From contig JBKHCS010000006.1 of the NCBI GenBank assembly GCA_046541715.1, positions 1 through 53,123 on the forward strand: 53,123 nucleotides of DNA, written 5' to 3'. This document shows positions 1 to 53,123 of the stretch, one piece after another. The position numbers and the translations under genes were made by a program. Positions within the stretch are counted from its first letter, which is position 1, and each line of letters begins with the position of its first letter. Origin of the DNA: Spirochaetaceae bacterium (GTDB taxonomy: Bacteria; Spirochaetota; Spirochaetia; DSM-27196; PWMO01). The notes beneath the pieces were generated by a model. That model ran no database searches. It was not told the DNA's origin and saw nothing but the letters and a program-made list of their open reading frames with translations.

Positions 1-57
1 AGTACGACGTGACGCCCGGACAGATATCGCAATGGAAGAAGCAGCTCGTAGAAGGCG
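1..57 (+). pseudogene. IS3-family transposase OrfA (HTH) fragment, cut by the downstream IS and by the window edge
   Basis: Frame starting at base 3 reads YDVTPGQISQWKKQLVEG, resembling the IS3 OrfA HTH motif (Y.VHPNQISQWKKQL.EG). Similarity stops at the IS left end. Confidence 0.6.
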
Positions 58-60
58 CGT

Positions 61-119
61 TGACTCACCAAAAATCTTACCCTGAAGCAATCATGCCTCA
101 TCTAAAAATCTTACCCTGA
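61..119 (+). repeat. IS left end: two tandem ~25-bp transposase-binding repeats
   Basis: tgactcaccaaaaatcttaccctga (61-85) and tgcctcatctaaaaatcttaccctga (94-119). Confidence 0.85.
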
Positions 120-125
120 GCGATA

Positions 126-150
126 CTCCTCTCGACCGACTCGAGAGGAG
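126..150 (+). promoter_or_regulatory. Hairpin sequestering the transposase Shine-Dalgarno
   Basis: ctcctctcga-ccgac-tcgagaggag is a perfect 10-bp stem. Its 3' arm carries GAGGAG 5 nt before ATG 156. Confidence 0.7.
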
Positions 151-155
151 CGCAG

Positions 156-1418
156 ATGGGACTAACGATGAGGGAAAAGAAGGCGCTAACAAAAGAGCTC
201 GTCGCAAGGTATCGGCAAGAATCCAAGAGCGGCAAGCAGGCGATTCTTAACGAGTTCTGCCGGACGACCGGGTACCATCGCAAGTATGCGGTGGAGCTGC
301 TGAACAGTTGGGGGAAGAAGAAGATCCGTGTTGTGGACGGCAGACTGGTTGAGCTTGTTGTTGGTGAATCCCGGAAACCGAAAAAGCGTAACCGCGATCG
401 TGTCTATGACGAGCCGGTGCATGCGTCACTGCGGAAAATCTGGGAGCTGTTTGACTATCAATGCGGAAAACGGTTGGTCGTTCTGATGCGTGCGAACATG
501 GAAGTACTGAAGGCAGAACCCGAGTTGGCTATCGACGAAACCGTTGCGGCAAAGCTCTGTAGGATCAGCGCGGCTACCGTGGACAGGCTCCTCAAGCATG
601 AACGACGAAAATTGGAGATCAGGGGCAAGAGCCATACGAAACATGGACCGCTGCTGAAACACCAAATACCAGTGAGAACTCATTTTACGTGGAATGAGCG
701 TCTTCCAGGTTTTTTTGAGTTAGATACCGTCCATCATGACGGCGGAAGCGTCTCAGGGCACTACTGTGCGACCCTGACGGCCACCGACGTCTTCTCCGGG
801 TGGACGGAGCTGCGTGCACTGCGAAACCGAGCTCACCGATGGGTCAAAGAAAACGTCGTGGAAATCCGCTCAGACTTACCGTTCCCCTTGAACGGAGTGG
901 ATAGCGATAATGGAGGTGAGTTCATCAACACCGTACTCCTCAACTATTGCAACGACACCGGAGTTGAGTTCACTCGCGGTCGTCCCTACCGAAAGAACGA
1001 TAACTGCTTCGTCGAGCAGAAGAACGACATCGCCGTTCGGCGGACCGTCGGCTACTATCGTTTTGACACCGATGAGGAATACCAGGCGCTCCAGGAGGTC
1101 TACACACACCTGTGTCCTCTCTTGAATTACTTCTATGCTTCGGTAAAACTCGTCGAGAAGATTCAAACTGGTCCTCGGGTAAAGAAGGTCTATGAGGCAC
1201 CGAAACCACCGTACCAACGACTACTCGACTCTCCGCTTGTCTCCGACGAGATTAAACAAGAGCTCCGCCGCAGAGCACAGCAGCTCCACATCGTCAAACA
1301 GAAACGACTCGTGGACCAAGCCATTGGAAGTCTACTTCGGATTCACCAGGAAAAGAACCAACGGGAACTGCCGTTTTCAGGTTCTTCCACCACTACCTTG
1401 GGTAAGAATTCCAAATGA
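156..1418 (+). CDS. DDE-type transposase (rve integrase core)
   Basis: N-terminal HTH (ILNEFCRTTGYHRKYAVELL); catalytic D-D-E in ELDTVHH, DSDNGGEF, NCFVEQKN. Confidence 0.93.
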   Translation: MGLTMREKKALTKELVARYRQESKSGKQAILNEFCRTTGYHRKYAVELLNSWGKKKIRVVDGRLVELVVGESRKPKKRNRDRVYDEPVHASLRKIWELFDYQCGKRLVVLMRANMEVLKAEPELAIDETVAAKLCRISAATVDRLLKHERRKLEIRGKSHTKHGPLLKHQIPVRTHFTWNERLPGFFELDTVHHDGGSVSGHYCATLTATDVFSGWTELRALRNRAHRWVKENVVEIRSDLPFPLNGVDSDNGGEFINTVLLNYCNDTGVEFTRGRPYRKNDNCFVEQKNDIAVRRTVGYYRFDTDEEYQALQEVYTHLCPLLNYFYASVKLVEKIQTGPRVKKVYEAPKPPYQRLLDSPLVSDEIKQELRRRAQQLHIVKQKRLVDQAIGSLLRIHQEKNQRELPFSGSSTTTLGKNSK

Positions 1419-1461
1419 GGCATACACTTCCCACGGTAAGATTTTTAGATGAGGCTATACG
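1400..1461 (-). repeat. IS right end: two repeats inverted relative to the left end
   Basis: gggtaagaattccaaatgaggca (1400-1422) and cggtaagatttttagatgaggcta (1434-1457) are reverse complements of the left-end motif. Confidence 0.85.
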
Positions 1462-1512
1462 CTGGTTTTCTGGCCCGAGCCGGCGCGTCATCGGCGTCCC
1501 AGAACCAGTCCA

Positions 1513-3312
1513 CTACGCCTCGAGCAGCCCTTCCAACTGTTTCAGCCGGGAGCCGAAATGGCTCATCGCTTCCTGGATCGGCTCGGGTCTCGACATGTCC
1601 ACTCCCGCCGCGCCGAGGGACTCGAGAGGAAATCGGGAGCCTCCGGACTTGAGAAAAGCAAAGTAATCCTCGAGCTCTCGCGCGCCGCCCGCGAGGACCC
1701 GTTTGGAGAGGGATATGGCCGCGGAGATGCCGGTTGAGTACTTGTAAACGTAGAAGGCGCGATAGAAGTGCGGAATTCGCAAACCCTCGAGCTGCACCGG
1801 GTCGTCGATGGAGACCTCTGGTCCGAAGTAGTCGGAAAGAAGGCTGCCGTAGCTCTCCCGGAAATAGTCGAGGGTTGCGGGATTGCCGGACTCCACGTGT
1901 TTGTGAACCAGGTCCTCGAACTCGGCGAACATCGTCTGCCGAAAGAGGGTGGCTACCAGATCATCGAGCTCCTTATTTATGAGATACGCCTGCATCCGCG
2001 GCTCCTTCGCCTTCTCCAGGAGATGGCGGTTCAAGAGCTGCTCGTTGAAGGTTGAAGCGACCTCCGCCTCGAAGATCGTGTAGTCGTAGTGCTGAAACGG
2101 ATTGTTCTTGCTCGAGTAGTAGGAGTGCATGCTGTGCCCCGCCTCGTGGGCGAGGGTAAAAACATCCCGCAGCACCTCCTCCTTGTAGTTCATGAGGATG
2201 TAGGGCCAGCCCACGAAGCTGCCCGCGGAAAAGGCGCCCGAGCGTTTTCCCTTGTTCTCATACCGGTCCACCCAGCCCCCGAGCAGTCCCGAGCGCAGGG
2301 TCGAAACGTACTCCTCTCCTAAAGGCTGGAGCGCCTCGGTGACGAGCTCCACCGCTTCCTCGTAGCTATGGCGCACCTGAATCTCCGGTACGAGAGGAAC
2401 CCGGGTGTCGAAGTGGGCAAAATCTTCGATACCGAGGAGCCGCTTGCGCAGAGCGTAGTATCGGTGGAGGGTGGGGAGGTTTTCCCGGATTGTACGGACG
2501 AGGTTGTCGTAGACCGACTCATCTACCTTGTCAGGAAAGAGCGCCATTGCCCGGGCGGAGGGGTAGTTGCGTACCCTCGCTTTGTAGATGTCGAGCTGGA
2601 TGCTTCCGGCGTAGAGGGAGGCGAGGGTGTGCTTGTGCTCTTCGAAGCGACGGTAGAATTTCTTGTGCGCCTCTTCCCTGACGCCGCGGTCGGGGTCCTG
2701 GAGAAAGGTGATAAAGGTGGACTGGGTGAGCGGCTTTTCCTCTCCTTCGGAGGTCTTTACCGTGCCGAACTCGAGGTCCACATCCACGAGAGACTGAAAG
2801 GTGCGCTGGGCGGTCTGGTTCGCCTCCTGCTGCATGGAGAGGAGCTTCTCCTCCTCCTGGCTCAGAATGTGGGGGCGAAAGCGGCGGAGCTTGCTGAGAA
2901 AGATCTTGAACTGCTCGAGCCGCGGGTGAGCGAGGAACTCTTCCATCTTCTCATCCGGAATCGCCTGGATCTCCGGACGCTGGTAACTGGCGGCCGCATC
3001 CACCCGGGTGGCCACTCGCATAAACCGGTCGAAGCGCGCCTGGTTCTCGCTATCCGAGGCGTCCTCGGACTTCCTGAGCATGGCGAAGTAGCCGAGGCGC
3101 TCTTCGAGGATACCGACCTCATTCATATACTCGAGGGTCTGAGCGAGCTCTTCCGCCGACTCGCCGAGTCTACCCTTAAAGGACTCTATCGTCTCGACCT
3201 TGCCCTCCAAGAGCTCGAGGTCCCGGTCCCACTGCTTCTCCTCGGTGTAGAGAGAGGAGAGATCCCATTTGTCTTCCTGAGGCAGTTCGCTACGCTGGGG
3301 TATTCCGCTCAT
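1513..3312 (-). CDS. pepF: Oligoendopeptidase F (M3B peptidase)
   Basis: HEAGH zinc motif, GKRSGAFS, AEVASTFNE, IPHFY; 599 aa. Confidence 0.95.
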   Translation of the reverse strand: MSGIPQRSELPQEDKWDLSSLYTEEKQWDRDLELLEGKVETIESFKGRLGESAEELAQTLEYMNEVGILEERLGYFAMLRKSEDASDSENQARFDRFMRVATRVDAAASYQRPEIQAIPDEKMEEFLAHPRLEQFKIFLSKLRRFRPHILSQEEEKLLSMQQEANQTAQRTFQSLVDVDLEFGTVKTSEGEEKPLTQSTFITFLQDPDRGVREEAHKKFYRRFEEHKHTLASLYAGSIQLDIYKARVRNYPSARAMALFPDKVDESVYDNLVRTIRENLPTLHRYYALRKRLLGIEDFAHFDTRVPLVPEIQVRHSYEEAVELVTEALQPLGEEYVSTLRSGLLGGWVDRYENKGKRSGAFSAGSFVGWPYILMNYKEEVLRDVFTLAHEAGHSMHSYYSSKNNPFQHYDYTIFEAEVASTFNEQLLNRHLLEKAKEPRMQAYLINKELDDLVATLFRQTMFAEFEDLVHKHVESGNPATLDYFRESYGSLLSDYFGPEVSIDDPVQLEGLRIPHFYRAFYVYKYSTGISAAISLSKRVLAGGARELEDYFAFLKSGGSRFPLESLGAAGVDMSRPEPIQEAMSHFGSRLKQLEGLLEA

Positions 3313-3318
3313 GGGGCA

Positions 3319-3347
3319 AGGCTACGTTCGGCGCCGGCCAAAGTCAA
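3319..3347 (-). promoter_or_regulatory. sigma70 promoter of pepF, probably leaderless
   Basis: TTGACT-17 bp-TAGCCT-6 nt-ATG; no Shine-Dalgarno. Confidence 0.65.
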
Positions 3348-3423
3348 GCAGCTCTCTACCTTACACCACCGTGCGGGTAACGGCGCCGCTTGGCGGTCGC
3401 CGGGAGGGATCGCGGCTCCAAGG

Positions 3424-3452
3424 TTGACCTTACCCGGGGGCCGTGCTACAAG
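3424..3452 (+). promoter_or_regulatory. sigma70 promoter of ppa, probably leaderless
   Basis: TTGACC-17 bp-TACAAG with extended TG, 6 nt before ATG 3459. Confidence 0.55.
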
Positions 3453-3458
3453 AGTTAC

Positions 3459-4028
3459 ATGAACGCCTGGCATGATATCGATGCCGCACGCATCACCGCG
3501 GAGAAGTTCGTAGCGATAATCGAGATTCCTAAGGGGAGTAAGAAGAAGTACGAGCTCGACAAGGCGACAGGTCTGATCAAGCTGGACCGGATTCTTTTCA
3601 CCTCCACCCATTACCCATCCAACTACGGTTTTATTCCTCGGACCTTGGCGGACGACAACGACCCCCTGGATGTGCTGGTCCTCTGTTCGGAGGTGCTCGA
3701 CCCGTTGACGATGGTGGAGTGCTATCCGATCGGTGTTGTCAAAATGGTGGACAACCAAGAGGTGGACGAGAAGATCATAGCGATCCCCTTTCGGGATCCG
3801 GTCTACTCCGGATATCGTGATGTTTCAACCTTGCCGCAGCACGTGCTCCACGAGATCTCCCACTTCTTCGAGGTGTACAAGGCGCTCGAGCATTCGGAGA
3901 CCTCGGTCAAGACGATCCTCGATCGGGAGAAGGCTCTCGAAATTATCGAGGCTTCGAAAGAGAGCTACGACGAGGCGTTTCCGGTGGAGGAGAGCGAAAC
4001 GGCGATGGAGGCGGAGGTCGAGAAGTAG
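3459..4028 (+). CDS. ppa: Family I inorganic pyrophosphatase
   Basis: [41 protein letters not shown]. Start moved to ATG 3459 (MNAWHD). Confidence 0.95.
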
Positions 4029-4055
4029 GCGGCGCCCAGAGGCGTGCCGGAATCC

Positions 4056-4712
4056 CTACATCAGAGAGAGGGCTCCCTCGATTCGCATGGCCGCCTTGCC
4101 ACGGTGGCTGAGAAGGTTCTTTTCTTCAGGCTCAATATCCGCGACACAGAGACCCCGCTCGGGGAGGTAGAAGATCGGGTCGTAGCCGAAGCCGGTGGTA
4201 CCGGATGAGGGGGTGTGGGCGATCTCGCCCTCCCAAGTCTCCTGGGCCTGGACGAAGCGGTTCTCTCCGAGGATGAGCGTCATGGAGCAGACGTAGTAGG
4301 CGCTCCGGTTCTCCACCTCTCGGAGCTCGCCGAGGAGGCGCCGGTTCTTCTCCTCGTCCGAGAGCGTTCTTCCCTCCTCCGCCTCTCCGTATCGGGCCGA
4401 GAAGACCCCCGGGCGCCCTTCGAGGGCGCGTACGGCAAGGCCCGAGTCGTCCGCAATGACCGGCAGGAGCCGTCCCGCCGCGGCGATTTCCTCCGGGGGC
4501 CGCGAACTCTCCACTCCCTTTTCGGCGACGCCTTTCAAGAGGCGATAGAGGCCAAAGGCTTTTCCAAAACTGTTATCCGCAAAGGTGAGACCGGTCTCAT
4601 CGTACTCATACTGAAAGCCGAGATCTCCGGGAAGCAGGAGGGTGTGCTCCTTGAGAATCAGTGAGAGCTCTCGACGTTTATGCTCGTTTGCCGTAGCCAG
4701 AACTATCTCCAT
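4056..4712 (-). CDS. rdgB: Non-canonical purine NTP pyrophosphatase (Ham1/RdgB)
   Basis: LATANEHK, ADDSGL, PGVFSARY, GFGYDPIF, SHRGKA. Start at MEIVL (4712) with RBS AGGA. Confidence 0.92.
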   Translation of the reverse strand: MEIVLATANEHKRRELSLILKEHTLLLPGDLGFQYEYDETGLTFADNSFGKAFGLYRLLKGVAEKGVESSRPPEEIAAAGRLLPVIADDSGLAVRALEGRPGVFSARYGEAEEGRTLSDEEKNRRLLGELREVENRSAYYVCSMTLILGENRFVQAQETWEGEIAHTPSSGTTGFGYDPIFYLPERGLCVADIEPEEKNLLSHRGKAAMRIEGALSLM

Positions 4713-4725
4713 TATTCCTGCGATC

Positions 4726-5655
4726 CTACGGTAAAGGGCGGTCCCTTTCAACCGACCGGCACTCCTCGGCCACCGCTTCCCGGCTGCTCTGACTCCTGAG
4801 GACGGAGCGGACGTAGAAGATCCCTGAGTCAACGCTCCCCTTTGGAACGGCGAGGAGCTTGGCGATTTCACGATTGGTTACGTAGTCCGGGACATGGTCG
4901 ATTTTCTTGGTAAGCGCCCGGAAACGTTCCTCTTGGAGCTCAATCGCTTGTCGGAGCCGAGTACGTCGCGGTTCTTCCGGAGTCGCTTCGAGCTCCTTTC
5001 GGAGGGAGTGGAGGTGACAGGTAAGTTCGTTCTGCTGTTCTTGAAGGGTTCTGCGGCGCCTCACCCGGGGTTGCAGAGTATCGGCGAGCTCCCGGGCGAG
5101 CTCCAGGAGCCTCGGCTGGTCGATCTCGAGAAAAGAAGCCATCTCGGCGAGGGTTTCCTCGGAGGCGTAGAGGGAGCACTTGAGGGTGACGTAGAGGAGT
5201 CGCTGCTTAAACGCCTTTGGATGGACACGCTGGTTGTGGGAGCGGTACGCTTCGGCGGCCTCCTTCAGTACGGTTACCGGGAGCTCTTGGTCTCTTTCCT
5301 CCGGTGCTATCTCCGCGAAGCTCCGAAGAGGGTCGCCGCCGGTTTTCCAGAAATTGGGATCCTCCGGAAGGCCTTTTCGAAAGCGCTCGCGCACTTTCCG
5401 GGAGGCGAAGCTCTTGAGCTGGTAACGGACCGCGGTTGCAAGGTACGCCTCGAAACTGCCGAGCGCCGGATCGTAGCGGTAGATCATGGCGCGGATTCTT
5501 CTATGGAAGAAGAGGGCGAACTCGCTGCGCTGATCCTCGTCGAGATGGGTGGCACTACGCCAGACGGCGGTCCAAACGACCTCAATCGTCGCCTGGAGGG
5601 AAGCTCTCCCCTCCTGGAATGCGATCACCTGCTCCGTGAGACTCCCCGGTTTCAC
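4726..5655 (-). CDS. Atypical sigma70-family protein (region 2, coiled-coil insert, region 4 HTH)
   Basis: RYDPALGSFEAYLATAVRYQLKS resembles regions 2.3-2.4; TNREIAKLLAVPKGSVDSGIFYVR resembles the region 4.2 HTH. GTG start with SD AAGGAGGAG. Confidence 0.7.
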   Translation of the reverse strand: MKPGSLTEQVIAFQEGRASLQATIEVVWTAVWRSATHLDEDQRSEFALFFHRRIRAMIYRYDPALGSFEAYLATAVRYQLKSFASRKVRERFRKGLPEDPNFWKTGGDPLRSFAEIAPEERDQELPVTVLKEAAEAYRSHNQRVHPKAFKQRLLYVTLKCSLYASEETLAEMASFLEIDQPRLLELARELADTLQPRVRRRRTLQEQQNELTCHLHSLRKELEATPEEPRRTRLRQAIELQEERFRALTKKIDHVPDYVTNREIAKLLAVPKGSVDSGIFYVRSVLRSQSSREAVAEECRSVERDRPLP

Positions 5656-5690
5656 ACGCTCCTCCTTATCCTTGTGGTACCGGAGTCATT

Positions 5691-5706
5691 AGCAAGGGGT
5701 CTGCCA
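5691..5706 (-). promoter_or_regulatory. sigma54 (RpoN) -24/-12 promoter
   Basis: TGGCAGACCCCTTGCT has exact GG-N10-GC spacing and lies ~35 nt upstream of the sigma-like gene start. Confidence 0.75.
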
Positions 5707-5868
5707 AGTAGTAGACGGAATATCGGTTCCGCTGCCGGCGGGAGTAGCGGTGCGCTTCGAGGGCGAAAGTGCGGAAGTTGTGTCAGGGCCGAACGGTGGG
5801 CCGAAGCGGGCAGGGACCGGAAGGTTCGAGAGCGCGATTTTCCAGGGGAAAGCGAGTGTTACAATGCG

Positions 5869-6885
5869 TTACAATTGACTCGCCGAGGCGGAGCTAGGCG
5901 GGTAGCCGTTCTGGCTCTCCAGCCGCTCGGTGACGAGGCGGACCACTTTCGCGGTAGTTTCCTGCAAGGAGCCGCGGTTTAGAAAGCCCGCCGCCTTCTG
6001 GTGACCGCCGCCACCGAGATGGGTAGCGATTTCTCCCACATCGATCTCGCTGGTGGCTCGGAGGCTGCCTTTGCAGACGGTCTCCGACTCCTCCCGCACG
6101 AAGGCGATAACCTCGCACTCCTCGATACTCAGGAGAAGCTGGTAGAGGGTGTCGGAGTCCCTGTTCTCCTTGCCGAACTCTCTCCGCTCCGCCGCGGTCA
6201 TATAAGTGAGAATGAAGCGTCCCCCGGCGTGAGATGTGGCGCGTTCGAGGAGGCGTCCAATCAGCTTTCTCGAGGCGAAGGTGCGGCCCCCGCTGATGAG
6301 GGCGCTGCTCTCTCGCGGCGAGGCACCGGCGTCCGTAAGCCTCCCGGCGGCGTGAAAGACATCGCCGCCGTTCTGGTCCAAAAAGCGGAAGAAACCGGTG
6401 TCTGTGGCGAGGCCGAAGAAAAGCATACTCGCCTCATCCGGAGCGGGGGTTTCCTCGAAGGATTCGATCACCGCCTGAACCATGAGGGTTGTGGCAGGAA
6501 TCGAGGGGTCCACGAACCGGATGTCCCCGAAGTGCTCCCCCGAGGCGTGGTGGTCGATCACCGCCACGGGTCGCCCGTCGAGCTGCGCGGCAAGATCGCC
6601 GATGCGGTCCAGGGTGGAGCTGTCGAGGATTATGACCGCTTCCTGTTCGCTCGTACGTCTCGGTAGCTCCGAGGCAAAGCGGGAGGCGAAATGACGTACC
6701 TCGGCACGCTCGAAGGGACCGGGATTGACTAGGTGAGCCTTCTTTCCGCTCCTGTTGAGAAAGAGGGCGAGAGCGATCTGGGAGCCGATACAGTCTCCAT
6801 CCGGTTCGATGTGCCCGAGTACGTGGAAATGGTCAAAGTCCCGAAGAAACTGGAGCAGTTCCTCCGGGACGGGTTGGCGTTGCAT
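5869..6885 (-). CDS. nrnA: DHH/DHHA1 phosphoesterase (nanoRNase/pAp phosphatase)
   Basis: HIEPDGDCIGS, IDHH, TDTGFFRF, GGGHQKAAG. Confidence 0.88.
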   Translation of the reverse strand: MQRQPVPEELLQFLRDFDHFHVLGHIEPDGDCIGSQIALALFLNRSGKKAHLVNPGPFERAEVRHFASRFASELPRRTSEQEAVIILDSSTLDRIGDLAAQLDGRPVAVIDHHASGEHFGDIRFVDPSIPATTLMVQAVIESFEETPAPDEASMLFFGLATDTGFFRFLDQNGGDVFHAAGRLTDAGASPRESSALISGGRTFASRKLIGRLLERATSHAGGRFILTYMTAAERREFGKENRDSDTLYQLLLSIEECEVIAFVREESETVCKGSLRATSEIDVGEIATHLGGGGHQKAAGFLNRGSLQETTAKVVRLVTERLESQNGYPPSSASASQL

Positions 6886-6931
6886 ACTCTTTTTGCGGAT
6901 CAGCAGGTGAGCAGGGCCCCGCCCGGGGAGC

Positions 6932-7351
6932 TCAGTACTCTAAGGCGAGGGTCTCGATCGCGAACTCTTCCTCGAGATCGGCTCCGTTGGGGAGTTGGTC
7001 CCAGGCCGAATGATAGGGGCTCTCGGGGACAAAGAGGCGAAGATGGCTGAACTCTCCGTCGACGTAGTAGACGACCATATAGGGCACCGTCTTATCTATG
7101 CTGTGGACGAGTTCGGCCTTTCCGGCGGCCTCGGTAAACCAGCGCCCCGGGAGGTACGCCTCCTGAAAATAGAGCTCGCTGTCGTTGTACTCGATTTTGT
7201 ATCCCAGGCTATGTCGGTAGACTGTATTGAGGTAGACCGTCATGGGGTAGATCACGGGATCTTCACCATCCGTCGTCTCCGCTTCTTGCGTGAACGCCAC
7301 TGCAGTGGCGATGACGAGGATGAGTAGAACTAAGAGTAGACGGTGTCGCAT
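6932..7351 (-). CDS. Hypothetical exported protein
   Basis: Sec-type signal peptide, GGAGG RBS, upstream TTGCGC-17-TATACT promoter. Confidence 0.8.
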   Translation of the reverse strand: MRHRLLLVLLILVIATAVAFTQEAETTDGEDPVIYPMTVYLNTVYRHSLGYKIEYNDSELYFQEAYLPGRWFTEAAGKAELVHSIDKTVPYMVVYYVDGEFSHLRLFVPESPYHSAWDQLPNGADLEEEFAIETLALEY

Positions 7352-7408
7352 CCATGCCTCCTGTGACTCTTCTCATTGAAGTATACGGAAAGATCGACCC
7401 CGGCGCAA

Positions 7409-8344
7409 CTAAACTCGTCCGAGAGTCGCAAGCATCACCGCCTTAATGGTGTGCTTTCGGTTTTCCGCTTCCTCCCAGACTCTCGAATGGGGGCCGTCGA
7501 TTACCCCCGGGGTCACCTCGTTTCCCCGGACCGCCGGGAGACAGTGGAGGAAAACCGGTGGATTCGCCCGGGCGAAGAGCGCTTCGTTCACCTGGTACGG
7601 GCCGAGGAGCGCTCGCCGCTCCCTCTCCTTCGACTCCTCTCCCATGGAGTACCAGACGTCGGTGTAAATCGCGTCGGCGTCCCGCACCGCGTCTTCCACC
7701 TCTGTTGTTATCTCTACAGTGGCTCCGGAGGATTTTGCGAACTGCTCGGCGAGCTTCACGAGGGTATCTTCGGGCTGCAGCTCCTCGGGTGCACTGACGC
7801 ATATGTTGACGCCGGTGAGGGAGCAGGCGATAAGGAGGGAGTTGGCTACGTTGTTTCGACCGTCTCCGACGAAGCTGAGCTTCGCTCCGTTGAGGGTGCC
7901 AACTTCCTCCTTGAGGGTCATGAGGTCGGCGAGAGCCTGCGTGGGGTGGTAGAGGTCCGTGAGGCCGTTGTAGACGGGCACCCCGGAGTAGGTTGCGAGG
8001 GTTTCTACGGTTTTCTGTTCGAATCCTCGAAACTGAATAGCGTCGAACATGCGCCCGAGAACTCGGGCGGTATCCTCGATAGTCTCCTTAGCGCCGAGCT
8101 GGATATCCGCGTTAGAGAGAAAGACTGGATGGCCCCCCTCCTCGCCGAAGGCGGTCTCGAAGGCGCACCGGGTGCGGGTGGAGCGCTTTTCGAACAGCAA
8201 CGCGATCGAGAGCCCTTCGAAGCGACGTGCTCGGGTGCCCTCCCTGGACTCCTTCTTCAGCCGCTCCGCAAGCTCGATGAGGTACTCCACTTCCTCTCGG
8301 CTGTACTCAGCGAGAGTTAGCAATGATCTACCCTGAAGTTTCAC
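7409..8344 (-). CDS. argF: Ornithine carbamoyltransferase
   Basis: KRSTRTR, HPTQ, DVWYSMG, FLHCLP. Probable GTG start at 8344 overlapping the end of lon. Confidence 0.92.
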   Translation of the reverse strand: MKLQGRSLLTLAEYSREEVEYLIELAERLKKESREGTRARRFEGLSIALLFEKRSTRTRCAFETAFGEEGGHPVFLSNADIQLGAKETIEDTARVLGRMFDAIQFRGFEQKTVETLATYSGVPVYNGLTDLYHPTQALADLMTLKEEVGTLNGAKLSFVGDGRNNVANSLLIACSLTGVNICVSAPEELQPEDTLVKLAEQFAKSSGATVEITTEVEDAVRDADAIYTDVWYSMGEESKERERRALLGPYQVNEALFARANPPVFLHCLPAVRGNEVTPGVIDGPHSRVWEEAENRKHTIKAVMLATLGRV

Positions 8345-10772
8345 TCTTTGCGCCCTCTGTGAATAGATGAATTTGTCCCGGAACGATGCTTCGTCTCCGC
8401 TTCCGGCTCGGAAAGAACATTGCCTCGGGAAAAAGGAGTTGAAGGGCTTCCAGAACGGTGTCAGCATAGTGCAATTGGAGCTGCTTGGCTACCTCACGGG
8501 GAAGCTCATCAGCGTCCTTTCGGTTGACCCCCGGAAGGAGAATGTTGCCGACGTTGTGCCGGTGGGCGGCGAGGCACTTCTCCTTAATGCCCCCCACGGG
8601 CAGAACCCGTCCGGTGAGGGTAATCTCGCCGGTCATGGCGAAATCACCCCGCGGAACCTCTCCGACGAGGGCTGAGAGAATGGAGATTACCAGGGTGATT
8701 CCCGCGGAGGGACCGTCTTTCGGTATGGCGCCTTCGGGAACGTGTATATGAATGTCCCGGGAGGCCAGGCTGGGTATCTCGCTGCTGAAGTACTCCCGGC
8801 AGGAGCGCAGATAAGAGAGGGCGGTCCTGGCGCTCTCTTTCATCACCTCTCCGAGGTTACCGGTGAGAATGAGCTCTCCCTTGCCCTTATAGAGCACCGT
8901 TTCGATCGGTAGGAGCATGCCGCCCATTTCGGTCCATGCTAATCCGTTGGCCAGGCCAACCCGGGGCTCGGCGTAGAGGAGGGAGCGCTCGTACTTCGGG
9001 TTTCCGAGGCTCTGCTTAACGAGTTTCGGGGTTACCTGCTTCTTGAACCCCTCCACGTCGATCTTCTCCGCCGCTGACGCCTTTCGGGCGAGCTTGCGGA
9101 TCACTCCGGAAATCTCTCGCTCCAGGTTCCGAACGCCGGACTCCATGGTGTAGTTGCGAATAATATCGAGGAGGGCGTTCTTCTGAAAGGTAATATGCGC
9201 CTTTTCTAATCCGTGCTCTCGCAGCTGTTTCGGCACGATAAACTGGTTTGCGATGTGGAGCTTTTCGATCTCCGAGTAGCCGGGGATCTCGATCACCTCC
9301 ATGCGGTCCCGCAAGGGCCAGGGGATGGTGTGCAGGGAGTTGGCGGTGGTGACGAAGAGCACCTCCGAGAGGTCGTAGGAAAGCTCCAGGTAGTGGTCCA
9401 CAAAGGTCTTGTTCTGCTCCGGATCGAGGACCTCGAGCATGGCGCTCGCCGGGTCTCCGCGAAAGTCGGAACTCATCTTGTCGATCTCGTCGAGGAGAAA
9501 GAGGGGGTTCCGGCTCTTCGCCTTTCGGATGGACTGAATAATCTTGCCCGGGAGCGCGCCGACGTAGGTTCTTCGGTGGCCGCGAATCTCCGCCTCGTCT
9601 CGGACGCCGCCGAGGGAGATGCGAACGAACTCTCGGCCCAGGGCGCGGGCGAGGGACTGGCCGAGGGAGGTCTTGCCGGTGCCGGGGGGGCCGACGAAAC
9701 AGAGAATAGGCCCTTTGAGATGGCCGTTCAGCTTGCGTACGGCGATGTAGTCGAGAATGCGATCCTTCGGCTTCTGCATGTCGTAGTGATCCTCATCGAG
9801 GATCCTGGTGGCGACGCCGATGTCGAGTTGCTCTTCGCTCTTTTCGAACCAGGGGAGCTCGATGAGCCAGTCGAGATAGGTCCGAATGATGCCCGCCTCG
9901 GGAGAGATGGGCTGCAGCTTTCGTAGCCGTCCGAGCTCCTTCTCTACCCGCTCCCGCACCGCCTCCGGGAGCTTCTTCTCCTTCAGGGCGCTCTCGATCT
10001 CCTTGGCGCCGGTAAGGTCCTCCTCCTCCTCCTGGCCGAGCTCCTTGTTGAGCTCCTTGACCTGTTCCTTGAGGTAGTAGTCCCGCTGCCCCTTTTCCAT
10101 CCGCTTCTGAACCCGCACGGAGATCTGCCGCTTTAGCTCGAAGACCTCGATCTCCGTGTTGAGCGCCACCGCGAGGTCCTCCAGGCGCGGCTTGACGCCG
10201 GGGCGCTCGAGGAGGTCGTTCTTCTTTTCCAGGGGAAGGGCGACGTTGGTCGCCACCAGATAGATGAGGCGCTCCGGGTCGTCCGCCCGGGAGACCGCGC
10301 TCCTCGCATCTCGGGAGATCTTCTTGTTCACACCGGCGTACTGCTCAAAGGCGTCCTGAATGGTGCGAATGTAGGTTCGCAGGCTCTCCCCGGTGGGTAT
10401 GTTGACGCTCTCGATCGGATTGACCTTTGCGTAGATCGGCTCGCCGGACTCGTATCGGAGGACCGAGGCGCGCTTCTTTCCTTCTATGAGAATTCGCAGG
10501 GAACCGTCCGGGAGCTTCATCATTTGGAGAATGTGAGCAACGGTTCCTGACTTGTAGAGCTCCGCGGTGGATGGTTGCACCACCGGGCGGGTCTGGGAGA
10601 CGACGAAGATTTGCCGATCCCGGTTCATCGCCTCCTGCACCGCCTGGACGGCGGGCTTACGGTTGACGAAAACCGGAATCGTCGTAGTGGGGTAGAGGAT
10701 GCTCTCCTTGAGCGGGAGCACCGGGAAGGTTGACCCCTCTTCCCGGTTCATCACCTTGTCCAGAAGCTTCAT
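8328..10772 (-). CDS. lon: ATP-dependent protease La
   Basis: Lon N domain, GPPGTGKT, LLDEIDK, PKDGPSAG (catalytic Ser), GGIKEK. Confidence 0.97.
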   Translation of the reverse strand: MKLLDKVMNREEGSTFPVLPLKESILYPTTTIPVFVNRKPAVQAVQEAMNRDRQIFVVSQTRPVVQPSTAELYKSGTVAHILQMMKLPDGSLRILIEGKKRASVLRYESGEPIYAKVNPIESVNIPTGESLRTYIRTIQDAFEQYAGVNKKISRDARSAVSRADDPERLIYLVATNVALPLEKKNDLLERPGVKPRLEDLAVALNTEIEVFELKRQISVRVQKRMEKGQRDYYLKEQVKELNKELGQEEEEDLTGAKEIESALKEKKLPEAVRERVEKELGRLRKLQPISPEAGIIRTYLDWLIELPWFEKSEEQLDIGVATRILDEDHYDMQKPKDRILDYIAVRKLNGHLKGPILCFVGPPGTGKTSLGQSLARALGREFVRISLGGVRDEAEIRGHRRTYVGALPGKIIQSIRKAKSRNPLFLLDEIDKMSSDFRGDPASAMLEVLDPEQNKTFVDHYLELSYDLSEVLFVTTANSLHTIPWPLRDRMEVIEIPGYSEIEKLHIANQFIVPKQLREHGLEKAHITFQKNALLDIIRNYTMESGVRNLEREISGVIRKLARKASAAEKIDVEGFKKQVTPKLVKQSLGNPKYERSLLYAEPRVGLANGLAWTEMGGMLLPIETVLYKGKGELILTGNLGEVMKESARTALSYLRSCREYFSSEIPSLASRDIHIHVPEGAIPKDGPSAGITLVISILSALVGEVPRGDFAMTGEITLTGRVLPVGGIKEKCLAAHRHNVGNILLPGVNRKDADELPREVAKQLQLHYADTVLEALQLLFPEAMFFPSRKRRRSIVPGQIHLFTEGAKSETSG

Positions 10773-10782
10773 GGAAGCGACC

Positions 10783-12024
10783 TCAGGCGGACTTCTGGAT
10801 AACGCTGACTTCCGGCTTCTCGGAGTTCTCCACTACCTCTCGCGTGATTACTACCCGTTTCTTACCCTCCATTGAAGGCAACTCGAACATGATCTCCATC
10901 ATTATGCTCTCGACTATCGCTCGCAGTCCCCGGGCGCCGGTCTTTCGGCTCATGGCGAGGGTCGCCATAGCCTGAATCGCCTCGTCCTCGAATACGAGGT
11001 CGACCTCGTCGAGCTTGAGAGAGGCTTGGTACTGGCGCAGGATGGAGTTCTTCGGCTCCTTGAGGATGCGCTCCAGGTCGGTGACATCGAGGTCGCTGAG
11101 GGTAACGCTAATGGGAAGCCGTCCGACAAACTCCGGAATTAGGCCGAATCGAACCATGTCCTCCGGGTGGAGGTGCTTGAAGAGCTCGACGATGTCCTTT
11201 TCCTTGGTCGCTTTGACGTCGGCGCCAAATCCCATGGGCTGTTTCGAGACCCGCGCTTCGACGATTTTGTCGAGGCCCACGAAGGCTCCCCCGACGATAA
11301 AGAGAATATTGTCGGTGTTGATCCGAATCATCTCCTGGCTCGGATGCTTTCGGCCTCCCTGGGGAGGGACGGAGGCGACGGTGCCCTCGATAATCTTGAG
11401 GAGCGCCTGCTGTACGCCCTCACCGGAGACGTCCCGGGTAATGGAGGCGTTCTCGCTCTTTCGGGCGATCTTGTCGATCTCGTCGATGTAGATTATGCCG
11501 CGCTCGGTGGCGGCGATATTGCCGCCGGCGTTCTGATAGAGCTTGAGGAGGATGTTCTCCACATCCTCACCGACGTATCCCGCTTCGGTGAGCGTGGTGG
11601 CGTCGGCGATGGCGAAGGGGACTTTCAGCTTCTGGGCGAGGGTCTTTGCGAGCAGGGTCTTGCCGGTTCCGGTAGAGCCTATCATGAGAACGTTGGATTT
11701 CTCGATTTCCACATCCTCTTCGATTCGGCTCTTCTGGGTAATCCGCTTGTAGTGATTGTAGACCGCAACGGAGAGCACCTTCTTGGCCGCCTCCTGCCCC
11801 ACCACGTAGAGATCGAGGTACTCCTTGATCTCCCGGGGCGAGGGAACGCTCTCCATGAATTCCGAGGTGAGAATGTCATCCTCTTCGTCGATAATGCGCT
11901 TACAGACGTTGACGCACTCGTCGCATATATATACCCCGGGGCCCGCAATGAGACGACGCGCCAACTCCGCCTTCTTACCACAGAAGGAGCACGATTTGCC
12001 GCTTTCGCTGCGCTGTTTGATCAT
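10783..12024 (-). CDS. clpX: ClpX ATPase
   Basis: CSFCGK...CDEC zinc finger, [29 protein letters not shown] 12024 overlaps the clpP stop (ATGA). Confidence 0.97.
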
Positions 12025-12635
12025 GCTGATTCGCTGTTCCCCCCTCGAACAAGTACTTCGTCTACTATCCCATATTCTACACTCTCCTGGGCGGACATGA
12101 AATAGTCTCGTTCGAGATCGGAAGCGATTTTCGCCTCGGTTTGGCCGGTATGCTGGGCAAAATAGCTGATAAGCATCTCTTTGAGGCGTAGGATTTCCCG
12201 AGCCTGGATGCCGATATCGCTCGCCTGCCCCTGTACGCCGCCCCACGGCTGATGAATCAGGATTCTGGAAGAGGGTAGGGCCCGTCGTTTGCCCGGGGCA
12301 CCGCTGGCGAGCAGAATAGCCGCCATCGAGGCTGCCTGCCCCATGCAAATGGTGGAAACGTCCGGCTTTATGTACTGAATCGTGTCGTAGATCGCCAGCC
12401 CCGCGGTGACCGAGCCACCGGGAGAGTTGATGTAAAGGTTTATGTCCTTCTCCGGGTCCTGGCTCTCGAGAAAGAGAAGCTGCGCCACAATGAGGTCGGA
12501 GGTTACGTCGTGAATAGTGCCGTCGAGAAAGACGATCCTATCTTTGAGGAGCCGAGAGTAGATGTCGTAGGAGCGTTCTCCCGCCCCGGTCTGCTCCACT
12601 ACGATGGGGACGAGGTTACTGTTTCGTGTGTCCAT
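12021..12635 (-). CDS. clpP: ClpP protease subunit
   Basis: [28 protein letters not shown]. Start at 12635 or 12650. Confidence 0.97.
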
Positions 12636-12663
12636 GTGCTCTTTCCGCATATCCCGCGTGAAG

Positions 12664-14016
12664 TTACTGATTTCCCTGCATCAAGTCCAGGAAGCTCTGC
12701 TTCTTGCCTTTCTTGACGCTGTTCTTCTCAAACAGCTCGTCGAAGAGCTTGCGCTCGGCGAGGTCCTGCTTGATGTAATCCAACATGTTGTTGTTCTTGT
12801 AATACTCCAGCGCCTCTTCGGCGTTGGCACCGGACTCCTCCGCCCGTTTCTTGAGATCCGCTTCCGCCTCTTCCTCGGAGATCTCGATACCTGCCTGGTC
12901 GATAAGCTTCTGTACGATGAGCCGCCGCCGGAGCTGCTTTTCCGCTCCCTCCCGCCACTCGGCGAGTATGTCCGCCTTGCTCTTTCCCTGGATCTGGAGA
13001 AGCTGTTCTACCTGTTCCTCGCTGCCCCCATACTGCCCGACGAAATTCTGCCACATGCCGGCGAGCTCCGCATAGACCATGGATTCAGGCACCGCGACCT
13101 TACTGTTCTCCTCGATCTTTGCCATGAGGTTGTCCACCTTCCGTTCTCGGATCCGTTGCTCCGCCGACTTTTCTAACCGTTCTCGTATCTCCTTCTTGAG
13201 GTCCTCTAAGGAGTCGTACTTCTCGCTGATGTCCTGGGCGAGCTCATCGTCGATCTCCGGTAGCTGCCGCTCCTTGATGAGTTTGCAGGTCACTTTGAGC
13301 TTCTTCTTCTTACCTCGCAGCTCCTCGAACTCGAACTCCTCGGGGTACTCCTTCTCAATAACCTTCTGCTCGCCGGCTTTCATTCCGATGACCTCATCAT
13401 CGATCCGGTAGAGGTTGTAGCCGCTGCCCACGGTGAAAACGAAGTCCTCCCGCTTGGTATCCTCGACCTCGTTGCCCTGATCGTCGAGCTCTACGTAATC
13501 GATGGTGACGATGTTCTCCTTCTCGACGGTCCCGGAGTCCTTCTCCATCACGACGCTGTTCTGTTCCTGCAGCTGTTTGAGCTCCCGCTCCTCGTCTTCC
13601 TTCTTAATGGAAACCTGGGGCTCCTCGATGGTAAGGCCCGTGGTTTCGCCGACTTCTACATCCGGAAAGACGTCGTACTTGACCGTAAAAGTGAGGGGCT
13701 CCTCGGGCTCGAGATCGAGCTCTCCCTCGAGCTCCGGTTGAGCGTAGGGGAGGGGCTTCTCCTCTATCTCCTGAAAGACCTCCTGCAGGGCGGAGTCGAT
13801 AACCTTTTGGGCGGTCTCGACCTTGAAGCTATCCCCGAACTTGCGCTCGAGGACATTTCGAGGTACTTTGCCCTTGCGAAACCCCTTGATCTGTACGTTC
13901 TTGGCGTAACCGGCTAGGAGATCGTCGTACTCCCGCTTGACCTCTTCCTTCGGCACCGTCACCGTGAGACGAACGCTCGAGTTCTCCAGCTTTTCAACTT
14001 GCTTATCCGAAACCAT
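12664..14016 (-). CDS. tig: Trigger factor
   Basis: GFRKGKVP signature, FKBP domain, tig-clpP-clpX-lon synteny. Confidence 0.96.
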
Positions 14017-14054
14017 CGATACACCTCTGTTTAAAGCTAACGACTACAGCTAAC

Positions 14055-14085
14055 AAAAAAGGCGATCCGGAATCCCAGATCGCCT
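14055..14085 (-). terminator. Intrinsic terminator after the tRNA operon
   Basis: Minus strand AGGCGATC-loop-GATCGCCT followed by a T-run. Confidence 0.8.
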
Positions 14086-14095
14086 CGGTCAGAAG

Positions 14096-14167
14096 AGCGG
14101 GAGACGGGATTCGAACCCGCGACATCCACCTTGGCAAGGTGGAGCTCTACCACTGAGCTACTCCCGC
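14096..14167 (-). tRNA. tRNA-Gly(GCC)
   Basis: Cloverleaf GCGGGAG...CTCCCGC, anticodon loop TT-GCC-AA, GTTCGAATC. Confidence 0.96.
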
Positions 14168-14219
14168 AATTCGGCGATCGGCGACAATACCGGCGGTGCC
14201 TTGCGGTCGCCCGGATAGG

Positions 14220-14301
<82 letters not shown>

Positions 14302-14360
14302 ACGGTATACCATCTTACAAAAACGTCGTCAATTACGTTTCTCAGACGGTTACGTGGGAT

Positions 14361-14433
14361 TGAGCCGTAGAGGGATCGAACCTCTGACCCGCAGATTAAG
14401 AGTCTGCTGCTCTACCAGCTGAGCTAACGGCCC
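14361..14433 (-). tRNA. tRNA-Lys(CTT)
   Basis: GGGCCGT acceptor, GCAGA-CT-CTT-AA-TCTGC. Confidence 0.96.
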
Positions 14434-14446
14434 ATTATATGAAATG

Positions 14447-14521
14447 TACGCCCGGCAGGATTCGAACCTGCGACCTGCGGATTCGAAGTCCGACGCTCTA
14501 TCCAAGCTGAGCTACGGGCGC
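14447..14521 (-). tRNA. tRNA-Arg(TCG)
   Basis: GCGCCCG acceptor, CT-TCG-AA loop, GTTCGAATC. Confidence 0.95.
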
Positions 14522-14532
14522 AAAATCCGGCG

Positions 14533-14605
14533 GGTGGATGACGGGACTTGAACCCGCAACAACCAGATCCACAATCTGGTGCTCTACCTTTGAACTACAT
14601 CCACC
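14533..14605 (-). tRNA. tRNA-His(GTG)
   Basis: Encoded G-1, GTGGATG acceptor, TT-GTG-GA loop, C discriminator. Confidence 0.96.
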
Positions 14606-14620
14606 ATTTTGCAGAAAGAA

Positions 14621-14724
14621 AGGATGCGAAAATCGCACTCGTTTGTCAACGCCCGCCGGCTGTCCGCCCTCTGCCGGAAATTAACTGAGCGGAAAGTATA
14701 CTCACGCCGGGATTCGGGCGTCAA
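14621..14724 (-). promoter_or_regulatory. Tandem sigma70 promoters of the tRNA operon
   Basis: TTGACG-18-TATACT (14724-14695) and TTGACA-17-CATCCT (14649-14621). Confidence 0.65.
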
Positions 14725-14730
14725 TTCGGT

Positions 14731-14754
14731 AGTATCAACAAGCCTGTTGATAAA
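14731..14754. repeat. 24-bp palindrome family, copy 1
   Basis: agtatcaacaagcctgttgataaa vs consensus ggtatcaacaagcttgttgatacc. Confidence 0.8.
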
Positions 14755-14844
14755 ACAGCGGTAACTCACGACAGTGCTGCACTTTAGACCCAAAAGCCGA
14801 TGCTCAATAGCGTATCGATAGTCCGGCGAACCATTTAGCCTTCG

Positions 14845-14868
14845 TAGATCAACAATCTTGTAGATACC
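14845..14868. repeat. 24-bp palindrome family, copy 2
   Basis: tagatcaacaatcttgtagatacc. Confidence 0.7.
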
Positions 14869-14873
14869 TCAGG

Positions 14874-15824
14874 TCAATTCGCCGAGGTCGGAACCAAGAC
14901 GAAATCGTATCCCCAGTACCGCGCCATCACCCTTCCGGGACGGTCGGACACCGGGGTAGGCACGCGGCCGGGGGCCGACTCACCGTCAGGCGTCCACTCC
15001 CCGGCGACTGTCGACCCGCCTTCGGCCGACGGCGAAAAGTAGACTGTCGCGATGCTAAACCATTCCTTGGGGCGAACCTCCGCGGGAACCGGTTCCGGAT
15101 CCGACACCCGGGCAAGGAAACTCCGCGGCCAGAAGAGCGCCACCGCCGCCTCGTCGTAACCGGGTTGCCGGGATCCATGTATATAAATGATCCGGTTCCC
15201 AAGAGTCCTTACCGACGCAGAGATCGGTCGCTGGTTTTTCCATGCCACGGCGATCCGGTCTATATGGTGGTCCGGCAGGGGCGGCCGGGAGCGGATTCTT
15301 CCGGAGCCGTAGAAGAAATCCCGGTAGTCGAAATCGGTTTCCCCTACCACAGCGAGCCACTCCTCGACGAAGGGGTCCCGAACCACGGCCAGATCTGCCA
15401 GCCATTCAGCGCGAATCTTATGGGGCCGCTCCTTCGTGTGGAAGAGAAACCCCAGATTGCTCAGGAGCATGGCAGGGGCCGGGTAGGGGGCAACGAGACG
15501 GTTGGGATAGACGATATGGAGATGGTAGAAATCCGAACGGCTCACCTGGTCGGCGTACCCCTGGGCGAGAATGCTGGCGATACCCAGCCGTGCAGCCGGG
15601 AGGGTATCCTCGAGGAGGCCGGCGGGATCTCGAAGGAGGCGCCCATCGGGGCCTATCTGTCGCCGGTAGTCCCGCTGGGGAGGTTCCGGCGTCGGCGATC
15701 GGATCTCCGAAAGCGTCGGGCAGGCGGCGAGGGTGGAGAGGAGAACGGCCGAGGCAAACACAGGGAACCGAAGCGTGGGCCGGGCCCGGCGGTCTCGCCG
15801 AGGCGGCCCTATCCGGAAGCCCAT
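14874..15824 (-). CDS. Hypothetical lipoprotein
   Basis: Basic N-terminus, hydrophobic core and lipobox LAAC. The upstream part of the 647-aa track ORF is an off-frame shadow of rarA. Confidence 0.65.
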   Translation of the reverse strand: MGFRIGPPRRDRRARPTLRFPVFASAVLLSTLAACPTLSEIRSPTPEPPQRDYRRQIGPDGRLLRDPAGLLEDTLPAARLGIASILAQGYADQVSRSDFYHLHIVYPNRLVAPYPAPAMLLSNLGFLFHTKERPHKIRAEWLADLAVVRDPFVEEWLAVVGETDFDYRDFFYGSGRIRSRPPLPDHHIDRIAVAWKNQRPISASVRTLGNRIIYIHGSRQPGYDEAAVALFWPRSFLARVSDPEPVPAEVRPKEWFSIATVYFSPSAEGGSTVAGEWTPDGESAPGRVPTPVSDRPGRVMARYWGYDFVLVPTSAN

Positions 15825-18025
15825 TCTGCGGTTAGGTACGCCACCGCGAAACTCCACTCGATCTCCCTGTTTCTCAGGCAGGCGCCGGCTGCGTCCAAGA
15901 GGGCCTCTTGCTCCTCCTCTTCCAGATGCGTTCCCAAGGCCCTCGCCAGGGGACCGGAGCTCTCGGGGGAAAGCCATTGGGAGAGAAGGGGACCTTCGAG
16001 GACGCGCTTTTCCGGGTAGCTTCGGATATCCACCCGAAGCTCGCGTCCTTCCGGGCCGGAAGACAATACCTCGAGGACGCCGGGGTTTAACCCGCCGGAG
16101 CCCTCGGCCGAGGCAAAGGTTGTCTGCTCCGCCGCCTCCAAAGCCGTTATCAGTGTCTCTTCCACGGGACAAGAGAGTTCCCGGAGCAGTTGTGAGAGGC
16201 CCGTCGATCTCCGGGGAACGCTTTCCGCTAGGACGATCCGTCCCCCCGGTGCCAGGGTCTCGAAGAGCTCCGCCAGCGTATTCCGGGGTTCCGGAGAGTA
16301 GGCGAGGTAGTTCCGGCCGACGATTCTTTCGAACTGATGGCCCGCGGTCGTCTCCGCCCCCGGCTCGAGAACAAGGGGACGCTCTATCTCCGGCACCTCG
16401 GCGGCCGCCCGGTGCAGGAGCGCCGTCTCGGCGTCGCTTCCGGCGGCATGGCGGACCACGACCACCCGCCCGGCGTGGGCCCGGCGATGTACCTCCGGAA
16501 GGAGGAGCTGGGGGGCCACGCCGAGAATCAGTACCCGGTGATGCGGTGCCACCTCGGCGGCCTCGAGGAGCCGTTCCTGGATCTTGGCCAGGCGTTCGAC
16601 CCGCTTGGAGGTGAGGCGGCGATACCAGCTCCCTCGATCGCCGAACCGGGGAGCCACGGCGTAGACGTCCTCCCCGGTATCCTCGGAGACGGCCGCCATT
16701 ACCAGCTCCCGACGCCGAAGAACATCGTTTCGCACCGTCGCTTCGTAGCCCTGGGTCGACGGCTCGTAGAACACCCTGCCTTCGAGGCTCTCCGGCAGGT
16801 AGCGTTGCTCGACCCAATGGTCGGCGTAGGCGTGGGGGTAGAGATAGCCGGCACCGTGTCCCATACCGGCGGCGTCGCGGTTCCCGTCCCGGAGGTGCCG
16901 GGGCACTTCCCCCTCCCGCTCCTTCTCGACGGCGGCAAGAGCATCGAAGTAGGAGAGGGTGGTATTCGACTTTTTAGCGGTTGCTAAGTAGAGAGCCGCT
17001 TCCGCGAGGTGGAACTGTCCCTCGGGCATCCCGACCCGGTCGAAGGCAGTGGCGGCTGCGTTGGCCACGACGAGGGCTTGGGGGTCCGCGAGGCCGATGT
17101 CCTCGGCGGCCATGATCAGCATCCTCCGGAGGATGTACCGGGGGTCTTCCCCGGCGGCTATCATCCGGGCCATCCAGTAAAGCGCCGCATCCGGGTCCGA
17201 CCCCCGAAGCGACTTGATAAACGCGCTTATCGAATCGAAGTGATAGTCCCCCTCCCGGTCGTAGAGGAGGGCCTTGCGCTGGATGCTGTCTTCCGCGACC
17301 GAGAGCGAGACGCGAATCTCCTCCCCCGGGGGCGGCGGAAAGCGCTCCGGGGTCGTCTCGACGGCCAGTTGCAGGGCGTTCAGCAGAACCCGGGCGTCTC
17401 CGTCGCTCACCTGGACGATATGCTCTAGGGCATCATCCTCTAAAACCACCCGGTACCGCCCGTAACCCCGCTCTTTGTCCTTTAGGGCGCTCCGGGCTAC
17501 CTCGGCCAGTTCCTCCTCCGAAAGCTTCTTGAGAAGGAAGATCCGGGACCGGGAGACCAGGGCGCTGTTGACCTCGAAGTAGGGGTTCTCCGTCGTCGCC
17601 CCGACGAGTATGACCGTTCCGTTTTCCACCCAGGGAAGGAGCGCATCCTGCTGCGCCTTGTTCCACCGGTGGACCTCGTCGACGAAGAGGATAGTCCTGC
17701 GACCCTGATGCTTCATCGCGTCTTCGGCCTCGGCGATCGCTTGGCGAACCTCCTTGACCCCGCTCAAGACCGCGTTGAGGGACCGGAAACGCCCCCGGGT
17801 GGTGTTGGCAATTACCTCGGCGAGAGTGGTCTTCCCTGAGCCCGGGGGGCCCGAGAGAATGATGGAAGAGAGCATGTCCCCCTGGATAGCCCGCCGGAGG
17901 AGCCTACCGGGGGCAAGGATGTGCTGTTGGCCGACATACTCGTCGATGCTTCGGGGGCGCATCCGCGCCGCCAAAGGCCGGCTACCCGGATCGGTTTCGA
18001 AAAGGTCTTGATCGGTCGGGCTCAC
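15809..18025 (-). CDS. rarA: RarA/MgsA AAA+ ATPase with a C-terminal SAM-methyltransferase-like extension
   Basis: [48 protein letters not shown], plus ~280 extra C-terminal residues. Confidence 0.9.
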
Positions 18026-19101
18026 GTCCGCTCTTCGAGCTCTTCGATCTCCCCGGCAAGGCGCTCCCGCTCCTTCTCGAGGTCCGCCGCCTGACTACGC
18101 AGCTCCCGGATCTGCCGATCGAGGGCTTCCGTTTTCTTTTCCAATTCGCTCCGTCGGAGCGCCCGATTAAGATGCCGTTCTTCCCGGACCTTTGCGGCGA
18201 TCTCTCGGTCGAGACGCCGGGCGGCCTCGGATTCCTCCCTAATAGCCTCGGGGACCTCGTCCTTCTTGACCGTCCGGAGAATGCGCCGCCCTAGGTTCCG
18301 CAGCGTTTCGGCGAGATTCGCCTCCAGGGAGGCCTTCTGTCTTTCGAGGTTTGTCGGAGAGCCCTCCTCTGCTTCCTCCTCCCGGCGCTCCTCTCGGTGG
18401 TGATCGAGGTCTGCTTCGAGGGTCCTAATTTGTTCTTGGAGGGTATCGATTCTCTGCCGCTGATTCTCGTAAGGACGGGTGGCGGCGTTGAGTCCCGGGT
18501 CTTCGACGACGTCGGCAAAATCCGTCTCGACGATCCTCTTACCGACTTTGCGAAACTGTTTCTCGAGGGAGTGTTCCCGGCTCTGCTTGCGGCTCTTCAG
18601 CCAGGTCACCTTGCCCCGGGCAAGCATCCGGTCGAGGAACGGCTTCTCGTCGATATCCCGTTCCTCTTCGTCGAGCTCCCGCTCCACCTCTTCGAGGGTA
18701 CCGACCTCTCGCTCCAGCTCTTGAAAGAGCTCGGCGTAGGCATGGTCGATAAATGGGTTGTCTTGATACACCGAGAAGGCCGAACGGCCTATATCCTGAT
18801 AAAGGGGGGCCATTTCGTCTTCGATCGCTTGGACCCGAGACCGGGCATTGGCAATTTCTTGTTTAATGCCCGCCTGCCGGCGCTCTATCTCCGCGAGTTG
18901 GGAGAGTCGCCCCTGGATACCGGAGAGCCGCTTTTCGGCGTCCCGGACCGCCGCAAGGGCCGGGTCTTCCGGGTCGATGGGAAGGCTTGCAGCATTCGCG
19001 TACGCGAACGCGCCGATCGCCCGGAGAAGCTCACCTTGAGCTTCCTCGAGCTTCCGCTTCTCCTTTGACAAAGCCGTTATTCTCTCTTGGTAATCACCCA
19101 T
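18022..19101 (-). CDS. Long coiled-coil hypothetical protein
   Basis: E/R/L-rich heptads; GTGA overlap with rarA; own promoter. Confidence 0.8.
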   Translation of the reverse strand: MGDYQERITALSKEKRKLEEAQGELLRAIGAFAYANAASLPIDPEDPALAAVRDAEKRLSGIQGRLSQLAEIERRQAGIKQEIANARSRVQAIEDEMAPLYQDIGRSAFSVYQDNPFIDHAYAELFQELEREVGTLEEVERELDEEERDIDEKPFLDRMLARGKVTWLKSRKQSREHSLEKQFRKVGKRIVETDFADVVEDPGLNAATRPYENQRQRIDTLQEQIRTLEADLDHHREERREEEAEEGSPTNLERQKASLEANLAETLRNLGRRILRTVKKDEVPEAIREESEAARRLDREIAAKVREERHLNRALRRSELEKKTEALDRQIRELRSQAADLEKERERLAGEIEELEERT

Positions 19102-19113
19102 ACTCGCCGAGAA

Positions 19114-19142
19114 AGTGTAGGACCCTCGGATTGTACTGTCAA
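19114..19142 (-). promoter_or_regulatory. sigma70 promoter of the coiled-coil/rarA/lipoprotein unit
   Basis: TTGACA-17-TACACT, 12 nt before ATG 19101. Confidence 0.7.
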
Positions 19143-19150
19143 CAAACCGG

Positions 19151-19819
19151 TCAGTTGAGCATATGACTTATGTCACCGGCAACGCCCAGCACCTTCTGGA
19201 TGCCCTTGACCATCTCCCTCCGGGCGATCGCCTCTCGGAGTCGCTCGATCGTTCCGGTAAGGCGTTCTTCGGTGGAGGTAAGCTCCAGGAAGCCTTGCTT
19301 TTCCCTAAGGGTAAAGATTCCCGAAGAGGCGACCAGAAAGGAGATCTCCTCCGGTTCGAGGCGGGCAATTACTCCTTGTTCGATGGAGTGCCCGGTCATT
19401 TCCGCAAGGTTCGTAAGGAGCGAGATAGCCTCTTCCGCGAGGCGTCGGTTGCGTTCCCCGGCAGACCGGGTGTCCCGGACCGGGGCGACGAGCCCCTCCA
19501 TGTAGCTCTGTTCCTCGAGGAACTCGGATACGCGAAACCGGTTGTTCCCGAGGGTCAGTATATCGAGGCGCCCGTCGTCGTATCGGGAGATAACGCGTTG
19601 GATATGCGCCTCACACCCCACGGGACGGATCCCGGAGGATCCCTGATAGACAATCCCGAAGGGGCGGTCCTCTTCGAGGCACTTTCCGATCATCAGCTTG
19701 TAGCGCTCCTCGAAGATGTGGAGCGGGAGGGGCATCTTTGGAAGCAGCACCACGTTCAGGGGAAAAAGAGGGATCCGCAGTGTATCGCCGTTGTCGCTCG
19801 CTCTTCTCATGGTCTCCAC
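19151..19819 (-). CDS. Stand-alone Lon N-terminal substrate-binding domain protein
   Basis: IPLFPLNVVLLP, LPLHIFEERY, DGRLDI...RF. Confidence 0.88.
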   Translation of the reverse strand: METMRRASDNGDTLRIPLFPLNVVLLPKMPLPLHIFEERYKLMIGKCLEEDRPFGIVYQGSSGIRPVGCEAHIQRVISRYDDGRLDILTLGNNRFRVSEFLEEQSYMEGLVAPVRDTRSAGERNRRLAEEAISLLTNLAEMTGHSIEQGVIARLEPEEISFLVASSGIFTLREKQGFLELTSTEERLTGTIERLREAIARREMVKGIQKVLGVAGDISHMLN

Positions 19820-19835
19820 GCCGGGCGTGGAAAAG

Positions 19836-20594
19836 TTACTTAAGATTAAGGATTATCGGACAGTGGTCCGAGCCATAAACATCGGGACGAATTTCGCAAG
19901 TCAGGAGCCGGCCGGCGAGCCCTTCGTCGACGCAGTGATAGTCGATCCGCCATCCGATGTTCTTTTCCCGGGCGTTGAACCGGTAGGACCACCAGGTATA
20001 CTGATTCGGTTCCTGGTTGAAGTGCCGAAAGCAATCGATGTAGCCGCTCGAGAGAAAGGCACTCATCCAGCTGCGTTCCTCCGGCAGGTAGCCGGGGTTG
20101 TTCTCGTTGGACTGAGGATTTGCCAGATCGATCGGTTTGTGAGCGATGTTGTAGTCCCCGGCGAGAACGAGGTGTTCTCCCCGGTCCACGATTTTGTCGC
20201 TGAGCGCTTTGATGCTTTCGGCGACGCTCAGCTTGTAGGGGAGCCGCTTGCCCGCGGCCTGGCTGTTCGGGAAGTACGCCGAGATAACATTGAGGTCTCC
20301 GAACCGGACCCGAAGAACCCGCCCCTCGGCATCCACTTCCGGCACCCCGGACTCCGCCACCTCGTCCGGTTCTTCCCGGGCCAGAACGGCGACACCGCTG
20401 TAGCCGGCTTTTTCGGCGAAGGACCAGTAGGCGCGGTAGCCGGGAATCGAGAGGAGCTCTTCGGGGAGTTGATGCTCCTGTATCTTTGTCTCCTGGAGGC
20501 AGACCACATCCGCTCCAAGGGCGGCAAAAATGCCCAGAAAGTCCTTCTTGAGGACCGCCCGCATACCGTTAACGTTCCATGATACGATTGTCAT
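19836..20594 (-). CDS. xth: Exodeoxyribonuclease III / AP endonuclease
   Basis: SWNVNG, LQETK, GDYNIAH, GWRIDY, SDHCP. Confidence 0.96.
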   Translation of the reverse strand: MTIVSWNVNGMRAVLKKDFLGIFAALGADVVCLQETKIQEHQLPEELLSIPGYRAYWSFAEKAGYSGVAVLAREEPDEVAESGVPEVDAEGRVLRVRFGDLNVISAYFPNSQAAGKRLPYKLSVAESIKALSDKIVDRGEHLVLAGDYNIAHKPIDLANPQSNENNPGYLPEERSWMSAFLSSGYIDCFRHFNQEPNQYTWWSYRFNAREKNIGWRIDYHCVDEGLAGRLLTCEIRPDVYGSDHCPIILNLK

Positions 20595-20603
20595 GGCGGT
20601 AGC

Positions 20604-22115
20604 TTAGCCCAAAGATGCCTTCTCCATCATCCGTTCGAAGGAACAGTCGGTAAACATTGTTTCTGGGTTCATCATGCCCGTCGGGTCCACCGCCTCCTTG
20701 ATCGATTTCATGATTGCGTAGACCTCGGGGCCCCACTCCCGCCGGAGCCAGGGGGCCCGGAGACGCCCCATACCGTGCTCCCCGGTAACGGTGCCGGCGT
20801 ACGCCAGGACCAATTCGTAGACCGCCCGGGCCATCGCGACCTGCCGCTCTGGGGGAACACCCCGGACGTCCGGCCGGAGGTGGAGGTTTCCGCTCCCGGC
20901 GTGGCCGTAGACGAAGAGCTTCGGGCAGTAGCCGGCGACCAGGCGCCCCACGTCTTCGACAAACCCGCGTAAACGTGGAACGGGCACCCCGATGTCGTTT
21001 ATCAACGACGGGGCGCCGTCCCCCCCGGCCTGCTGCTTTACGCTAAAGAGCATTCTCTTCCGGCCTTTCCAGAACTCCCGGACAATTTCGGCGTCGGCGT
21101 TGCCGTCCCAGACCCAGGAAAAAGCCGGTTCTCCCTGGGAAACCGCCTCGCGAGCACGCTCCCCGGAGGCCGCCCCCTCCAACTCCAGGACCAAGGCGGC
21201 TCCTTTGAGTGGCTTTGCGAAGAAGACCTCCGGGGGCATCAAGCCGATGCACCCTTCGTCGAGGAGCTCGATAGCCGCCGGGTCCAGGGCGAGCAACCGG
21301 CCTACGGCGTCGGTTGCCTCCGGGGCCCCGGAGAAGCCGAGAACCGCGAGGCTCCTCTCTGGTTCGACCGGCTCCCCGGAGAGAACCGCTTGGGTGACGA
21401 CACCGAGGGTTCCGACGGCACCACAGACCAGGCCGGCGAGGCGCCCTTCCGGAGTGCCTGCCCGAAGGGCCCCCGAAAGGTTGTATCCGCTGGCGCATTT
21501 CGCGAGTCCCGGGTGCGAGAGCTTCGAGACCGGGGCTTCGTCGAGAGAGCGGGTTACCTCCGGAGGAAGGGCGTCGGCGCTTCCAAGGAGGGTCCCGTCG
21601 GGAAGCATTACCTCGACCCGACGGAGATAGCGGTCTATCGCACCGTGCCGGAGGGCGTGGGCCCCGCTTGCCTTGGTCGCGATGTTGCCCCCGAGATAGG
21701 AGAGGGGACCGCTCGACGGGTCGCTCGGGAGATAGTATCCCCGCTCCCGGAACGCACTCTGCACCCGGTCGTGACGAACCCCGGGGCCCGCGGTAACCAC
21801 CGGACCTTCGGGGCCCTCGGAGACCATAATCCTCGAGAATTGCTCACCCCGGGTGTCAACGACAATACCCGACCCAACGGAGGCACCCCCGGTGCTGCTT
21901 CCACCGCCCCGGGGAGTAACCGGAAGCCCCTCCTCCCGGCCGAGGGCCAAGACCCGGGCCAGATCCTCGAGGTCCTTCGGGACGACAACAACCCTGGGCT
22001 GGAGCCGAAAGACGCTCTGGTCCTTCGCGTAAGCTTCGGTGTTCTTGTGCTCCGTCGTCCAAGTGCCCTTGATCTGTTCTCGGAGGTAGGCCCGAATCCG
22101 GCGGAGGTGAGACAC
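20604..22115 (-). CDS. FAD-linked oxidoreductase (GlcD/D-lactate dehydrogenase family)
   Basis: RGGGSSTGG, DPSS...LGGNIAT, GHAGSGNLH, GEHGMG. Confidence 0.85.
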   Translation of the reverse strand: MSHLRRIRAYLREQIKGTWTTEHKNTEAYAKDQSVFRLQPRVVVVPKDLEDLARVLALGREEGLPVTPRGGGSSTGGASVGSGIVVDTRGEQFSRIMVSEGPEGPVVTAGPGVRHDRVQSAFRERGYYLPSDPSSGPLSYLGGNIATKASGAHALRHGAIDRYLRRVEVMLPDGTLLGSADALPPEVTRSLDEAPVSKLSHPGLAKCASGYNLSGALRAGTPEGRLAGLVCGAVGTLGVVTQAVLSGEPVEPERSLAVLGFSGAPEATDAVGRLLALDPAAIELLDEGCIGLMPPEVFFAKPLKGAALVLELEGAASGERAREAVSQGEPAFSWVWDGNADAEIVREFWKGRKRMLFSVKQQAGGDGAPSLINDIGVPVPRLRGFVEDVGRLVAGYCPKLFVYGHAGSGNLHLRPDVRGVPPERQVAMARAVYELVLAYAGTVTGEHGMGRLRAPWLRREWGPEVYAIMKSIKEAVDPTGMMNPETMFTDCSFERMMEKASLG

Positions 22116-22116
22116 C

Positions 22117-23409
22117 CTAACTATCGAAGGAAAAGAAGAGCACCACGGGACTCGAGGGCTCGTTGATAATTAGATTCCGCCGGACATCCTGGGGTTCGAG
22201 GGGCATCAACCGGATGCCGGTTGAGGTGTAGAAGTAGAGGAGGGGAATCTGCACCTCGCCGGATGGGTTTTCTAGGGAGAGGGTCGCAGCGCCGTCGTAG
22301 CGTTCGCTGAATTGCTCGCTGACATAGAGATCGAAGTCCAACCGGCCCTCGCCGGATGTGTTCGCCGGAATAATCCGGGGAACGAGGGCGTCGAAGCCGG
22401 TCCACCGGAGAGAACCGTCGGGCCTTATGGTAATGGTTCCATAGGAGTTGCTCTGCAAAACGGGTCCCCGCTCAACGAGGCGGTCCCGAATCGCGTTCCG
22501 CCTATCGATCTCCTCTTCGATAAGCTCCGGAATATCGGCGTCGACCCGCTCCATGGCGATACTGAATCCCTCGCCGTCGATGGAATACTGGATGCTTATC
22601 GCTCGCTCGTTGCGGTAGGTAATCTGGAGCGACGTCCCCCGGGCCACATAAACGTTGAAGTCGGCGTTCGCAATTTCTTCGTACTCGAAGCTCGCCGTGC
22701 TTCCGACAAGCCGGAGATCGAAGCGCTTCTCTTCGGGAACCGGAAAGAGGCCGTACTCAGGCCGGAAACGCGAAAGATCGTACCGGCCGGATTCTATCAT
22801 TTCCGCGAAGTAGACCGGACGCCAGACCGTTTGGAGAATCGTTGAGAGCTTTGGGTCTTCCTCTACCACCTCCGGAACTTCGGAGGGCATCTTCAGAAAA
22901 TAGCCGAATACCCAGCCGGAGACGCCTTCCGTCGTTAAGACCTCGTACCAGTAGTCGACAAACCCGGCCTCGTCGGAGACTTCTTCGCTCCTGGTTAGAA
23001 TGCGAACCTCTTCGTCGTTTCGAAGGCGGTAGACGATCCTCGAGGTCCGGTCTGGGGTCATTCGGACCGGCAAAGCGTTTCTTCCGGCGAGGCCGAACCG
23101 CTCTCCGTAGGGTGCCAACCGTTCGGCGTAGGCCGTTGCCTCGGCCTCGTCTTCGAAGACCCGAACGCGCCAGGTATCGAATACCTCCCTTTGCTTCGAA
23201 TCCGGTAAGCGAAGCGTGACCGTTTCGTTTATCTCGGAGCGTTCCTCGACCCGGGCTACCGCGCCATTGGAAAGGATATCCGGCCGGTCGCTCCAGAGGA
23301 CGACTGCGTAGCCCTCACCGTTGAAGGAGCAGGAGGAAAAAAAGCCGGCGAAGACGAGAATGGCGAGTATGGGCCGAAAAAGGCGTCTTAAGGTGACCAC
23401 GTTCAGCAC
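22117..23409 (-). CDS. SH3-domain lipoprotein
   Basis: Lipobox-like FSSC; bacterial SH3 motif WYEVLTTEGVSGWVFG. Confidence 0.8.
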   Translation of the reverse strand: MLNVVTLRRLFRPILAILVFAGFFSSCSFNGEGYAVVLWSDRPDILSNGAVARVEERSEINETVTLRLPDSKQREVFDTWRVRVFEDEAEATAYAERLAPYGERFGLAGRNALPVRMTPDRTSRIVYRLRNDEEVRILTRSEEVSDEAGFVDYWYEVLTTEGVSGWVFGYFLKMPSEVPEVVEEDPKLSTILQTVWRPVYFAEMIESGRYDLSRFRPEYGLFPVPEEKRFDLRLVGSTASFEYEEIANADFNVYVARGTSLQITYRNERAISIQYSIDGEGFSIAMERVDADIPELIEEEIDRRNAIRDRLVERGPVLQSNSYGTITIRPDGSLRWTGFDALVPRIIPANTSGEGRLDFDLYVSEQFSERYDGAATLSLENPSGEVQIPLLYFYTSTGIRLMPLEPQDVRRNLIINEPSSPVVLFFSFDS

Positions 23410-23414
23410 GAAAA

Positions 23415-23443
23415 ACCATAGTGCTCCCGATCTAATACGTCAA
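23415..23443 (-). promoter_or_regulatory. sigma70 promoter, probably leaderless
   Basis: TTGACG-17-TATGGT-5 nt-GTG 23409. Confidence 0.55.
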
Positions 23444-24333
23444 GGTGCGTCCGTCCGGAAGCTCCGGCGAATCACGCTGGAATCGATAACCACTAGGACA
23501 CGTCCCTCGGAAAGAACCCTCCGATTGGTCTCGGTAGACAGGAGTCTCCCGGCATCCCGCCGGTTTATGATGATGTCGGTCCGGTTGATGCCGAAGGTTT
23601 CCCGGGCCAGGATCCGCAGGGGTGAGGAGCCGACGACCTCTTCCCAGTCCGCCGGGTCGAGGGAGGTGGTGTAGGAAACGACCCCCCGGTCGGTGAACAC
23701 CCCCGGTTCAATATGCTCCGCCGTAAGAACCGGGTTTAGTGTCGTGTCCAGGATCTCCGGAAGAAGCGCCGGACGAACAAGCGAGGTGGTCTCCTCGCCC
23801 CGAACCGGGAGAAGGTCGGACGCCAAGATTACGACCCCGCTGAAGTCGTCGGTCGCGTGCCACCCGAGAGCACGGGGAAGGGGGCGAGGATCCGCCGGTG
23901 AGTGAACCGTTTGGATTACCTCCGGGTAGAGATCCAGGTAGTAGATGACTTCGACCGTCGACAAGTCTTTTGCGACCCTGCTGTAGGAGGCCTCGACATT
24001 CTCTCCCACTTCGTAAAGATTCCCTATCAGCTCCGGCCGGGCCTCGAGGACGTCCCCGATCGTCCGAGAGGAATCGAAAAAGATATTCGAGAGAACCCCC
24101 TCTATAAGCGCCGGTAGCCGCCGGTGGATTGCCTGCTCCCGGTAGTGCGGCTCCGCCGGGGCGTTCCGGCTTTTGGGGTCCAGCGGGGCTTCCACGGACA
24201 TCTGCAGGGTGCCGATAGTCCAATCCAGCACACCGGAGGCGCGGAGGCTATCTGGAGATGCGGGGACCGATTGGGCCCCAAGGGAAACACCGGAGACAAC
24301 GATTGCGCAGAGGATGAAGAGACCGGATTTCAT
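23440..24333 (-). CDS. Hypothetical exported protein
   Basis: Signal peptide; typical composition; co-directional in operon. Confidence 0.78.
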   Translation of the reverse strand: MKSGLFILCAIVVSGVSLGAQSVPASPDSLRASGVLDWTIGTLQMSVEAPLDPKSRNAPAEPHYREQAIHRRLPALIEGVLSNIFFDSSRTIGDVLEARPELIGNLYEVGENVEASYSRVAKDLSTVEVIYYLDLYPEVIQTVHSPADPRPLPRALGWHATDDFSGVVILASDLLPVRGEETTSLVRPALLPEILDTTLNPVLTAEHIEPGVFTDRGVVSYTTSLDPADWEEVVGSSPLRILARETFGINRTDIIINRRDAGRLLSTETNRRVLSEGRVLVVIDSSVIRRSFRTDAP

Positions 24334-24351
24334 TGATTAGAGTATCGGCGT

Positions 24352-25434
24352 CTAGAGAGCTTCTCCAAAGAAGATGCCGGCCCACTCCCAGGTGCCGTGG
24401 ATAGAGGGGTCCGCGGGAAAATCCACCCGTCGGAAGTAGAGATACCAGGTGTTGATCCGGTAGGACCATCCCCAGGTCCGGAGATACGCCTCCTGAGCGT
24501 TCGAGTTGAGGGAAATCGACGATGCGTATTGAATCCGGGGTGACCGGGCCAGAAAGATCCCCAGGTTGAAAGTCAGCTGGCTGTTAAAGTCGAACTCTTC
24601 CTGCTCCCAGGACATCGCGAAGAAGTTCTCTTTCGCGCGATACCGGAGTAGCCTGGCAACGTCCTTCCGGTAGAGAGCATCCTTGATGTTCGAAACCAGG
24701 GTCTCCAGGCTCTCCATCGTCCAGTCTTTCGCGGAATCGTAGAAGTTGACCGACGCGGCGACTTCGAGATGCGCGTCCGGATATCCGGCGATTCGCGTGT
24801 TCGGATGCCGCAGGAACTCCTTGTACGCTTCGAAGGCGCTGTCCCACTCCCCGAGCTCCTCGTAGCTCTTGGCAACGTAGTAGTAGCTCCGGCCGAGATC
24901 GATCCGGCTCGGAAACCGGTCGATGAGCTCCTCGTAGTAACGGATCCGCGACTCGGGGTCTTCCGTTCCTTCCACCAGCTCGCGAAGCGCGGCGAAGTGT
25001 ACCGAGTTGCCCCGAACGGTAACGTCCGGATAGTTTGCCAAAAGCCGACTGTAGTAGTGCCGGGCCATGTCCGGGGATTCACCCCGGAGACTCTCGGCCG
25101 TCAAGAGCAGCAAATAGGCGTTAAAGGGGTTCTCGGAATGCCGCTCCACTTCCCCCGTCAGAAAGACCCGCATCCGATCGGAAAAGCCGGCCTGCCGCAG
25201 GTGACCGGCTATCTGCTCGACGACGACTACCCGTTCGGCGTAGTCGTCGGTCTCCTCGAGGATTTCGAGGAGATCCTCGATCCGGGCCTTCTGTTCATCG
25301 GAGCCGACAAGAAAATAGTCGTCATTGGAATCGCAGCCGACGGCAGCCAAAAGAAGAACCATGGCGCCCAAGGAAAAAAGTACCCAGCGCTTCCGGAGGA
25401 ATGGTAATCTCACGCGTGGTATTCTAAAGAGCAC
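24352..25434 (-). CDS. Tetratricopeptide-repeat lipoprotein
   Basis: AVGC lipobox; TPR-like YYYVAKSYEELGEWDSAFEAYKEFL. Start uncertain. Confidence 0.8.
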   Translation of the reverse strand: MLFRIPRVRLPFLRKRWVLFSLGAMVLLLAAVGCDSNDDYFLVGSDEQKARIEDLLEILEETDDYAERVVVVEQIAGHLRQAGFSDRMRVFLTGEVERHSENPFNAYLLLLTAESLRGESPDMARHYYSRLLANYPDVTVRGNSVHFAALRELVEGTEDPESRIRYYEELIDRFPSRIDLGRSYYYVAKSYEELGEWDSAFEAYKEFLRHPNTRIAGYPDAHLEVAASVNFYDSAKDWTMESLETLVSNIKDALYRKDVARLLRYRAKENFFAMSWEQEEFDFNSQLTFNLGIFLARSPRIQYASSISLNSNAQEAYLRTWGWSYRINTWYLYFRRVDFPADPSIHGTWEWAGIFFGEAL

Positions 25435-25490
25435 GGCGGTCCGTGTGAATACTTCCCACGGATCTCGGAAGTCTGATAGCCTTTATTCGA

Positions 25491-26036
25491 ATGAAGCAAC
25501 TCTGGCCACGCCGGCCCCTCGTCCCAGCCCTTCTCTTGATCCTTCTCGGGGCGCTCTTTCTTCCCTGGACCAGCGGCGTGCTCAATATTTTAAGCGCCTT
25601 CTGGCCGGTCCCCCTCATCCTCATCGGGGTGGTACAACTCTCTTACGTTCTCGTCGGGAAGGCCCGGGAGGGGTATCTCTTCTCAGGGTTTCTTCTGGTC
25701 GCCGGTGGAGTAGCTGCCCTGCTCTTTCTGACCGGTATTGCCCACCTGGAGCTTTCTCGGGGATGGCCCGGCTTCGTGACCCTGACGGGGCTGGTGCTTA
25801 TCGGCTTTTCCTACGCTCAGCCACCGGGTAAGCGGCCGAGTTACCGCATTCCCGGCTTGGTGTTTTTACTTATGTCCGGCGTGTTCTTTCTCTTTAGCTT
25901 CGATATCGTCGCCGCGAGCTTTTCCGAGCTTGTGGCCGCCTGGTGGCCCCTCATATTCGTACTCCTCGGCCTCTTGCTCCTTGTTCCGCGCCGAACCGAC
26001 GCGACCAAGGACGACCCCAACACAACGGTCCTTTGA
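25491..26036 (+). CDS. Multi-pass membrane protein (LiaF/DUF5668-like TM repeats)
   Basis: About six hydrophobic helices with repeated WP motifs. Confidence 0.75.
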   Translation: MKQLWPRRPLVPALLLILLGALFLPWTSGVLNILSAFWPVPLILIGVVQLSYVLVGKAREGYLFSGFLLVAGGVAALLFLTGIAHLELSRGWPGFVTLTGLVLIGFSYAQPPGKRPSYRIPGLVFLLMSGVFFLFSFDIVAASFSELVAAWWPLIFVLLGLLLLVPRRTDATKDDPNTTVL

Positions 26037-26042
26037 GAAGAC

Positions 26043-26858
26043 GTGGTTGATAGATCGGCCCCTTCCCGAGCGCAGCAGTTCGTCCTCGACACCTTCGACC
26101 GCTACCACAACCGGGCGTTTCTTTCACCGGATCCCCTGGAGGTGGTGTGGACCTATTCGGACTCCGGGGACCGGGAGATCGCGGCCCTTGTCTGCTCCTC
26201 CCTGGCTCTCGGGCGGGTCAACGCAATTCTCGAGGCATGCCGCCGAGTCCTTGGGGCGTTCCCGAATCTCCGACGGGACCTAGCCGAGCTTTCCAGGCGA
26301 GAGATCTCGTTGCGTCTCGGAAACGTTGTCTATCGCTTTTTCGGAAACACCGAGCTGACGAATTTTCTCGCCGGTATCGGCCGGGTCGTCGGCTGGTACG
26401 GGAGCCTCGAAGCCTGTTTCGCCGGGGGCGTCCAGCCGGGGGCCACGGTCTGGGCCCCGGCCGCCGGCTTTTCCGGCGAGCTGGCCGCAGCTGCGGAGGG
26501 ACGGCTTTCCATCTTGCTCCCGATGGTCGAAAAGGGGGGTGCCTCCAAGCGCCTGAATCTATTCTTGCGGTGGATGGTCCGGAGCGACCAGATCGACCCC
26601 GGCGGTTGGAGCTGTCTGAGGCCCCGGGATCTTGCGGTGCCGGTGGATACCCATCTGCTCAAGGCCGCCCGTCTCCTCGGTATGACGACCCGGAAGACCG
26701 CGGACCGGAAAGCCAGCGAAGAAATTACCGCCTGGCTCCGGTCGCTGCGGCCCGGGGATCCGACTGCCTTCGACTTCTCGTTGACGCGGTACGGAATCCA
26801 TCCGGTGCTCCGCCGGCAGGGTGCTCTTGATTCTGCCCTAGCCGATCTGCCATATTAG
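26043..26858 (+). CDS. TIGR02757/DUF2400 family protein (HhH-GPD-like)
   Basis: DPL...[30 protein letters not shown]. Confidence 0.88.
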
Positions 26859-26887
26859 AGGAAATCAACGAGAGAGCGAGGAACGGC

Positions 26888-27052
26888 ATGCAGCGCTACG
26901 TTTGTGAAGTCTGTGGATATATCTATGACCCCGAAGAGGGCGATCCGGACAACGGGGTGGAGCCCGGGACTCCCTTTGCATCGATTCCGGAGGACTGGGT
27001 CTGTCCGATGTGCGGTGCGAGTAAGGACGAGTTTTCCCCGGAAGAGGAGTAG
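26888..27052 (+). CDS. Rubredoxin, 54 aa (below the ORF-track cutoff)
   Basis: [54 protein letters not shown] with two CxxCG motifs; GAGG RBS. Confidence 0.96.
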
Positions 27053-27073
27053 CTCCGGCATTCGGATTCCATG

Positions 27074-28129
27074 TTAGGCGTGGAGGGCCGCTTGGCGCTT
27101 GTAGTGATCTTCAAGCACCAGGCAGGCCATCGCCTCTACCACGGGAACGATTCGGGGACAGATACACGCGTCGTGGCGCCCCTCGGTTCGGATGGTACGC
27201 TCGGTACCCTCGATGTCGATAGTCTGTTGGGGCCGGGCAATTGAAGAAGTCGGCTTAACCGCAACGCGAAAGACGATCTCCTCCCCCGTCGAAATTCCCC
27301 CTACGATACCCCCCGCATTATTCGTCAGAAAACCGTTGGGGCTCATCTGGTCGTTGTGCTCGCTTCCGGTCATCTCCGCCACTCTAAAGCCCGCGCCGAA
27401 CTCGATACCCTTGACCGATCCGATCGAGAGCATCGCGTGAGCCAATTCCGCGTCGAGCTTGTCGAAAACCGGCTCCCCGAGACCTACCGAGACCCCCCGT
27501 ATCCGGCATTCGACGATTCCCCCGACCGAATCCTCCGCCTCTTTGAGGGTGGTAATCTTCTCGAGGATCGCTGCGGCGGCATCCGGGTCGCAGGCCCGCA
27601 GGGGGTTCTGCTCTATTGAATCGAGGTCGATTCTTTCGCAGGTAATGCCGGCCGCCGCCTTCGTGTACGCCGTTACCGTTACACCCCGGTTTTCGAGAAG
27701 CTTCCTGGCGACGGCGCCGGAGGCGACGCGGCCGGCGGTTTCCCGCCCCGACGCCCGGCCGCTTCCCCGCCAGTCCCGGATACCGTACTTCTTGAGGTAG
27801 GTGTAGTCCGCGTGCCCCGGCCGGAACAGCTGCTTGATGTCGTCGTACGCCGAGGGGTCGGCGTCGGAATTGTAGAGGATCATCAGAATCGGCGTGCCGG
27901 TGGTTCTTCCTTCGAAAATGCCCGAGAGAATCGACACCGTGTCCGGTTCCTTCCGGGGTGTCGTGATCGAAGACTGCCCCGGTTTCCGCCGGTCGAGCTG
28001 TTTCTGTACCTCTTCGACCGAAAGCGCCAAACCGGGCGTCGCACCGTCTACGACGACACCGACGGCCCCGCCGTGGGACTCGCCGAAGGTAGTAATGCGA
28101 AAAAGATGACCAAAACTACTGCCAGCCAG
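27074..28129 (-). CDS. aroC: Chorismate synthase (CTG start codon)
   Basis: Conserved N-terminus AGSSFGHLFRITTFGESHG lies upstream of the track ORF; RPGHAD, SGRETA, KPTSSI, RHD motifs. Confidence 0.93.
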   Translation of the reverse strand: MAGSSFGHLFRITTFGESHGGAVGVVVDGATPGLALSVEEVQKQLDRRKPGQSSITTPRKEPDTVSILSGIFEGRTTGTPILMILYNSDADPSAYDDIKQLFRPGHADYTYLKKYGIRDWRGSGRASGRETAGRVASGAVARKLLENRGVTVTAYTKAAAGITCERIDLDSIEQNPLRACDPDAAAAILEKITTLKEAEDSVGGIVECRIRGVSVGLGEPVFDKLDAELAHAMLSIGSVKGIEFGAGFRVAEMTGSEHNDQMSPNGFLTNNAGGIVGGISTGEEIVFRVAVKPTSSIARPQQTIDIEGTERTIRTEGRHDACICPRIVPVVEAMACLVLEDHYKRQAALHA

Positions 28130-28685
28130 GGATCTGCCTCCTGATCACTCTGTGAGTCTTCTCGAATGCTTCCCGAACTCCAAGCCCCGTCAACTCGATG
28201 ACAAGGTAGGCTTTGTTCCGGTACGCCGCGTCCCGGCGCCGGGAAAGCGCCAGAAACTCTTCGTAGGGATCATCCGACGTAAGGAACGCCGGCGTACCGC
28301 TGCGCATGACGCGCTCGTACAGAATATCCGCGTCCACGTGCAGATAGACAAGATACCCGTTTCGGTCGACCACTTCCAGAGCCGCCGGGTTGTCGATTGC
28401 CCCGCCCCCGAGGGCGAGGACCATGCGGCCCGGTCCCACCACCTCCAAGAGGGCCTCGGCCTCGTAATGCTTGAAACCTTCGGGCCCTGCTATGCGGTAG
28501 AGCTCCCGGGCAGTGGAGACCTCGATCTCCCGCCGGCGGGCGGCGGAAACCGTAAGGTCGTCGCCGTCGTAGAAGGGGAGGCCGGACGCCTCCGAAAGGA
28601 GACGGCCGAGGGTAGACTTACCGCTGTGCTTGATGCCGCCGAGAAAGAGAACCCCGGGAAAAACCTCGTGAGCCGGGCCGTCCAT
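28116..28685 (-). CDS. aroK: Shikimate kinase
   Basis: P-loop GIKHSGKST, LGGG, adjacent to aroC. Start set at ATG 28685. Confidence 0.85.
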   Translation of the reverse strand: MDGPAHEVFPGVLFLGGIKHSGKSTLGRLLSEASGLPFYDGDDLTVSAARRREIEVSTARELYRIAGPEGFKHYEAEALLEVVGPGRMVLALGGGAIDNPAALEVVDRNGYLVYLHVDADILYERVMRSGTPAFLTSDDPYEEFLALSRRRDAAYRNKAYLVIELTGLGVREAFEKTHRVIRRQIPGWQ

Positions 28686-28689
28686 GGCC

Positions 28690-30750
28690 CTATTGTCGCT
28701 GAAGTTGCCCCACCCGCTCCAGTGGTTCCGGTCGCGAAATTGCGAAACCCTGGGCGTAGTCGACGTCCATGTCGATAAGCATCCGGCGAATAGTGTCGTT
28801 TCCGACAAACTCGGCGATGGTCTGCATGCCGATTGCGTGGCCGATGCTGTTTACCGCCTGAACCATCGCGTAGTCGATCTTGTCCTGGTCTATATCCCGG
28901 ACGAAGGAGCCGTCGATCTTGAGAAAGTCGACCGGAAGCCGCTTGAGATAGGCGAAGGAGGAGAAGCCGTTCCCGAAGTCGTCGAGAGCAAAGGTAACAC
29001 CGAGCTTTTTCAGCCGGTTCATAAACGCTACGGCCCGGGTTAGGTTTTCGATGGCGGTGGTTTCGGTTACTTCGAGGCAAAAGCAGGCCGGGTCTGCCTG
29101 GGTTTCCTCGAAGAGCTCGACGATATAGTCAAGAAATGAGTCGTCGGCGAGGGATGCTCCCGATAAGTTCACACAGTAGACCCGGGACTCGAGATCCGAT
29201 TCGGCCCGTTGCCGAACATGGTGCATCACGTTCTTGATGACCCAACGGTCGATGTAGGGCATCAGGTTGTAGCGCTCCGCCGCGGGGATAAACTGTCCCG
29301 GGTCGATCATCTCGCCATCTACTTCGATCAGCCGCAGGAGAATCTCGGCCTTCGGGACGAGCTCCGGTCGAAGGGGCTCGATGTGTTGAGAGTAGAGAAC
29401 AAAGCGGTCCTCCTCGAGGGCCTTCGTCAATCGGGAAATCCACTGCATCTCCCCCCGGCGTTTCAGAAAGGTGTAGTCCGCCGTCTCGTAGACCTTTACC
29501 GAGTTTCCGCCTTCCTCCTTGGCGAGAAAGCAGGCGTCGTCCGCCGCGGAGAGGACGGTGTATAGGTCGATATCCTGGCCGCCGATTGGTACCAGGCCGA
29601 TGCTTGCCGTGATGTTAAAGGAGTTCTTCTGCCAGATGAACTTCCGGCGCAGCTTTCCCAAGAGCTCTTGGGAGGTCCGGATGTTGCTCTTCCACTCCGC
29701 GTCGAGGAAGACTAACCCGAACTCGTCTCCACCGAGGCGCCCGAGAATGTAGTTTCCGGTTACCGTCTCGTCGATGGTCTGGGCTACCTGCCGCAAGAGC
29801 TCGTCCCCGGCGCCGTGGCCACAGACTTCGTTCACCACCTTGAACTGGTCGAGATCGACGTACGCAAAAGCGTGGTGGTGGCCGTTGCTCCGAGAATTGT
29901 CGATTAAGTCCCCTATCCGGGCAAAGAGCTCCTGACGGTTAATAAGCCCGGTAAGGGCGTCGTGGCTTGCCTGGTAGACAATCTTGTCCGACATCGATTT
30001 GATGTCCGAAACGTCCCGAAAGGCGATGGCGATTCCTTCCACGTCGCCGGTTTCGCCGTGGATTGCCGAGATCACACCCTCGACGTGTATCTCCGCCCCC
30101 TGCTTGTTCTTTAAGTAGACGTGATCGAAGTATCGGGGAGTCTCCGCTTCGAAGCCGGCAGGTAGGGAAACCTTGAGCTCGGTGTTGTCGTCGTAGAGCT
30201 GGAAGACTTGGCTCAAGGGCAAGCCTTGGGCGGTTTCGCTTCTGAAACCGGTCAAGGTCTCGGCTACGGGGTTTAGCAGCTGTACCTGGAAGTCTTGGTC
30301 CGTCGCGACGAGCCCGTCGGCGACGCTGTGGAGAACCGAAGAGAACCAGCGTTTCTGCCGTAGCAACTCCGCGTGAAGGCGGCTCTTGTAGAGCGCCATG
30401 TCGATGGTGGTGTAGAGCTCCCGCTCCTTGAAGGGCTTCAGGACGTAGCCGAAGGGCTCCGCGTCCTTCGCCCGCTCGATCGTCGTGTCGTCGGCGTAGG
30501 CGGTAAGAAAGACCACCGGGATCGAGAGGGTCTGCTTTATCCGGGTGGCAGCTTCGATCCCGTCGACGGGCCCGGCGAGCATGATGTCCATCAGGATCAA
30601 ATTCGGCCGGTATTCTCCGGCGAGCTCGACGGACTCGTCTGCCGTTGCCGCTATTCCGACAACATTGAAACCGAACTTCTCCAACCGGCGTTGGAGGTCC
30701 AGTGCTATAATGCGCTCATCTTCAACTATGAGAATCCGTTGACTATCCAT
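28690..30750 (-). CDS. REC-PAS-GGDEF-EAL c-di-GMP metabolising response regulator
   Basis: ILIVED...LMDI...KPF; PAS; HDALTGL, RLGGDEF; EILLR, DDFGNG, KIDGSF. Confidence 0.93.
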   Translation of the reverse strand: MDSQRILIVEDERIIALDLQRRLEKFGFNVVGIAATADESVELAGEYRPNLILMDIMLAGPVDGIEAATRIKQTLSIPVVFLTAYADDTTIERAKDAEPFGYVLKPFKERELYTTIDMALYKSRLHAELLRQKRWFSSVLHSVADGLVATDQDFQVQLLNPVAETLTGFRSETAQGLPLSQVFQLYDDNTELKVSLPAGFEAETPRYFDHVYLKNKQGAEIHVEGVISAIHGETGDVEGIAIAFRDVSDIKSMSDKIVYQASHDALTGLINRQELFARIGDLIDNSRSNGHHHAFAYVDLDQFKVVNEVCGHGAGDELLRQVAQTIDETVTGNYILGRLGGDEFGLVFLDAEWKSNIRTSQELLGKLRRKFIWQKNSFNITASIGLVPIGGQDIDLYTVLSAADDACFLAKEEGGNSVKVYETADYTFLKRRGEMQWISRLTKALEEDRFVLYSQHIEPLRPELVPKAEILLRLIEVDGEMIDPGQFIPAAERYNLMPYIDRWVIKNVMHHVRQRAESDLESRVYCVNLSGASLADDSFLDYIVELFEETQADPACFCLEVTETTAIENLTRAVAFMNRLKKLGVTFALDDFGNGFSSFAYLKRLPVDFLKIDGSFVRDIDQDKIDYAMVQAVNSIGHAIGMQTIAEFVGNDTIRRMLIDMDVDYAQGFAISRPEPLERVGQLQRQ

Positions 30751-30813
30751 ATAACGTCCAGTAGGTCCAGGATAGCCCGGATATCGAAGAAGATCAAGCG
30801 AAAGGTAGAGTTT

Positions 30814-31278
30814 TTAAAGGTCTAGAACTTTTTTTATTTGCTCCGGATCCATCCGGAAGGAGGACCCTCTTCCCTCGAGAAAGTGGTGCTTCTCCGCAAG
30901 GTGGATCGACAGCTCGGAAAAGATCAGGGTCTCCCCGGTTCCCTTGCCCTCAGGGGCCAGCTCGACCTGTGCGTTTACCTTCCGGAATATGCCGTCCTCG
31001 AAGGGAGAAGCCAGAAAGCCCCGGGCCTCGCTGACCCGGACAATCCATTTGTTGTCGACGGTAACCGGCTCTTCGAGACCCCTTCGGCCCTCGGCCATCA
31101 GGTAGCGCATCCGCTCGACGGCGTCTTCGAAGGAGACGCCGATAGCGGCCATCTTGTTTTCGTCGGCGGCGATGATATCCACCAGAGGGCGCTCGTCGTT
31201 TCCCAAGAACCCGTCGGAGGTTATCTCTCCGGGCTGCATATTCGCCTGTGCTTTGGTGTATTCCGGGGACATCTTCAT
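30814..31278 (-). CDS. Hypothetical soluble protein, last gene of the nqr-like operon
   Basis: 154 aa, GAGG RBS, 9 nt after the nqrF stop. Confidence 0.8.
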   Translation of the reverse strand: MKMSPEYTKAQANMQPGEITSDGFLGNDERPLVDIIAADENKMAAIGVSFEDAVERMRYLMAEGRRGLEEPVTVDNKWIVRVSEARGFLASPFEDGIFRKVNAQVELAPEGKGTGETLIFSELSIHLAEKHHFLEGRGSSFRMDPEQIKKVLDL

Positions 31279-31287
31279 CGCATTACC

Positions 31288-32412
31288 TCACGCAAACTTA
31301 TCAAAATAGATCTTCTCGTCTTCCATCTTATTCCGGCGCATAACGTCCATACAGGCGTCCAACATACCGGGGCTTCCGCAGAGGTAGCCTTCCTTCTCTT
31401 TTTCGGCGGAAATCTCGGTCTGGAGGTACTTCTCCAAGACCTCGGTAATCAGGCCGGTTGCGCCCTTCCAGGTGGTGCCGGGTTCCGGTTCCGAAAGTGC
31501 CGGGACAAAGTGGAAGCGCTCGTATTTCTCATCCAGCTCCCAGAGCCAATCGAGGTAGAACATGTCCCGCTCGGTTCGGGCTCCGAAGAAGTACCAGATA
31601 TCCCGCTCTCCCATTTTATCACGCTCGATAAAGTCGTTAAAAATGCTTTTGAAAGGCGCCATTCCCGACCCCCCGGCGACGCAGATCATGGTTGCGTCGG
31701 TCTCCCGGACGTAGAACTCGCCGAAGGGGGCGACTATTTTGACCCGTTCTCCCTCTTTGAGGTGCTCGTGGACGTAGGTCGTCACGATTCCCCCGGGAAC
31801 CAGCCGGACGAGGAACTCAAGGTGGTTCTCGTCTGCCGGCTTCGAAGACATCGAGTAGGCCCGGCTGGTGCGCTCTTTTACCTTTGCGTAGGGGGGTACT
31901 TCGATCTGTCCGTACTGTCCCGCCGTAAAGGAGACGGACTGACCCTCGTCGAGGGCAATGTAGACCTCTTTTATGTCGTGGGTCACGTCGGTTAGCCGCT
32001 CGACGGTTCCGGAGTACTGCCGGATGCTAAAGAGGTAGTCGGGGATCTGGATCTCGACGTCGGTCTTAATCTTAACCTGACACGAAAGACGGACGTTCTC
32101 CTCGATCTGCTCCTTGCTCAGGTAGGGCAACTCCGTCGGCAGATGGGGCCCGACGTCGGAGGTAACCTTTACCTTGCACTCTCCACAGCTTCCCCGGCCG
32201 CCGCAGGCGGAGGGAATAAAGATTCCGCTTTCCGCGAGGGTGACGAGCATGTTCGCGCCCCCCTTTACGTCGAGCTCCTTCTTCTTGTTGTTGATGTTTA
32301 TGACTACGTCGCCGTAGTTATTGACAACCCGGTCGGTCACCGAAATAAGGAGCGCCAGGGCCGCGCTTATTCCGGATATCGCCAGGGGTGCTACAAAGTA
32401 CGCCAAATTCAC
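31288..32412 (-). CDS. nqrF: NqrF-like 2Fe-2S/FAD/NAD reductase subunit
   Basis: N-terminal TM, CGGRGSCGEC...RLSC, RAYS, AGGSGMAPF, YLCGSPGM, FDKF. Confidence 0.85.
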   Translation of the reverse strand: MNLAYFVAPLAISGISAALALLISVTDRVVNNYGDVVININNKKKELDVKGGANMLVTLAESGIFIPSACGGRGSCGECKVKVTSDVGPHLPTELPYLSKEQIEENVRLSCQVKIKTDVEIQIPDYLFSIRQYSGTVERLTDVTHDIKEVYIALDEGQSVSFTAGQYGQIEVPPYAKVKERTSRAYSMSSKPADENHLEFLVRLVPGGIVTTYVHEHLKEGERVKIVAPFGEFYVRETDATMICVAGGSGMAPFKSIFNDFIERDKMGERDIWYFFGARTERDMFYLDWLWELDEKYERFHFVPALSEPEPGTTWKGATGLITEVLEKYLQTEISAEKEKEGYLCGSPGMLDACMDVMRRNKMEDEKIYFDKFA

Positions 32413-32424
32413 GCTTCTGCTCCT

Positions 32425-33018
32425 CTACTGCACCTGCAACATGCCGGAGAAGCCCATAAAGGCCATCGCCATGAAGCCGATGGTAATCATTGTGATACCC
32501 GCTCCCTGGAGCCCTGCGGGAATCGGTGCCTTTTCGGTCTTCTTCCGAATCGCCGAAAGCAACATGATCGCGAGCCACCATCCGAGTCCCGAGCCGAATC
32601 CGAAAATGACCGCCTGCCAGAAGGTATAGCTCCGAATCTCCATAAAGAGGGAGACACCGAGGATGGCGCAGTTAACGGTAATCAAAGGGAGGAAGATTCC
32701 CAGCGAGAGGTAGAGGGGCTGGGATACCCGGTCGATGATCATTTCGAGCATCTGAACGACCGCCGCGATAACGATAATGAAGACGATATACCGGAGGTAG
32801 ACCAGACCGTAGGGAATCAGGACGAACTCCAGGACCGCCCAGTTGACCGCCGTCGTAATGGTAAGCACCACGACAACCGCCAGGCCGAGGCCGTTTGAGG
32901 ACTTCATGTCCTTGGAGATAGAGATAAAGGAACACATCCCCAAAAAGTTCGCCAGCAGAATGTTGCTGGTAAAAATCGAGGCGAAGAAGAGGGAGAAGGG
33001 GTTCAGTACCGAGTTCAT
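32425..33018 (-). CDS. nqrE: NqrE/RnfA-type membrane subunit
   Basis: NFLGMC, GIFLPLITVNCAILG, AFMGFSG. True start MNSVL at 33018. Confidence 0.85.
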   Translation of the reverse strand: MNSVLNPFSLFFASIFTSNILLANFLGMCSFISISKDMKSSNGLGLAVVVVLTITTAVNWAVLEFVLIPYGLVYLRYIVFIIVIAAVVQMLEMIIDRVSQPLYLSLGIFLPLITVNCAILGVSLFMEIRSYTFWQAVIFGFGSGLGWWLAIMLLSAIRKKTEKAPIPAGLQGAGITMITIGFMAMAFMGFSGMLQVQ

Positions 33019-33641
33019 GCTGCCAGCTCTCCTTGTTTCTGAAGAATGTTCTTGCCGATCCAGATGATGATACCTAAGAGGAAGAAGGCGCTCGGGGGCA
33101 TGACCATGATAATCCAGGGGACGAAGCTCTCGGGGAGGACCTGGTAACCAAAGAGGGAGCCGAATCCGAGGAGCTCGCGAACGAAGGCGATAACCATCAG
33201 GACTCCCATGTAGCCCATTCCGGAAGTCGCTCCGTCGAAGAAGGAGATAACCGGTCCGTTGCTCTGGGCAAATGCCTCGGCTCGTCCCATGATAATGCAG
33301 TTGGTTATGATCAGCCCGACGTAGGGGCCCAAGTTCCGGCTTATCTCCGGGAGATACGCCTTCAGCACCAGGTCCACGATGATGACGTAGAAGGCGATGA
33401 TCAGGGTCTGGACGATCATCCGGACCTTTCGGGGGATGAGCGATTTGAATATCGACACCGTAAGGCTCGAGAAGGCCGTTACGAAGGTAACGCCGATCGT
33501 CATGATCAAGGTATTGGTAAGCAGGTTGGTAACCGCCAGGGCGGAACAGATGCCGAGTACCTGCATAAAGATCGGGTTGTTGGTCCAGAGATTTCCTTTC
33601 AGGATTTCCCCGGTGCTTTTTGCCGTCGCCGTGTCCGCCAT
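33015..33641 (-). CDS. nqrD: NqrD/RnfE-type membrane subunit
   Basis: QVLGICSALAVT, YVGLIITNCIIMGRAE, RELLG, PPSAFF. Confidence 0.88.
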   Translation of the reverse strand: MADTATAKSTGEILKGNLWTNNPIFMQVLGICSALAVTNLLTNTLIMTIGVTFVTAFSSLTVSIFKSLIPRKVRMIVQTLIIAFYVIIVDLVLKAYLPEISRNLGPYVGLIITNCIIMGRAEAFAQSNGPVISFFDGATSGMGYMGVLMVIAFVRELLGFGSLFGYQVLPESFVPWIIMVMPPSAFFLLGIIIWIGKNILQKQGELAA

Positions 33642-34240
33642 TATGCACCTCCTAGGGCGTTTCGGAGCGCCTCGAGCTCTTCGTTTAGAATTCGCTCCAT
33701 CGATTCGCTGGTCCGGGTTGCGCCGGTTACACCGTCGATCTCGCCGTTCGAGTAGTCGGTGTCGCCGTCTCCCTCGGTAACCGCGATCCCACCGTCTCGA
33801 AGCTCTTCCCCGGCCAACTGCTCTTTGAACCAGGGCTCGTCGATACGCCCCCCGAGACCCGGGGTCTCGTTGTGGCTGATAATCTCCAGTCCAACGGTTT
33901 GACTGACATCCTCATCGACTCCGAGGACGCCGTTGATGCTGCCCCAGAGACCGGAGCCGACGAACTCCTTCGCGTAGACGCGGCGGCCGTCTACGGTAGT
34001 GGTAAAGAGCGAGATACCGTCTCGGTCGACTTCCTCGACGTCTTGGAACTTCGACTCGGCGTCTTGGTCGCTTTCGAAGGGTACGCTCATGGCGGAGAGG
34101 ATAGCCTTCTGTCGAGCCACCGTCTCGTTAAACTCCACCATAGGACGGGTTGCTTCGTTCGTCAGGGCCAAGAGAAAGACAAATGCGAAACAGACGATAA
34201 AGGTAAAGATGATGGTGTACCCCATACTCTGCTTGTTCAC
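33641..34240 (-). CDS. nqrC: NqrC/RnfG-type FMN-binding subunit
   Basis: N-terminal TM, GLWG, ETPGLG, flavinylation motif DGVTGATRTS. GTG start 34240 overlaps the upstream stop. Confidence 0.85.
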   Translation of the reverse strand: MNKQSMGYTIIFTFIVCFAFVFLLALTNEATRPMVEFNETVARQKAILSAMSVPFESDQDAESKFQDVEEVDRDGISLFTTTVDGRRVYAKEFVGSGLWGSINGVLGVDEDVSQTVGLEIISHNETPGLGGRIDEPWFKEQLAGEELRDGGIAVTEGDGDTDYSNGEIDGVTGATRTSESMERILNEELEALRNALGGA

Positions 34241-35187
34241 GCAGTGACCTCCTTCGGAGCCGTTTCCGGAGCGGCCTTCTTTTTCTTCTTCGGTTTCGGC
34301 ATAAGCTCGTCGATCAGCGAGGCAAAGACGTTGCCCATCAATACGCCGAAGCTCGTGCCCTCGGGAAAGCCCGAGAACGTTCGGACCAGCATCGAGACGG
34401 TGCCGATGATCGCCCCATAAATCCACTGTGAGCCGGGCTTGTTTGGTGCCGAAACCGGATCGGTGGACATAAAAACCGCGACATAGAGGATACTCCCGGA
34501 CATCATCGCTAAGTGCGGCGCGATATCCGTCGCGAGTCCCGTGTAGTATAAGATGGTGATCAGAATGCCCGAGGAAAGCACCGTCGATACCGTCAGTCGC
34601 CACTGGGCGGTCTTGGTCGCGATCAAATAGATCGACGCGAGGACAATCAGAATCGTAGAGCTCTCGCCGATGGAACCCGCCCGAATACCGAGGAGTAGAT
34701 TCTGCCACGTCGGGTCGGCCACGTCGGCGCTCCGAAACGCGGCCAGCGGTGTCGCGGCGGTCAGGGTGTCGACCCCGACCTGCCCGGCTGTTCCAAAGGC
34801 TCCGGGAACCATCCAGGAGACCGCCAAGACCGTCGGAAAGGTTATGTAGATAAACAGACGTCCCGTAATCGCCGGGTTGAAGACGTTCCGTCCGAACCCG
34901 CCGTAGACCTCCTTGCCCACAAATACCGCAAAGAGAATGCCCACACCGGCGATCCACAACGGGGTCGCAGGGGGCAGCGACAAGGCGTAGAGCGCGGAGG
35001 TAACCAGCACCGCCTCGCTCACCTTCTTGTTTCGCCGCTTCTCCATAACGTATTCGGCGAGAATGCCGAGGGCGAAGACGGTAGCAGTCAGCGTGACAAC
35101 GCGCCATCCATACAAGTAGATGGAAAACAGAAAGATTGGGACGAGGGAGTACAGGACCCGCCTCATTATTAGCTGCTTTTGAAACAC
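34237..35187 (-). CDS. nqrB: NqrB/RnfD-type membrane subunit (short form)
   Basis: KEVYGGFGRNVFNPA, TAATP FMN site, GSIGE, FMSTDPVSAP, FPEG; 316 aa. Confidence 0.82.
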   Translation of the reverse strand: MFQKQLIMRRVLYSLVPIFLFSIYLYGWRVVTLTATVFALGILAEYVMEKRRNKKVSEAVLVTSALYALSLPPATPLWIAGVGILFAVFVGKEVYGGFGRNVFNPAITGRLFIYITFPTVLAVSWMVPGAFGTAGQVGVDTLTAATPLAAFRSADVADPTWQNLLLGIRAGSIGESSTILIVLASIYLIATKTAQWRLTVSTVLSSGILITILYYTGLATDIAPHLAMMSGSILYVAVFMSTDPVSAPNKPGSQWIYGAIIGTVSMLVRTFSGFPEGTSFGVLMGNVFASLIDELMPKPKKKKKAAPETAPKEVTA

Positions 35188-35248
35188 ATCGCCTCCTCGA
35201 CCACGAGATTATGTAAAAAAGAATAGATATGGAACTATCATATTCCAG

Positions 35249-35277
35249 ATTATAATACTAAGGTATCGTACGTTCAA
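35249..35277 (-). promoter_or_regulatory. sigma70 promoter of the nqr-like operon
   Basis: TTGAAC-17-TATAAT. Confidence 0.75.
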
Positions 35278-35346
35278 GCGATTGGTATCGCTAACTTCGG
35301 CTGGGTATAGTGTTGTACAATTGCGGGTTGTGGTAAACCGTTTGAC

Positions 35347-35374
35347 TTGAAAATTTAGACCGCTTCAGTACATT
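35347..35374 (+). promoter_or_regulatory. sigma70 promoter of the pdh operon
   Basis: TTGAAA-16-TACATT. Confidence 0.55.
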
Positions 35375-35388
35375 TAGGGTGCCCTAAA
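35373..35388. promoter_or_regulatory. Palindromic operator over the pdh transcription start (DtxR/MntR-like TTAGG-N4-CCTAA)
   Basis: TTTAGGG-TG-CCCTAAA, perfect 7-2-7. Confidence 0.6.
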
Positions 35389-35441
35389 CTAACGACAACC
35401 TTCCGAACCTATTGCTCATCGCAATGTAAAGGAGACGTACC

Positions 35442-35885
35442 GTGGATCAAGCCGGAGCAATTGTCGCACTCGAGCGATTAGTAGAGACAACCAACCTTGC
35501 AGTCTTGGCCAACATCGACCAGGAGGGACGGCCGCGGATGCGGTGGATGACCCCCGCCCTCATCCGGGGGCAGCAAGGTTCTCTCTACGCGCTGACGTCT
35601 CCCCACTTTGACAAATCCGCCCAACTCGAGAAGAACGACAAGGTGGAATGGATGCTCCAGACCAAGTCCCTCGACGAAATAATGCGCGTCCGGGGCCGAG
35701 TTGTCCTTGTGGACAATCCGACCCTCAAAGCAGACGTGATCGAGGCCCTCGGGGGACGCCTTACCGTCTTCTGGCGGGTTAATCCCGAGGCCTCGGAGCT
35801 GATCGTCCTCGAAACCGTTATCGACACCATCGTCTACTACCGGCCTACGGCAAAAGAAAAGCACGAAGTCTCCTTCGAAAAGTAA
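35442..35885 (+). CDS. Pyridoxamine 5'-phosphate oxidase-like FMN-binding split-barrel protein
   Basis: VLANIDQEGRPRMRWM, KSAQLEKNDKV; AAGGAG RBS. Confidence 0.75.
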   Translation: MDQAGAIVALERLVETTNLAVLANIDQEGRPRMRWMTPALIRGQQGSLYALTSPHFDKSAQLEKNDKVEWMLQTKSLDEIMRVRGRVVLVDNPTLKADVIEALGGRLTVFWRVNPEASELIVLETVIDTIVYYRPTAKEKHEVSFEK

Positions 35886-35894
35886 GAGGGTTTT

Positions 35895-36899
35895 ATGGCT
35901 AAAACGAAGATACAAGAGAAAAAGCGAAAGGATCTCAAGGAATACGACGAAGGATTCCTCGTGGACCTCCTCGACGAGATGCTCCTTATCCGACGGTTCG
36001 AGGAGAAGGCCGCCCAGATGTATGGCCTCCGGAAAATCGGCGGGTTCTGTCATCTTTACAACGGGCAGGAAGCCGTTGCCGTCGGTTCGGTTCATGCAAT
36101 CGACCTAAAGAAGGATTACATCCTTACCTCCTACCGGGATCATGGCCACGCCATCGCCTGCGGGATGGAGCCGAATGTGGTAATGGCGGAGCTTTTCGGT
36201 AAGATAACCGGCTGCTCCCGGGGAAAGGGCGGATCGATGCACATGTTCGACGTCGAGAAGCACATGCTCGGGGGAAACGGTATCGTCGGCGCCCAGATTC
36301 CCGTCGCCGCCGGGGTGGCCTTTGCGCAGAAGTACAAAGGGGGTGACGGCGTCACCCTCTGTTTCTTTGGGGACGGCGCGATCCACCAGGGTGCCTTCTA
36401 CGAATCGATGAACCTCGCCGCCGTCTGGAAGCTTCCGGTAATCTACATGGTGGAGAACAACCACTTCGGCATGGGGACCGCCGTTAAGCGGGTGTCAGCC
36501 GTTGAGGATTTCGCGGTAAAGGCCGAGGGTTTCGGTCTCCCGGGGATGACCGTAAACGGCATGGATGTTCTTTCGGTCTACGAGGCGGTGCAGGAAGCGA
36601 GCGAACGAGCACGGGCCGAGGGAATTGCGACGCTGATGGACGTGAAGACCTACCGGTACAAGGGGCACTCGATGAGCGACCCGGCGAAATATCGGACCAA
36701 AGACGAGTTGGAAGCGTACAAGAGTCAGGATCCGATCATCCTGCTCAAGAGCGATCTCGTGGAAGCGGGAATAATCGATGAGGCGAAGTTCAAAGAGCTC
36801 GACGACGCCGCCAAGAAGGCCGCCCAGGATTCCGTGGACTTTGCCGAGGCGAGCGACGAGCCGCCCGTCGAGAGCATGTACGAAGATATTTACGCTTAA
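35895..36899 (+). CDS. pdhA: Pyruvate dehydrogenase E1 alpha
   Basis: GGFCHLYNGQEA, GKGGSMH, GDGA...NN TPP motif, YRYKGHSMSDP. Confidence 0.96.
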   Translation: MAKTKIQEKKRKDLKEYDEGFLVDLLDEMLLIRRFEEKAAQMYGLRKIGGFCHLYNGQEAVAVGSVHAIDLKKDYILTSYRDHGHAIACGMEPNVVMAELFGKITGCSRGKGGSMHMFDVEKHMLGGNGIVGAQIPVAAGVAFAQKYKGGDGVTLCFFGDGAIHQGAFYESMNLAAVWKLPVIYMVENNHFGMGTAVKRVSAVEDFAVKAEGFGLPGMTVNGMDVLSVYEAVQEASERARAEGIATLMDVKTYRYKGHSMSDPAKYRTKDELEAYKSQDPIILLKSDLVEAGIIDEAKFKELDDAAKKAAQDSVDFAEASDEPPVESMYEDIYA

Positions 36900-36905
36900 G
36901 AGAGG

Positions 36906-37895
36906 ATGCCAAGGATGCCGGAAATAGCAATTCGAGATGCCCTAAACCAGGCCCTCGATGAGGAAATGACTCGTGACGAGTCGGTCTTTATCATGGGGGA
37001 GGAAGTGGCGGAGTACAACGGTGCCTACAAGGTAACCCGGGGTCTCCTAGACAAGTTCGGCCCGAAACGGGTCCTCGACACCCCCATCACTGAGCTCGGA
37101 TTCACAGGGCTCGGCGTCGGCGCCGCCCTTGCGGGGCTTCGGCCGGTGGTCGAATGGATGACCCTCAATTTCTCCCTCCTGGCGCTGGATCAGGTCATCA
37201 ACAACGCGGCCAAGATGCGTCACATGTCCGGAGGCCAGCTCAAGGTTCCGATGGTGTTTCGAGGACCCAACGGACCCGCCGAGTACCTTTCATCCCAGCA
37301 CTCCCAGGCCTTCCAGAGTCTGTTCGCCCATATTCCCGGCATTAAGGTTGTCGCCGTGGCGACTCCCTACGACGCCAAGGGCCTTCTGAAGAGCGCAATC
37401 CGAGACGACAACCCGGTGGTCTTCTTGGAATCTGAAATGAGCTACGCCTGGACGGGAGAAGTACCCGAGGAAGAGTACCTGGTGCCCATCGGCAAGGCGG
37501 ACATAAAGCGCCCGGGCAGCGAGGTTACCCTGATTACCTACTCCAAGCCCCTCAGGATGGTGATGGAGGCCGCCGGGGAGCTCGAGAAGATGGGCGTCGA
37601 CGCCGAGGTGATCGACCTGAGGAGCCTCCGGCCGTTGGACGAGGCGACCATCTACGAGTCGGTGCGAAAGACCAACCGAGCCGTCGTCGTCGACGAGTCC
37701 TGGCCCGTTGCCAGCGTCGGCTCCTGGGTTGCCTGGCTCATTTCCAAGAACTGTTTCGACGTGCTCGACGCCCAGGTCGAGTTAGTCAGCTCCGAGGACG
37801 TGCCCCAGCCCTACAACCACACCCTGGAGCTCGCGGTACAGCCGACGGTGGAGAAGATTATCGACGCGGTAAAGCGCGTCACCTATATGAAGTGA
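36906..37895 (+). CDS. pdhB: Pyruvate dehydrogenase E1 beta
   Basis: GEEVAEYNGAYKVT, DTPITE, SQHSQ, IDLRSLRPLD. Confidence 0.96.
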   Translation: MPRMPEIAIRDALNQALDEEMTRDESVFIMGEEVAEYNGAYKVTRGLLDKFGPKRVLDTPITELGFTGLGVGAALAGLRPVVEWMTLNFSLLALDQVINNAAKMRHMSGGQLKVPMVFRGPNGPAEYLSSQHSQAFQSLFAHIPGIKVVAVATPYDAKGLLKSAIRDDNPVVFLESEMSYAWTGEVPEEEYLVPIGKADIKRPGSEVTLITYSKPLRMVMEAAGELEKMGVDAEVIDLRSLRPLDEATIYESVRKTNRAVVVDESWPVASVGSWVAWLISKNCFDVLDAQVELVSSEDVPQPYNHTLELAVQPTVEKIIDAVKRVTYMK

Positions 37896-37902
37896 GGAAC
37901 CC

Positions 37903-39243
37903 ATGGCAGAAAGAGTCCTGATGACAGCCCTCTCTCCGACGATGGAGGAGGGGCAGATTGTGAGCTGGAACAAACGAGAAGGCGACAGTGTGAGCTCCGG
38001 AGACGTCCTCTGCGAGGTCGAGACCGATAAGGCGACGATGGATTACGAGGCGACCCAAGAAGGCACCATTCTCAAGATCGTTATCGACCAGGGTAATTCC
38101 GCCAAGGTCGGCGATACCATCGCGATAATCGGCGAGTCCGGAGAGGACATTTCGGGGCTCGAAAAGGAGATCGAGAAGAGCGCTGCCGCCGGTTCCAAGG
38201 AGGAGGCCCCACCGGTGGCAGCCGAGGCACCGTCGGTCGAGGCTCAGGCCCCGGCGGCCTCCCAGGGTGCCGCGGGTCCCCCGGCTCCCCGGGCAACCGA
38301 ACCCGCAGCACCCCCGGCGGCACCCCAAGGCGCTTCGGGGCGGACCGGCGCCCTCAAGGCGTCTCCGCTGGCCCGGAAGATGGCGGCGGACCGGGGCATC
38401 GATCTCTCCACGGTTTCCGGTTCAGGCCCGGACGGCCGAGTGGTCAAGCGCGACGTCGAGGACTATAAGGGGCCTGCAGCCGGCGCGACCGCGGCAGCCG
38501 GAGGGGCCGGCGCCCAGGCCGGCGCCCAGGCCTTCGGCGCCCCTGAAGCCGGTGCCGCACCGGCGGACCGGACGATTCCCGTCGGCGGTCGAAGGGCAGT
38601 TATCGCCCGGCGCCTCGCCGAGTCGAAGTTTTCCGCGCCCCACTTCTACCTCTCGGTCTCCGTCGACATGACGAACATCATCGAGGCTCGGCAGGTGCTC
38701 AATAAGGCGCTGCCCCAGAAGGCCTCCTTCAATTCGTTCCTCATCAAGTTTGCCGCCGAGGCCATTCGGCGCCACCCCAACGTAAACGCCTCCTGGCAGG
38801 GGGATAAGATCGTCGAGTACGGCAGCGTCGATATCGGACTTGCGGTGGACGCCGGAAACGGACTCATAACCCCGATCGTCCGGAATTGCGCCAACAGGGG
38901 AGTCGTCGCCATCGACGCCGACCTAACGACTCTTATCGACAAGGCGCAGAACAATGCCCTCAAGCCGGAGGAATACACCGGGGCGACCTTTACCATCAGT
39001 AACCTGGGTTCCTTCGGGATCGAGGAGTTTACCGCCATCATCAACCCTCCAGGGTCGGCGATCCTGGCTGTCGGACAAACCATCAGGAAGCCGGTGGTCG
39101 ACGCAAACGACCAGGTGGTCGTGAAGCCGATGATGAAGATGACCCTCTCTTGCGACCATCGGGTTATCGACGGCGCCGCAGGGGCCCGGTTCCTGAACGA
39201 TCTTGCAATGATGCTGGAGCAGCCCGCGCGGCTTGTCTTTTAG
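37903..39243 (+). CDS. pdhC: Dihydrolipoamide acetyltransferase E2
   Basis: Lipoyl ETDKA, ASPLARK E3-binding domain, DHRVIDGA. Confidence 0.96.
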   Translation: MAERVLMTALSPTMEEGQIVSWNKREGDSVSSGDVLCEVETDKATMDYEATQEGTILKIVIDQGNSAKVGDTIAIIGESGEDISGLEKEIEKSAAAGSKEEAPPVAAEAPSVEAQAPAASQGAAGPPAPRATEPAAPPAAPQGASGRTGALKASPLARKMAADRGIDLSTVSGSGPDGRVVKRDVEDYKGPAAGATAAAGGAGAQAGAQAFGAPEAGAAPADRTIPVGGRRAVIARRLAESKFSAPHFYLSVSVDMTNIIEARQVLNKALPQKASFNSFLIKFAAEAIRRHPNVNASWQGDKIVEYGSVDIGLAVDAGNGLITPIVRNCANRGVVAIDADLTTLIDKAQNNALKPEEYTGATFTISNLGSFGIEEFTAIINPPGSAILAVGQTIRKPVVDANDQVVVKPMMKMTLSCDHRVIDGAAGARFLNDLAMMLEQPARLVF

Positions 39244-39261
39244 AGAAAGGAGCAGAGAAAC

Positions 39262-40656
39262 ATGGCAGATACATACGACTACGACCTGGTGGTAATCGGA
39301 TCCGGCCCCGGAGGATACGTCGCGGCCATTCGGGCTACTCAGCTCGGGATGACCGCCGCGGTAATCGAAAAGGACAAGCCCGGGGGGGTCTGTCTGAACA
39401 TCGGATGTATCCCTTCGAAGGCCCTGATCCACCAGGCGGAGGTGTTTCGCCTGTCCGAGGAGCTCTCCTCGATGGGTGCGACCATCGATTACACCGGCTT
39501 TAACTATAAGAACGTCTACAAGAAATCCCGAGCAGCCGCGGACAAGCTTTCGAAGGGGGTTCAGTTTCTCCTAAAGAAGAACAAGGTCGAGTACATAGAG
39601 GGCACCGCGAAGCTTTCCGGGCCCCACGAGGTGACCGTCGACGGGTCGAAGAAGGTAACCGGAAAGAACATCCTGGTGGCCACCGGCTCGCGGCCTCGAT
39701 CCGTACCCGGGTTCGACTTCGACGAGGAGAAGGTTCTCTCTTCGACCGGCGCCCTGATGCTCCAAGATATCCCCGGCCGGATGGTCATTCTCGGTGCAGG
39801 TTACATCGGAATGGAGTTCGCCCACGTGATGAGCTCCTTCGGCGTCGAGGTTACCGTGGTCGAGATGCTCGATCGAATTCTGCCGAACTCCGACGCGGAG
39901 GTCGTCGACGTTCTTTATAAGGAATTCAACCGCCGGGGAATAAAGATGCTCACGAGCACGAAGGCCAAGAAGCTTCAGAAGAACAAGGACGGCGTCGTGG
40001 TCACCGTCGAAGGCTCGGACGGCAAGACCGAGGACATTAAGGGAGATCTCCTCTTGGTGGCCGTCGGCCGGGCCCCAAACACCGAAGATCTCGGCCTAGA
40101 AGCCCTCGGTATCAAGCTCGAGAAGGGCTACGTCAGGGTAGGGGACTACTACAAGACCGACGTCTCGAGCGTCTACGCGATCGGCGACGTCATACCGACG
40201 CTGCAGCTCGCCCACGCCGCAATGGCCGAAGCCGAGCTCGCCGTGGAACACATGGCGGGGCACGATTCGGAGCCGCGGATCGAGCAGGATCTTATTCCCG
40301 CGGCCATCTTTACCGAGCCCCAGTTGGCAAGTTTCGGGCCGATGGAGCAGGAGCTCAAGGACAAGGGTGTCGCCTACGAGAAGGCTACCTTCCCGTATCG
40401 GGGGGCCGGAAAGTCGGTCGCCATCGGGCGTCCCGAGGGTATGGTCAAGCTTCTCTACGCCCCGGAGTCTCACGAGATTCTTGCCGCTCACTTAGCCGGC
40501 GCCGAGGCAACGGAGCTCGTCCACGAGCTGCTCTTGGCCAAGAAGGCCGAGCTCCTTCCGGAAGATATCGCAACCATGGTTCACGCTCATCCGACGCTGT
40601 CCGAGGCTCTGATGGAGTCCGCCCGGGCCGCAGAAGGATGGGTGATTCACGCCTAA
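39262..40656 (+). CDS. lpdA: Dihydrolipoamide dehydrogenase E3
   Basis: GSGPGG, GGVCLNIGCIPSK, HAHPTLSE. Confidence 0.96.
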   Translation: MADTYDYDLVVIGSGPGGYVAAIRATQLGMTAAVIEKDKPGGVCLNIGCIPSKALIHQAEVFRLSEELSSMGATIDYTGFNYKNVYKKSRAAADKLSKGVQFLLKKNKVEYIEGTAKLSGPHEVTVDGSKKVTGKNILVATGSRPRSVPGFDFDEEKVLSSTGALMLQDIPGRMVILGAGYIGMEFAHVMSSFGVEVTVVEMLDRILPNSDAEVVDVLYKEFNRRGIKMLTSTKAKKLQKNKDGVVVTVEGSDGKTEDIKGDLLLVAVGRAPNTEDLGLEALGIKLEKGYVRVGDYYKTDVSSVYAIGDVIPTLQLAHAAMAEAELAVEHMAGHDSEPRIEQDLIPAAIFTEPQLASFGPMEQELKDKGVAYEKATFPYRGAGKSVAIGRPEGMVKLLYAPESHEILAAHLAGAEATELVHELLLAKKAELLPEDIATMVHAHPTLSEALMESARAAEGWVIHA

Positions 40657-40674
40657 AACGATGAAGAAGACGGA

Positions 40675-41736
40675 ATGACCGGCGAACGCTTTACAACAGC
40701 GCTCCTCTTTGTCGTCGCCTTCGTGGCGATAGGAGCGGTGCTCCGGGTGACGGGGAGCATCTTTATGCCCCTCGTCATCGCGGTATTGCTCTCCTCCGTC
40801 TTCTCGCCGGTCGTCAACTACCTGAAGCACCTCGGAGTGCCCCGGGCGATCTCCATCGCTGCGGTCCTTCTGGTCTTTCTGGCCTTCGGATTTCTCGTCG
40901 GATTGGTGCTCTACTCGAGCACCCAATCCCTCGTTCGGCAATTCCCGACCTACCAACAGCGTCTGACGGCGCTCCTGCGAGAGCTTATCGAGCGCTTCGA
41001 TCTTCTGCCTTCCACCCTTCTGCAGGAGTTCAACCTGAGCCGGACCCTCGGGGGGGCCCTTATCTCCTTCTCCGGGAACTTCATGGCCTTCGTCTCGGGG
41101 TTTACCCTGGTCATCATCTTTCTGCTTTTTCTCTTGATAGAGCAGCCCTACGTCCGGGTGAAGCTTCGCTACTCCTTTAATCCCCATACCATGCGGAAGA
41201 TCATTATTAGCTTTGCCCACATAAACCGGCAGATCGGCCGCTACCTGGCGGTCAAGCTCTTCGTGAGCTCCCTAACCGGGTTGGTAGTGTTTATGTCTTT
41301 CAGCGTCATCGGGGTCGACTTTCCTATTATCTGGGGAATTTTGACCTTTATGTTCAATTTTATACCGAGCCTCGGCTCCATCTTTATCAGCCTCTTAGCT
41401 TCCCTCTTCGCCCTGCTCCAGTTTGCCCCGGATTGGGGTCCCTTTATTGCGGCGACCCTCTCGATTTCCGTTACCCAGCTGATAATCGGGAACATCATCG
41501 ACCCGAAGATGCTCGGGGATCGGTTGAACCTGAGCCCCGTCGTCATTATCCTGTCCCTTCTGGTTTGGGGATGGCTCTGGGGCATCGGCGGAATGTTCTT
41601 GGCGGTTCCCCTGACGGTGGCGATAAAGCTTGCCTTCGAAAACGTTCCGGGGATGAAACCCGTCGGCATCTTCATGGGAACCGGGACCTACATCCGGCGC
41701 AGAAAGCGCGCCGTACCGAGACGGGAGAAGAGATAG
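40675..41736 (+). CDS. AI-2E family (PerM/UPF0118) transporter
   Basis: NFIPSLG, GNIIDPKMLG..LNLSP, GMFLAVP; multiple TM helices. Confidence 0.9.
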   Translation: MTGERFTTALLFVVAFVAIGAVLRVTGSIFMPLVIAVLLSSVFSPVVNYLKHLGVPRAISIAAVLLVFLAFGFLVGLVLYSSTQSLVRQFPTYQQRLTALLRELIERFDLLPSTLLQEFNLSRTLGGALISFSGNFMAFVSGFTLVIIFLLFLLIEQPYVRVKLRYSFNPHTMRKIIISFAHINRQIGRYLAVKLFVSSLTGLVVFMSFSVIGVDFPIIWGILTFMFNFIPSLGSIFISLLASLFALLQFAPDWGPFIAATLSISVTQLIIGNIIDPKMLGDRLNLSPVVIILSLLVWGWLWGIGGMFLAVPLTVAIKLAFENVPGMKPVGIFMGTGTYIRRRKRAVPRREKR

Positions 41737-41739
41737 ACT

Positions 41740-42870
41740 ATGCCCGACAAACGAATTCTCACCGGCGATCGGCCGACAGGAAGGCTACATCTCGGACACT
41801 ACGTCGGCTCGATAGCCAACCGCGTGCGTCTGCAAGAGAGCTACGACTGCTTCTTTATTATCGCCGATCTCCACACGCTGACGACCAGGCCGGCGAAGGA
41901 ACACATCGAAGAGATATCGCTGAATGCCCGGGAGATGGTCCTCGACTACCTCGCCTGCGGCATCGATCCGAGCCGGTCGACCATCTACCTCCAATCCGCG
42001 GTCCACGAAACCTACGAGCTCAACCTGCTCTTCGAGATGATGGTTACCGTACCGCGGCTCCAGCGCCTCCCGAGCCTGAAGGACATGAAAGAGTCGGCCA
42101 ACCTCGCCGAAATGCCCTTCGGGCTTCTCGGATACCCGGTTCTCCAGACTGCGGACATCCTCTTGCCCCGGGCGCACCTGGTCCCCGTCGGAAAAGACAA
42201 CGAGGCCCACGTCGAGCTTACCCGGGAGATAGCCCGGCGGTTCAACTACCTCTACGGCGAGGTCTTCCCGATTCCCGACGTCCTTATCGGGGAAGTGCCG
42301 ACCCTGGTGGGAACCGACGGAAACGGAAAGATGTCGAAGTCCCTCGGCAACGCGATTCTTCTCGCCGACGACGCCAAGACGGTGGAGAAGCGGGTGATGG
42401 GGATGTACACCGACCCGAACCGAATCCGGGCGGACATTCCGGGGACCGTCGAGGGCAACCCGGTGTTCCAGTACCACGACGTCTTTAATCCCAACAGGGA
42501 GGAGGTCGAAGACCTCAAGACCCGGTACCGGGCGGGCAGCGTAGGGGATGTCGAGGTTAAGCAGAAGCTCGCCCGGGCGCTCAACGCCTTTCTCGACCCG
42601 ATCAGGGAGCGCCGGGCCACCTTCGAGGATCGGAAAGGCTACGTCGACGAGGTAATCTATTCCGGCACCCTCAAGACCCGGGAGGAGGGAAAGGCGACCC
42701 TCTTGGCCGCCAAGAAGGCGATGGGATTGACCGGCATTTGGAACCGGATCAGCCGAAAGGCGGAGGACTTCCGGAAGAAAGAAGACAAGGCGGCCGCAGC
42801 TTCGGCGAGTGCCGGCGCTGGGTCCCCGGGCGCCGGCGCCGGAGGGGCCGCCTCCGGCGTCGCGAAGTGA
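41740..42870 (+). CDS. trpS: Tryptophanyl-tRNA synthetase
   Basis: [27 protein letters not shown]. Confidence 0.96.
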
Positions 42871-43697
42871 CGGCGAACGGGGCTTCCCCGGCCACCGACA
42901 TCGAGCGCTTTCGGGCCCTCATCTACGGCTACTACCGGGCCTACGGCCGGGAGTTTCCCTGGCGCAAGAACATTACTCCTTACCGGGTGTTGGTCTCCGA
43001 GTTCATGCTCCAACAGACCCAGGTCCGCCGGGTCGAAGACTACTTCGGCGCCTTTCTCAGGCAGTTCCCCGACTTCGAGACCTTGGCTGCGGCGCCGCTT
43101 CGGGAGGTTCTTACCCGTTGGCAGGGCCTCGGCTACAACCGCCGGGCGAAACACCTCCGGCTGGCGGCCCTGGGAGTCGTCGACCGGTTCGGCGGAGAGC
43201 TACCTAGCGAGGAGGAGGCACTCCGGAGCCTTCCGGGGATCGGCCCCTACACCGCCGCCGCGATCCGGGCGTTCGCTTTCGATCTGCCGGCGGTGGTCAT
43301 CGACACCAACATCCGCCGGATCTACATTCACTTCTTCTTTCCCGAAGGCGAATCGGTCCACGACCGGGACATCGCACCCCTCGTCGAGGAAACGATGGAT
43401 CCGGCCTCCCCCCGGGAGTGGTACTACGCCTTGATGGATTACGGCGCGGTTCTCGCGAAGTGGTTCCCGAACCCCAACCGCCGGAGCGCCCATTACGCTA
43501 AGCAGGGGCCCTTCGAAAACTCGAACCGTCAGATCCGGGGCAAGGTCCTCCGGTGGCTCACGGCGCACGGCAGCCTCGAAGTAGCCGAGGGACCCCGGCG
43601 CCTCGAGGTCGAGGCCGAGCGGCTCGGCGAGGTCGTCGAAGACCTTGCCAAGGAGGGCTTTCTGCGCCGGGAGGGCGGCCGGCTGGCCCTGCCTTAG
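42867..43697 (+). CDS. mutY: Short A/G-specific adenine glycosylase (MutY-like, no Fe-S motif)
   Basis: [40 protein letters not shown] start overlaps the trpS stop. Confidence 0.88.
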
Positions 43698-43720
43698 GTA
43701 TCAACAAGCTTGTTGATACC
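43697..43720. repeat. 24-bp palindrome family, copy 3 (perfect)
   Basis: GGTATCAACAAG-CTTGTTGATACC between convergent genes. Confidence 0.9.
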
Positions 43721-43724
43721 ACCC

Positions 43725-45632
43725 TCAGCTCTCGGCTGCCTCGAGAAGCAGACCCCGGTGCCACTCCATCAGCTTGCGGTGGGCTTCCCGGTCGTCTCCC
43801 TCCAGGTCGACCATCAGGCGCATCACGGGCTCGGTCTTAGAACCCCGAAACCAGAGAAAGCCCCGCGGTGTCGCGTGCGAGTCCTCGAGTTGCAGCTTGA
43901 GCCCCCCGGTAGCCTCCGGGCTCCGGTTGCCGCGCCCCGGGCGTGCCTCGGTTCCCTCGTAGTTGATCCAGCGAAAGCGGCTTATTCCGAGGGGGGCGAG
44001 AATCGACTCCGCCACCTCTTCCCACCTCTCCTCGGCGAAAGCCTCGTACCGATCCTTTAGTCGAGGGTGATCCACCTTAGAAAGCCGAAGGATTGCCTCC
44101 GGATCCCCGGTTTGGGTAGTAAGGAAGGGAGGAAGCTGCGCGTAGAGGCGGCTCAGGGGATCTGCCTTTGAAGCGCCCCCGGCCCCTCGGGCGGCCCCCG
44201 GGCCGGAGAGATTCGGCAGCCGCAGTAGTTTGATCAGCGCGCCGAGGGTCAAGATGGGGTCTCGAACTCCCGACGGGTGGATAATCACCCCGCCGTTGGA
44301 GCCCTCGCCCATCACCCTTACCACGAACCCTCTCCGGCGAAGCTCCGCCCCGAGGGAGACAACGTTCGCCTCGCCGACCTCGCTCCGGTAAACTGCCGCC
44401 CCAAGTGATTCGGCGACCCGGTCCAACCGAAGAGAGGTTGGGCCGTTCGCGACGATGGCAAGGTCGGCGTTCCCTCGGCCCCGGGCGGCAGCGTAGCCGA
44501 GCTCGGCGAGGGCGGCGAGGGCGAGAAGGCTCTGGGGGTGGACCGCCTCCCCCCGGCGCAATTCCGAGTTGTAGACGACAATGTTGCCCCGGTCGCCGTC
44601 GTTATCCGGAACATAACCGAGGTAGAGGGGGGCCTCCGAGTCCTCGTCTTTGCCGGAAGCGGCTCCTCCCTGGGCGGCGAGGCGCTCTACCGCGGTGATG
44701 CAGTCGGTTAGGCCCGGGCCCTCGGGAAGAATCTGATGGGCGATCTGCCCCGGGGTATCCCCCAAGGCCGTAACCTCGACCCCGAGGCGTCGAAAGAACG
44801 CGACGTCGGGTCCCACCGCCCTCGCGCTCCCGTTAAAGTCGACTACCAGGCTGATAGGTTGCCGAACCTTTTCGGCGGCCACGACGTCGGCGAGTTCCGC
44901 GGCTGCGCCGAGTTCCGGGGTATCGAAGACGGTCCGGAGGAGGAAGTCCCGGTAGGCGTTTCTCGACGCGAGAAGCTCCGCCCCGCTCTCGGAGAAGACC
45001 CCGGGGAGCTCCCCCGGCGGGGCCGCCGTCGGTGCGGTGTTCGCCGGAGTCGAAGCAGCTTCGAGGGATTCCAAACGATGCCTCAAGAGCTCCGCGAAAC
45101 GCCCGAAGGCGTCGGCGTCGAGAACACCGCCGGTCGAACCACCGATCTTGTAGCCGTTATGGCCCACCGGATTGTGGCTCGCCGTGACGTAGAGGAATCC
45201 CGCCGCCGCCGATAGCCCCCGGCTGTAAGCCATTATCTGAGGCGATGGGCAGATGTCGAGGTACCGGACGGCGATACCGGCTCCCGTGGTAGCTTCGCCG
45301 GGAGCATTCAACGACGCCAGGGCGCCGGCGACCACTCCCCGGGCGAGGGCGTCACCCGTCGGCCTGCTGTCCCGTCCGACGACGATCGTGGCCGTCGGCT
45401 CCCTTCCGGTCCGCAGGTATTCGGCCCCGGCATGCCCGACGAGAAAGGCGATTGCCACGTCTACCGGGGAAACCGTCTCGCCGGGATCTTCTTCCCCTCC
45501 CGGAGCCATGACCGCCCGGATTCCACTGGAAGAGACGATGTATTCCCCGAAACGCTCGGCGACCGTCTGGTGCGAAACGACGCCGGGGTGATCTACCGGA
45601 GGGGATTCTATCAGCCAACTTGGAATCTTCAT
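43725..45632 (-). CDS. Alpha-D-phosphohexomutase (phosphoglucomutase/phosphomannomutase-like)
   Basis: SSSGIR, GRDSRPTG, TASHNP, DNDGDR, VGEANV, GEGSNGG, RGSKTEP. Start uncertain. Confidence 0.85.
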   Translation of the reverse strand: MKIPSWLIESPPVDHPGVVSHQTVAERFGEYIVSSSGIRAVMAPGGEEDPGETVSPVDVAIAFLVGHAGAEYLRTGREPTATIVVGRDSRPTGDALARGVVAGALASLNAPGEATTGAGIAVRYLDICPSPQIMAYSRGLSAAAGFLYVTASHNPVGHNGYKIGGSTGGVLDADAFGRFAELLRHRLESLEAASTPANTAPTAAPPGELPGVFSESGAELLASRNAYRDFLLRTVFDTPELGAAAELADVVAAEKVRQPISLVVDFNGSARAVGPDVAFFRRLGVEVTALGDTPGQIAHQILPEGPGLTDCITAVERLAAQGGAASGKDEDSEAPLYLGYVPDNDGDRGNIVVYNSELRRGEAVHPQSLLALAALAELGYAAARGRGNADLAIVANGPTSLRLDRVAESLGAAVYRSEVGEANVVSLGAELRRRGFVVRVMGEGSNGGVIIHPSGVRDPILTLGALIKLLRLPNLSGPGAARGAGGASKADPLSRLYAQLPPFLTTQTGDPEAILRLSKVDHPRLKDRYEAFAEERWEEVAESILAPLGISRFRWINYEGTEARPGRGNRSPEATGGLKLQLEDSHATPRGFLWFRGSKTEPVMRLMVDLEGDDREAHRKLMEWHRGLLLEAAES

Positions 45633-45660
45633 CACGACTACCCTGTCGCCCAACCTACGC

Positions 45661-45684
45661 TCTGTCAACACGCTTGTGGATACC
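45661..45684. repeat. 24-bp palindrome family, copy 4
   Basis: tctgtcaacacgcttgtggatacc. Confidence 0.65.
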
Positions 45685-45692
45685 ACCACCTG

Positions 45693-45721
45693 TTGAAGAA
45701 TCCTGCAATTCTCTCTATAAG
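45693..45721 (+). promoter_or_regulatory. sigma70 promoter of the RR-HK-K+ channel operon
   Basis: TTGAAG-17-TATAAG, followed by GGGGAG RBS. Confidence 0.6.
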
Positions 45722-45741
45722 TTTGAAAACGGGGAGTGGCA

Positions 45742-47001
45742 ATGAAAAAGATCCTTGTAATTGATGAGTCGACTCTCGTCCGGAACTACCTCGTCAAGAA
45801 ACTCGAAGAGTACGGATTCGAGGTGGCGGTTGCGGTAAACGGGCTCGACGGGGCTTCGAAACTGCGGTCCGAGACGCCGGACCTCGTTATCATGGACTAC
45901 TTCTTGTCTCGGACCAGCTCCATAGAGCTTCTCGAGAAGAAGAAAGCCGATCCCAACGTCGCGCACATACCCGTCATTATGGCGAGCACCAAGATCGACC
46001 GGCAGAAGCTGGTTCAGGTCTCCAAGTACAACGTCAAGAAGTTCTTTACCAAGCCCATTCGAATCGACTCGCTCCTCAAGACAGTCTCGGAGCTTCTCGG
46101 CGTAGAGGTAACCCTCGACGACTCACCCTGTATTATCGAGGCTCACTTCAACGACGAGATCCTCTTTATCGAGGTCGCGGAGGGGCTCAACAAGGAGAAG
46201 ATCGAGCTGCTCCGGTACAAGATCGAGGAGCTCCTAGACCTCTATCAGGTTCGGGTGCCCAAGGTGCTCTTGATGATGGTCGGCGTCGATATTACCGCGA
46301 ACGATTCCCTCAAGCTGGCCACCCTCCTGAACACGGTTATCGAATACAGCCGTGCGAAGCCCCGGGACATCAAGATTCTTACCAATAACGACTTCGTTAC
46401 CCGCTATGTAGGGGGAAACGAGGATTACAAGGACATCGAAGTAACCAACGCCCTGGACAAGGCCATTACCTCGCTTCTCGGGGGCAAGGCCGGCGATGTG
46501 ATGGACCAGCGTCGAGGCGTCGTCCAGGACCAGTTTCTCCAGGCCTCCTCCCCCCGGAAGGAAGGGAGCGAGAGCTTCCAGATGAAGTTCGAAGGCGAGC
46601 GCCTCGAGCATCCGGATCTGGCTGAGGTTTCCGAAGGCCGGCGCATTATCGTTGTCGACGACGATATGGTAATCCGGGAGCTTATCAAGGCGGCCTTCTC
46701 CGACACCAAGTTCGAGATCGAAACCTACGAAGACGGGAGAACCTTCGTCGAGAACGCCGACGTGAAGAACGCCGATCTGGTTTTTCTCGATCTCATGATG
46801 CCGGAAATGAACGGATTCGAAGTCCTAAAGGTGATGAAGGAACGCCAGGTAAAGGTGCCGATCATCGTTCTTTCGGCCCTCTCGAAGAGGGAGTCGGTTG
46901 TCGAAGCGCTAAAGTTCGGCGTTAAGAGTTATGTAATTAAGCCTCTGAAACCGGAATGGATAAGAAAGAAGGCGACGGAAGTTCTCGCGCTGAGCTTCTA
47001 A
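45742..47001 (+). CDS. Response regulator with two receiver domains and no DNA-binding domain
   Basis: N-terminal REC (ILVIDE, VIMDY, TKP), central unknown region, C-terminal REC (VVDDD, FLDLMMP, IKP). Confidence 0.9.
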   Translation: MKKILVIDESTLVRNYLVKKLEEYGFEVAVAVNGLDGASKLRSETPDLVIMDYFLSRTSSIELLEKKKADPNVAHIPVIMASTKIDRQKLVQVSKYNVKKFFTKPIRIDSLLKTVSELLGVEVTLDDSPCIIEAHFNDEILFIEVAEGLNKEKIELLRYKIEELLDLYQVRVPKVLLMMVGVDITANDSLKLATLLNTVIEYSRAKPRDIKILTNNDFVTRYVGGNEDYKDIEVTNALDKAITSLLGGKAGDVMDQRRGVVQDQFLQASSPRKEGSESFQMKFEGERLEHPDLAEVSEGRRIIVVDDDMVIRELIKAAFSDTKFEIETYEDGRTFVENADVKNADLVFLDLMMPEMNGFEVLKVMKERQVKVPIIVLSALSKRESVVEALKFGVKSYVIKPLKPEWIRKKATEVLALSF

Positions 47002-47021
47002 AGCATCCCGTGCTCAAGACG

Positions 47022-49385
47022 ATGAACGCGCTTCCCGTCGGGGTCCTGGCCCTCGACGAAGAGGCCTTTATCGTCGACGGCAACGACCGTGCTTTCTCCC
47101 TCCTGGTGCCGTGGTCCGGTATGGAAGCGCCCCGAAGCCTCGAGGACGCCGTTCTTCCGGAGGACCGTATACAAATAACCGGAGCGTTCCGGGAGCTCAG
47201 AAACGGTAGCACGGACCGTGCGATGGTCGACGTTCGTACCCTGGTCCAGGGAGACGGCGAAACCTGGGCGCGGATTCGTATTGCCCGTTCACGGGAAGAG
47301 AACGGCGATCACGCCACCTTTGTGGCGACCCTCGAAGACGTATCGGTCCAGAAGCAGGGAGAGACCCGCCTCAAGGCCGCGAAGAACGCCGCCGAGCGGG
47401 CTACCCAGACCAAGAGCGAGTTTCTCGCGAACATGAGCCACGAAATCCGTACGCCCCTCCACACTATCCTCGGAATGACCGAGTTGATGTTGGAGACCAA
47501 TCTGGACCAGGAACAGAGTGAATACGCCACCCAGGTCCGGTTTTCCGCGGAGGTGCTCCTCGGGCTTATTAACGATATTCTCGACTTCTCCAAAATTGAG
47601 GCTGGGAAGCTCACCCTGGAATACATCGATTTCGACCTTCGGCAGACGATGGAAGAAGCCGTCGACATGCTTAGCCTCGAGGCTCACAAGAAGAGCCTCG
47701 ACGTCGTCCTCGATCTCTCTCCGACCCTGCCGGATCTGGTAGTCGGGGACCCGATTCGGATTCGGCAAGTCGTGGTAAACCTCTTCAGCAACGCGGTCAA
47801 GTTTACTTCTTCGGGTCAGATAATGATTCGGGCGCGCCCCCTGGAGGTTAGCCCCCAGGCGGCGACCTTGCGAATCGAGGTTTCCGACACGGGGATCGGT
47901 ATCCCGATGGGCAAGCTCAACCAGCTCTTCCGGGCCTTTACCCAGGTCGACTCTTCGACCACCCGGAAATTCGGCGGGACGGGTCTCGGACTCTCGATCT
48001 CCCGGAACCTCGTCCGAATGATGGGAGGTATTATCGGCGTCGCGAGTCAGGAGGGCCGCGGATCGAGTTTTTGGTTTACCGTTCCCGTCGACGTCGTCAA
48101 TTGGAAACGGATCGACCGCAGGGAGGGGGTCCTCTCGGGCCGACGGATTCTGATAATCGACGACAACGAAGCGAGCCGCCGGGCGCTGGTCTCCTACGTC
48201 GCCGCCAGCGGGGCCGGGTGCGGAGAGGCCGCCGACGGCCGCCGGGCCCTCGAAATGCTCCGGGGGAAGGACGGCGTCTACGACGTGGCCCTCGTCGACC
48301 TCGAAATGCCCGGGATGGACGGGTGGCAACTCGCCAGCGAGATAAACGCAGACAAGACAATCAACTCGACACGCCTCGTGCTGATGAGCCCCCGGGGAAG
48401 CACGACCGGGGAGCCGAAGATGAAGCTTCTCGGTTGGTTCGACGCCTACATTAACAAGCCGATCCGCTACGAGGAGTTGCTGAGCAACCTCGAGACTGTT
48501 CTATCCACCGACTTCGAGTTGGCTGCGGCGGAGGACAAGAATGCCGCTGTCGCTCGGGCGGAGTCTTCCGGGGTAGGAACCGCCCCCGCGGCGGCCCGTA
48601 TTCTCGTCGCGGAGGACCATGTCGTCAATCAACAGCTCTTTCGAACCATCCTCGAAAAGCAGGGCCACACGGTGACCCTTGCCGATAACGGCCGCAAGGC
48701 GATCGAGGCTCTCGAGAGCCGGCCGGTTGATCTGCTCTTTATGGATGTTCAGATGCCGGAGATGAACGGCTACGATGCGACCCGAGAGATTCGGCGGTTG
48801 GGGTACTCGATTCCCATCGTAGCCGTCACCGCGAACGCGCTAAAGGGAGAGCGGGAGAAGTGCCTCGAGGCCGGAATGGACGACTTTTTGACCAAACCCT
48901 TTAAGAGCGCCGATATCACGCCGGTCCTCCGGCGATGGTTGTCACCCGGGGAAGAAACCGCGCCGGAAGCCTTGGAAGAAGTCGAGGAGGTGGCGGAGGT
49001 CGAGGAGATCGCACCGGTCGAGGATGCTTCGGAGGAGCCGATTCTCGATTTCGAGCAGGCACTGGAAGCTTTTATGGGGCAGCGGGAGATCGTCGAAAAG
49101 GTCCTGGCGGACTTCAACACCAAGGTTGCCCAGCAGATCGAGCTTATCCGAAAGAACGTGCCCTCGGGAGACATCGAGCGGGCCCGGACCGAGGCCCACG
49201 GCATAAAGGGGGGCTCCTGGAACTTGGCGGCTTACCGCCTCGGGAACGCCGCCGCGGAGCTCGAAGACATCCTCTCTCGCCGGGCTGTCGACGAGGCGCC
49301 GGAGAGCATCGACCGGGTCGAGGCGGCTTACAAGGAGCTTCAGAAACACCTCGGCGAGATCGGAATCAAAGAGGCGGCTACCTGA
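47022..49385 (+). CDS. Cytoplasmic hybrid histidine kinase (PAS-HisKA-HATPase-REC-REC-HPt)
   Basis: FLANMSHEIRTP, NAVKFT, DTGIG, GGTGLGL, two REC domains, AHGIKGGS HPt. Start between 46956 and 47022. Confidence 0.93.
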   Translation: MNALPVGVLALDEEAFIVDGNDRAFSLLVPWSGMEAPRSLEDAVLPEDRIQITGAFRELRNGSTDRAMVDVRTLVQGDGETWARIRIARSREENGDHATFVATLEDVSVQKQGETRLKAAKNAAERATQTKSEFLANMSHEIRTPLHTILGMTELMLETNLDQEQSEYATQVRFSAEVLLGLINDILDFSKIEAGKLTLEYIDFDLRQTMEEAVDMLSLEAHKKSLDVVLDLSPTLPDLVVGDPIRIRQVVVNLFSNAVKFTSSGQIMIRARPLEVSPQAATLRIEVSDTGIGIPMGKLNQLFRAFTQVDSSTTRKFGGTGLGLSISRNLVRMMGGIIGVASQEGRGSSFWFTVPVDVVNWKRIDRREGVLSGRRILIIDDNEASRRALVSYVAASGAGCGEAADGRRALEMLRGKDGVYDVALVDLEMPGMDGWQLASEINADKTINSTRLVLMSPRGSTTGEPKMKLLGWFDAYINKPIRYEELLSNLETVLSTDFELAAAEDKNAAVARAESSGVGTAPAAARILVAEDHVVNQQLFRTILEKQGHTVTLADNGRKAIEALESRPVDLLFMDVQMPEMNGYDATREIRRLGYSIPIVAVTANALKGEREKCLEAGMDDFLTKPFKSADITPVLRRWLSPGEETAPEALEEVEEVAEVEEIAPVEDASEEPILDFEQALEAFMGQREIVEKVLADFNTKVAQQIELIRKNVPSGDIERARTEAHGIKGGSWNLAAYRLGNAAAELEDILSRRAVDEAPESIDRVEAAYKELQKHLGEIGIKEAAT

Positions 49386-49386
49386 G

Positions 49387-50580
49387 ATGGCGTCGACGCA
49401 CCAGGTGGTTTCCACCCGGCGGGGTCCCCTCCACCGCTTTCGGAACTGGTACCGCCGGTCGGATTATGCCGGGCCGACGCTCTTTATCCTGGTGTTCTTT
49501 GTGCTTTCCGGGGCGTCGGTTATCTGGTTCGAATTCGGCAGGAACGAGCAGTTCGCTGACGTCCTCGACGGCTTGTGGTGGGCCGTCATCACCTTTAGTA
49601 CGACCGGTTATGGGGACAAAGTCCCGGTTACCCTCGGCGGCCGTATTATAGCCATCGTTACCATCTTTGTCGGTATCGGCGCGATGAGCCTCCTTTCCGG
49701 TGGTCTCGCGTCTTGGCTCGTTGCCCGGAACACGAAAGCGCGGAGAGGGCTTATGGAATACAAGAGATTAAAGGGGCATCTGGTTGTCTGCGGCTGGAAA
49801 CCGGACATGAAAGATACCCTCCTGGACATCCTCCGGGCCGGCGGCTCCCTATCCTCGGAAGACATCGTCCTTATTTCCAACGTGGACCCGGAGCGGGTGG
49901 AGGAGCTCAAAGAGACGGAGGAACTCCGGGGAATAAAATTTGTCCGGGGGGACTACTTCTCCGAGCTGACCCTCAGGAGGGCCAACCTGGAGCAGGCCAA
50001 GAAGCTCCTGATACTCGCCGACGCGCTGGAGAGCAACGTTTCGAGCGAGGTCGATTCCAAGACCGTCCTTACGGTTCTTACGGCAAAGTCGCTTGCCAAG
50101 AACGTCTACGTGACCGCCGAGGTCCTCGACCGGAAGTTCGAGAGCTATCTCCGGCAGGCGGACTGCGATGAGGTTCTCTTTAGTCGGGACTTCTCGCGGC
50201 AGATTCTCGCGAGCACCTCGGCGACCAACGGCATGAGCCACATTATCTACGAGCTCTTGACGAACGAGCGAAGCGGGTCCCGGCTTCGAACCCATGAGAT
50301 TCCCCCTCGGTATCAGAACAAGCCCTACGGCGAGTACCGGTCGACCTACCGCGACGGTTCCGCCCGGTTGCTTCTCGGACTCTTGGAAAATACCGGTTCG
50401 CCCGGGAGAATGAAGATGGAAGCCCTCCGGGAAGCGCAGAAGACCTCGGATGTATCTCAGTTGATTCAGAACCTCCAGGAGGTCAAAGGGCTCGAAGTCA
50501 ACCGGCCGGTTCTGCTCCCTGGTGATGACTACATCATTCAGCGCCACGCTCTGGCGATTGTCCTGGAGCGGGCGTCATGA
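49387..50580 (+). CDS. 2-TM potassium channel with RCK (TrkA-N) gating domain
   Basis: Selectivity filter TTGYGD between two TM helices; HLVVCGW RCK. Confidence 0.92.
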   Translation: MASTHQVVSTRRGPLHRFRNWYRRSDYAGPTLFILVFFVLSGASVIWFEFGRNEQFADVLDGLWWAVITFSTTGYGDKVPVTLGGRIIAIVTIFVGIGAMSLLSGGLASWLVARNTKARRGLMEYKRLKGHLVVCGWKPDMKDTLLDILRAGGSLSSEDIVLISNVDPERVEELKETEELRGIKFVRGDYFSELTLRRANLEQAKKLLILADALESNVSSEVDSKTVLTVLTAKSLAKNVYVTAEVLDRKFESYLRQADCDEVLFSRDFSRQILASTSATNGMSHIIYELLTNERSGSRLRTHEIPPRYQNKPYGEYRSTYRDGSARLLLGLLENTGSPGRMKMEALREAQKTSDVSQLIQNLQEVKGLEVNRPVLLPGDDYIIQRHALAIVLERAS

Positions 50581-51068
50581 GCTCCGAAGCACGCGACCGG
50601 CTCAGGCAGATCTCGCTCTTCGACGAAATCCGGGACCACGAGGAGAGTATGGGTCACCTCGAGGCGATTACCCAGCTCGTTCAGGTTCCTGCCGGTACAA
50701 CCGTCATCAAGGAAGGGGAAGTCGGGAGCGAGATGTACGTGGTGTTTCGGGGACAGGTCGAAATAAAGAAGCAGACCCGGGCCGGGGACGACTACACGGT
50801 GGTAAAGCTCGATGCCTCTCAGAATGTCTTCTTCGGAGAGCTCGCCCTCGTCGACGACGACAAGCGCTCGGCGACGGTCTTGGCGACCGAAGACTCTGAG
50901 TTCCTGGTAATTACCAAGAAGGACTTTGCCCGCCTCGGAGAGACCCACCCGGAGATAGCGCTTCCCATTACCCGGGCGATCGCCCGCATGCTTGCCGGAC
51001 GCCTGAGAAAGACCACCGTCGACATGCTCACCATCTTCGACGCCTTGGTCAGCGAGATACAGGAGTAG
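50577..51068 (+). CDS. Stand-alone cyclic-nucleotide-binding protein
   Basis: EGE..SEMYVV, FFGELAL....RSATV phosphate-binding cassette; no HTH; ATGA overlap with the channel gene. Confidence 0.9.
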   Translation: MSSEARDRLRQISLFDEIRDHEESMGHLEAITQLVQVPAGTTVIKEGEVGSEMYVVFRGQVEIKKQTRAGDDYTVVKLDASQNVFFGELALVDDDKRSATVLATEDSEFLVITKKDFARLGETHPEIALPITRAIARMLAGRLRKTTVDMLTIFDALVSEIQE

Positions 51069-51789
51069 CCAGCCGGGCGTAGATATCCCCGGAGCGGCTC
51101 CCGGGGCTCAGATTTCGTAGAAGGCCGACAATCGATTCGGCGGCAACCCATTGAGGCAACACGAATCGGTGCCGTTCACCAACGCAGTAGTTAAAACGGT
51201 AGCTCCCGAGGCGCTCCAACCGGTCGACGCATGCGAGGGCCCTTTCAGTCTGGGTCGGCAAGTATTCGAAGCTCACCGCCGGTATAGGCTCCGAAAGGCC
51301 GGCGAGAACCAGCTGTTCGGCCCCTTCCACGTCTATCTTGACGAAGGCCGGGAGACCGAATTGAGCGATGAGCCGATCGAGGGTCGTAACCGGAACCGTG
51401 GTTCGCCGCTCCCATCGCACGCCCCGGCTCATGCCCGAAGACTCCAGGTCCGCGATCCAGGATTCCGTGGTTGTCGTCATAGTCGGATGGGTCGAAGAAA
51501 CGTAGAGGTCGACGATCCCAGGGGAATCTCCCACCGCCGCCGGTACGATCTCCATGTTATGCGATCCCCGGTAGAGACGCCGGAGAAACCGGAGACAATT
51601 CTCCTGGGGCTCGAGGGCGACCACTGTGCCCCCGAGGGCTATCCAGGCTCGGCTTCGGTTTCCGACGTGGGCACCGACGTCGAACATAAGCTCCCCGGCC
51701 TCCCGAAACGGCCGGTAAATGGCCTTTAGCCGCTGGTGGCGTAGGGGAACGGCGTAGTAGATGAACAGGGATCGAAGAAGCCCCAGCAT
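51049..51789 (-). CDS. FkbM family methyltransferase
   Basis: FDVGAHVG, LEP, TLD, KIDVEGAE. Confidence 0.9.
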   Translation of the reverse strand: MLGLLRSLFIYYAVPLRHQRLKAIYRPFREAGELMFDVGAHVGNRSRAWIALGGTVVALEPQENCLRFLRRLYRGSHNMEIVPAAVGDSPGIVDLYVSSTHPTMTTTTESWIADLESSGMSRGVRWERRTTVPVTTLDRLIAQFGLPAFVKIDVEGAEQLVLAGLSEPIPAVSFEYLPTQTERALACVDRLERLGSYRFNYCVGERHRFVLPQWVAAESIVGLLRNLSPGSRSGDIYARLATPVSR

Positions 51790-51906
51790 CTACAGCTCGC
51801 TCTTCCGGCGTGATACGCGGTGCTTTGCCTGCAAGAACGTCTCCTCCCCCGTAAGAGTTCTTAGCAATTCTTTAGTAGATGCTCAAGTGGCGGCGCACCC
51901 TACTTC

Positions 51907-53123
51907 TTAGAAGACCTTCTTGATTCGCCCGAGGGCCTCAGAAACATTCTCAGGACTGTTGAAGGCGCTAATCCGGATATACCCTTCCCCTTCCTTTCCG
52001 AATCCGACGCCGGGAGTTACGACGACGCCGGCGTGACGCAGTATTCGGTCGAAGAGCTCCCAGGAGCTTTCCCCTTTGCCGTGGATCCAGACGTAGGGAG
52101 CGTTCCTTCCTCCGGCGGTTCCAAAGCCGAGCTCGTCGAAGGTCTCGGTGATCGCCTTAGCGTTCGCCATGTAACTCCGCACCAACGTCGAAACAGCCTG
52201 TTGCCCCTCGGGAGTGTATACCGCCTCGGCGGCACGCTGTACCGGATAGGCCACTCCGTTGAACTTGGTCGAATGCCGACGGTTCCAGAGGGGCCTCAAG
52301 GGAACCGGTGTGCCGTCCTCTTGATAGACCCGGCACTCCTTCGGGACGACGGTAAAGGCACACCGGGTGCCGGTAAATCCGGCTGTCTTCGAGAAGCTCC
52401 GGAATTCGACGGCTACCTCCCGGGCCCCTTCGACTTCGTAGATGCTCCGGGGCAGCGAATCGTCTTGAATATAGGCGTAGTACGCGGCGTCGAAGAGAAT
52501 CAGCGCCCTGTGTTCCCGGGCGTAGTCCACCCACTCGGCGAGCTCTGCGTGCGTCGCGACCGCTCCCGTCGGGTTGTTCGGGAAGCAGAGGTAGATAAGG
52601 TCGACTTCTTCTCCCGGCGGGGGGGGGACGTAGCCGTTGTCCTCCCGGCAGGGAAGGTAGGTCACGCCCTGGTACCCCACCTCGAGTGGCTCCCCGGTTC
52701 TTCCGGCCATCACGTTGGTGTCGATGTACACGGGGTAGACCGGATCCGGGATCGCAACCCGGTTTCCGACGGCGAAGAGCTCCTGAAAGTTCCCAACGTC
52801 GCACTTCGACCCGTCGCTGACAAAAATCTCGTCCGCACCGACCGACGTGTTCCGAGAGCCGTAATCGTTCGCGGCGATTGCCTCCCGGAGGAAGGGGTAT
52901 CCCTGCTCCGGTCCGTAACCTCGGAACCCTTCGTGGCGACCCATCTCCTTCACAGCGGACTCGAAGGCGCTAACGACGGGGCCGGGGAGGGGCTCGGTTA
53001 CGTCCCCGATGCCGAGTTTGATAATGGCCGTGTCGGGGTGGTCCTTCTGGAAAACTTCGACCCGGCCTGCGATTTCGGAGAACAGATAGGATGAGCGGAG
53101 CTTCAGGAAGTTGTGGTTAACCT
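51907..53123 (-). CDS. dapL: LL-diaminopimelate aminotransferase (5' end just beyond the window)
   Basis: [50 protein letters not shown]; frame stays open to the window edge. Confidence 0.95.

Follow-up and report, generated by a model that had tools for sequence, protein, structure and literature searches.

Proposed sigma-54 control of a divergent sigma70-family gene in one clade of Spirochaetia

Introduction

Does RpoN stand above a further sigma factor in spirochaetes, beyond the case already known? Cascades in which sigma-54 drives the gene of another sigma have been found in few systems, such as those of Borrelia RpoS and HrpL, and among spirochaetes the Borrelia cascade is regarded as an oddity of a reduced pathogen. 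The question is raised by a stretch of DNA of 53,123 nucleotides from a Spirochaetaceae bacterium (assembly GCA_046541715.1, contig JBKHCS010000006.1, positions 1 to 53,123; hereafter the window), in which a sigma-54-type element precedes a gene for an unusual protein that we call X. An earlier note on this DNA proposed an RpoN-to-sigma cascade with an uncharacterised class of sigma factor at its lower end.

Our analysis supports this proposal within one clade: the genome carries rpoN, the promoter element is conserved among relatives, and the N-terminal domain of X has a sigma-2 fold. We put at roughly 0.7 the probability that a clade-wide cascade exists in these Spirochaetia, in which sigma-54 drives X, a member of an uncharacterised branch of the sigma70 family, with the promoter and upstream repeat described below.

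Results

The locus and its gene order

The gene for X, a divergent sigma70-family-like protein, occupies 4726..5655 on the minus strand, running as an open frame of 309 aa from a GTG at 5655..5653 to a TAG at 4728..4726, and a Shine-Dalgarno sequence, AAGGAGG (5661..5667, minus), stands 5 nt ahead of the GTG. On its 3' side, after 13 nt, follows rdgB (4056..4712, minus; ATG at 4712), a non-canonical NTP pyrophosphatase gene of the Ham1 family as judged from Pfam Ham1p_like (E 8.6e-47). The upstream neighbour is a NrnA-like DHH/DHHA1 gene (5869..6885, minus), and thus no anti-sigma gene adjoins X on either side, as the earlier note had remarked. The order lipoprotein-like gene, nrnA-like gene, X, rdgB is kept in one clade of Spirochaetia, with the nrnA-like gene preceding X at 36 of 39 loci. 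At 31 of the 39, rdgB follows X, at a median gap of about 16 nt when measured to the start of the tblastn match. We found no terminator-like site on the minus strand in the gap between X and rdgB, nor in the interval between nrnA and X, and an Rfam scan of 4600-6000 gave nothing above chance. The linkage of rdgB to X is thus borne out by the short gap, the lack of a terminator-like site in it and the conserved order; going by the sequence, rdgB is probably co-transcribed with X.

An apparent second paralogue of X, with the same promoter and repeat, lies on a contig of 10.4 kb (C120) and was rejected as such. This contig is collinear with positions 3.4-12.6 kb of the window, and a second related organism in the bin is a more likely source of the copy than a duplication. 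Only one rpoC was found in the genome, despite this second copy of the X locus.

A sigma-54-type promoter element before X

The element TGGCAG-N5-TTGCT lies at 5691..5706 (minus). In full it reads TGGCAGACCCCTTGCT from 5706 to 5691, with its GG and GC spaced as in TGGCAC-N5-TTGC and with 35 nt to the GTG; the exact spacing and the strong Shine-Dalgarno/GTG start described earlier can both be read directly from the letters. Scored against the consensus TGGCAC-N5-TTGCW, which has 11 positions with the GG and GC dinucleotides 10 nt apart, it agrees at 10. In the window alone the pattern TGGC-N7-TTGC is at chance level (2 seen against 0.87 expected, with at least 2 in 20 of 100 shuffles), so that the significance of the promoter comes from its conservation in relatives.

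We therefore rely on the best element within 160 nt upstream of X in 38 syntenic orthologous loci; these are related by descent, so the counts overstate their independence. Of the 38 loci, 36 had a best score of 9 or more out of 11, in the same place upstream of X, as compared with 17 of 730 random 155-nt windows drawn from the same loci, and the expectation that the motif would be kept before orthologs was thus confirmed. Sixteen loci scored 11, eight 10, twelve 9 and two 8, so that 24 reached at least 10, a score seen in 2 of the 730 control windows; none of the 730 reached 11. Both GG and GC were present at a score of at least 9 in 32 loci. Of the six loci without the canonical element, five lack the -12 GC and have TTGT, CTGT or TTGA instead, while L026 keeps it and scores only 8 of 11. 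In four Treponema-like genomes TTGCAC replaces TGGCAC, and in two loci within the promoter-bearing clade (L074 and L091) we saw no -24/-12 element. Across most loci the X proteins are 20-32% identical, and over this divergence the sigma-54 consensus positions are conserved while the letters of the spacer vary.

Transcription from sigma-54 promoters usually starts about 12 nt downstream of the -12 element. Counting about 12 nt 3' of the C of the -12 GC, the start for X is predicted at 5680 (minus). The same motif scan applied to the whole genome finds matches before open reading frames whose N-terminal sequences resemble typical sigma-54 targets, the names being our own reading. Among the genes so marked are two RpoS/RpoD-like genes with their own sigma-54 promoters, which score 247-341 bits against RpoS/RpoD models; together with X this makes three sigma-family genes with sigma-54 promoters in this genome. 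From the conservation of the element we consider it very probable that the promoter of X is used in vivo.

RpoN and the candidate activators

The presence of rpoN, on which the proposal depends, is confirmed at 406 bits against a cut-off of 277. Of 151 sampled genomes of the phylum, 147 gave a match to the gene, and because it is so common its co-occurrence with X is uninformative; two X-positive draft genomes (G005 and G025) gave no rpoN match. In our model RpoN would transcribe X, probably together with rdgB, from a promoter some 25-70 nt before the start codon, and an AAA+ enhancer-binding protein (EBP) would be needed to open that promoter. The genome has 12 EBP genes (Sigma54_activat domain, E 1e-75 to 7e-57), and an EBP without a DNA-binding domain (L052) is present. 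A relative with a genome of 1.8 Mb, which has the promoter before X, holds only two EBPs at E <=1e-30, and one of these has the layout REC-AAA-HTH_8 and is 65% identical over its full length to an EBP on contig C7 of the present genome. This conserved NtrC/Rrp2-like protein (G000:C7:61677-63068) is our tentative candidate for the activator. A Fur-family gene is also present in the genome; the family occurs in 4 of 5 genomes checked, a distribution that is uninformative.

A phased tandem repeat upstream of the promoter

Upstream of the -24 element by 151 nt lies a tandem direct repeat with a period of 10 bp, GTAAC-N5-GTAAC (5858..5872, minus), which overlaps the TAA stop codon of the nrnA-like gene. 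Of 38 orthologous loci, 30 carry the strict form GTAAM-N5-GTAAM upstream of their -24 element. On both strands of 562,954 nt of locus DNA it occurs 35 times, and all 35 sites are on the coding strand, no more than 400 nt upstream of an X gene, with none elsewhere in that DNA. The genome itself contains 17 sites in 6.67 Mb (both strands), and two complete relatives (G094 and G030) contain two each, one of them upstream of X; at the second site of each we saw no sigma-54 element.

The distance from repeat to -24 element falls into classes of 26-27, 36-40, 46-51, 58-62, 107-108 and 118-119 nt, successive steps being about 10 bp (28 loci; Rayleigh R 0.58 for a period of 10). The Treponema-like branch (L034, L037 and L038, and G054 by eye) has no clear repeat, and a search by eye for a sigma-28-like -10 element 3' of the repeats gave nothing consistent. 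The sequence GTAAAC...GTTTAC beside an EBP gene on contig C147 was set aside as an inverted repeat that is probably unrelated. Sites of NtrC-type EBPs are usually inverted rather than direct repeats. As read from the DNA, the GTAAM repeat, helically phased with the -24 element, would be a likely docking site for the activator or for a co-activator.

X as a diverged relative of sigma70-family proteins

By sequence, X has no family-level match in Pfam or NCBIfam and stays below curated cut-offs for Pfam Sigma70_r2 (17.6 vs 24 bits) and TIGR02937 (16.1 vs 42.9 bits); it matches no RpoS/RpoD model. Among 129 members of the X family, Sigma70_r4_2 matches 25 at E <=0.01 and Sigma70_r2 matches 11. 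In profile comparison against 56 ECF sigmas, hhalign aligns residues 260-293 of X with the sigma-4 helix-turn-helix (HTH) at a probability of 90.5% (E 1.4e-6); with realignment switched off, the sigma-4 HTH scores 90.5% and residues 20-200 score 86.4%. In an alternative long alignment residues ~146-200 also align with ECF sigma-4. Against a low-diversity alignment of FliA/RpoS-type (group-3/2) sigmas the probability is 3%, which lends no support to a sigma-3 domain. A sequence search of the PDB with the A1 and A2 profiles gave no significant sigma match (best E 0.06-0.14), only weak sigma-4 similarity (E 0.06-0.5) and coiled-coil noise.

The predicted structure gives these similarities a layout. 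Residues 1-95 (5371..5655, minus) form a four-helix domain like sigma-2, seen in the model, in the structure search and in hhalign (86-90% vs ECF sigmas), which is the best-conserved and most confidently modelled part of X (pLDDT 89.2 for a model of residues 1-105). When this N-domain was searched with VIA-align against 48,161 chains, rows 1-23 were all sigma factors or sigma-containing complexes, led by 2o7g_B (SigC region 2; Z 9.3, rmsd 2.8, 84 of 89 residues aligned), with only 6 chains at Z >=8. Foldseek against the PDB returned nothing at E <=0.001 for the full model or the N-domain, and sigma-2 chains nonetheless head its N-domain list; a VIA search with the full model was dominated by matches to helical hairpins. 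The sigma-2 fold foreseen for this domain is thus upheld by the leading structural matches together with the profile similarity to ECF sigma-2 and sigma-4.

A linker of ~160 residues joins this domain to the next. In the model it consists of helices at 126-176, with a small module at 146-176, and of a long antiparallel, coiled-coil-like hairpin at residues 180-253 (4897..5118, minus; AF2 model), whose helices span 180-224 and 230-253 and whose segment draws generic coiled-coil matches. The sigma-4-like HTH, residues 259-300 (4756..4881, minus), is supported by alignment A1, hhalign and Pfam, and contains the near-invariant motif PKGSVDSG in A1. Models, alignment, hhalign and Pfam therefore agree with the description first given, of a region-2-like segment and a region-4 HTH held apart by a long helical insert. 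The best reading is that X is a strongly diverged member of the sigma70 superfamily, with an ECF-like sigma-2 followed by sigma-4 and no recognisable sigma-3. We consider it slightly more probable than not that X attaches to the RNA polymerase core and works as a sigma factor.

One clade of a wider family

The X-family profile matches at least 870 cluster representatives at E <=1e-10 and 1,249 at E <=1e-3, and was found in 114 of 151 sampled genomes of the phylum; within the class sample, the two smallest genomes (1.1 and 1.2 Mb) gave no X. The family is annotated as hypothetical in databases. Of the 42 tree rows labelled beforehand as promoter-bearing, 41 fall into a single clade (SH-like support 99). 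In the distant family, the other 19 of 30 loci (most of search-family f13) showed neither a sigma-54 element nor synteny, and the same holds for 20 further regions from nine other search-families; at many f13 loci the upstream open reading frame abuts or overlaps the beginning of the X-like gene. The proposed step from sigma-54 to X is thus confined to one clade of a wider protein family.

Discussion

How does this system compare with the sigma cascades already described? Rrp2-RpoN-RpoS of Borrelia burgdorferi comes from the same phylum. As in the system here, a -24/-12 promoter directly precedes the gene of an alternative sigma-family protein, and an activator of the NtrC-like REC-AAA-HTH type is available. 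The Borrelia rpoS promoter likewise has short direct repeats, built on a TAAA core, at or ahead of it (PMC3037356); these are contiguous TAAAT pentamers, whereas GTAAM copies recur here at a period of 10 bp. X also differs from Borrelia RpoS in being ECF-like with a large insert and without a match to RpoS/RpoD models, and the present genome has two RpoS/RpoD-like genes under sigma-54 promoters besides. For a group-4-like sigma under sigma-54 control, the nearest precedent is HrpR/HrpS-sigma-54-HrpL of Pseudomonas syringae and Erwinia, where transcription of the ECF-type HrpL is driven by sigma-54 and EBPs (PMC5263251). HrpL, however, is a canonical short ECF sigma encoded in a type III secretion cluster, whereas X has 309 residues and a 160-residue insert, falls below family thresholds and is encoded between housekeeping genes.

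With ECF (group 4) sigmas in general X shares the sigma-2 fold, the sigma-4 HTH, their order and the absence of a recognisable sigma-3. It departs from them in its linker, which resembles that of no ECF sigma and has a helical hairpin in place of a short loop, in its total length (309 aa against about 170-220 aa), in scoring below the curated cut-offs, in having no anti-sigma neighbour and in its sigma-54 promoter; ECF genes commonly have an autoregulated ECF-type promoter. SigI of Clostridium thermocellum, a sigma whose C-terminal part is atypical, also departs from the standard sigma-2/sigma-4 layout, and its sigma-2 domain is a structural match to that of X (8i24_F, Z 8.0), a likeness seen in the sigma-2 fold. 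SigI is not known to have the arrangement of hairpin plus sigma-4 seen in X.

Could the same data arise without a cascade? One might suppose that the -24/-12 match is not a working promoter, that X is transcribed by read-through of the nrnA-like gene or by way of a promoter of sigma70 type, and that the sequence is conserved for another purpose. Within the window by itself the motif is indeed at chance level, nrnA and X have no terminator-like site between them, and several lineages have non-canonical dinucleotides at -12 or -24. It is hard to explain otherwise, however, why exactly the sigma-54 consensus positions should be kept around a variable spacer over so deep a divergence, and the same scan finds sites before what we read, from their N-termini, as typical sigma-54 targets; we regard this alternative as very improbable. 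A weightier doubt concerns the protein. X may be derived from a sigma without being one any longer, and serve instead as a DNA-binding regulator or as a factor associated with RNA polymerase, as its scores below the family cut-offs and its 160-residue insert with a hairpin would allow. The second alignment with ECF sigma-4, at residues ~146-200, makes two HTH-like modules possible, and these, spaced by the hairpin, could bind both GTAAM repeats and so feed back on X's own sigma-54 promoter. The repeat does offer two copies on one face of the helix and, in the two complete relatives, occurs almost only at the promoter of X, as expected of an autoregulatory site. Yet the part of X that is best conserved and most confidently modelled is the sigma-2 domain, for which we know of no role outside core binding and -10 recognition, and we hold it unlikely that X has ceased to be a sigma.

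The repeat admits another explanation. It may be bound by a separate co-activator, either a response regulator of OmpR/PhoB type or a Fur-family protein acting as was reported for BosR at Borrelia rpoS, in which case the EBP would work from another site or from solution. A direct repeat of constant orientation and 10-bp period would suit such a protein, as would its phasing and its frequent nearness to the promoter (proximal edge 26-62 nt from -24 in most loci), and the genome has both an EBP without a DNA-binding domain and a Fur-family gene. In Borrelia, moreover, the sigma-54 promoter of rpoS has a direct repeat to which BosR binds (PMC3037356), but BosR has since been recast as an RNA-binding protein in a 2024 paper (PMC11109971). 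No candidate protein is linked to the X locus, and the mere presence of a Fur gene is uninformative; we think a separate co-activator somewhat unlikely. The preferred reading thus stays with sigma-54 driving X, and with the repeat as a site for an activator or co-activator.

What is new here is the GTAAM-N5-GTAAM tandem repeat upstream of the promoter of X, along with signs of a cascade that was not previously described. Moreover, our results suggest that in this phylum RpoN stands above several sigma-family genes. A bolder proposal, which we put forward only tentatively, is that X founds a new sigma70 group, built of sigma-2, a small helical module, a coiled-coil hairpin and sigma-4, which would be a conserved and perhaps the principal output of RpoN in Spirochaetia other than Borrelia, switched on through a phased GTAAM enhancer by an Rrp2-like activator or a new co-activator. 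On this view the RpoN-RpoS pathway of Borrelia would be a surviving piece of an older network, with several sigma-family genes under sigma-54.

The same logic of sigma-54 driving a sigma-family gene would thus operate in free-living and host-associated Spirochaetia alike, and would feed a protein family so far called hypothetical. Three things at the locus lend themselves to testing, namely the predicted promoter, the candidate enhancer with its sharp definition, and what may be a new sigma architecture. Should X prove not to be a sigma, it would be an example of a sigma fold re-used for something else; if it is indeed one, the regulon under it is probably of a size that counts in the physiology of spirochaetes.

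Results

The gene for X (4726..5655, minus strand), a 309-codon frame with a GTG start at 5655 and a TAG stop at 4728..4726, is preceded by the sigma-54-type -24/-12 element TGGCAGACCCCTTGCT (5706..5691, minus strand), which agrees with the consensus TGGCAC-N5-TTGCW at 10 of 11 specified positions and has exactly its GG-to-GC spacing. The start lies 35 nt past the element, with a Shine-Dalgarno sequence (AAGGAGG) 5 nt ahead of the GTG, so that the exactly spaced promoter motif before a strong start, as described in the earlier note, stands. Upstream of X is an nrnA-like gene for a DHH/DHHA1 phosphoesterase, recognized by domain matches (5869..6885, minus strand), while downstream the minus-strand gene rdgB (Ham1/RdgB; Pfam E 8.6e-47, TIGR00042 E 6.5e-40) begins with an ATG at 4712, 13 nt past the X stop. 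With these two neighbours no anti-sigma-like gene adjoins X, as had been claimed. A simple scan of the minus strand found no terminator-like site between the nrnA-like gene, X and rdgB, and just ahead of rdgB it found a single sigma70-like hexamer pair (4751..4723), which is at chance level; the suggestion that rdgB is co-transcribed with X agrees with this layout.

Two further features of the locus were seen. In the predicted 5' leader of X (5640-5685, minus strand) a hairpin may form in which the region just after the predicted transcription start pairs with the first codons and the Shine-Dalgarno sequence is looped out; its folding energy is -14.8 kcal/mol (z -2.4), which 2 of 200 shuffles reach. 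Upstream of the nrnA-like gene there is an ORF of 139 aa (6932-7351, minus strand) whose N-terminus is hydrophobic; tblastn finds it at the same position in 26 of 39 related loci, and it is therefore part of the conserved block.

Taken from the window alone the -24/-12 motif is not significant: there are two copies of TGGC-N7-TTGC where 0.87 would be expected, and at least as many turned up in 20 of 100 shuffles. The only other match in the window is TGGCGGCGATATTGC (11508-11522, plus strand). We explicitly looked for the element in 39 loci from species-representative genomes, recovered with a profile of the 14 first homologues of X; all but two are titled Spirochaetota MAGs, those two being titled merely "bacterium". 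Despite the low identity of their X proteins to that of the window (mostly 20-32%), these loci are positional orthologues, with an NrnA-like gene upstream in 36 and rdgB downstream in 31, the gap from the X stop to the start of the rdgB match having a median of approximately 16 nt.

Each locus was scored by its highest-scoring GG-anchored fit to the sigma-54 consensus in the 160 nt ahead of the X start, a position that in relatives is an estimate from alignment offsets; one locus without upstream DNA was left out. The 38 scored loci, whose counts are not independent events since the loci are related and include several near-identical pairs, reach 11/11 in 16 cases, 10 in 8, 9 in 12 and 8 in 2. 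Conservation upstream of orthologues is thus borne out, with a score of at least 9 in 36/38 against 17 of 730 random 155-nt windows from the same loci (at least 10 in 2, 11 in none). GG and GC are both present at a score of at least 9 in 32/38; five of the six exceptions have TGGCAC or TGGTAT but TTGT, CTGT or TTGA at -12, and the sixth, L026, keeps the GC with a score of just 8/11. The element ends 12-132 nt, mostly 23-73 nt, before the estimated start.

In a quick FastTree of 67 rows with several long branches, the element-bearing loci fall into many deep lineages, and one clade (SH-like support 99, 45 rows) holds 41 loci with the element, the rest being two Treponema-like genomes with an altered -24 and two loci that lack an element. 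Of 20 rows outside the clade, 1 has a score-9 site; in the 20 regions of nine other search-families (f9, f14, f19, f21, f23, f34, f39, f40 and f41) there is neither an element with GG plus GC at a score of at least 9 nor nrnA/rdgB synteny. More broadly, 114 of the 151 genomes sampled from the phylum give a match to the X profile, most of these matches being distant. As for the proposed test of co-occurrence with rpoN, that gene is present in 147 of the 151, and for this reason the test cannot discriminate.

Four complete genomes of one Treponema-like genus, g2 (loci L078-L081), all have TTGCAC-N5-TTGCT upstream of X, where the normally invariant GG at -24 reads TG; they have no nrnA-like gene upstream and rdgB is still downstream. 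The altered element would be a promoter in decay or else one of an unusual type. Distant X-like proteins are encoded at L082, L085-L090, L092-L095, L097-L099 and L102, mostly of search-family f13. At many of these loci the X-like gene starts right after, or overlaps, the end of a larger upstream ORF, and both the sigma-54 element and nrnA/rdgB synteny are absent, which suggests a different, operon-embedded subfamily.

Aligning the upstream regions on the -24 element revealed a tandem direct repeat, GTAA[A/C/G]-N5-GTAA[A/C/G], frequently TGTAAA-N4-TGTAAA and hence with a 10-bp period. The window's copy, GTAACGCATTGTAAC (5872..5858, minus strand), overlaps the nrnA-like stop codon and lies 151 nt ahead of the -24 element. 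Upstream of the -24 element, the strict pattern is found in 30/38 loci and a looser form in 33/38; the repeat was not detected in L014, L030, L034, L037 and L038, and visual inspection of G054, an AT-rich relative, showed none either. Across both strands of the 39 loci (562,954 nt) the strict pattern occurs 35 times, each time on the coding strand and at most 400 nt ahead of X, and never elsewhere. The whole 3.3-Mb own genome has 17 sites on both strands, and two complete relatives have 2 apiece, one being that upstream of X. Distances to the -24 element vary (26-27, 36-40, 46-51, 58-62, 107-108, 118-119, 124, 151 and 159 nt). A phasing of about 10 bp would be expected if a protein bound to the repeat had to face the polymerase; a post hoc Rayleigh test on 28 related loci, near-duplicates having been dropped, gives R 0.58 at period 10 (nominal p ~8e-5), the best period being 10.25.

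What kind of protein is X? Members of its family carry either no name or "hypothetical protein" in their sources, and X itself is below curated thresholds: Pfam gives a sub-threshold Sigma70_r2 alone (residues 58-88, E 0.0033, 17.6 against 24 bits) and NCBIfam weak ECF matches at the C-terminus, together with TIGR02937 at 16.1 against 42.9 bits. The family comprises 1,249 cluster representatives at E <=1e-3 (870 at <=1e-10, 281 at <=1e-30), nearly all of 280-330 aa among the 150 matches listed. Scanned singly at E <=0.01, 129 members show Sigma70_r4_2 in 25, Sigma70_r2 in 11, Sigma70_r4 in 3 and Sigma70_r3 in 2. Against a profile of 56 ECF sigmas built around one own-genome ECF gene, profile-profile comparison gives a probability of 90.5% (E 1.4e-6), the printed alignment pairing residues 16-97 with ECF region 2. 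Alternative alignments without realignment place residues 260-293 on the ECF sigma-4 HTH (90.5%) and residues 20-200 on ECF 31-191 (86.4%, E 4.7e-6); the latter pairs residues ~146-200 with sigma-4, a hint of another HTH-like module in degenerate form. Profile comparison with a FliA/RpoS-type alignment gave nothing, and PDB sequence searches with the family gave no significant match.

The AF2 model of whole X (pLDDT 79.7) is all-helical, with helices at 6-14, 20-34, 40-60, 68-95, 126-139, 146-163 and 166-176, a hairpin of 180-224 and 230-253, and helices at 261-268 and 272-304. Foldseek with the X models returned no significant E-values. A second model, built from 28 orthologues for residues 1-105 (pLDDT 89.2), was aligned to 48,161 PDB representatives: all six chains with Z of at least 8 are sigma factors, and the first 23 rows are, by entry titles, all sigma factors or initiation complexes, the best being region 2 of M. 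tuberculosis SigC (Z 9.3, rmsd 2.8 A, 84/89 residues). The sigma-2 fold, the ECF sigma-4 profile match and the 180-253 hairpin fit the earlier description of a region-2-like segment and a region-4 HTH split by a long helical insert. Against a sigma identity stand the sub-threshold family scores and the negative outcomes with Foldseek, PDB sequences and the FliA/RpoS-type alignment. We conclude that X, a candidate sigma factor, is a descendant of the sigma70 family, closest to group 4.

The own genome is a 213-contig MAG, and its contig C120 (10,393 nt) has a second X with the same promoter element and repeat. C120 is collinear with 3400-12600 of the window (ppa, rdgB, X, the nrnA-like gene, a lipoprotein-like gene, argF and the next gene), without lon, at moderate identity (tblastx segments 26-82%) and similar GC content (0.608 against 0.598). 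A large old duplication within the genome is an alternative; only one rpoC was found in the assembly. Probably C120 comes from a second related spirochaete in the same bin, and we did not count its X as a paralogue.

Discussion

Our analysis suggests that RpoN acts on the X promoter. The own genome does contain rpoN (406 bits against a cut-off of 277), whose absence had been named as a refutation, and with it 12 proteins that carry a complete Sigma54_activat domain: six of the REC-AAA-HTH_8 class (including one REC-AAA protein without a DNA-binding domain), two GAF, two PAS, one PspF-like and one RtcR-like. Which of these enhancer-binding proteins (EBPs) could act on X? A 1.8-Mb relative with a clear TGGCAT-N5-TTGCA element ahead of X, behind nrnA, has just two EBPs at E <=1e-30, a 266-aa AAA-only protein and a 448-aa REC-AAA-HTH_8 protein, the latter with 65% identity over its full length to the own-genome protein of C7:61677-63068. 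This conserved NtrC/Rrp2-like protein is our best guess for the activator, and a tentative one. The repeats are direct, not inverted, and therefore binding by a separate co-activator or by X itself, rather than by an EBP, is a live alternative; in Borrelia, the sigma-54 promoter of rpoS has direct repeats that BosR is reported to bind (PMC3037356).

On contig C147 (~27595, minus strand) there is an inverted GTAAAC...GTTTAC-type repeat. It is flanked by the REC-AAA-HTH_8 EBP gene C147:27623-28960 and by a divergent ORF that has an 11/11 sigma-54 element (27412). It is plausibly a classical enhancer for that EBP, and probably unrelated to X.

Sigma-54 control of a sigma-family gene, as we propose for X, is known from Borrelia rpoS (PMC3037356) and from hrpL, which encodes an ECF sigma (PMC5263251). 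Full-text searches of non-subscription literature, including passages from a 2025 review on the sigma factors of Leptospira (PMC12655853), found neither a description of the X family nor a paper that places a sigma-54 promoter ahead of any sigma-like gene of Treponema or Spirochaeta. The sigma-54-to-sigma logic is already familiar; so far undescribed are the output protein X, the enhancer-like repeat and conservation across the clade.

A scan of the own genome found 39 sites with at least 10/11 agreement to the sigma-54 consensus. At several of them an ORF begins 20-66 nt further on, with an N-terminus resembling that of glutamine synthetase, of the large subunit of glutamate synthase, of Hsp20-type proteins (three ORFs) or of a CsbD-like protein. 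Two RpoS/RpoD-like sigma genes, C7:54796-55680 (294 aa) and C169:51536-52396 (286 aa), score 247-305 bits to RpoD/RpoS models, below equivalog cut-offs, and have 11/11 elements (~55728, minus strand, and ~51515, plus strand) 20-32 nt ahead of their starts. The C7 gene and that of the conserved Rrp2-like EBP (C7:61677-63068) are ~6 kb apart, an arrangement that presumably resembles the rrp2...rpoS neighbourhood of Borrelia. With these two additional genes, RpoN may stand above three sigma-family genes in this organism.

Follow-up and report, generated by a model that had tools for sequence, protein, structure and literature searches.

A palindrome on either side of a phosphohexomutase gene

The window analysed here is a 53,123-nt stretch of DNA from a Spirochaetaceae bacterium (genome G000, 94% complete), in which a PGM/PMM-family phosphohexomutase gene (43725–45689, minus strand) carries a copy of the same 24-bp palindrome at each end, raising the question of what kind of site this is and whether it has any bearing on the gene it brackets. 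The original prediction described a dispersed DNA site of unknown kind and listed as candidates a chromosome-architecture site, paired DnaA boxes, a REP-like RNA hairpin and the recombination sites of a gene cassette. The observation itself is confirmed and its interpretation is partly supported: the motif is indeed dispersed, intergenic and AT-rich, but it is an IS/MITE-family end sequence and not an unknown host site. In all probability, a family of insertion sequences (IS) of free-living spirochaetes, together with its gene-less derivatives, has this palindrome as its terminal inverted repeat, and the two copies flanking the mutase gene are coincidental solos of different age.

The perfect 24-mer, GGTATCAACAAGCTTGTTGATACC, occupies 43697–43720 and, as described, the stop-to-stop gap between the convergent mutase gene and a HhH-GPD base-excision glycosylase gene (MutY/Nth-like; 42738–43697, plus strand), whose TAG stop overlaps the first G of the palindrome. 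The two arms, GGTATC...GATACC, both represent the 'outer' type of IS end and surround an AAGCTT centre. This copy is the sole match in the window at three mismatches or fewer, and none of 100 shuffles contained a match. The second copy, TCTGTCAACACGCTTGTGGATACC at 45661–45684, differs from the 24-mer at five positions and is an old, decaying solo; it lies in the spacer that separates the mutase gene from a divergent operon of a response-regulator gene and a hybrid histidine-kinase gene (45736–49385, plus strand). A conserved TGTCAA, the minus-strand form of the TTGACA that this copy had been said to overlap, forms part of its left arm; TTGAAG, the putative -35 element, starts 8 nt past its right end, and ACC directly follows both this copy and the perfect one. 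Two further copies at 14.7–14.9 kb are also present (14731–14754, four mismatches; 14845–14868, five mismatches), but the arrangement of four copies in two pairs does not stand, as the 14.7-kb pair is a single element of ~144 bp and the mutase-flanking copies are unrelated solos of different age. An intrinsic (Rho-independent) terminator, in which a U-tract follows a GC-rich stem, was considered at 43697 and rejected: the stem forms but is AT-rich, no U-tract or T-run follows it on either strand, and a terminator scan made no call.

Abundance and patchy distribution of the motif

Counting and mapping the motif genome-wide, as had been suggested, reveals many further copies. The 24-mer occurs 1, 3, 7, 15, 32, 68 and 96 times at up to 0, 1, 2, 3, 4, 5 and 6 mismatches, respectively, and its core irrespective of the centre, TCAACA-N4-TGTTGA, is found 49 times exactly and 88 times with at most one mismatch in the 3.3-Mb genome. 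Two mononucleotide shuffles of the genome contained no exact core, and 4 and 7 cores at up to one mismatch. Of the 96 copies, 70 are intergenic according to a rough ORF model with 91% coverage of the genome. Among 41 related genomes, the motif is present in 10, including all four of the genus (G000 and its congeners G001, G002, and G003), and absent from 31; a reversed-pattern control gave no match in any genome.

This patchy distribution, together with contig breaks and target-site duplications at the copies, does not support the proposal of paired DnaA boxes or of a chromosome-architecture site. DnaA boxes are TTATCCACA-like 9-mers that cluster at the origin. A DnaA box cluster was rejected as a candidate, the consensus arm of the palindrome being TGTTGATAC and only the decayed copy at 45661 reading TGTGGATA, in addition to the absence of the motif from the 31 relatives.

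An insertion sequence bounded by the palindrome

An intact element with the motif at both ends is found in the same-genus genome G001 (contig C56, locus L013; ~1476–2725). Its left end reads AGTATCAACAACCCTGTTGAT at ~1476 and its right end TGTATCAACAAAGTGGTTGATACT at ~2725, and it encloses a single uninterrupted ORF of 389 aa (1552–2721). The IS is thus ~1.25 kb long, starts with ...(G/A)GTATCAAC-N6-GTTGAT... and closes with the inverse of the same sequence, the transposase reading frame terminating within the right repeat. An empty site is present in G002, where the intergenic DNA is too diverged for a duplication to be read.

The genome under study contains at least six full copies of this IS, collapsed in the assembly. 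Eleven of its contig ends break inside IS ends (six left-end and five right-end), and at each of the six left-type contig ends unique DNA leads into the motif and then into the initial ~30 bases of the IS left end. Contigs from the sequencing runs that contain the window span the whole IS, with a word depth of ~67–75 vs ~11–13 in the flanking records, a depth that is not to be read as copy number, and loose ends match the flanks of contigs C113 and C203. It is only in these junctions and run contigs that the IS is seen in this genome, whose assembly has no complete transposase gene, just fragments (contigs C192 and C114). IS and MITE ends explain many of the contig breaks in these metagenome-assembled genomes (MAGs).

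Related IS copies elsewhere have related, partly dyad-symmetric ends. In G038, the motif coincides with the 3′ ends of transposase fragments at eight places; G012 holds 9–11 motif copies, yet no transposase match; and G007, G013, and G020 encode close transposase homologues but have 0–1 copies of the exact motif, their ends having diverged. Site pairs 1.6–6 kb apart in G030 and G038, searched for full elements, enclose only housekeeping genes, which encode a radical SAM enzyme, a thioesterase, a TMEM175-like channel, an Rce1-like protease, and a ParA-like ATPase.

The transposase and its relation to known families

The 389-aa protein (P0001) falls below every Pfam and NCBIfam cut-off. Its AlphaFold model (pLDDT 86, pTM 0.88) has a β3-α-β-α-β core, for which the best Foldseek matches in the PDB are the ISCth4 (IS256-family) transposase (6xg8; E 4.8e-5), retroviral integrases, and Mos1, so that P0001 is predicted from this model to possess a DDE-type, RNase-H-like core. 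Across 29 homologues, D124, D214, E271 and E275 are invariant and D262 is nearly so; any one of D262, E271 and E275 may be the third acidic residue. The core is accompanied by an N-terminal domain with a CxxC...CxxC zinc finger and a helix-turn-helix, and it is this domain that would bind the dyad of the element ends. A total of 312 homologues were found, many of them on contigs of 1.2–1.9 kb, and all 39 loci from representative genomes belong to MAGs labelled Spirochaetota. In their source records these proteins are named 'transposase-like protein', 'hypothetical protein' or not at all, and a full-text literature search found no paper on this IS family or on the motif. The metagenomic members of the family number in the hundreds, and none of the curated protein-family models recognizes it at threshold.

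Two known families share features with the protein. With the IS1 family (the IS1/IS1595 zinc-finger group), the element shares the zinc finger and helix-turn-helix and a similar size of ~1.25 kb; all 29 homologues weakly match NF033558 (best E 2.4e-9), and among Atlas clusters with a Pfam name the nearest is one with DDE_Tnp_IS1 (score 0.92). Target duplications of 8–9 bp are typical of IS1 elements, and three of the gene-less copies described below have duplications of 9 bp. P0001 differs, however, in scoring 17.1 bits against an NF033558 cut-off of 100, and PF03400 was not reported at E ≤ 1. IS1 itself joins insA and insB′ through a programmed -1 frameshift, though single-ORF subgroups exist, whereas the present element has one uninterrupted ORF and ends unlike those of IS1. 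The resemblance to ISL3 is confined to the N-terminal zinc finger and helix-turn-helix, over which all 29 homologues match weakly (best E 1.9e-9) and HTH_Tnp_ISL3 is touched by 11 of the 29; P0001 reaches 26.2 bits against the NF033550 cut-off of 180, over residues 9–107 only, and the catalytic PF01610 was not reported. The passages covered of PMC10017437 add nothing on IS1 target duplications.

Gene-less doublets and target-site duplications

Besides the collapsed full IS, the genome contains ~17 MITE-like doublets and solo copies. The doublets comprise 17 inverted site pairs, 114–134 bp apart, that enclose a core of variable sequence, and measure ~140–160 bp. In 10 of the 14 strict pairs the two centres read AAGCCT and AGGCTT; doublets occur in both orientations on one contig, and two of the copies are 100% identical over 100 bp. 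The doublet in the window (14728–14871) consists of the inverted copies at 14731–14754 (centre AAGCCT) and 14845–14868 (centre AATCTT) with ~90 bp between them, and has three extra terminal bases per side outside the 24-mers. It is flanked by a 9-bp target-site duplication, GTCAATTCG, whose left copy at 14720–14728 matches the right copy at 14873–14881 in nine of nine positions; the phase of the left copy is ambiguous by 1 nt, the alternative being CGTCAATTC at 14719–14727. The doublet is absent in G003, where the empty site GGGCGTCAATTCGCTGG has one copy of the target, and a G002 contig breaks inside the same insertion. The doublets on contigs C25 and C164 are likewise missing at the orthologous sites of congeners. 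Perfect 9/9 duplications, 3 nt outside the 24-mers, accompany 3 of the 17 doublets, vs 1 in 2000 random placements, and no target duplication is detectable at the other 14.

The insertion at 14.7 kb adjoins a promoter-like TTGACG-18-TATACT (14695–14724, minus strand) ahead of a cluster of five tRNA genes, and these five tRNAs are all that an Rfam scan of the window returned at the gathering threshold. The -35 hexamer of this promoter lies within the duplicated target, and the doublet therefore sits directly upstream of the promoter.

The reading of the palindrome as the mark of an IS/MITE family rests on its presence at both ends of a transposase-bearing element, its numerous copies, their polymorphism, the target duplications, and the patchy distribution. 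The arrangement follows that of other DDE-transposase elements and their MITEs, in which an autonomous copy holds one transposase gene between terminal inverted repeats and short, gene-less copies have the same ends; the 9-bp duplication, the mostly intergenic location, the presence or absence among close relatives and the breaking of assemblies are all shared with such elements. Correia/NEMIS elements and other IS-derived MITEs are bacterial examples of such derivatives. What sets the present family apart is that each end is itself near-palindromic (arm, 4–6 nt, arm), and it is for this reason that fully symmetric solo copies exist, and that the ends lie 2–14 nt from an outward TTGAC far more often than expected from background.

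Singlets and inverted doublets of short extragenic palindromes, here ~100–130 bp apart and often right after genes, are also the layout of REPINs, and of the options in the original prediction the REP-like one comes closest. Mobilization as a REP/REPIN family by a RAYT, a Y1 transposase of the IS200-like type, is nevertheless highly unlikely, since the linkage to a RAYT that this would entail is not found. G000 has no match to Y1_Tnp (PF01797), two of five motif-bearing relatives have one, and the 3.2-kb loci around both of those genes are free of the motif, which flanks a DDE-type gene instead. Duplication of 9 bp of target, moreover, is not known as a trait of Y1 transposases.

The two copies at the mutase gene differ in age

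The doublets and full elements having been assigned to an IS family, the solos around the mutase gene can be dated by comparison with the congeners. The solo at 43697 is absent from the orthologous stop-to-stop gap of G001, G002, and G003, and is a recent gain confined to the lineage of this genome. The copy at 45661 is common to all four genomes of the genus, the same spot reading TCTGTCAACAAGCTTGTTGACACC in G001, GGCATCAACAGGCTCGTTGATACC in G002, and GGCATCAACAGTCTCGTTGATACA in G003, and no copy exists at the orthologous spot of G009, from another genus. Solos shared by G000 and G001 differ at ~3 of 24 bases, similar to the genome-wide divergence of 10–12%, and one shared solo is partly deleted in G001. 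The 45661 solo predates the genus and is decaying at about the neutral rate.

The order glycosylase–mutase–regulator is kept in motif-free relatives. A suggested check was whether relatives lack or invert the bracketed gene and retain one site; the mutase gene stands in place where the motif does not. Since the flanking copies arrived at different times, they are no mark of a gene cassette or of a regulatory site: the two solos bracket the gene by coincidence, and the gene, an ordinary syntenic one, is itself nothing special. The restriction of one copy to this genome, the genus-wide presence of the other, and the constancy of the gene's place without the motif lead to rejection of the cassette, DnaA-box, and operator readings alike.

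A cassette reading would make the palindromes recombinase sites (integron attC-like, or Xer/dif-like of 9-6-9 form) that bracket a mobile gene. The arm/6-bp spacer/arm structure does resemble the core site of a tyrosine recombinase, one gene is flanked by two copies, and some contigs carry several sites 1–2.5 kb apart, but the copies at 43697 and 45661 differ in age, paired sites are inverted rather than direct, what the sites enclose in relatives is ordinary housekeeping genes, and the mutase gene is syntenic in motif-free relatives. Nor does the genome encode an integron integrase at cut-off; a search with TIGR02249 returned just two Xer-like recombinases, the best at 80 bits vs a cut-off of 265. 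Recombination sites are therefore an extremely improbable explanation.

Origin and possible function of the solo copies

If the solos are remnants of the IS family, symmetric copies could form when an inserted element loses its interior, either because slippage occurs between the direct-repeat portions of the two palindromic ends or because a single end left behind is converted into a more symmetric form. The nearly precise excision of Tn10 and template-switch mutation at quasi-palindromes provide precedents for the reduction of an inverted-end element to a small palindrome or for the perfecting of an imperfect one. At C6:2105, the right arm is of 'inner' type (GATAGA or GATGGA) in three congeners, where this genome has GATACC through clustered changes. 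These processes would be expected to leave a flanking duplication, which is seen at no solo here. None of the 47 sites classed as solo, the perfect one included, has a duplication at 8/9, the best being 7/9, and no 9-bp duplication flanks 43697–43720. The gap that holds the perfect solo is longer than that of G001 by just 18 nt, while insertion followed by internal deletion would predict ~39 nt. Apart from a hairpin that may form in RNA or DNA, the solos would serve the host in no way.

Alternatively, the host may have taken the solos over as RNA hairpins that act as bidirectional terminators without a U-tract or as stabilizers of 3′ ends between convergent genes, a role that would be compatible with an IS origin. 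The solos at 43697 and at C169:28858 both fill convergent stop-to-stop gaps, and the latter locus has different small hairpins in G002 and G003; the RNA would form a 10-bp stem with a 4-nt loop (approximately -13.7 kcal/mol), with a z-score of -2.8 on the plus strand when flanks are included; and several solos lie 0–5 nt from a stop codon according to rough ORF calls. Other solos, however, are located in divergent promoter spacers, and the shared copies decay at a near-neutral rate, with one partly deleted in G001. Such co-option is considered unlikely. In annotation, the ~90 intergenic palindromes found here and their counterparts in related genomes are best recorded as IS/MITE ends and not as operators, origins, or recombination sites.

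Insertion next to TTGAC

The outward flanks of the elements are enriched in TTGAC. In 16 of 72 flanks, this pentamer lies 2–14 nt from the element end and points away from it, vs a background of 3.5%, and the adjoining copies include those at the response-regulator operon and at the tRNA promoter. The proximity of many copies to TTGAC -35-like hexamers, together with the perfect dyad symmetry of 10-bp arms, would also suit an operator, recognized either by a dimeric transcription factor that controls a large regulon or by a repressor derived from a transposase. Against this are the location of copies between convergent stops, which had already been taken to argue against a simple repressor site, a judgement that is upheld, and the patchiness among close relatives (10 of 41 genomes). 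Furthermore, congeners differ in the copies present at syntenic loci, the repeat interrupts contigs, and 9-bp duplications accompany some copies. An operator is accordingly very improbable.

For a mobile family with these ends, the same bias raises the possibility that the element selects its targets. It may be, though this is offered tentatively and is more doubtful than the assignment of the palindrome to an IS, that the elements constitute an uncatalogued, spirochaete-restricted IS family with a sub-threshold DDE transposase and dyad-symmetric ends that targets positions a few bases upstream of TTGAC. Targeting of this kind would cause the family and its MITEs to accumulate immediately upstream of promoters, where such 'promoter-hugging' could rewire the transcription of neighbouring genes; the symmetric solos would then be a by-product able to outlast the age of the genus. 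Should the bias reflect targeting and not selection, it would represent an elegant bacterial example of insertion close to promoters. The pentamer TTGAC is -35-like and is also similar to the element's own half-site.

A Dispersed Palindromic Repeat

The 24-bp palindrome of the window is a real observation and ordinary in kind, being the end repeat of an insertion sequence (IS) and of MITE-like elements. The perfect copy, GGTATCAACAAGCTTGTTGATACC, occupies positions 43697-43720 and fills the gap (context ...CTGCCTTAG-GTATCAACAAGCTTGTTGATACC-ACCCTCAGC...) between an HhH-GPD glycosylase ORF on the left (42738-43697, + strand) and a convergent PGM/PMM-family mutase ORF on the right (43725-45689, - strand). 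A copy with five mismatches, TCTGTCAACACGCTTGTGGATACC, lies at 45661-45684, with the start of the mutase gene on one side and an operon for a response regulator and a hybrid kinase on the other, and two further copies, at 14731-14754 and 14845-14868, form the window's doublet, a pair of inverted 24-mers. The coordinates originally predicted for all copies were correct.

Across the 3.34-Mb assembly of this genome (213 contigs, 61% G+C), 1, 3, 7, 15, 32, 68, and 96 copies were found at up to 0, 1, 2, 3, 4, 5, and 6 mismatches, respectively, and 70 of the 96 are intergenic under a rough ORF model covering 91% of the genome. The centre-blind core TCAACA-N4-TGTTGA occurs 49 times exactly and 88 times with at most one mismatch, against 0 exact and 4 and 7 one-mismatch occurrences in two shuffles of the genome, bearing out the original prediction of a dispersed site. 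Seventeen doublets are present, with inverted 24-mers 114-134 bp apart and, in 10 of 14 strict pairs, AAGCCT at the centre of one side and AGGCTT at that of the other. The outer arms of the doublets are conserved, (A/G)GTATCAACA ... TGTTGATAC(C/T), the inner arms are looser, and the interiors fall into several sequence groups. The 17-doublet alignment also contains a conserved CTAA (or TAA) ∼9-10 nt inside the inner arm of one side and its complement on the opposite side, which may represent a sub-terminal signal. Of the 47 solo copies, about half lie between genes and show a clear relationship to the family; some of the genic matches are probably due to chance.

The Palindrome as the End of an Insertion Sequence

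The core is present in 14 of 426 contig ends, with copies ∼30 bp from the end; six ends share one continuation (...GTTGATTGAATCACGGTGAATCCT...) and five share another (...GGGATTTGATGCTTATGCATCAAC...). The six-end continuation was matched once in a same-genus genome, at contig C56 of G001, within an element of ∼1.25 kb that opens with AGTATCAACAACCCTGTTGATTGAATCACGG..., contains a single 389-aa ORF (P0001), and closes with ...GGGATTTGATGCTCATGTATCAACAAAGTGGTTGATACT. Since this element carries both continuations, the two kinds of contig end correspond to the two termini, left and right, of a single IS, whose right repeat holds the last codons and stop of the P0001 ORF. Contigs from sequencing runs that contain the window span the whole IS at a word depth of ∼67-75, compared with ∼11-13 in flanking records (summed word depth here does not equal copy number), and their loose ends match the flanks of contigs C113 and C203. 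Within the assembly, tblastn found only fragments of the IS interior, in C192 and C114. These diverged and broken P0001-family fragments (C192:4563-4966 and C114:2987-3286; 32-42% identical to P0001) indicate older invasions.

Related ends delimit family members in Alkalispirochaeta (GAAGTATTCACAAGCGTGTTGA... and ...TATCAACAGGCTTGTGAATACTTC), in another MAG (TATCAACAAGCGTGTTGAT... and ...TATCAACACGCTGCGTGATACTTCC), and in the relative G007 (TATCCACAACCTTGTGGGT), and the internal dyad symmetry recurs in all of these, imperfectly. In G038, from another family, transposase fragments have their 3' end at the motif in eight places, many at contig ends. The motif also occurs in G038 in arrays of exact 113-bp spacing (C3:70575-70820 and four other places), one of which has three copies; this spacing differs from that of the 114-134-bp doublets.

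Mobility of the Doublets

On one side of the window's doublet is a lipoprotein-like gene, and on the other the promoter-like site (TTGACG-18-TATACT, 14724-14695, - strand) of a five-tRNA cluster (Gly-GCC, Leu-TAG, Lys-CTT, Arg-TCG, and His-GTG; 14095-14604, - strand). The congener G003 has no doublet there, its empty site reading GGGCGTCAATTCGCTGG, and in the genome of the window GTCAATTCG flanks the doublet on both sides, 2-4 nt outside the 24-mers. At two more doublets, perfect 9-bp duplications stand at exactly 3 nt from the outer edge of the 24-mers, a 9/9 match that arose in 1 of 2000 random placements; target duplications were not detected at 14 of the 17 doublets. The C25 and C164 doublets are missing from the orthologous sites of congeners. 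The doublets C123:12214-12361, which has a perfect 9-bp duplication, and C164:2232-2379, which is missing from all three congeners, have interiors 100% identical over 100 bp, a pair whose sequences suggest very recent movement.

The tRNA cluster itself is 93-94% identical in G002 and G003. The ORF adjoining the doublet (14874-15800, - strand) is ∼300 codons long, matches no Pfam family, and carries a signal of lipoprotein type (...VFASAVLLSTLAAC...); G003 lacks the ∼950-bp stretch containing it and has the next gene directly beside its tRNA cluster.

The Transposase Family

P0001 reached no Pfam family, with weak helix-turn-helix matches only, and its NCBIfam matches were all sub-threshold (ISL3, 26 bits against a cut-off of 180; IS1, 17 bits against a cut-off of 100), as were those of 29 of 29 homologues (best E values 1.9e-9 for ISL3 and 2.4e-9 for IS1). 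Homologues at E ≤ 1e-3 number 312 and are named only "transposase-like protein" or "hypothetical protein"; the 120 listed range from 341 to 407 aa in length, many lie on contigs of 1.2-1.9 kb, and none has a precomputed Pfam domain. All 39 family loci found in species-representative genomes belong, by their titles, to Spirochaetota MAGs, and the family profile matches 29 of 41 related genomes, among them closed ones in which more distant members number 12-14 copies.

The AlphaFold model of P0001 (pLDDT 86, pTM 0.88) has a β-β-β-α-β-α-β core following a zinc-finger/helix-turn-helix N-terminus, and its best Foldseek matches in the PDB are the ISCth4 transposase, retroviral integrases, and Mos1. 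No variation occurs at D124 or D214 among 29 homologues, and D262, E271, and E275 are candidates for the third acidic residue. The nearest Pfam-named Atlas cluster is DDE_Tnp_IS1 (score 0.92), which serves as a lead only. On the basis of the sub-threshold matches, predicted core, and invariant aspartates, P0001 is called a putative DDE transposase whose N-terminal domain links it distantly to IS1 and ISL3, though by curated thresholds it is a member of neither. Less ordinary is a family below the threshold of every curated Pfam and NCBIfam model compared; a full-text literature search found neither family nor motif, ISfinder names being outside this comparison.

Two Copies around the Mutase Gene

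The original prediction listed recombination sites of a cassette among several readings of the two copies that bracket the mutase gene. The convergent gap reads TAG-GTATCAACAAGCTTGTTGATAC-CACCC-TCA in the window and TAG-CTCCCACCT-TTA in G001 (region 88-90% identical), and G002 and G003 have other short spacers. As the 24-mer is missing from this gap in all three congeners, the perfect copy was gained in the lineage of the window. The upstream copy occupies the same place in all four genomes of the genus, variously decayed, and in the window and G001 a small deletion, judged against G002 and G003, seems to have joined its left arm to a conserved TGTCAA; the upstream spacer of G009, from another genus, has no copy. 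In at least nine relatives from outside the genus, matches to the glycosylase end and the regulator start share a contig and are separated by 2.4-3.8 kb, with the mutase C-terminus between them in all seven examined, and several relatives with this gene order have zero copies of the motif. The separate histories of the two copies and the conserved synteny thus rule out a cassette.

In the motif-free relatives G004 (L032 ∼2595-2840), G009 (L029 ∼2590-2740), and G010 (L034 ∼517-680) the glycosylase/mutase gap contains other GC-rich tandem repeats, with units ...GGTGAGGCGCACCGAC... in G004 and CCCGCGGGCGGCC in G009.

Decay and Origin of Solo Copies

As RNA, the solo at 43697 can fold into a 10-bp stem with a 4-nt loop (∼-13.7 kcal/mol), and a second solo, C169:28858, likewise fills a convergent gap, at a locus where G002 and G003 have unrelated small hairpins. 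No U-tract follows the 43697 copy on either strand, and a terminator scan made no call there. Use of the solo as a hairpin by the host is conceivable but finds no positive support. Solos shared with G001 differ at ∼3 of 24 bases, like background divergence, the C77 solo is partly deleted in G001, and the C164:4913 solo has decayed in G001 and almost vanished from G002, so that the five loci compared show no sign of purifying selection.

Solos are of two types, one pairing an outer arm with an inner one, as a lone remaining end would (e.g., C6 in G001-G003 and C77 in G002), and one symmetric, with two outer arms, as at 43697. Because each element end is palindromic, a property less ordinary in itself, the two ends of an element have direct repeats in common; slippage from one to the other would delete the interior of an inserted doublet or IS to leave a symmetric solo. 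This route predicts that the 9-bp duplication is kept; none was found at any solo whose flanks were compared, and the 43697 gap exceeds that of G001 by only 18 nt. The C6 solo end (C6:2105-2128), common to the whole genus, is a near-perfect palindrome in the genome of the window only, where an inner-type arm (GATAGACCG) has become outer-type (GATACCTTG) through four changes clustered within 6 nt; conversion or quasi-palindrome template switching may have perfected it.

TTGAC beside Element Ends

A third less ordinary feature is the closeness of element ends to TTGAC. Reading away from the element, TTGAC occurs within 30 nt in 16 of 72 outward intergenic flanks of outer-type arms (starting within 14 nt in 15 of the 16), compared with 3.5% of intergenic 30-mers (binomial P = 4e-9) and with 2 of 72 flanks in the opposite orientation. 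This adjacency accounts for two details of the original prediction, the contact of the upstream mutase copy with a TTGACA and its position 8 bp ahead of a -35. The adjacency may reflect target choice, conceivable given the likeness of TTGAC to the TGTTGA(T/C) arm of the element, or survival of insertions that spare a promoter. In the empty site that corresponds to the window's doublet, the TTGACG forming the -35 of the tRNA promoter-like site is already present.

Follow-up and report, generated by a model that had tools for sequence, protein, structure and literature searches.

An RCK potassium channel with a putative free cyclic-nucleotide-binding partner, encoded beside a phosphorelay in a Spirochaetaceae bacterium

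Ligand-gated potassium channels are textbook models. In MthK, the Ca2+-gated 2TM-RCK K+ channel of Methanothermobacter, soluble copies of the RCK half, made from an internal start codon, complete an octameric gating ring. Trk/Ktr and other K+ systems have detachable RCK/KTN subunits that bind ATP/ADP, NAD(H) or c-di-AMP. To our knowledge, the cyclic-nucleotide-gated K+ channels described so far always carry their sensor as part of the channel polypeptide. A literature search brought up no description of an RCK channel whose cyclic-nucleotide-binding partner is a free protein.

The locus studied here lies in a window, by which we mean the whole stretch of 53,123 nucleotides that was analysed, and contains four open reading frames, RR2, HHK, KCH and CNB, all on the same strand (+). 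These genes, their surroundings and the segments discussed below are the following:

43725..45689, - strand: phosphoglucomutase/phosphomannomutase-like gene (PGM; Pfam, synteny), divergent, a conserved neighbour of RR2
45693-45698 and 45716-45721, + strand: promoter-like hexamers TTGAAG and TATAAG with a 17-nt spacer, 5' of RR2 (direct reading)
45731-45736, + strand: ribosome-binding site GGGGAG, 5' of RR2
45742..47001, + strand: RR2, soluble, two Pfam Response_reg domains
46132..46479, + strand: STAS/SpoIIAA-like middle domain of RR2, predicted from the AF2 domain model and Foldseek
46956..49385 (alternative start 47022), + strand: HHK, with Pfam PAS, HisKA, HATPase_c, two Response_reg and Hpt
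49387..50580, + strand: KCH, predicted 2TM K+ channel with one C-terminal RCK (Pfam Ion_trans_2 plus Slo-like_RCK/TrkA_N)
50383..50508, + strand: insert in the C-lobe of the KCH RCK, amino acids 333-374, strongly conserved (alignment)
50577..51068, + strand: CNB, stand-alone, 163 amino acids, Pfam PF00027 (cNMP_binding) only
50832..50876, + strand: predicted phosphate-binding cassette of CNB, FGELAL..DDDKRSATV (alignment)
51003..51056, + strand: C-terminal helix of CNB (R144, D149, F154, A156, L157, E160), conserved and different between two clades (alignment)
51049..51789, - strand: FkbM-family methyltransferase gene (Pfam, NCBIfam), convergent, the 3' boundary of the locus

The original prediction named this four-gene set with its domains and junctions, and the open reading frames, Pfam and a direct reading of the sequence bear it out. 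In the junction TGAgATG a single nucleotide separates HHK from KCH, while KCH and CNB overlap by ATGA; RR2 and HHK overlap by 46 nt if HHK starts at 46956 and are spaced by 20 nt if it starts at 47022. The common strand and the short intergenic distances would suit a single operon, and a single promoter, putatively formed by the two hexamers, is plausible for the four genes. A promoter scan of positions 45400-51400 called no site on the + strand; the stretch 45693-45721 escapes it because the second hexamer, TATAAG, is without the final T. Inside the locus, neither a promoter nor a terminator was called on the + strand, save a weak terminator-like site at 47469-47483. The PGM gene is outside the system. 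On the other side, the FkbM gene directly adjoins HHK in relatives that have no KCH-CNB pair (loci L054, L066, L069 and L064). Within the window, the operon has no genes for motility or chemotaxis at its flanks. The sequencing runs listed for this DNA come from microbial-mat metagenomes.

KCH is a predicted MthK-type 2TM-RCK K+ channel. MthK is its best solved relative by sequence (E 1.5e-15, residues 46-302), and the two have in common a 2TM pore, a TVGYG-type filter and one RCK after the pore. Ion_trans_2 matches KCH at 58.8 bits (cut-off 22.5), Slo-like_RCK at 51.1 bits (cut-off 24) and TrkA_N at 42.5 bits (cut-off 23.8); there are only two hydrophobic segments, with about 26 residues N-terminal to TM1, and the filter reads TTGYGD, in which G74, Y75, G76 and D77 are invariant in an alignment of 37 sequences. 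Both proteins are also without the GxGxxG dinucleotide motif, and both have CGW. They may differ in the Ca2+ site, which in MthK comprises D184, E210 and E212: KCH has D189 and E245 opposite the first two, both conserved in at least 90% of the sequences, and L247 opposite the third, leaving KCH identical at only two of three. The internal Met start of MthK is not conserved in the KCH family either: the KCH of the window has M123 ahead of its RCK, and this Met is common in the order, but other residues take its place in the rest of the phylum. Again unlike MthK, KCH has a C-lobe insert of about 40 residues, strongly conserved, in which E349, A350, Q351, K352, T353 and D355 are each at least 90% conserved and to which no Pfam family matched, and it has a dedicated partner gene, CNB. 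We propose that the insert may be the element on which CNB docks.

The product of this partner gene matches PF00027 at 66.2 bits (cut-off 27.5), and its relatives are the cyclic-nucleotide-binding domains of PKG, PKA-R, Epac, SthK and MloK1 (E 5.7e-9 and 4.6e-8 against those of SthK and MloK1). As in MloK1, SthK and the eukaryotic CNG/HCN channels, a K+ pore would presumably be under the control of a canonical cyclic-nucleotide-binding domain; in those channels, however, the domain is fused via a C-linker to a 6TM protein with a voltage-sensor-like domain, whereas here it is a separate polypeptide and the channel is 2TM with a cytoplasmic RCK. In its genetics the pair resembles Trk/Ktr, where the gene next to that of the membrane K+ pore also encodes a soluble regulatory subunit that binds nucleotides, a role that is putative for CNB. 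The soluble subunit of Trk/Ktr is the RCK/KTN itself, while here the RCK sits on the channel and the soluble subunit has the CNB fold.

Database names for CNB are generic only, and some call it Crp/Fnr. It does share with Crp/Fnr proteins an N-terminal cNMP-binding domain, and matches the CRP model weakly, at 44 bits against a cut-off of 266. We rejected the possibility of a Crp/Fnr transcription factor: the protein has 163 amino acids, PF00027 as its only domain and, unlike Crp/Fnr, no helix-turn-helix domain. On this domain content, the Crp/Fnr name is a mis-annotation.

Across 37 sequences, G87, R97 and A99 of the cassette are invariant, and E88 and S98 are at least 90% conserved. This conservation argues for real, if predicted, cyclic-nucleotide binding, and nine genes of the genome exceed the Pfam cut-off for class III cyclases. 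Both observations speak against the idea that CNB is a structural channel subunit, free of ligand or bound to something other than a cyclic nucleotide, and standing in, for example, for the soluble RCK half of MthK. That idea would suit the single RCK domain of each KCH subunit and an internal Met that is not conserved outside the order, and CNB-fold domains of other families do bind other ligands; we nevertheless judge it very unlikely.

The association between channel and CNB is nearly universal in the phylum. In a sample of 301 genomes, with KCH places counted at E <= 1e-60, CNB lies directly downstream on the same strand at 83 of 90 KCH places and, conversely, 78 of the 81 strong CNB matches adjoin KCH. 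All 19 loci of the window's order have the pair. Outside the order, it is intact amid unrelated flanks in 19 of 20 diverse loci, the 20th having a truncated CNB. One apparent case of a true channel without CNB (G120) was rejected, a CNB remnant being found directly downstream. No fewer than six further lineages have the pair as well: Ca. Thermokryptus, Calditrichaceae, Marinimicrobia, Desulfobacterota-type MAGs, Cloacimonadota and MED-G177. The coupling is also tight, with overlapping stop and start codons in 22 of 37 aligned pairs and gaps of 0-30 nt in 11 more. Finally, the CNB partner is restricted to channels that have the C-lobe insert region: at 66 loci where the match of an MthK-like channel stops near residue 290, none accompanies the channel. 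The trans-acting CNB subunit that had been predicted from the window alone is thus supported by adjacency throughout the phylum, by recurrence in other phyla and by tight coupling; that CNB is such a putative subunit of the RCK channel is, as far as comparison of loci can tell, well supported.

There is still the possibility that CNB is a general soluble receptor or buffer of cyclic nucleotides that acts on some other target, and that only co-regulation has placed it beside a channel gene. Its merely generic database names would agree with this, as would the presence of several other CNB-domain proteins in the genomes (2-6 matches per genome). The pattern of conservation argues otherwise: the adjacency outlasts a full turnover of all other neighbours in several phyla, almost every strong member of the CNB family adjoins a channel, the channel in question is of the kind that bears the insert region, and an overlap between stop and start codons is characteristic of subunits produced in a fixed ratio. 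We consider a general receptor rather improbable.

A fusion of the two proteins would bear on the same question. KCH and CNB are separate open reading frames in all 37 aligned pairs. Searching with KCH found no fusion to CNB among proteins of 696-2000 amino acids, a range that leaves outside a plain fusion of about 560 amino acids, and the matches to CNB among longer proteins were all eukaryotic-looking, with several CNB domains or a kinase, and included no fusion to a channel; both results are weak evidence, and the lack of a fused form among these longer proteins agrees, weakly, with the general receptor. The search with KCH found one longer channel, of 719 amino acids, whose N-terminal extension is of low complexity and which has no CNB domain. 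In addition, an open reading frame of 1254 amino acids around KCH (locus L035) was considered as a kinase-channel fusion and rejected: it has channel domains only, at its C-terminus.

Assuming that CNB does act on the channel, the surfaces involved may be visible in the alignments. Between two clades, the C-lobe insert of KCH and the C-terminal helix of CNB change together: clade-specific covariation is concentrated in positions 333-374 of KCH and in positions 67-73 and 152-160 of CNB, and six of the nine clade-switch positions of KCH are inside the insert. The C-terminal helix may accordingly be read as a candidate effector surface of CNB. The covariation of the two clades could be plain divergence instead of co-adaptation of an interface. 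A complex prediction of two copies of KCH 118-397 with CNB, using a 37-row alignment for each, gave scores of 0.06 and 0.11 against a mark of 0.32, and speaks neither for nor against contact.

We now turn to the phosphorelay. HHK has no hydrophobic or transmembrane segment, as expected of a soluble protein; its phosphorelay domains are all above their Pfam cut-offs, and the receiver protein RR2 is encoded alongside. Pfam and AF2 models give RR2 the order receiver (amino acids 1-119), STAS-fold domain (131-246), disordered linker, receiver (301-414). In both receivers the acidic-pocket, Asp, Ser/Thr and Lys positions are conserved, as read by eye from the alignment.

The middle domain of RR2 is a predicted STAS fold, identified by fold search alone. 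At E <= 10 Pfam has no STAS match to it and a single other one, DUF1779 at E 0.13; a profile search of the PDB likewise returned a single match, at E 0.46, and a search of a protein atlas returned nothing. The model of the domain has a pLDDT of 93.6, and its best Foldseek match is 1tid_B (E 2.9e-4, TM 0.61/0.65). The top 10 matches are SpoIIAA, RsbV, RsbS and other anti-sigma antagonists, with E from 2.9e-4 to 8.6e-4 and TM of 0.44-0.69. A conserved D-S-x-K-L stands at the start of helix 2, where the phosphorylatable Ser of a STAS domain would sit. RR2 would have an output of its own, because its middle domain appears to have the STAS/SpoIIAA fold.

A described system with similar parts is HptB-HsbR-HsbA of Pseudomonas, in which hybrid kinases and an HPt are reported to lead to a receiver, and this receiver to control an anti-sigma antagonist of the STAS type (PMC6482189). 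The RR2-HHK pair likewise combines HPt, receivers and a predicted STAS-fold domain. It differs in that the STAS-fold domain of RR2 is fused between two receivers in one protein, and in that the operon has no PP2C or kinase domain of the type that partners STAS proteins. Elsewhere in the genome there are three SpoIIE-type PP2C genes.

How firmly the phosphorelay and the channel belong together can be read from their relatives. Within the order, 40 of 41 genomes have exactly one RR2, while only 18 of 40 relatives have a KCH orthologue. Of the 22 without one, 21 keep a single-copy RR2. Likewise, PGM, RR2 and HHK are kept in 18 of 18 channel-less loci, with HHK directly after RR2, as it is in the 14 full-length loci that have the channel. 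Other genes lie directly 3' of HHK in the channel-less loci, and in one case (G010) an 88-aa remnant of KCH is left: apparently the KCH-CNB pair has disappeared more than once from this one site, and the phosphorelay has remained conserved. Outside the order, RR2-HHK is beside KCH-CNB in none of 20 loci. One genome (G036) has the two at separate sites, RR2-HHK at 1.12 Mb and a KCH-CNB pair of clade B at 1.57 Mb. Conservation of the neighbourhood consequently holds for one half of what was proposed and fails for the other: channel and CNB stay together in the phylum and beyond it, and the linkage of phosphorelay to channel is confined to the order, of which it is, judging from these loci, a specific juxtaposition.

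Within the order, the two are probably co-transcribed. The gap between HHK and KCH is at most 4 nt in 12 of 15 loci, and one genome (G022) has RR2 directly upstream of KCH with no HHK between them; given this tight junction and this exception, the two modules may be linked in their regulation in this clade. The same facts, together with the co-linear operon and its 1-nt gap, are what recommends an integrated pathway, in which all four proteins gate the channel and a phosphorylated receiver, of RR2 or of HHK, docks with CNB on the RCK ring. So does the predicted absence of a DNA-binding output, which we confirm in that no DNA-binding Pfam domain occurs in RR2, HHK, KCH or CNB. We find such a pathway distinctly unlikely: a phosphorelay that outlives the channel in so many relatives, and whose RR2 seems to carry a STAS-fold output domain itself, gives no support to channel gating as its output, and docking of phospho-receivers on the RCK ring finds none in KCH-CNB pairs that, outside the order, always occur without RR2-HHK.

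On balance, we think it somewhat probable that the locus consists of two evolutionarily independent modules, KCH with CNB and RR2 with HHK, that are co-transcribed in this lineage. The first would be a two-subunit, cyclic-nucleotide-regulated K+ channel: KCH would supply an MthK-type 2TM pore and one RCK whose C-lobe bears the conserved insert, presumably helical, and CNB would be a soluble single-domain receptor, produced in step with KCH via the overlapping stop and start codons. CNB might bind cAMP or cGMP made by the class III cyclases of the genome and, depending on the ligand, dock its C-terminal helix and beta4-beta5 loop on the insert. Once docked, it could bias the RCK assembly to an open or a closed pore, and K+ flux and membrane potential would then track cyclic-nucleotide levels. 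The second module would be a cytoplasmic, PAS-sensing phosphorelay, running from His to Asp to HPt to the two receivers of RR2. Its output would be the STAS-fold domain of RR2, probably through a protein-protein interaction of the partner-switching kind, and not the channel.

A bolder version of the first module, which we regard as rather unlikely, would make CNB an obligatory gating subunit: four (or eight) CNB and four single RCKs, joined via the C-lobe insert, would form a hetero-oligomeric ring that replaces the soluble RCK copies of MthK; the resulting cAMP- or cGMP-gated channel would set the membrane potential of spirochaetes and of members of several further phyla; and, in the order, the transcript shared with the PAS/STAS phosphorelay would switch both on together.

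The comparative data thus go against the attractive story of a phosphorelay that gates a channel, and leave RR2 as a conserved regulator of REC-STAS-REC build with a presumed partner of its own. If the two-subunit channel is real, it would represent a new design of cyclic-nucleotide-gated channel, with a separate small sensor acting on an RCK, used in several bacterial phyla; it would link the RCK and CNB modules, which have been studied apart so far. Being made up of two small bacterial proteins, with a soluble sensor, the pair would make an easy system for the study of allostery. It would also offer a specific candidate for the means by which spirochaetes couple membrane potential to second messengers. 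Spirochaete chemotaxis is said, in the titles of work from the 1980s, to have a membrane-potential component; if CNB should prove to be an obligatory gating subunit, this channel would be a candidate for it.

Four genes on one strand make up the locus, with the following Pfam domains, all above cut-off.

Genes of the locus
45742-47001, + strand: RR2, double-receiver regulator; Response_reg twice
46956 (or 47022)-49385, + strand: HHK, hybrid histidine kinase; PAS, HisKA, HATPase_c, Response_reg twice, Hpt
49387-50580, + strand: KCH, MthK-type K+ channel with an RCK domain; Ion_trans_2 and Slo-like_RCK/TrkA_N
50577-51068, + strand: CNB, stand-alone cyclic-nucleotide-binding protein; cNMP_binding only

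A hydropathy scan gives two transmembrane segments in KCH and none in RR2, HHK or CNB. Read from the sequence, HHK and KCH meet at TGAgATG, and KCH and CNB overlap by ATGA; RR2 and HHK overlap by 46 nucleotides or are spaced by 20, depending on the start chosen for HHK. The open reading frames, domains and junctions bear out the tightly packed arrangement of the original prediction. Its single promoter fared less evenly: TTGAAG-17-TATAAG and a GGGGAG ribosome-binding site can be read 5' of RR2, and the genes are tightly packed, but a consensus scan lists no + strand promoter within the locus. One transcript for the four genes is likely on this reading of the sequence. By Pfam, a phosphoglucomutase-like gene, divergently oriented, flanks the locus on one side and an FkbM methyltransferase gene, convergent with it, on the other.

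Within the order of this bacterium, full-length KCH orthologues (E <= 1e-130) occur in 18 of 40 relatives. These 18 loci and that of a distant homologue in genome G036 were compared by tblastn: CNB lies directly 3' of KCH in 19/19, and HHK directly 5' in 16/19. Genome G022 has RR2 immediately 5' of KCH, with no HHK between them, and G036 has neither RR2 nor HHK there; at one locus the contig ends inside KCH, and its upstream side was left out of judgement. Where present in the order, the channel is packed into the phosphorelay operon, the gap between HHK and KCH being at most 4 nucleotides in 12 of 15 loci by ORF coordinates. This spacing argues for a single integrated pathway leading from phosphorelay to channel, a reading that we nevertheless hold to be quite unlikely: of the 22 relatives without a KCH orthologue, 21 keep RR2, and outside the order 20 loci, each from a different genome, have no RR2 or HHK orthologue near KCH.

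Of the 41 genomes sampled in the order, 40 contain one strong RR2 match (E <= 1e-108), and the remaining genome is 80%-complete. In all 18 channel-less loci examined, out of 21, the phosphoglucomutase-like gene, RR2 and HHK are kept. The first of these is divergent and 5' of RR2, in some loci with one gene between (L052-L069). Unrelated genes come after HHK; the convergent FkbM gene does so in L054, L066 and L069. Between HHK and FkbM, genome G010 has an 88-aa ORF (L064:6846-7112) matching KCH residues 16-99, the scar left where the KCH-CNB pair was deleted. The distribution of KCH is patchy within genera, always at the same site, which indicates that the pair was lost repeatedly while RR2-HHK was conserved. 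G036 carries RR2-HHK at 1.12 Mb and the distant KCH-CNB pair at 1.57 Mb. RR2 and HHK are a conserved signalling unit.

An AF2 model of full-length RR2 shows the two receiver domains, a middle domain that is likewise folded, and a linker (residues 248-291) that is disordered. Modelled alone from a 31-sequence alignment, the middle domain reaches a pLDDT of 93.6; its best Foldseek matches are anti-sigma antagonists, SpoIIAA, RsbV and RsbS among them (E from 2.9e-4, TM 0.55-0.69), with STAS domains of SLC26 transporters ranking next. The first matches lead us to a predicted REC-STAS-REC protein. The domain has a conserved D-S-x-K-L, which we take to fall at the place of the SpoIIAA phosphoserine, and the genome has three SpoIIE-type phosphatase genes. 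A natural reading is that the phosphorelay feeds a STAS-mediated protein-protein switch. The original prediction had channel gating as its output; the STAS fold, and the retention of RR2-HHK without a channel in 18/18 loci, speak against this. In logic, RR2-HHK resembles the HptB-HsbR-HsbA system (PMC6482189).

We searched 301 genomes of the phylum with CNB and with KCH. A same-strand CNB match lies directly 3' in at least 83 of 90 KCH places (E <= 1e-60), and at least 78 of 81 CNB matches with E <= 1e-19 adjoin KCH, these being lower bounds, from the best 150 of 544 CNB matches. Several KCH places without CNB are at contig ends. Outside the order, KCH is followed in 19 of the 20 loci by a protein of 161-182 aa with cNMP_binding as its only Pfam domain, among otherwise unrelated neighbours (FGGY kinase, Lgt, gyrase A, ribonucleotide reductase, ThiC, others). 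The exception, locus L037 of genome G120, is no true case of a channel without CNB: a truncated CNB remnant (G120:C1:141725-141889; profile positions 5-59) begins 50 nt past the KCH match, and the channel gene itself is intact. Close by, the opposite strand carries a short ORF with a TMEM175-like fragment. With starts chosen heuristically, the KCH stop codon overlaps the CNB start in 22 of 37 pairs, and 11 more have gaps of 0-30 nt. Conservation of the neighbourhood, the check first proposed, holds for the adjacency of KCH and CNB and fails for their link to RR2-HHK, absent from the loci compared outside the order (0/20). That CNB has a target other than the channel we consider unlikely.

Some channel orthologues have long N-terminal extensions of low complexity, rich in Lys/Glu/Asp, among them a 1254-aa open frame (L035:1296-5060) and a 719-aa database protein, P0001, which lacks part of the selectivity filter.

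A scan beyond the phylum, with one genome per species, gave 80 loci among the matches listed. CNB lies directly 3' of the KCH relative in at least 14, two of them Spirochaetales MAGs; further lineages with the pair are Ca. Thermokryptus, Calditrichaceae, Marinimicrobia (three), Cloacimonadota, MED-G177, a Deltaproteobacteria MAG, Desulfarculia, Desulfovibrionaceae and a Desulfobacterales MAG (46% identity). When the match reaches residue 380 or beyond, CNB is present in 10 of 11 of the listed loci. The 66 listed loci other than those 14 with the pair, mostly from Actinomycetota, Bacillota and archaea, have no CNB within 3 kb, and their match stops near residue 290. The partner thus goes with the part of the channel behind the RCK N-lobe.

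The closest solved structure to KCH is MthK (E 1.5e-15). Besides the filter, the most conserved stretch in a 37-sequence alignment is in the C-lobe (L333, N335, G337, K343, E349-T353, D355, L359, N362, L363, K367, N372, P374); it matched no Pfam family and, by eye, resembles a C-lobe insert of about 40 residues in an RCK domain. CNB is similar to the domains of PKG, PKA-R and Epac and to the CNBDs of SthK and MloK1. In an alignment of 37 sequences it keeps an intact phosphate-binding cassette, with G87, R97 and A99 invariant and E88 and S98 nearly so, and its C-terminal helix stands out for its conservation (R144, D149, F154, A156, L157, E160). Nine class III cyclase genes of the genome score above cut-off. 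That CNB is instead a structural subunit, ligand-free or binding something other than a cyclic nucleotide, seems to us very unlikely. The family counts 349 clusters at E <= 1e-20, the 120 listed measuring 159-179 aa; database names are generic or read Crp/Fnr regulator, a label that is wrong here. In a distant spirochaete, a convergent class III cyclase of 1072 aa, which also has AAA and TPR domains, lies immediately past CNB (L047:8686-11904) and may be a local source of its ligand.

The spirochaete type of the pair (clade A, 36 sequences) shares about 30% identity with a clade B of 10, from G036 and other phyla. Positions conserved inside each clade and different between them are K138, I148, Y254, N335, K343, T353, L363, V366 and P374 in KCH, six of the nine within the apparent C-lobe insert, and T67, Y73, T152, F154 and E160 in CNB, which fall in its beta4-beta5 loop and its C-helix. 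This pattern is also visible in the raw sequences. We take it as a lead: it is as expected of a co-adapting interface, or of plain divergence.

Elsewhere the window holds housekeeping genes, and none for motility or chemotaxis. Five tRNA genes (14095-14604, - strand; Gly-GCC, Leu-TAG, Lys-CTT, Arg-TCG, His-GTG) lie upstream of trigger factor, and no clpP-sized ORF is listed between tig and clpX. A 686-aa c-di-GMP signalling protein (28690-30750) joins an N-terminal receiver-like region to GGDEF and EAL. Two long ORFs at 32425-35107 match Rnf/Nqr subunits (A/E and G/C) in their C-terminal halves only, and may be over-extended or fused genes. Outside the order, chemotaxis genes stand beside KCH-CNB in only two of the 20 loci.

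Chemotaxis genes beside KCH-CNB
L040:3504-5103: CheR/CheB
L041:2073-2993: REC protein/CheX

A link of the pair to spirochaete taxis is speculative. In the literature covered, which includes few subscription journals, we found no published account of an RCK channel partnered by a free CNB protein. The reading that we favour, with somewhat better than even confidence, is that KCH and CNB would form a two-subunit RCK channel regulated by cyclic nucleotides, and that RR2 and HHK would be an independent phosphorelay, merely sharing its transcript with the channel in this order.
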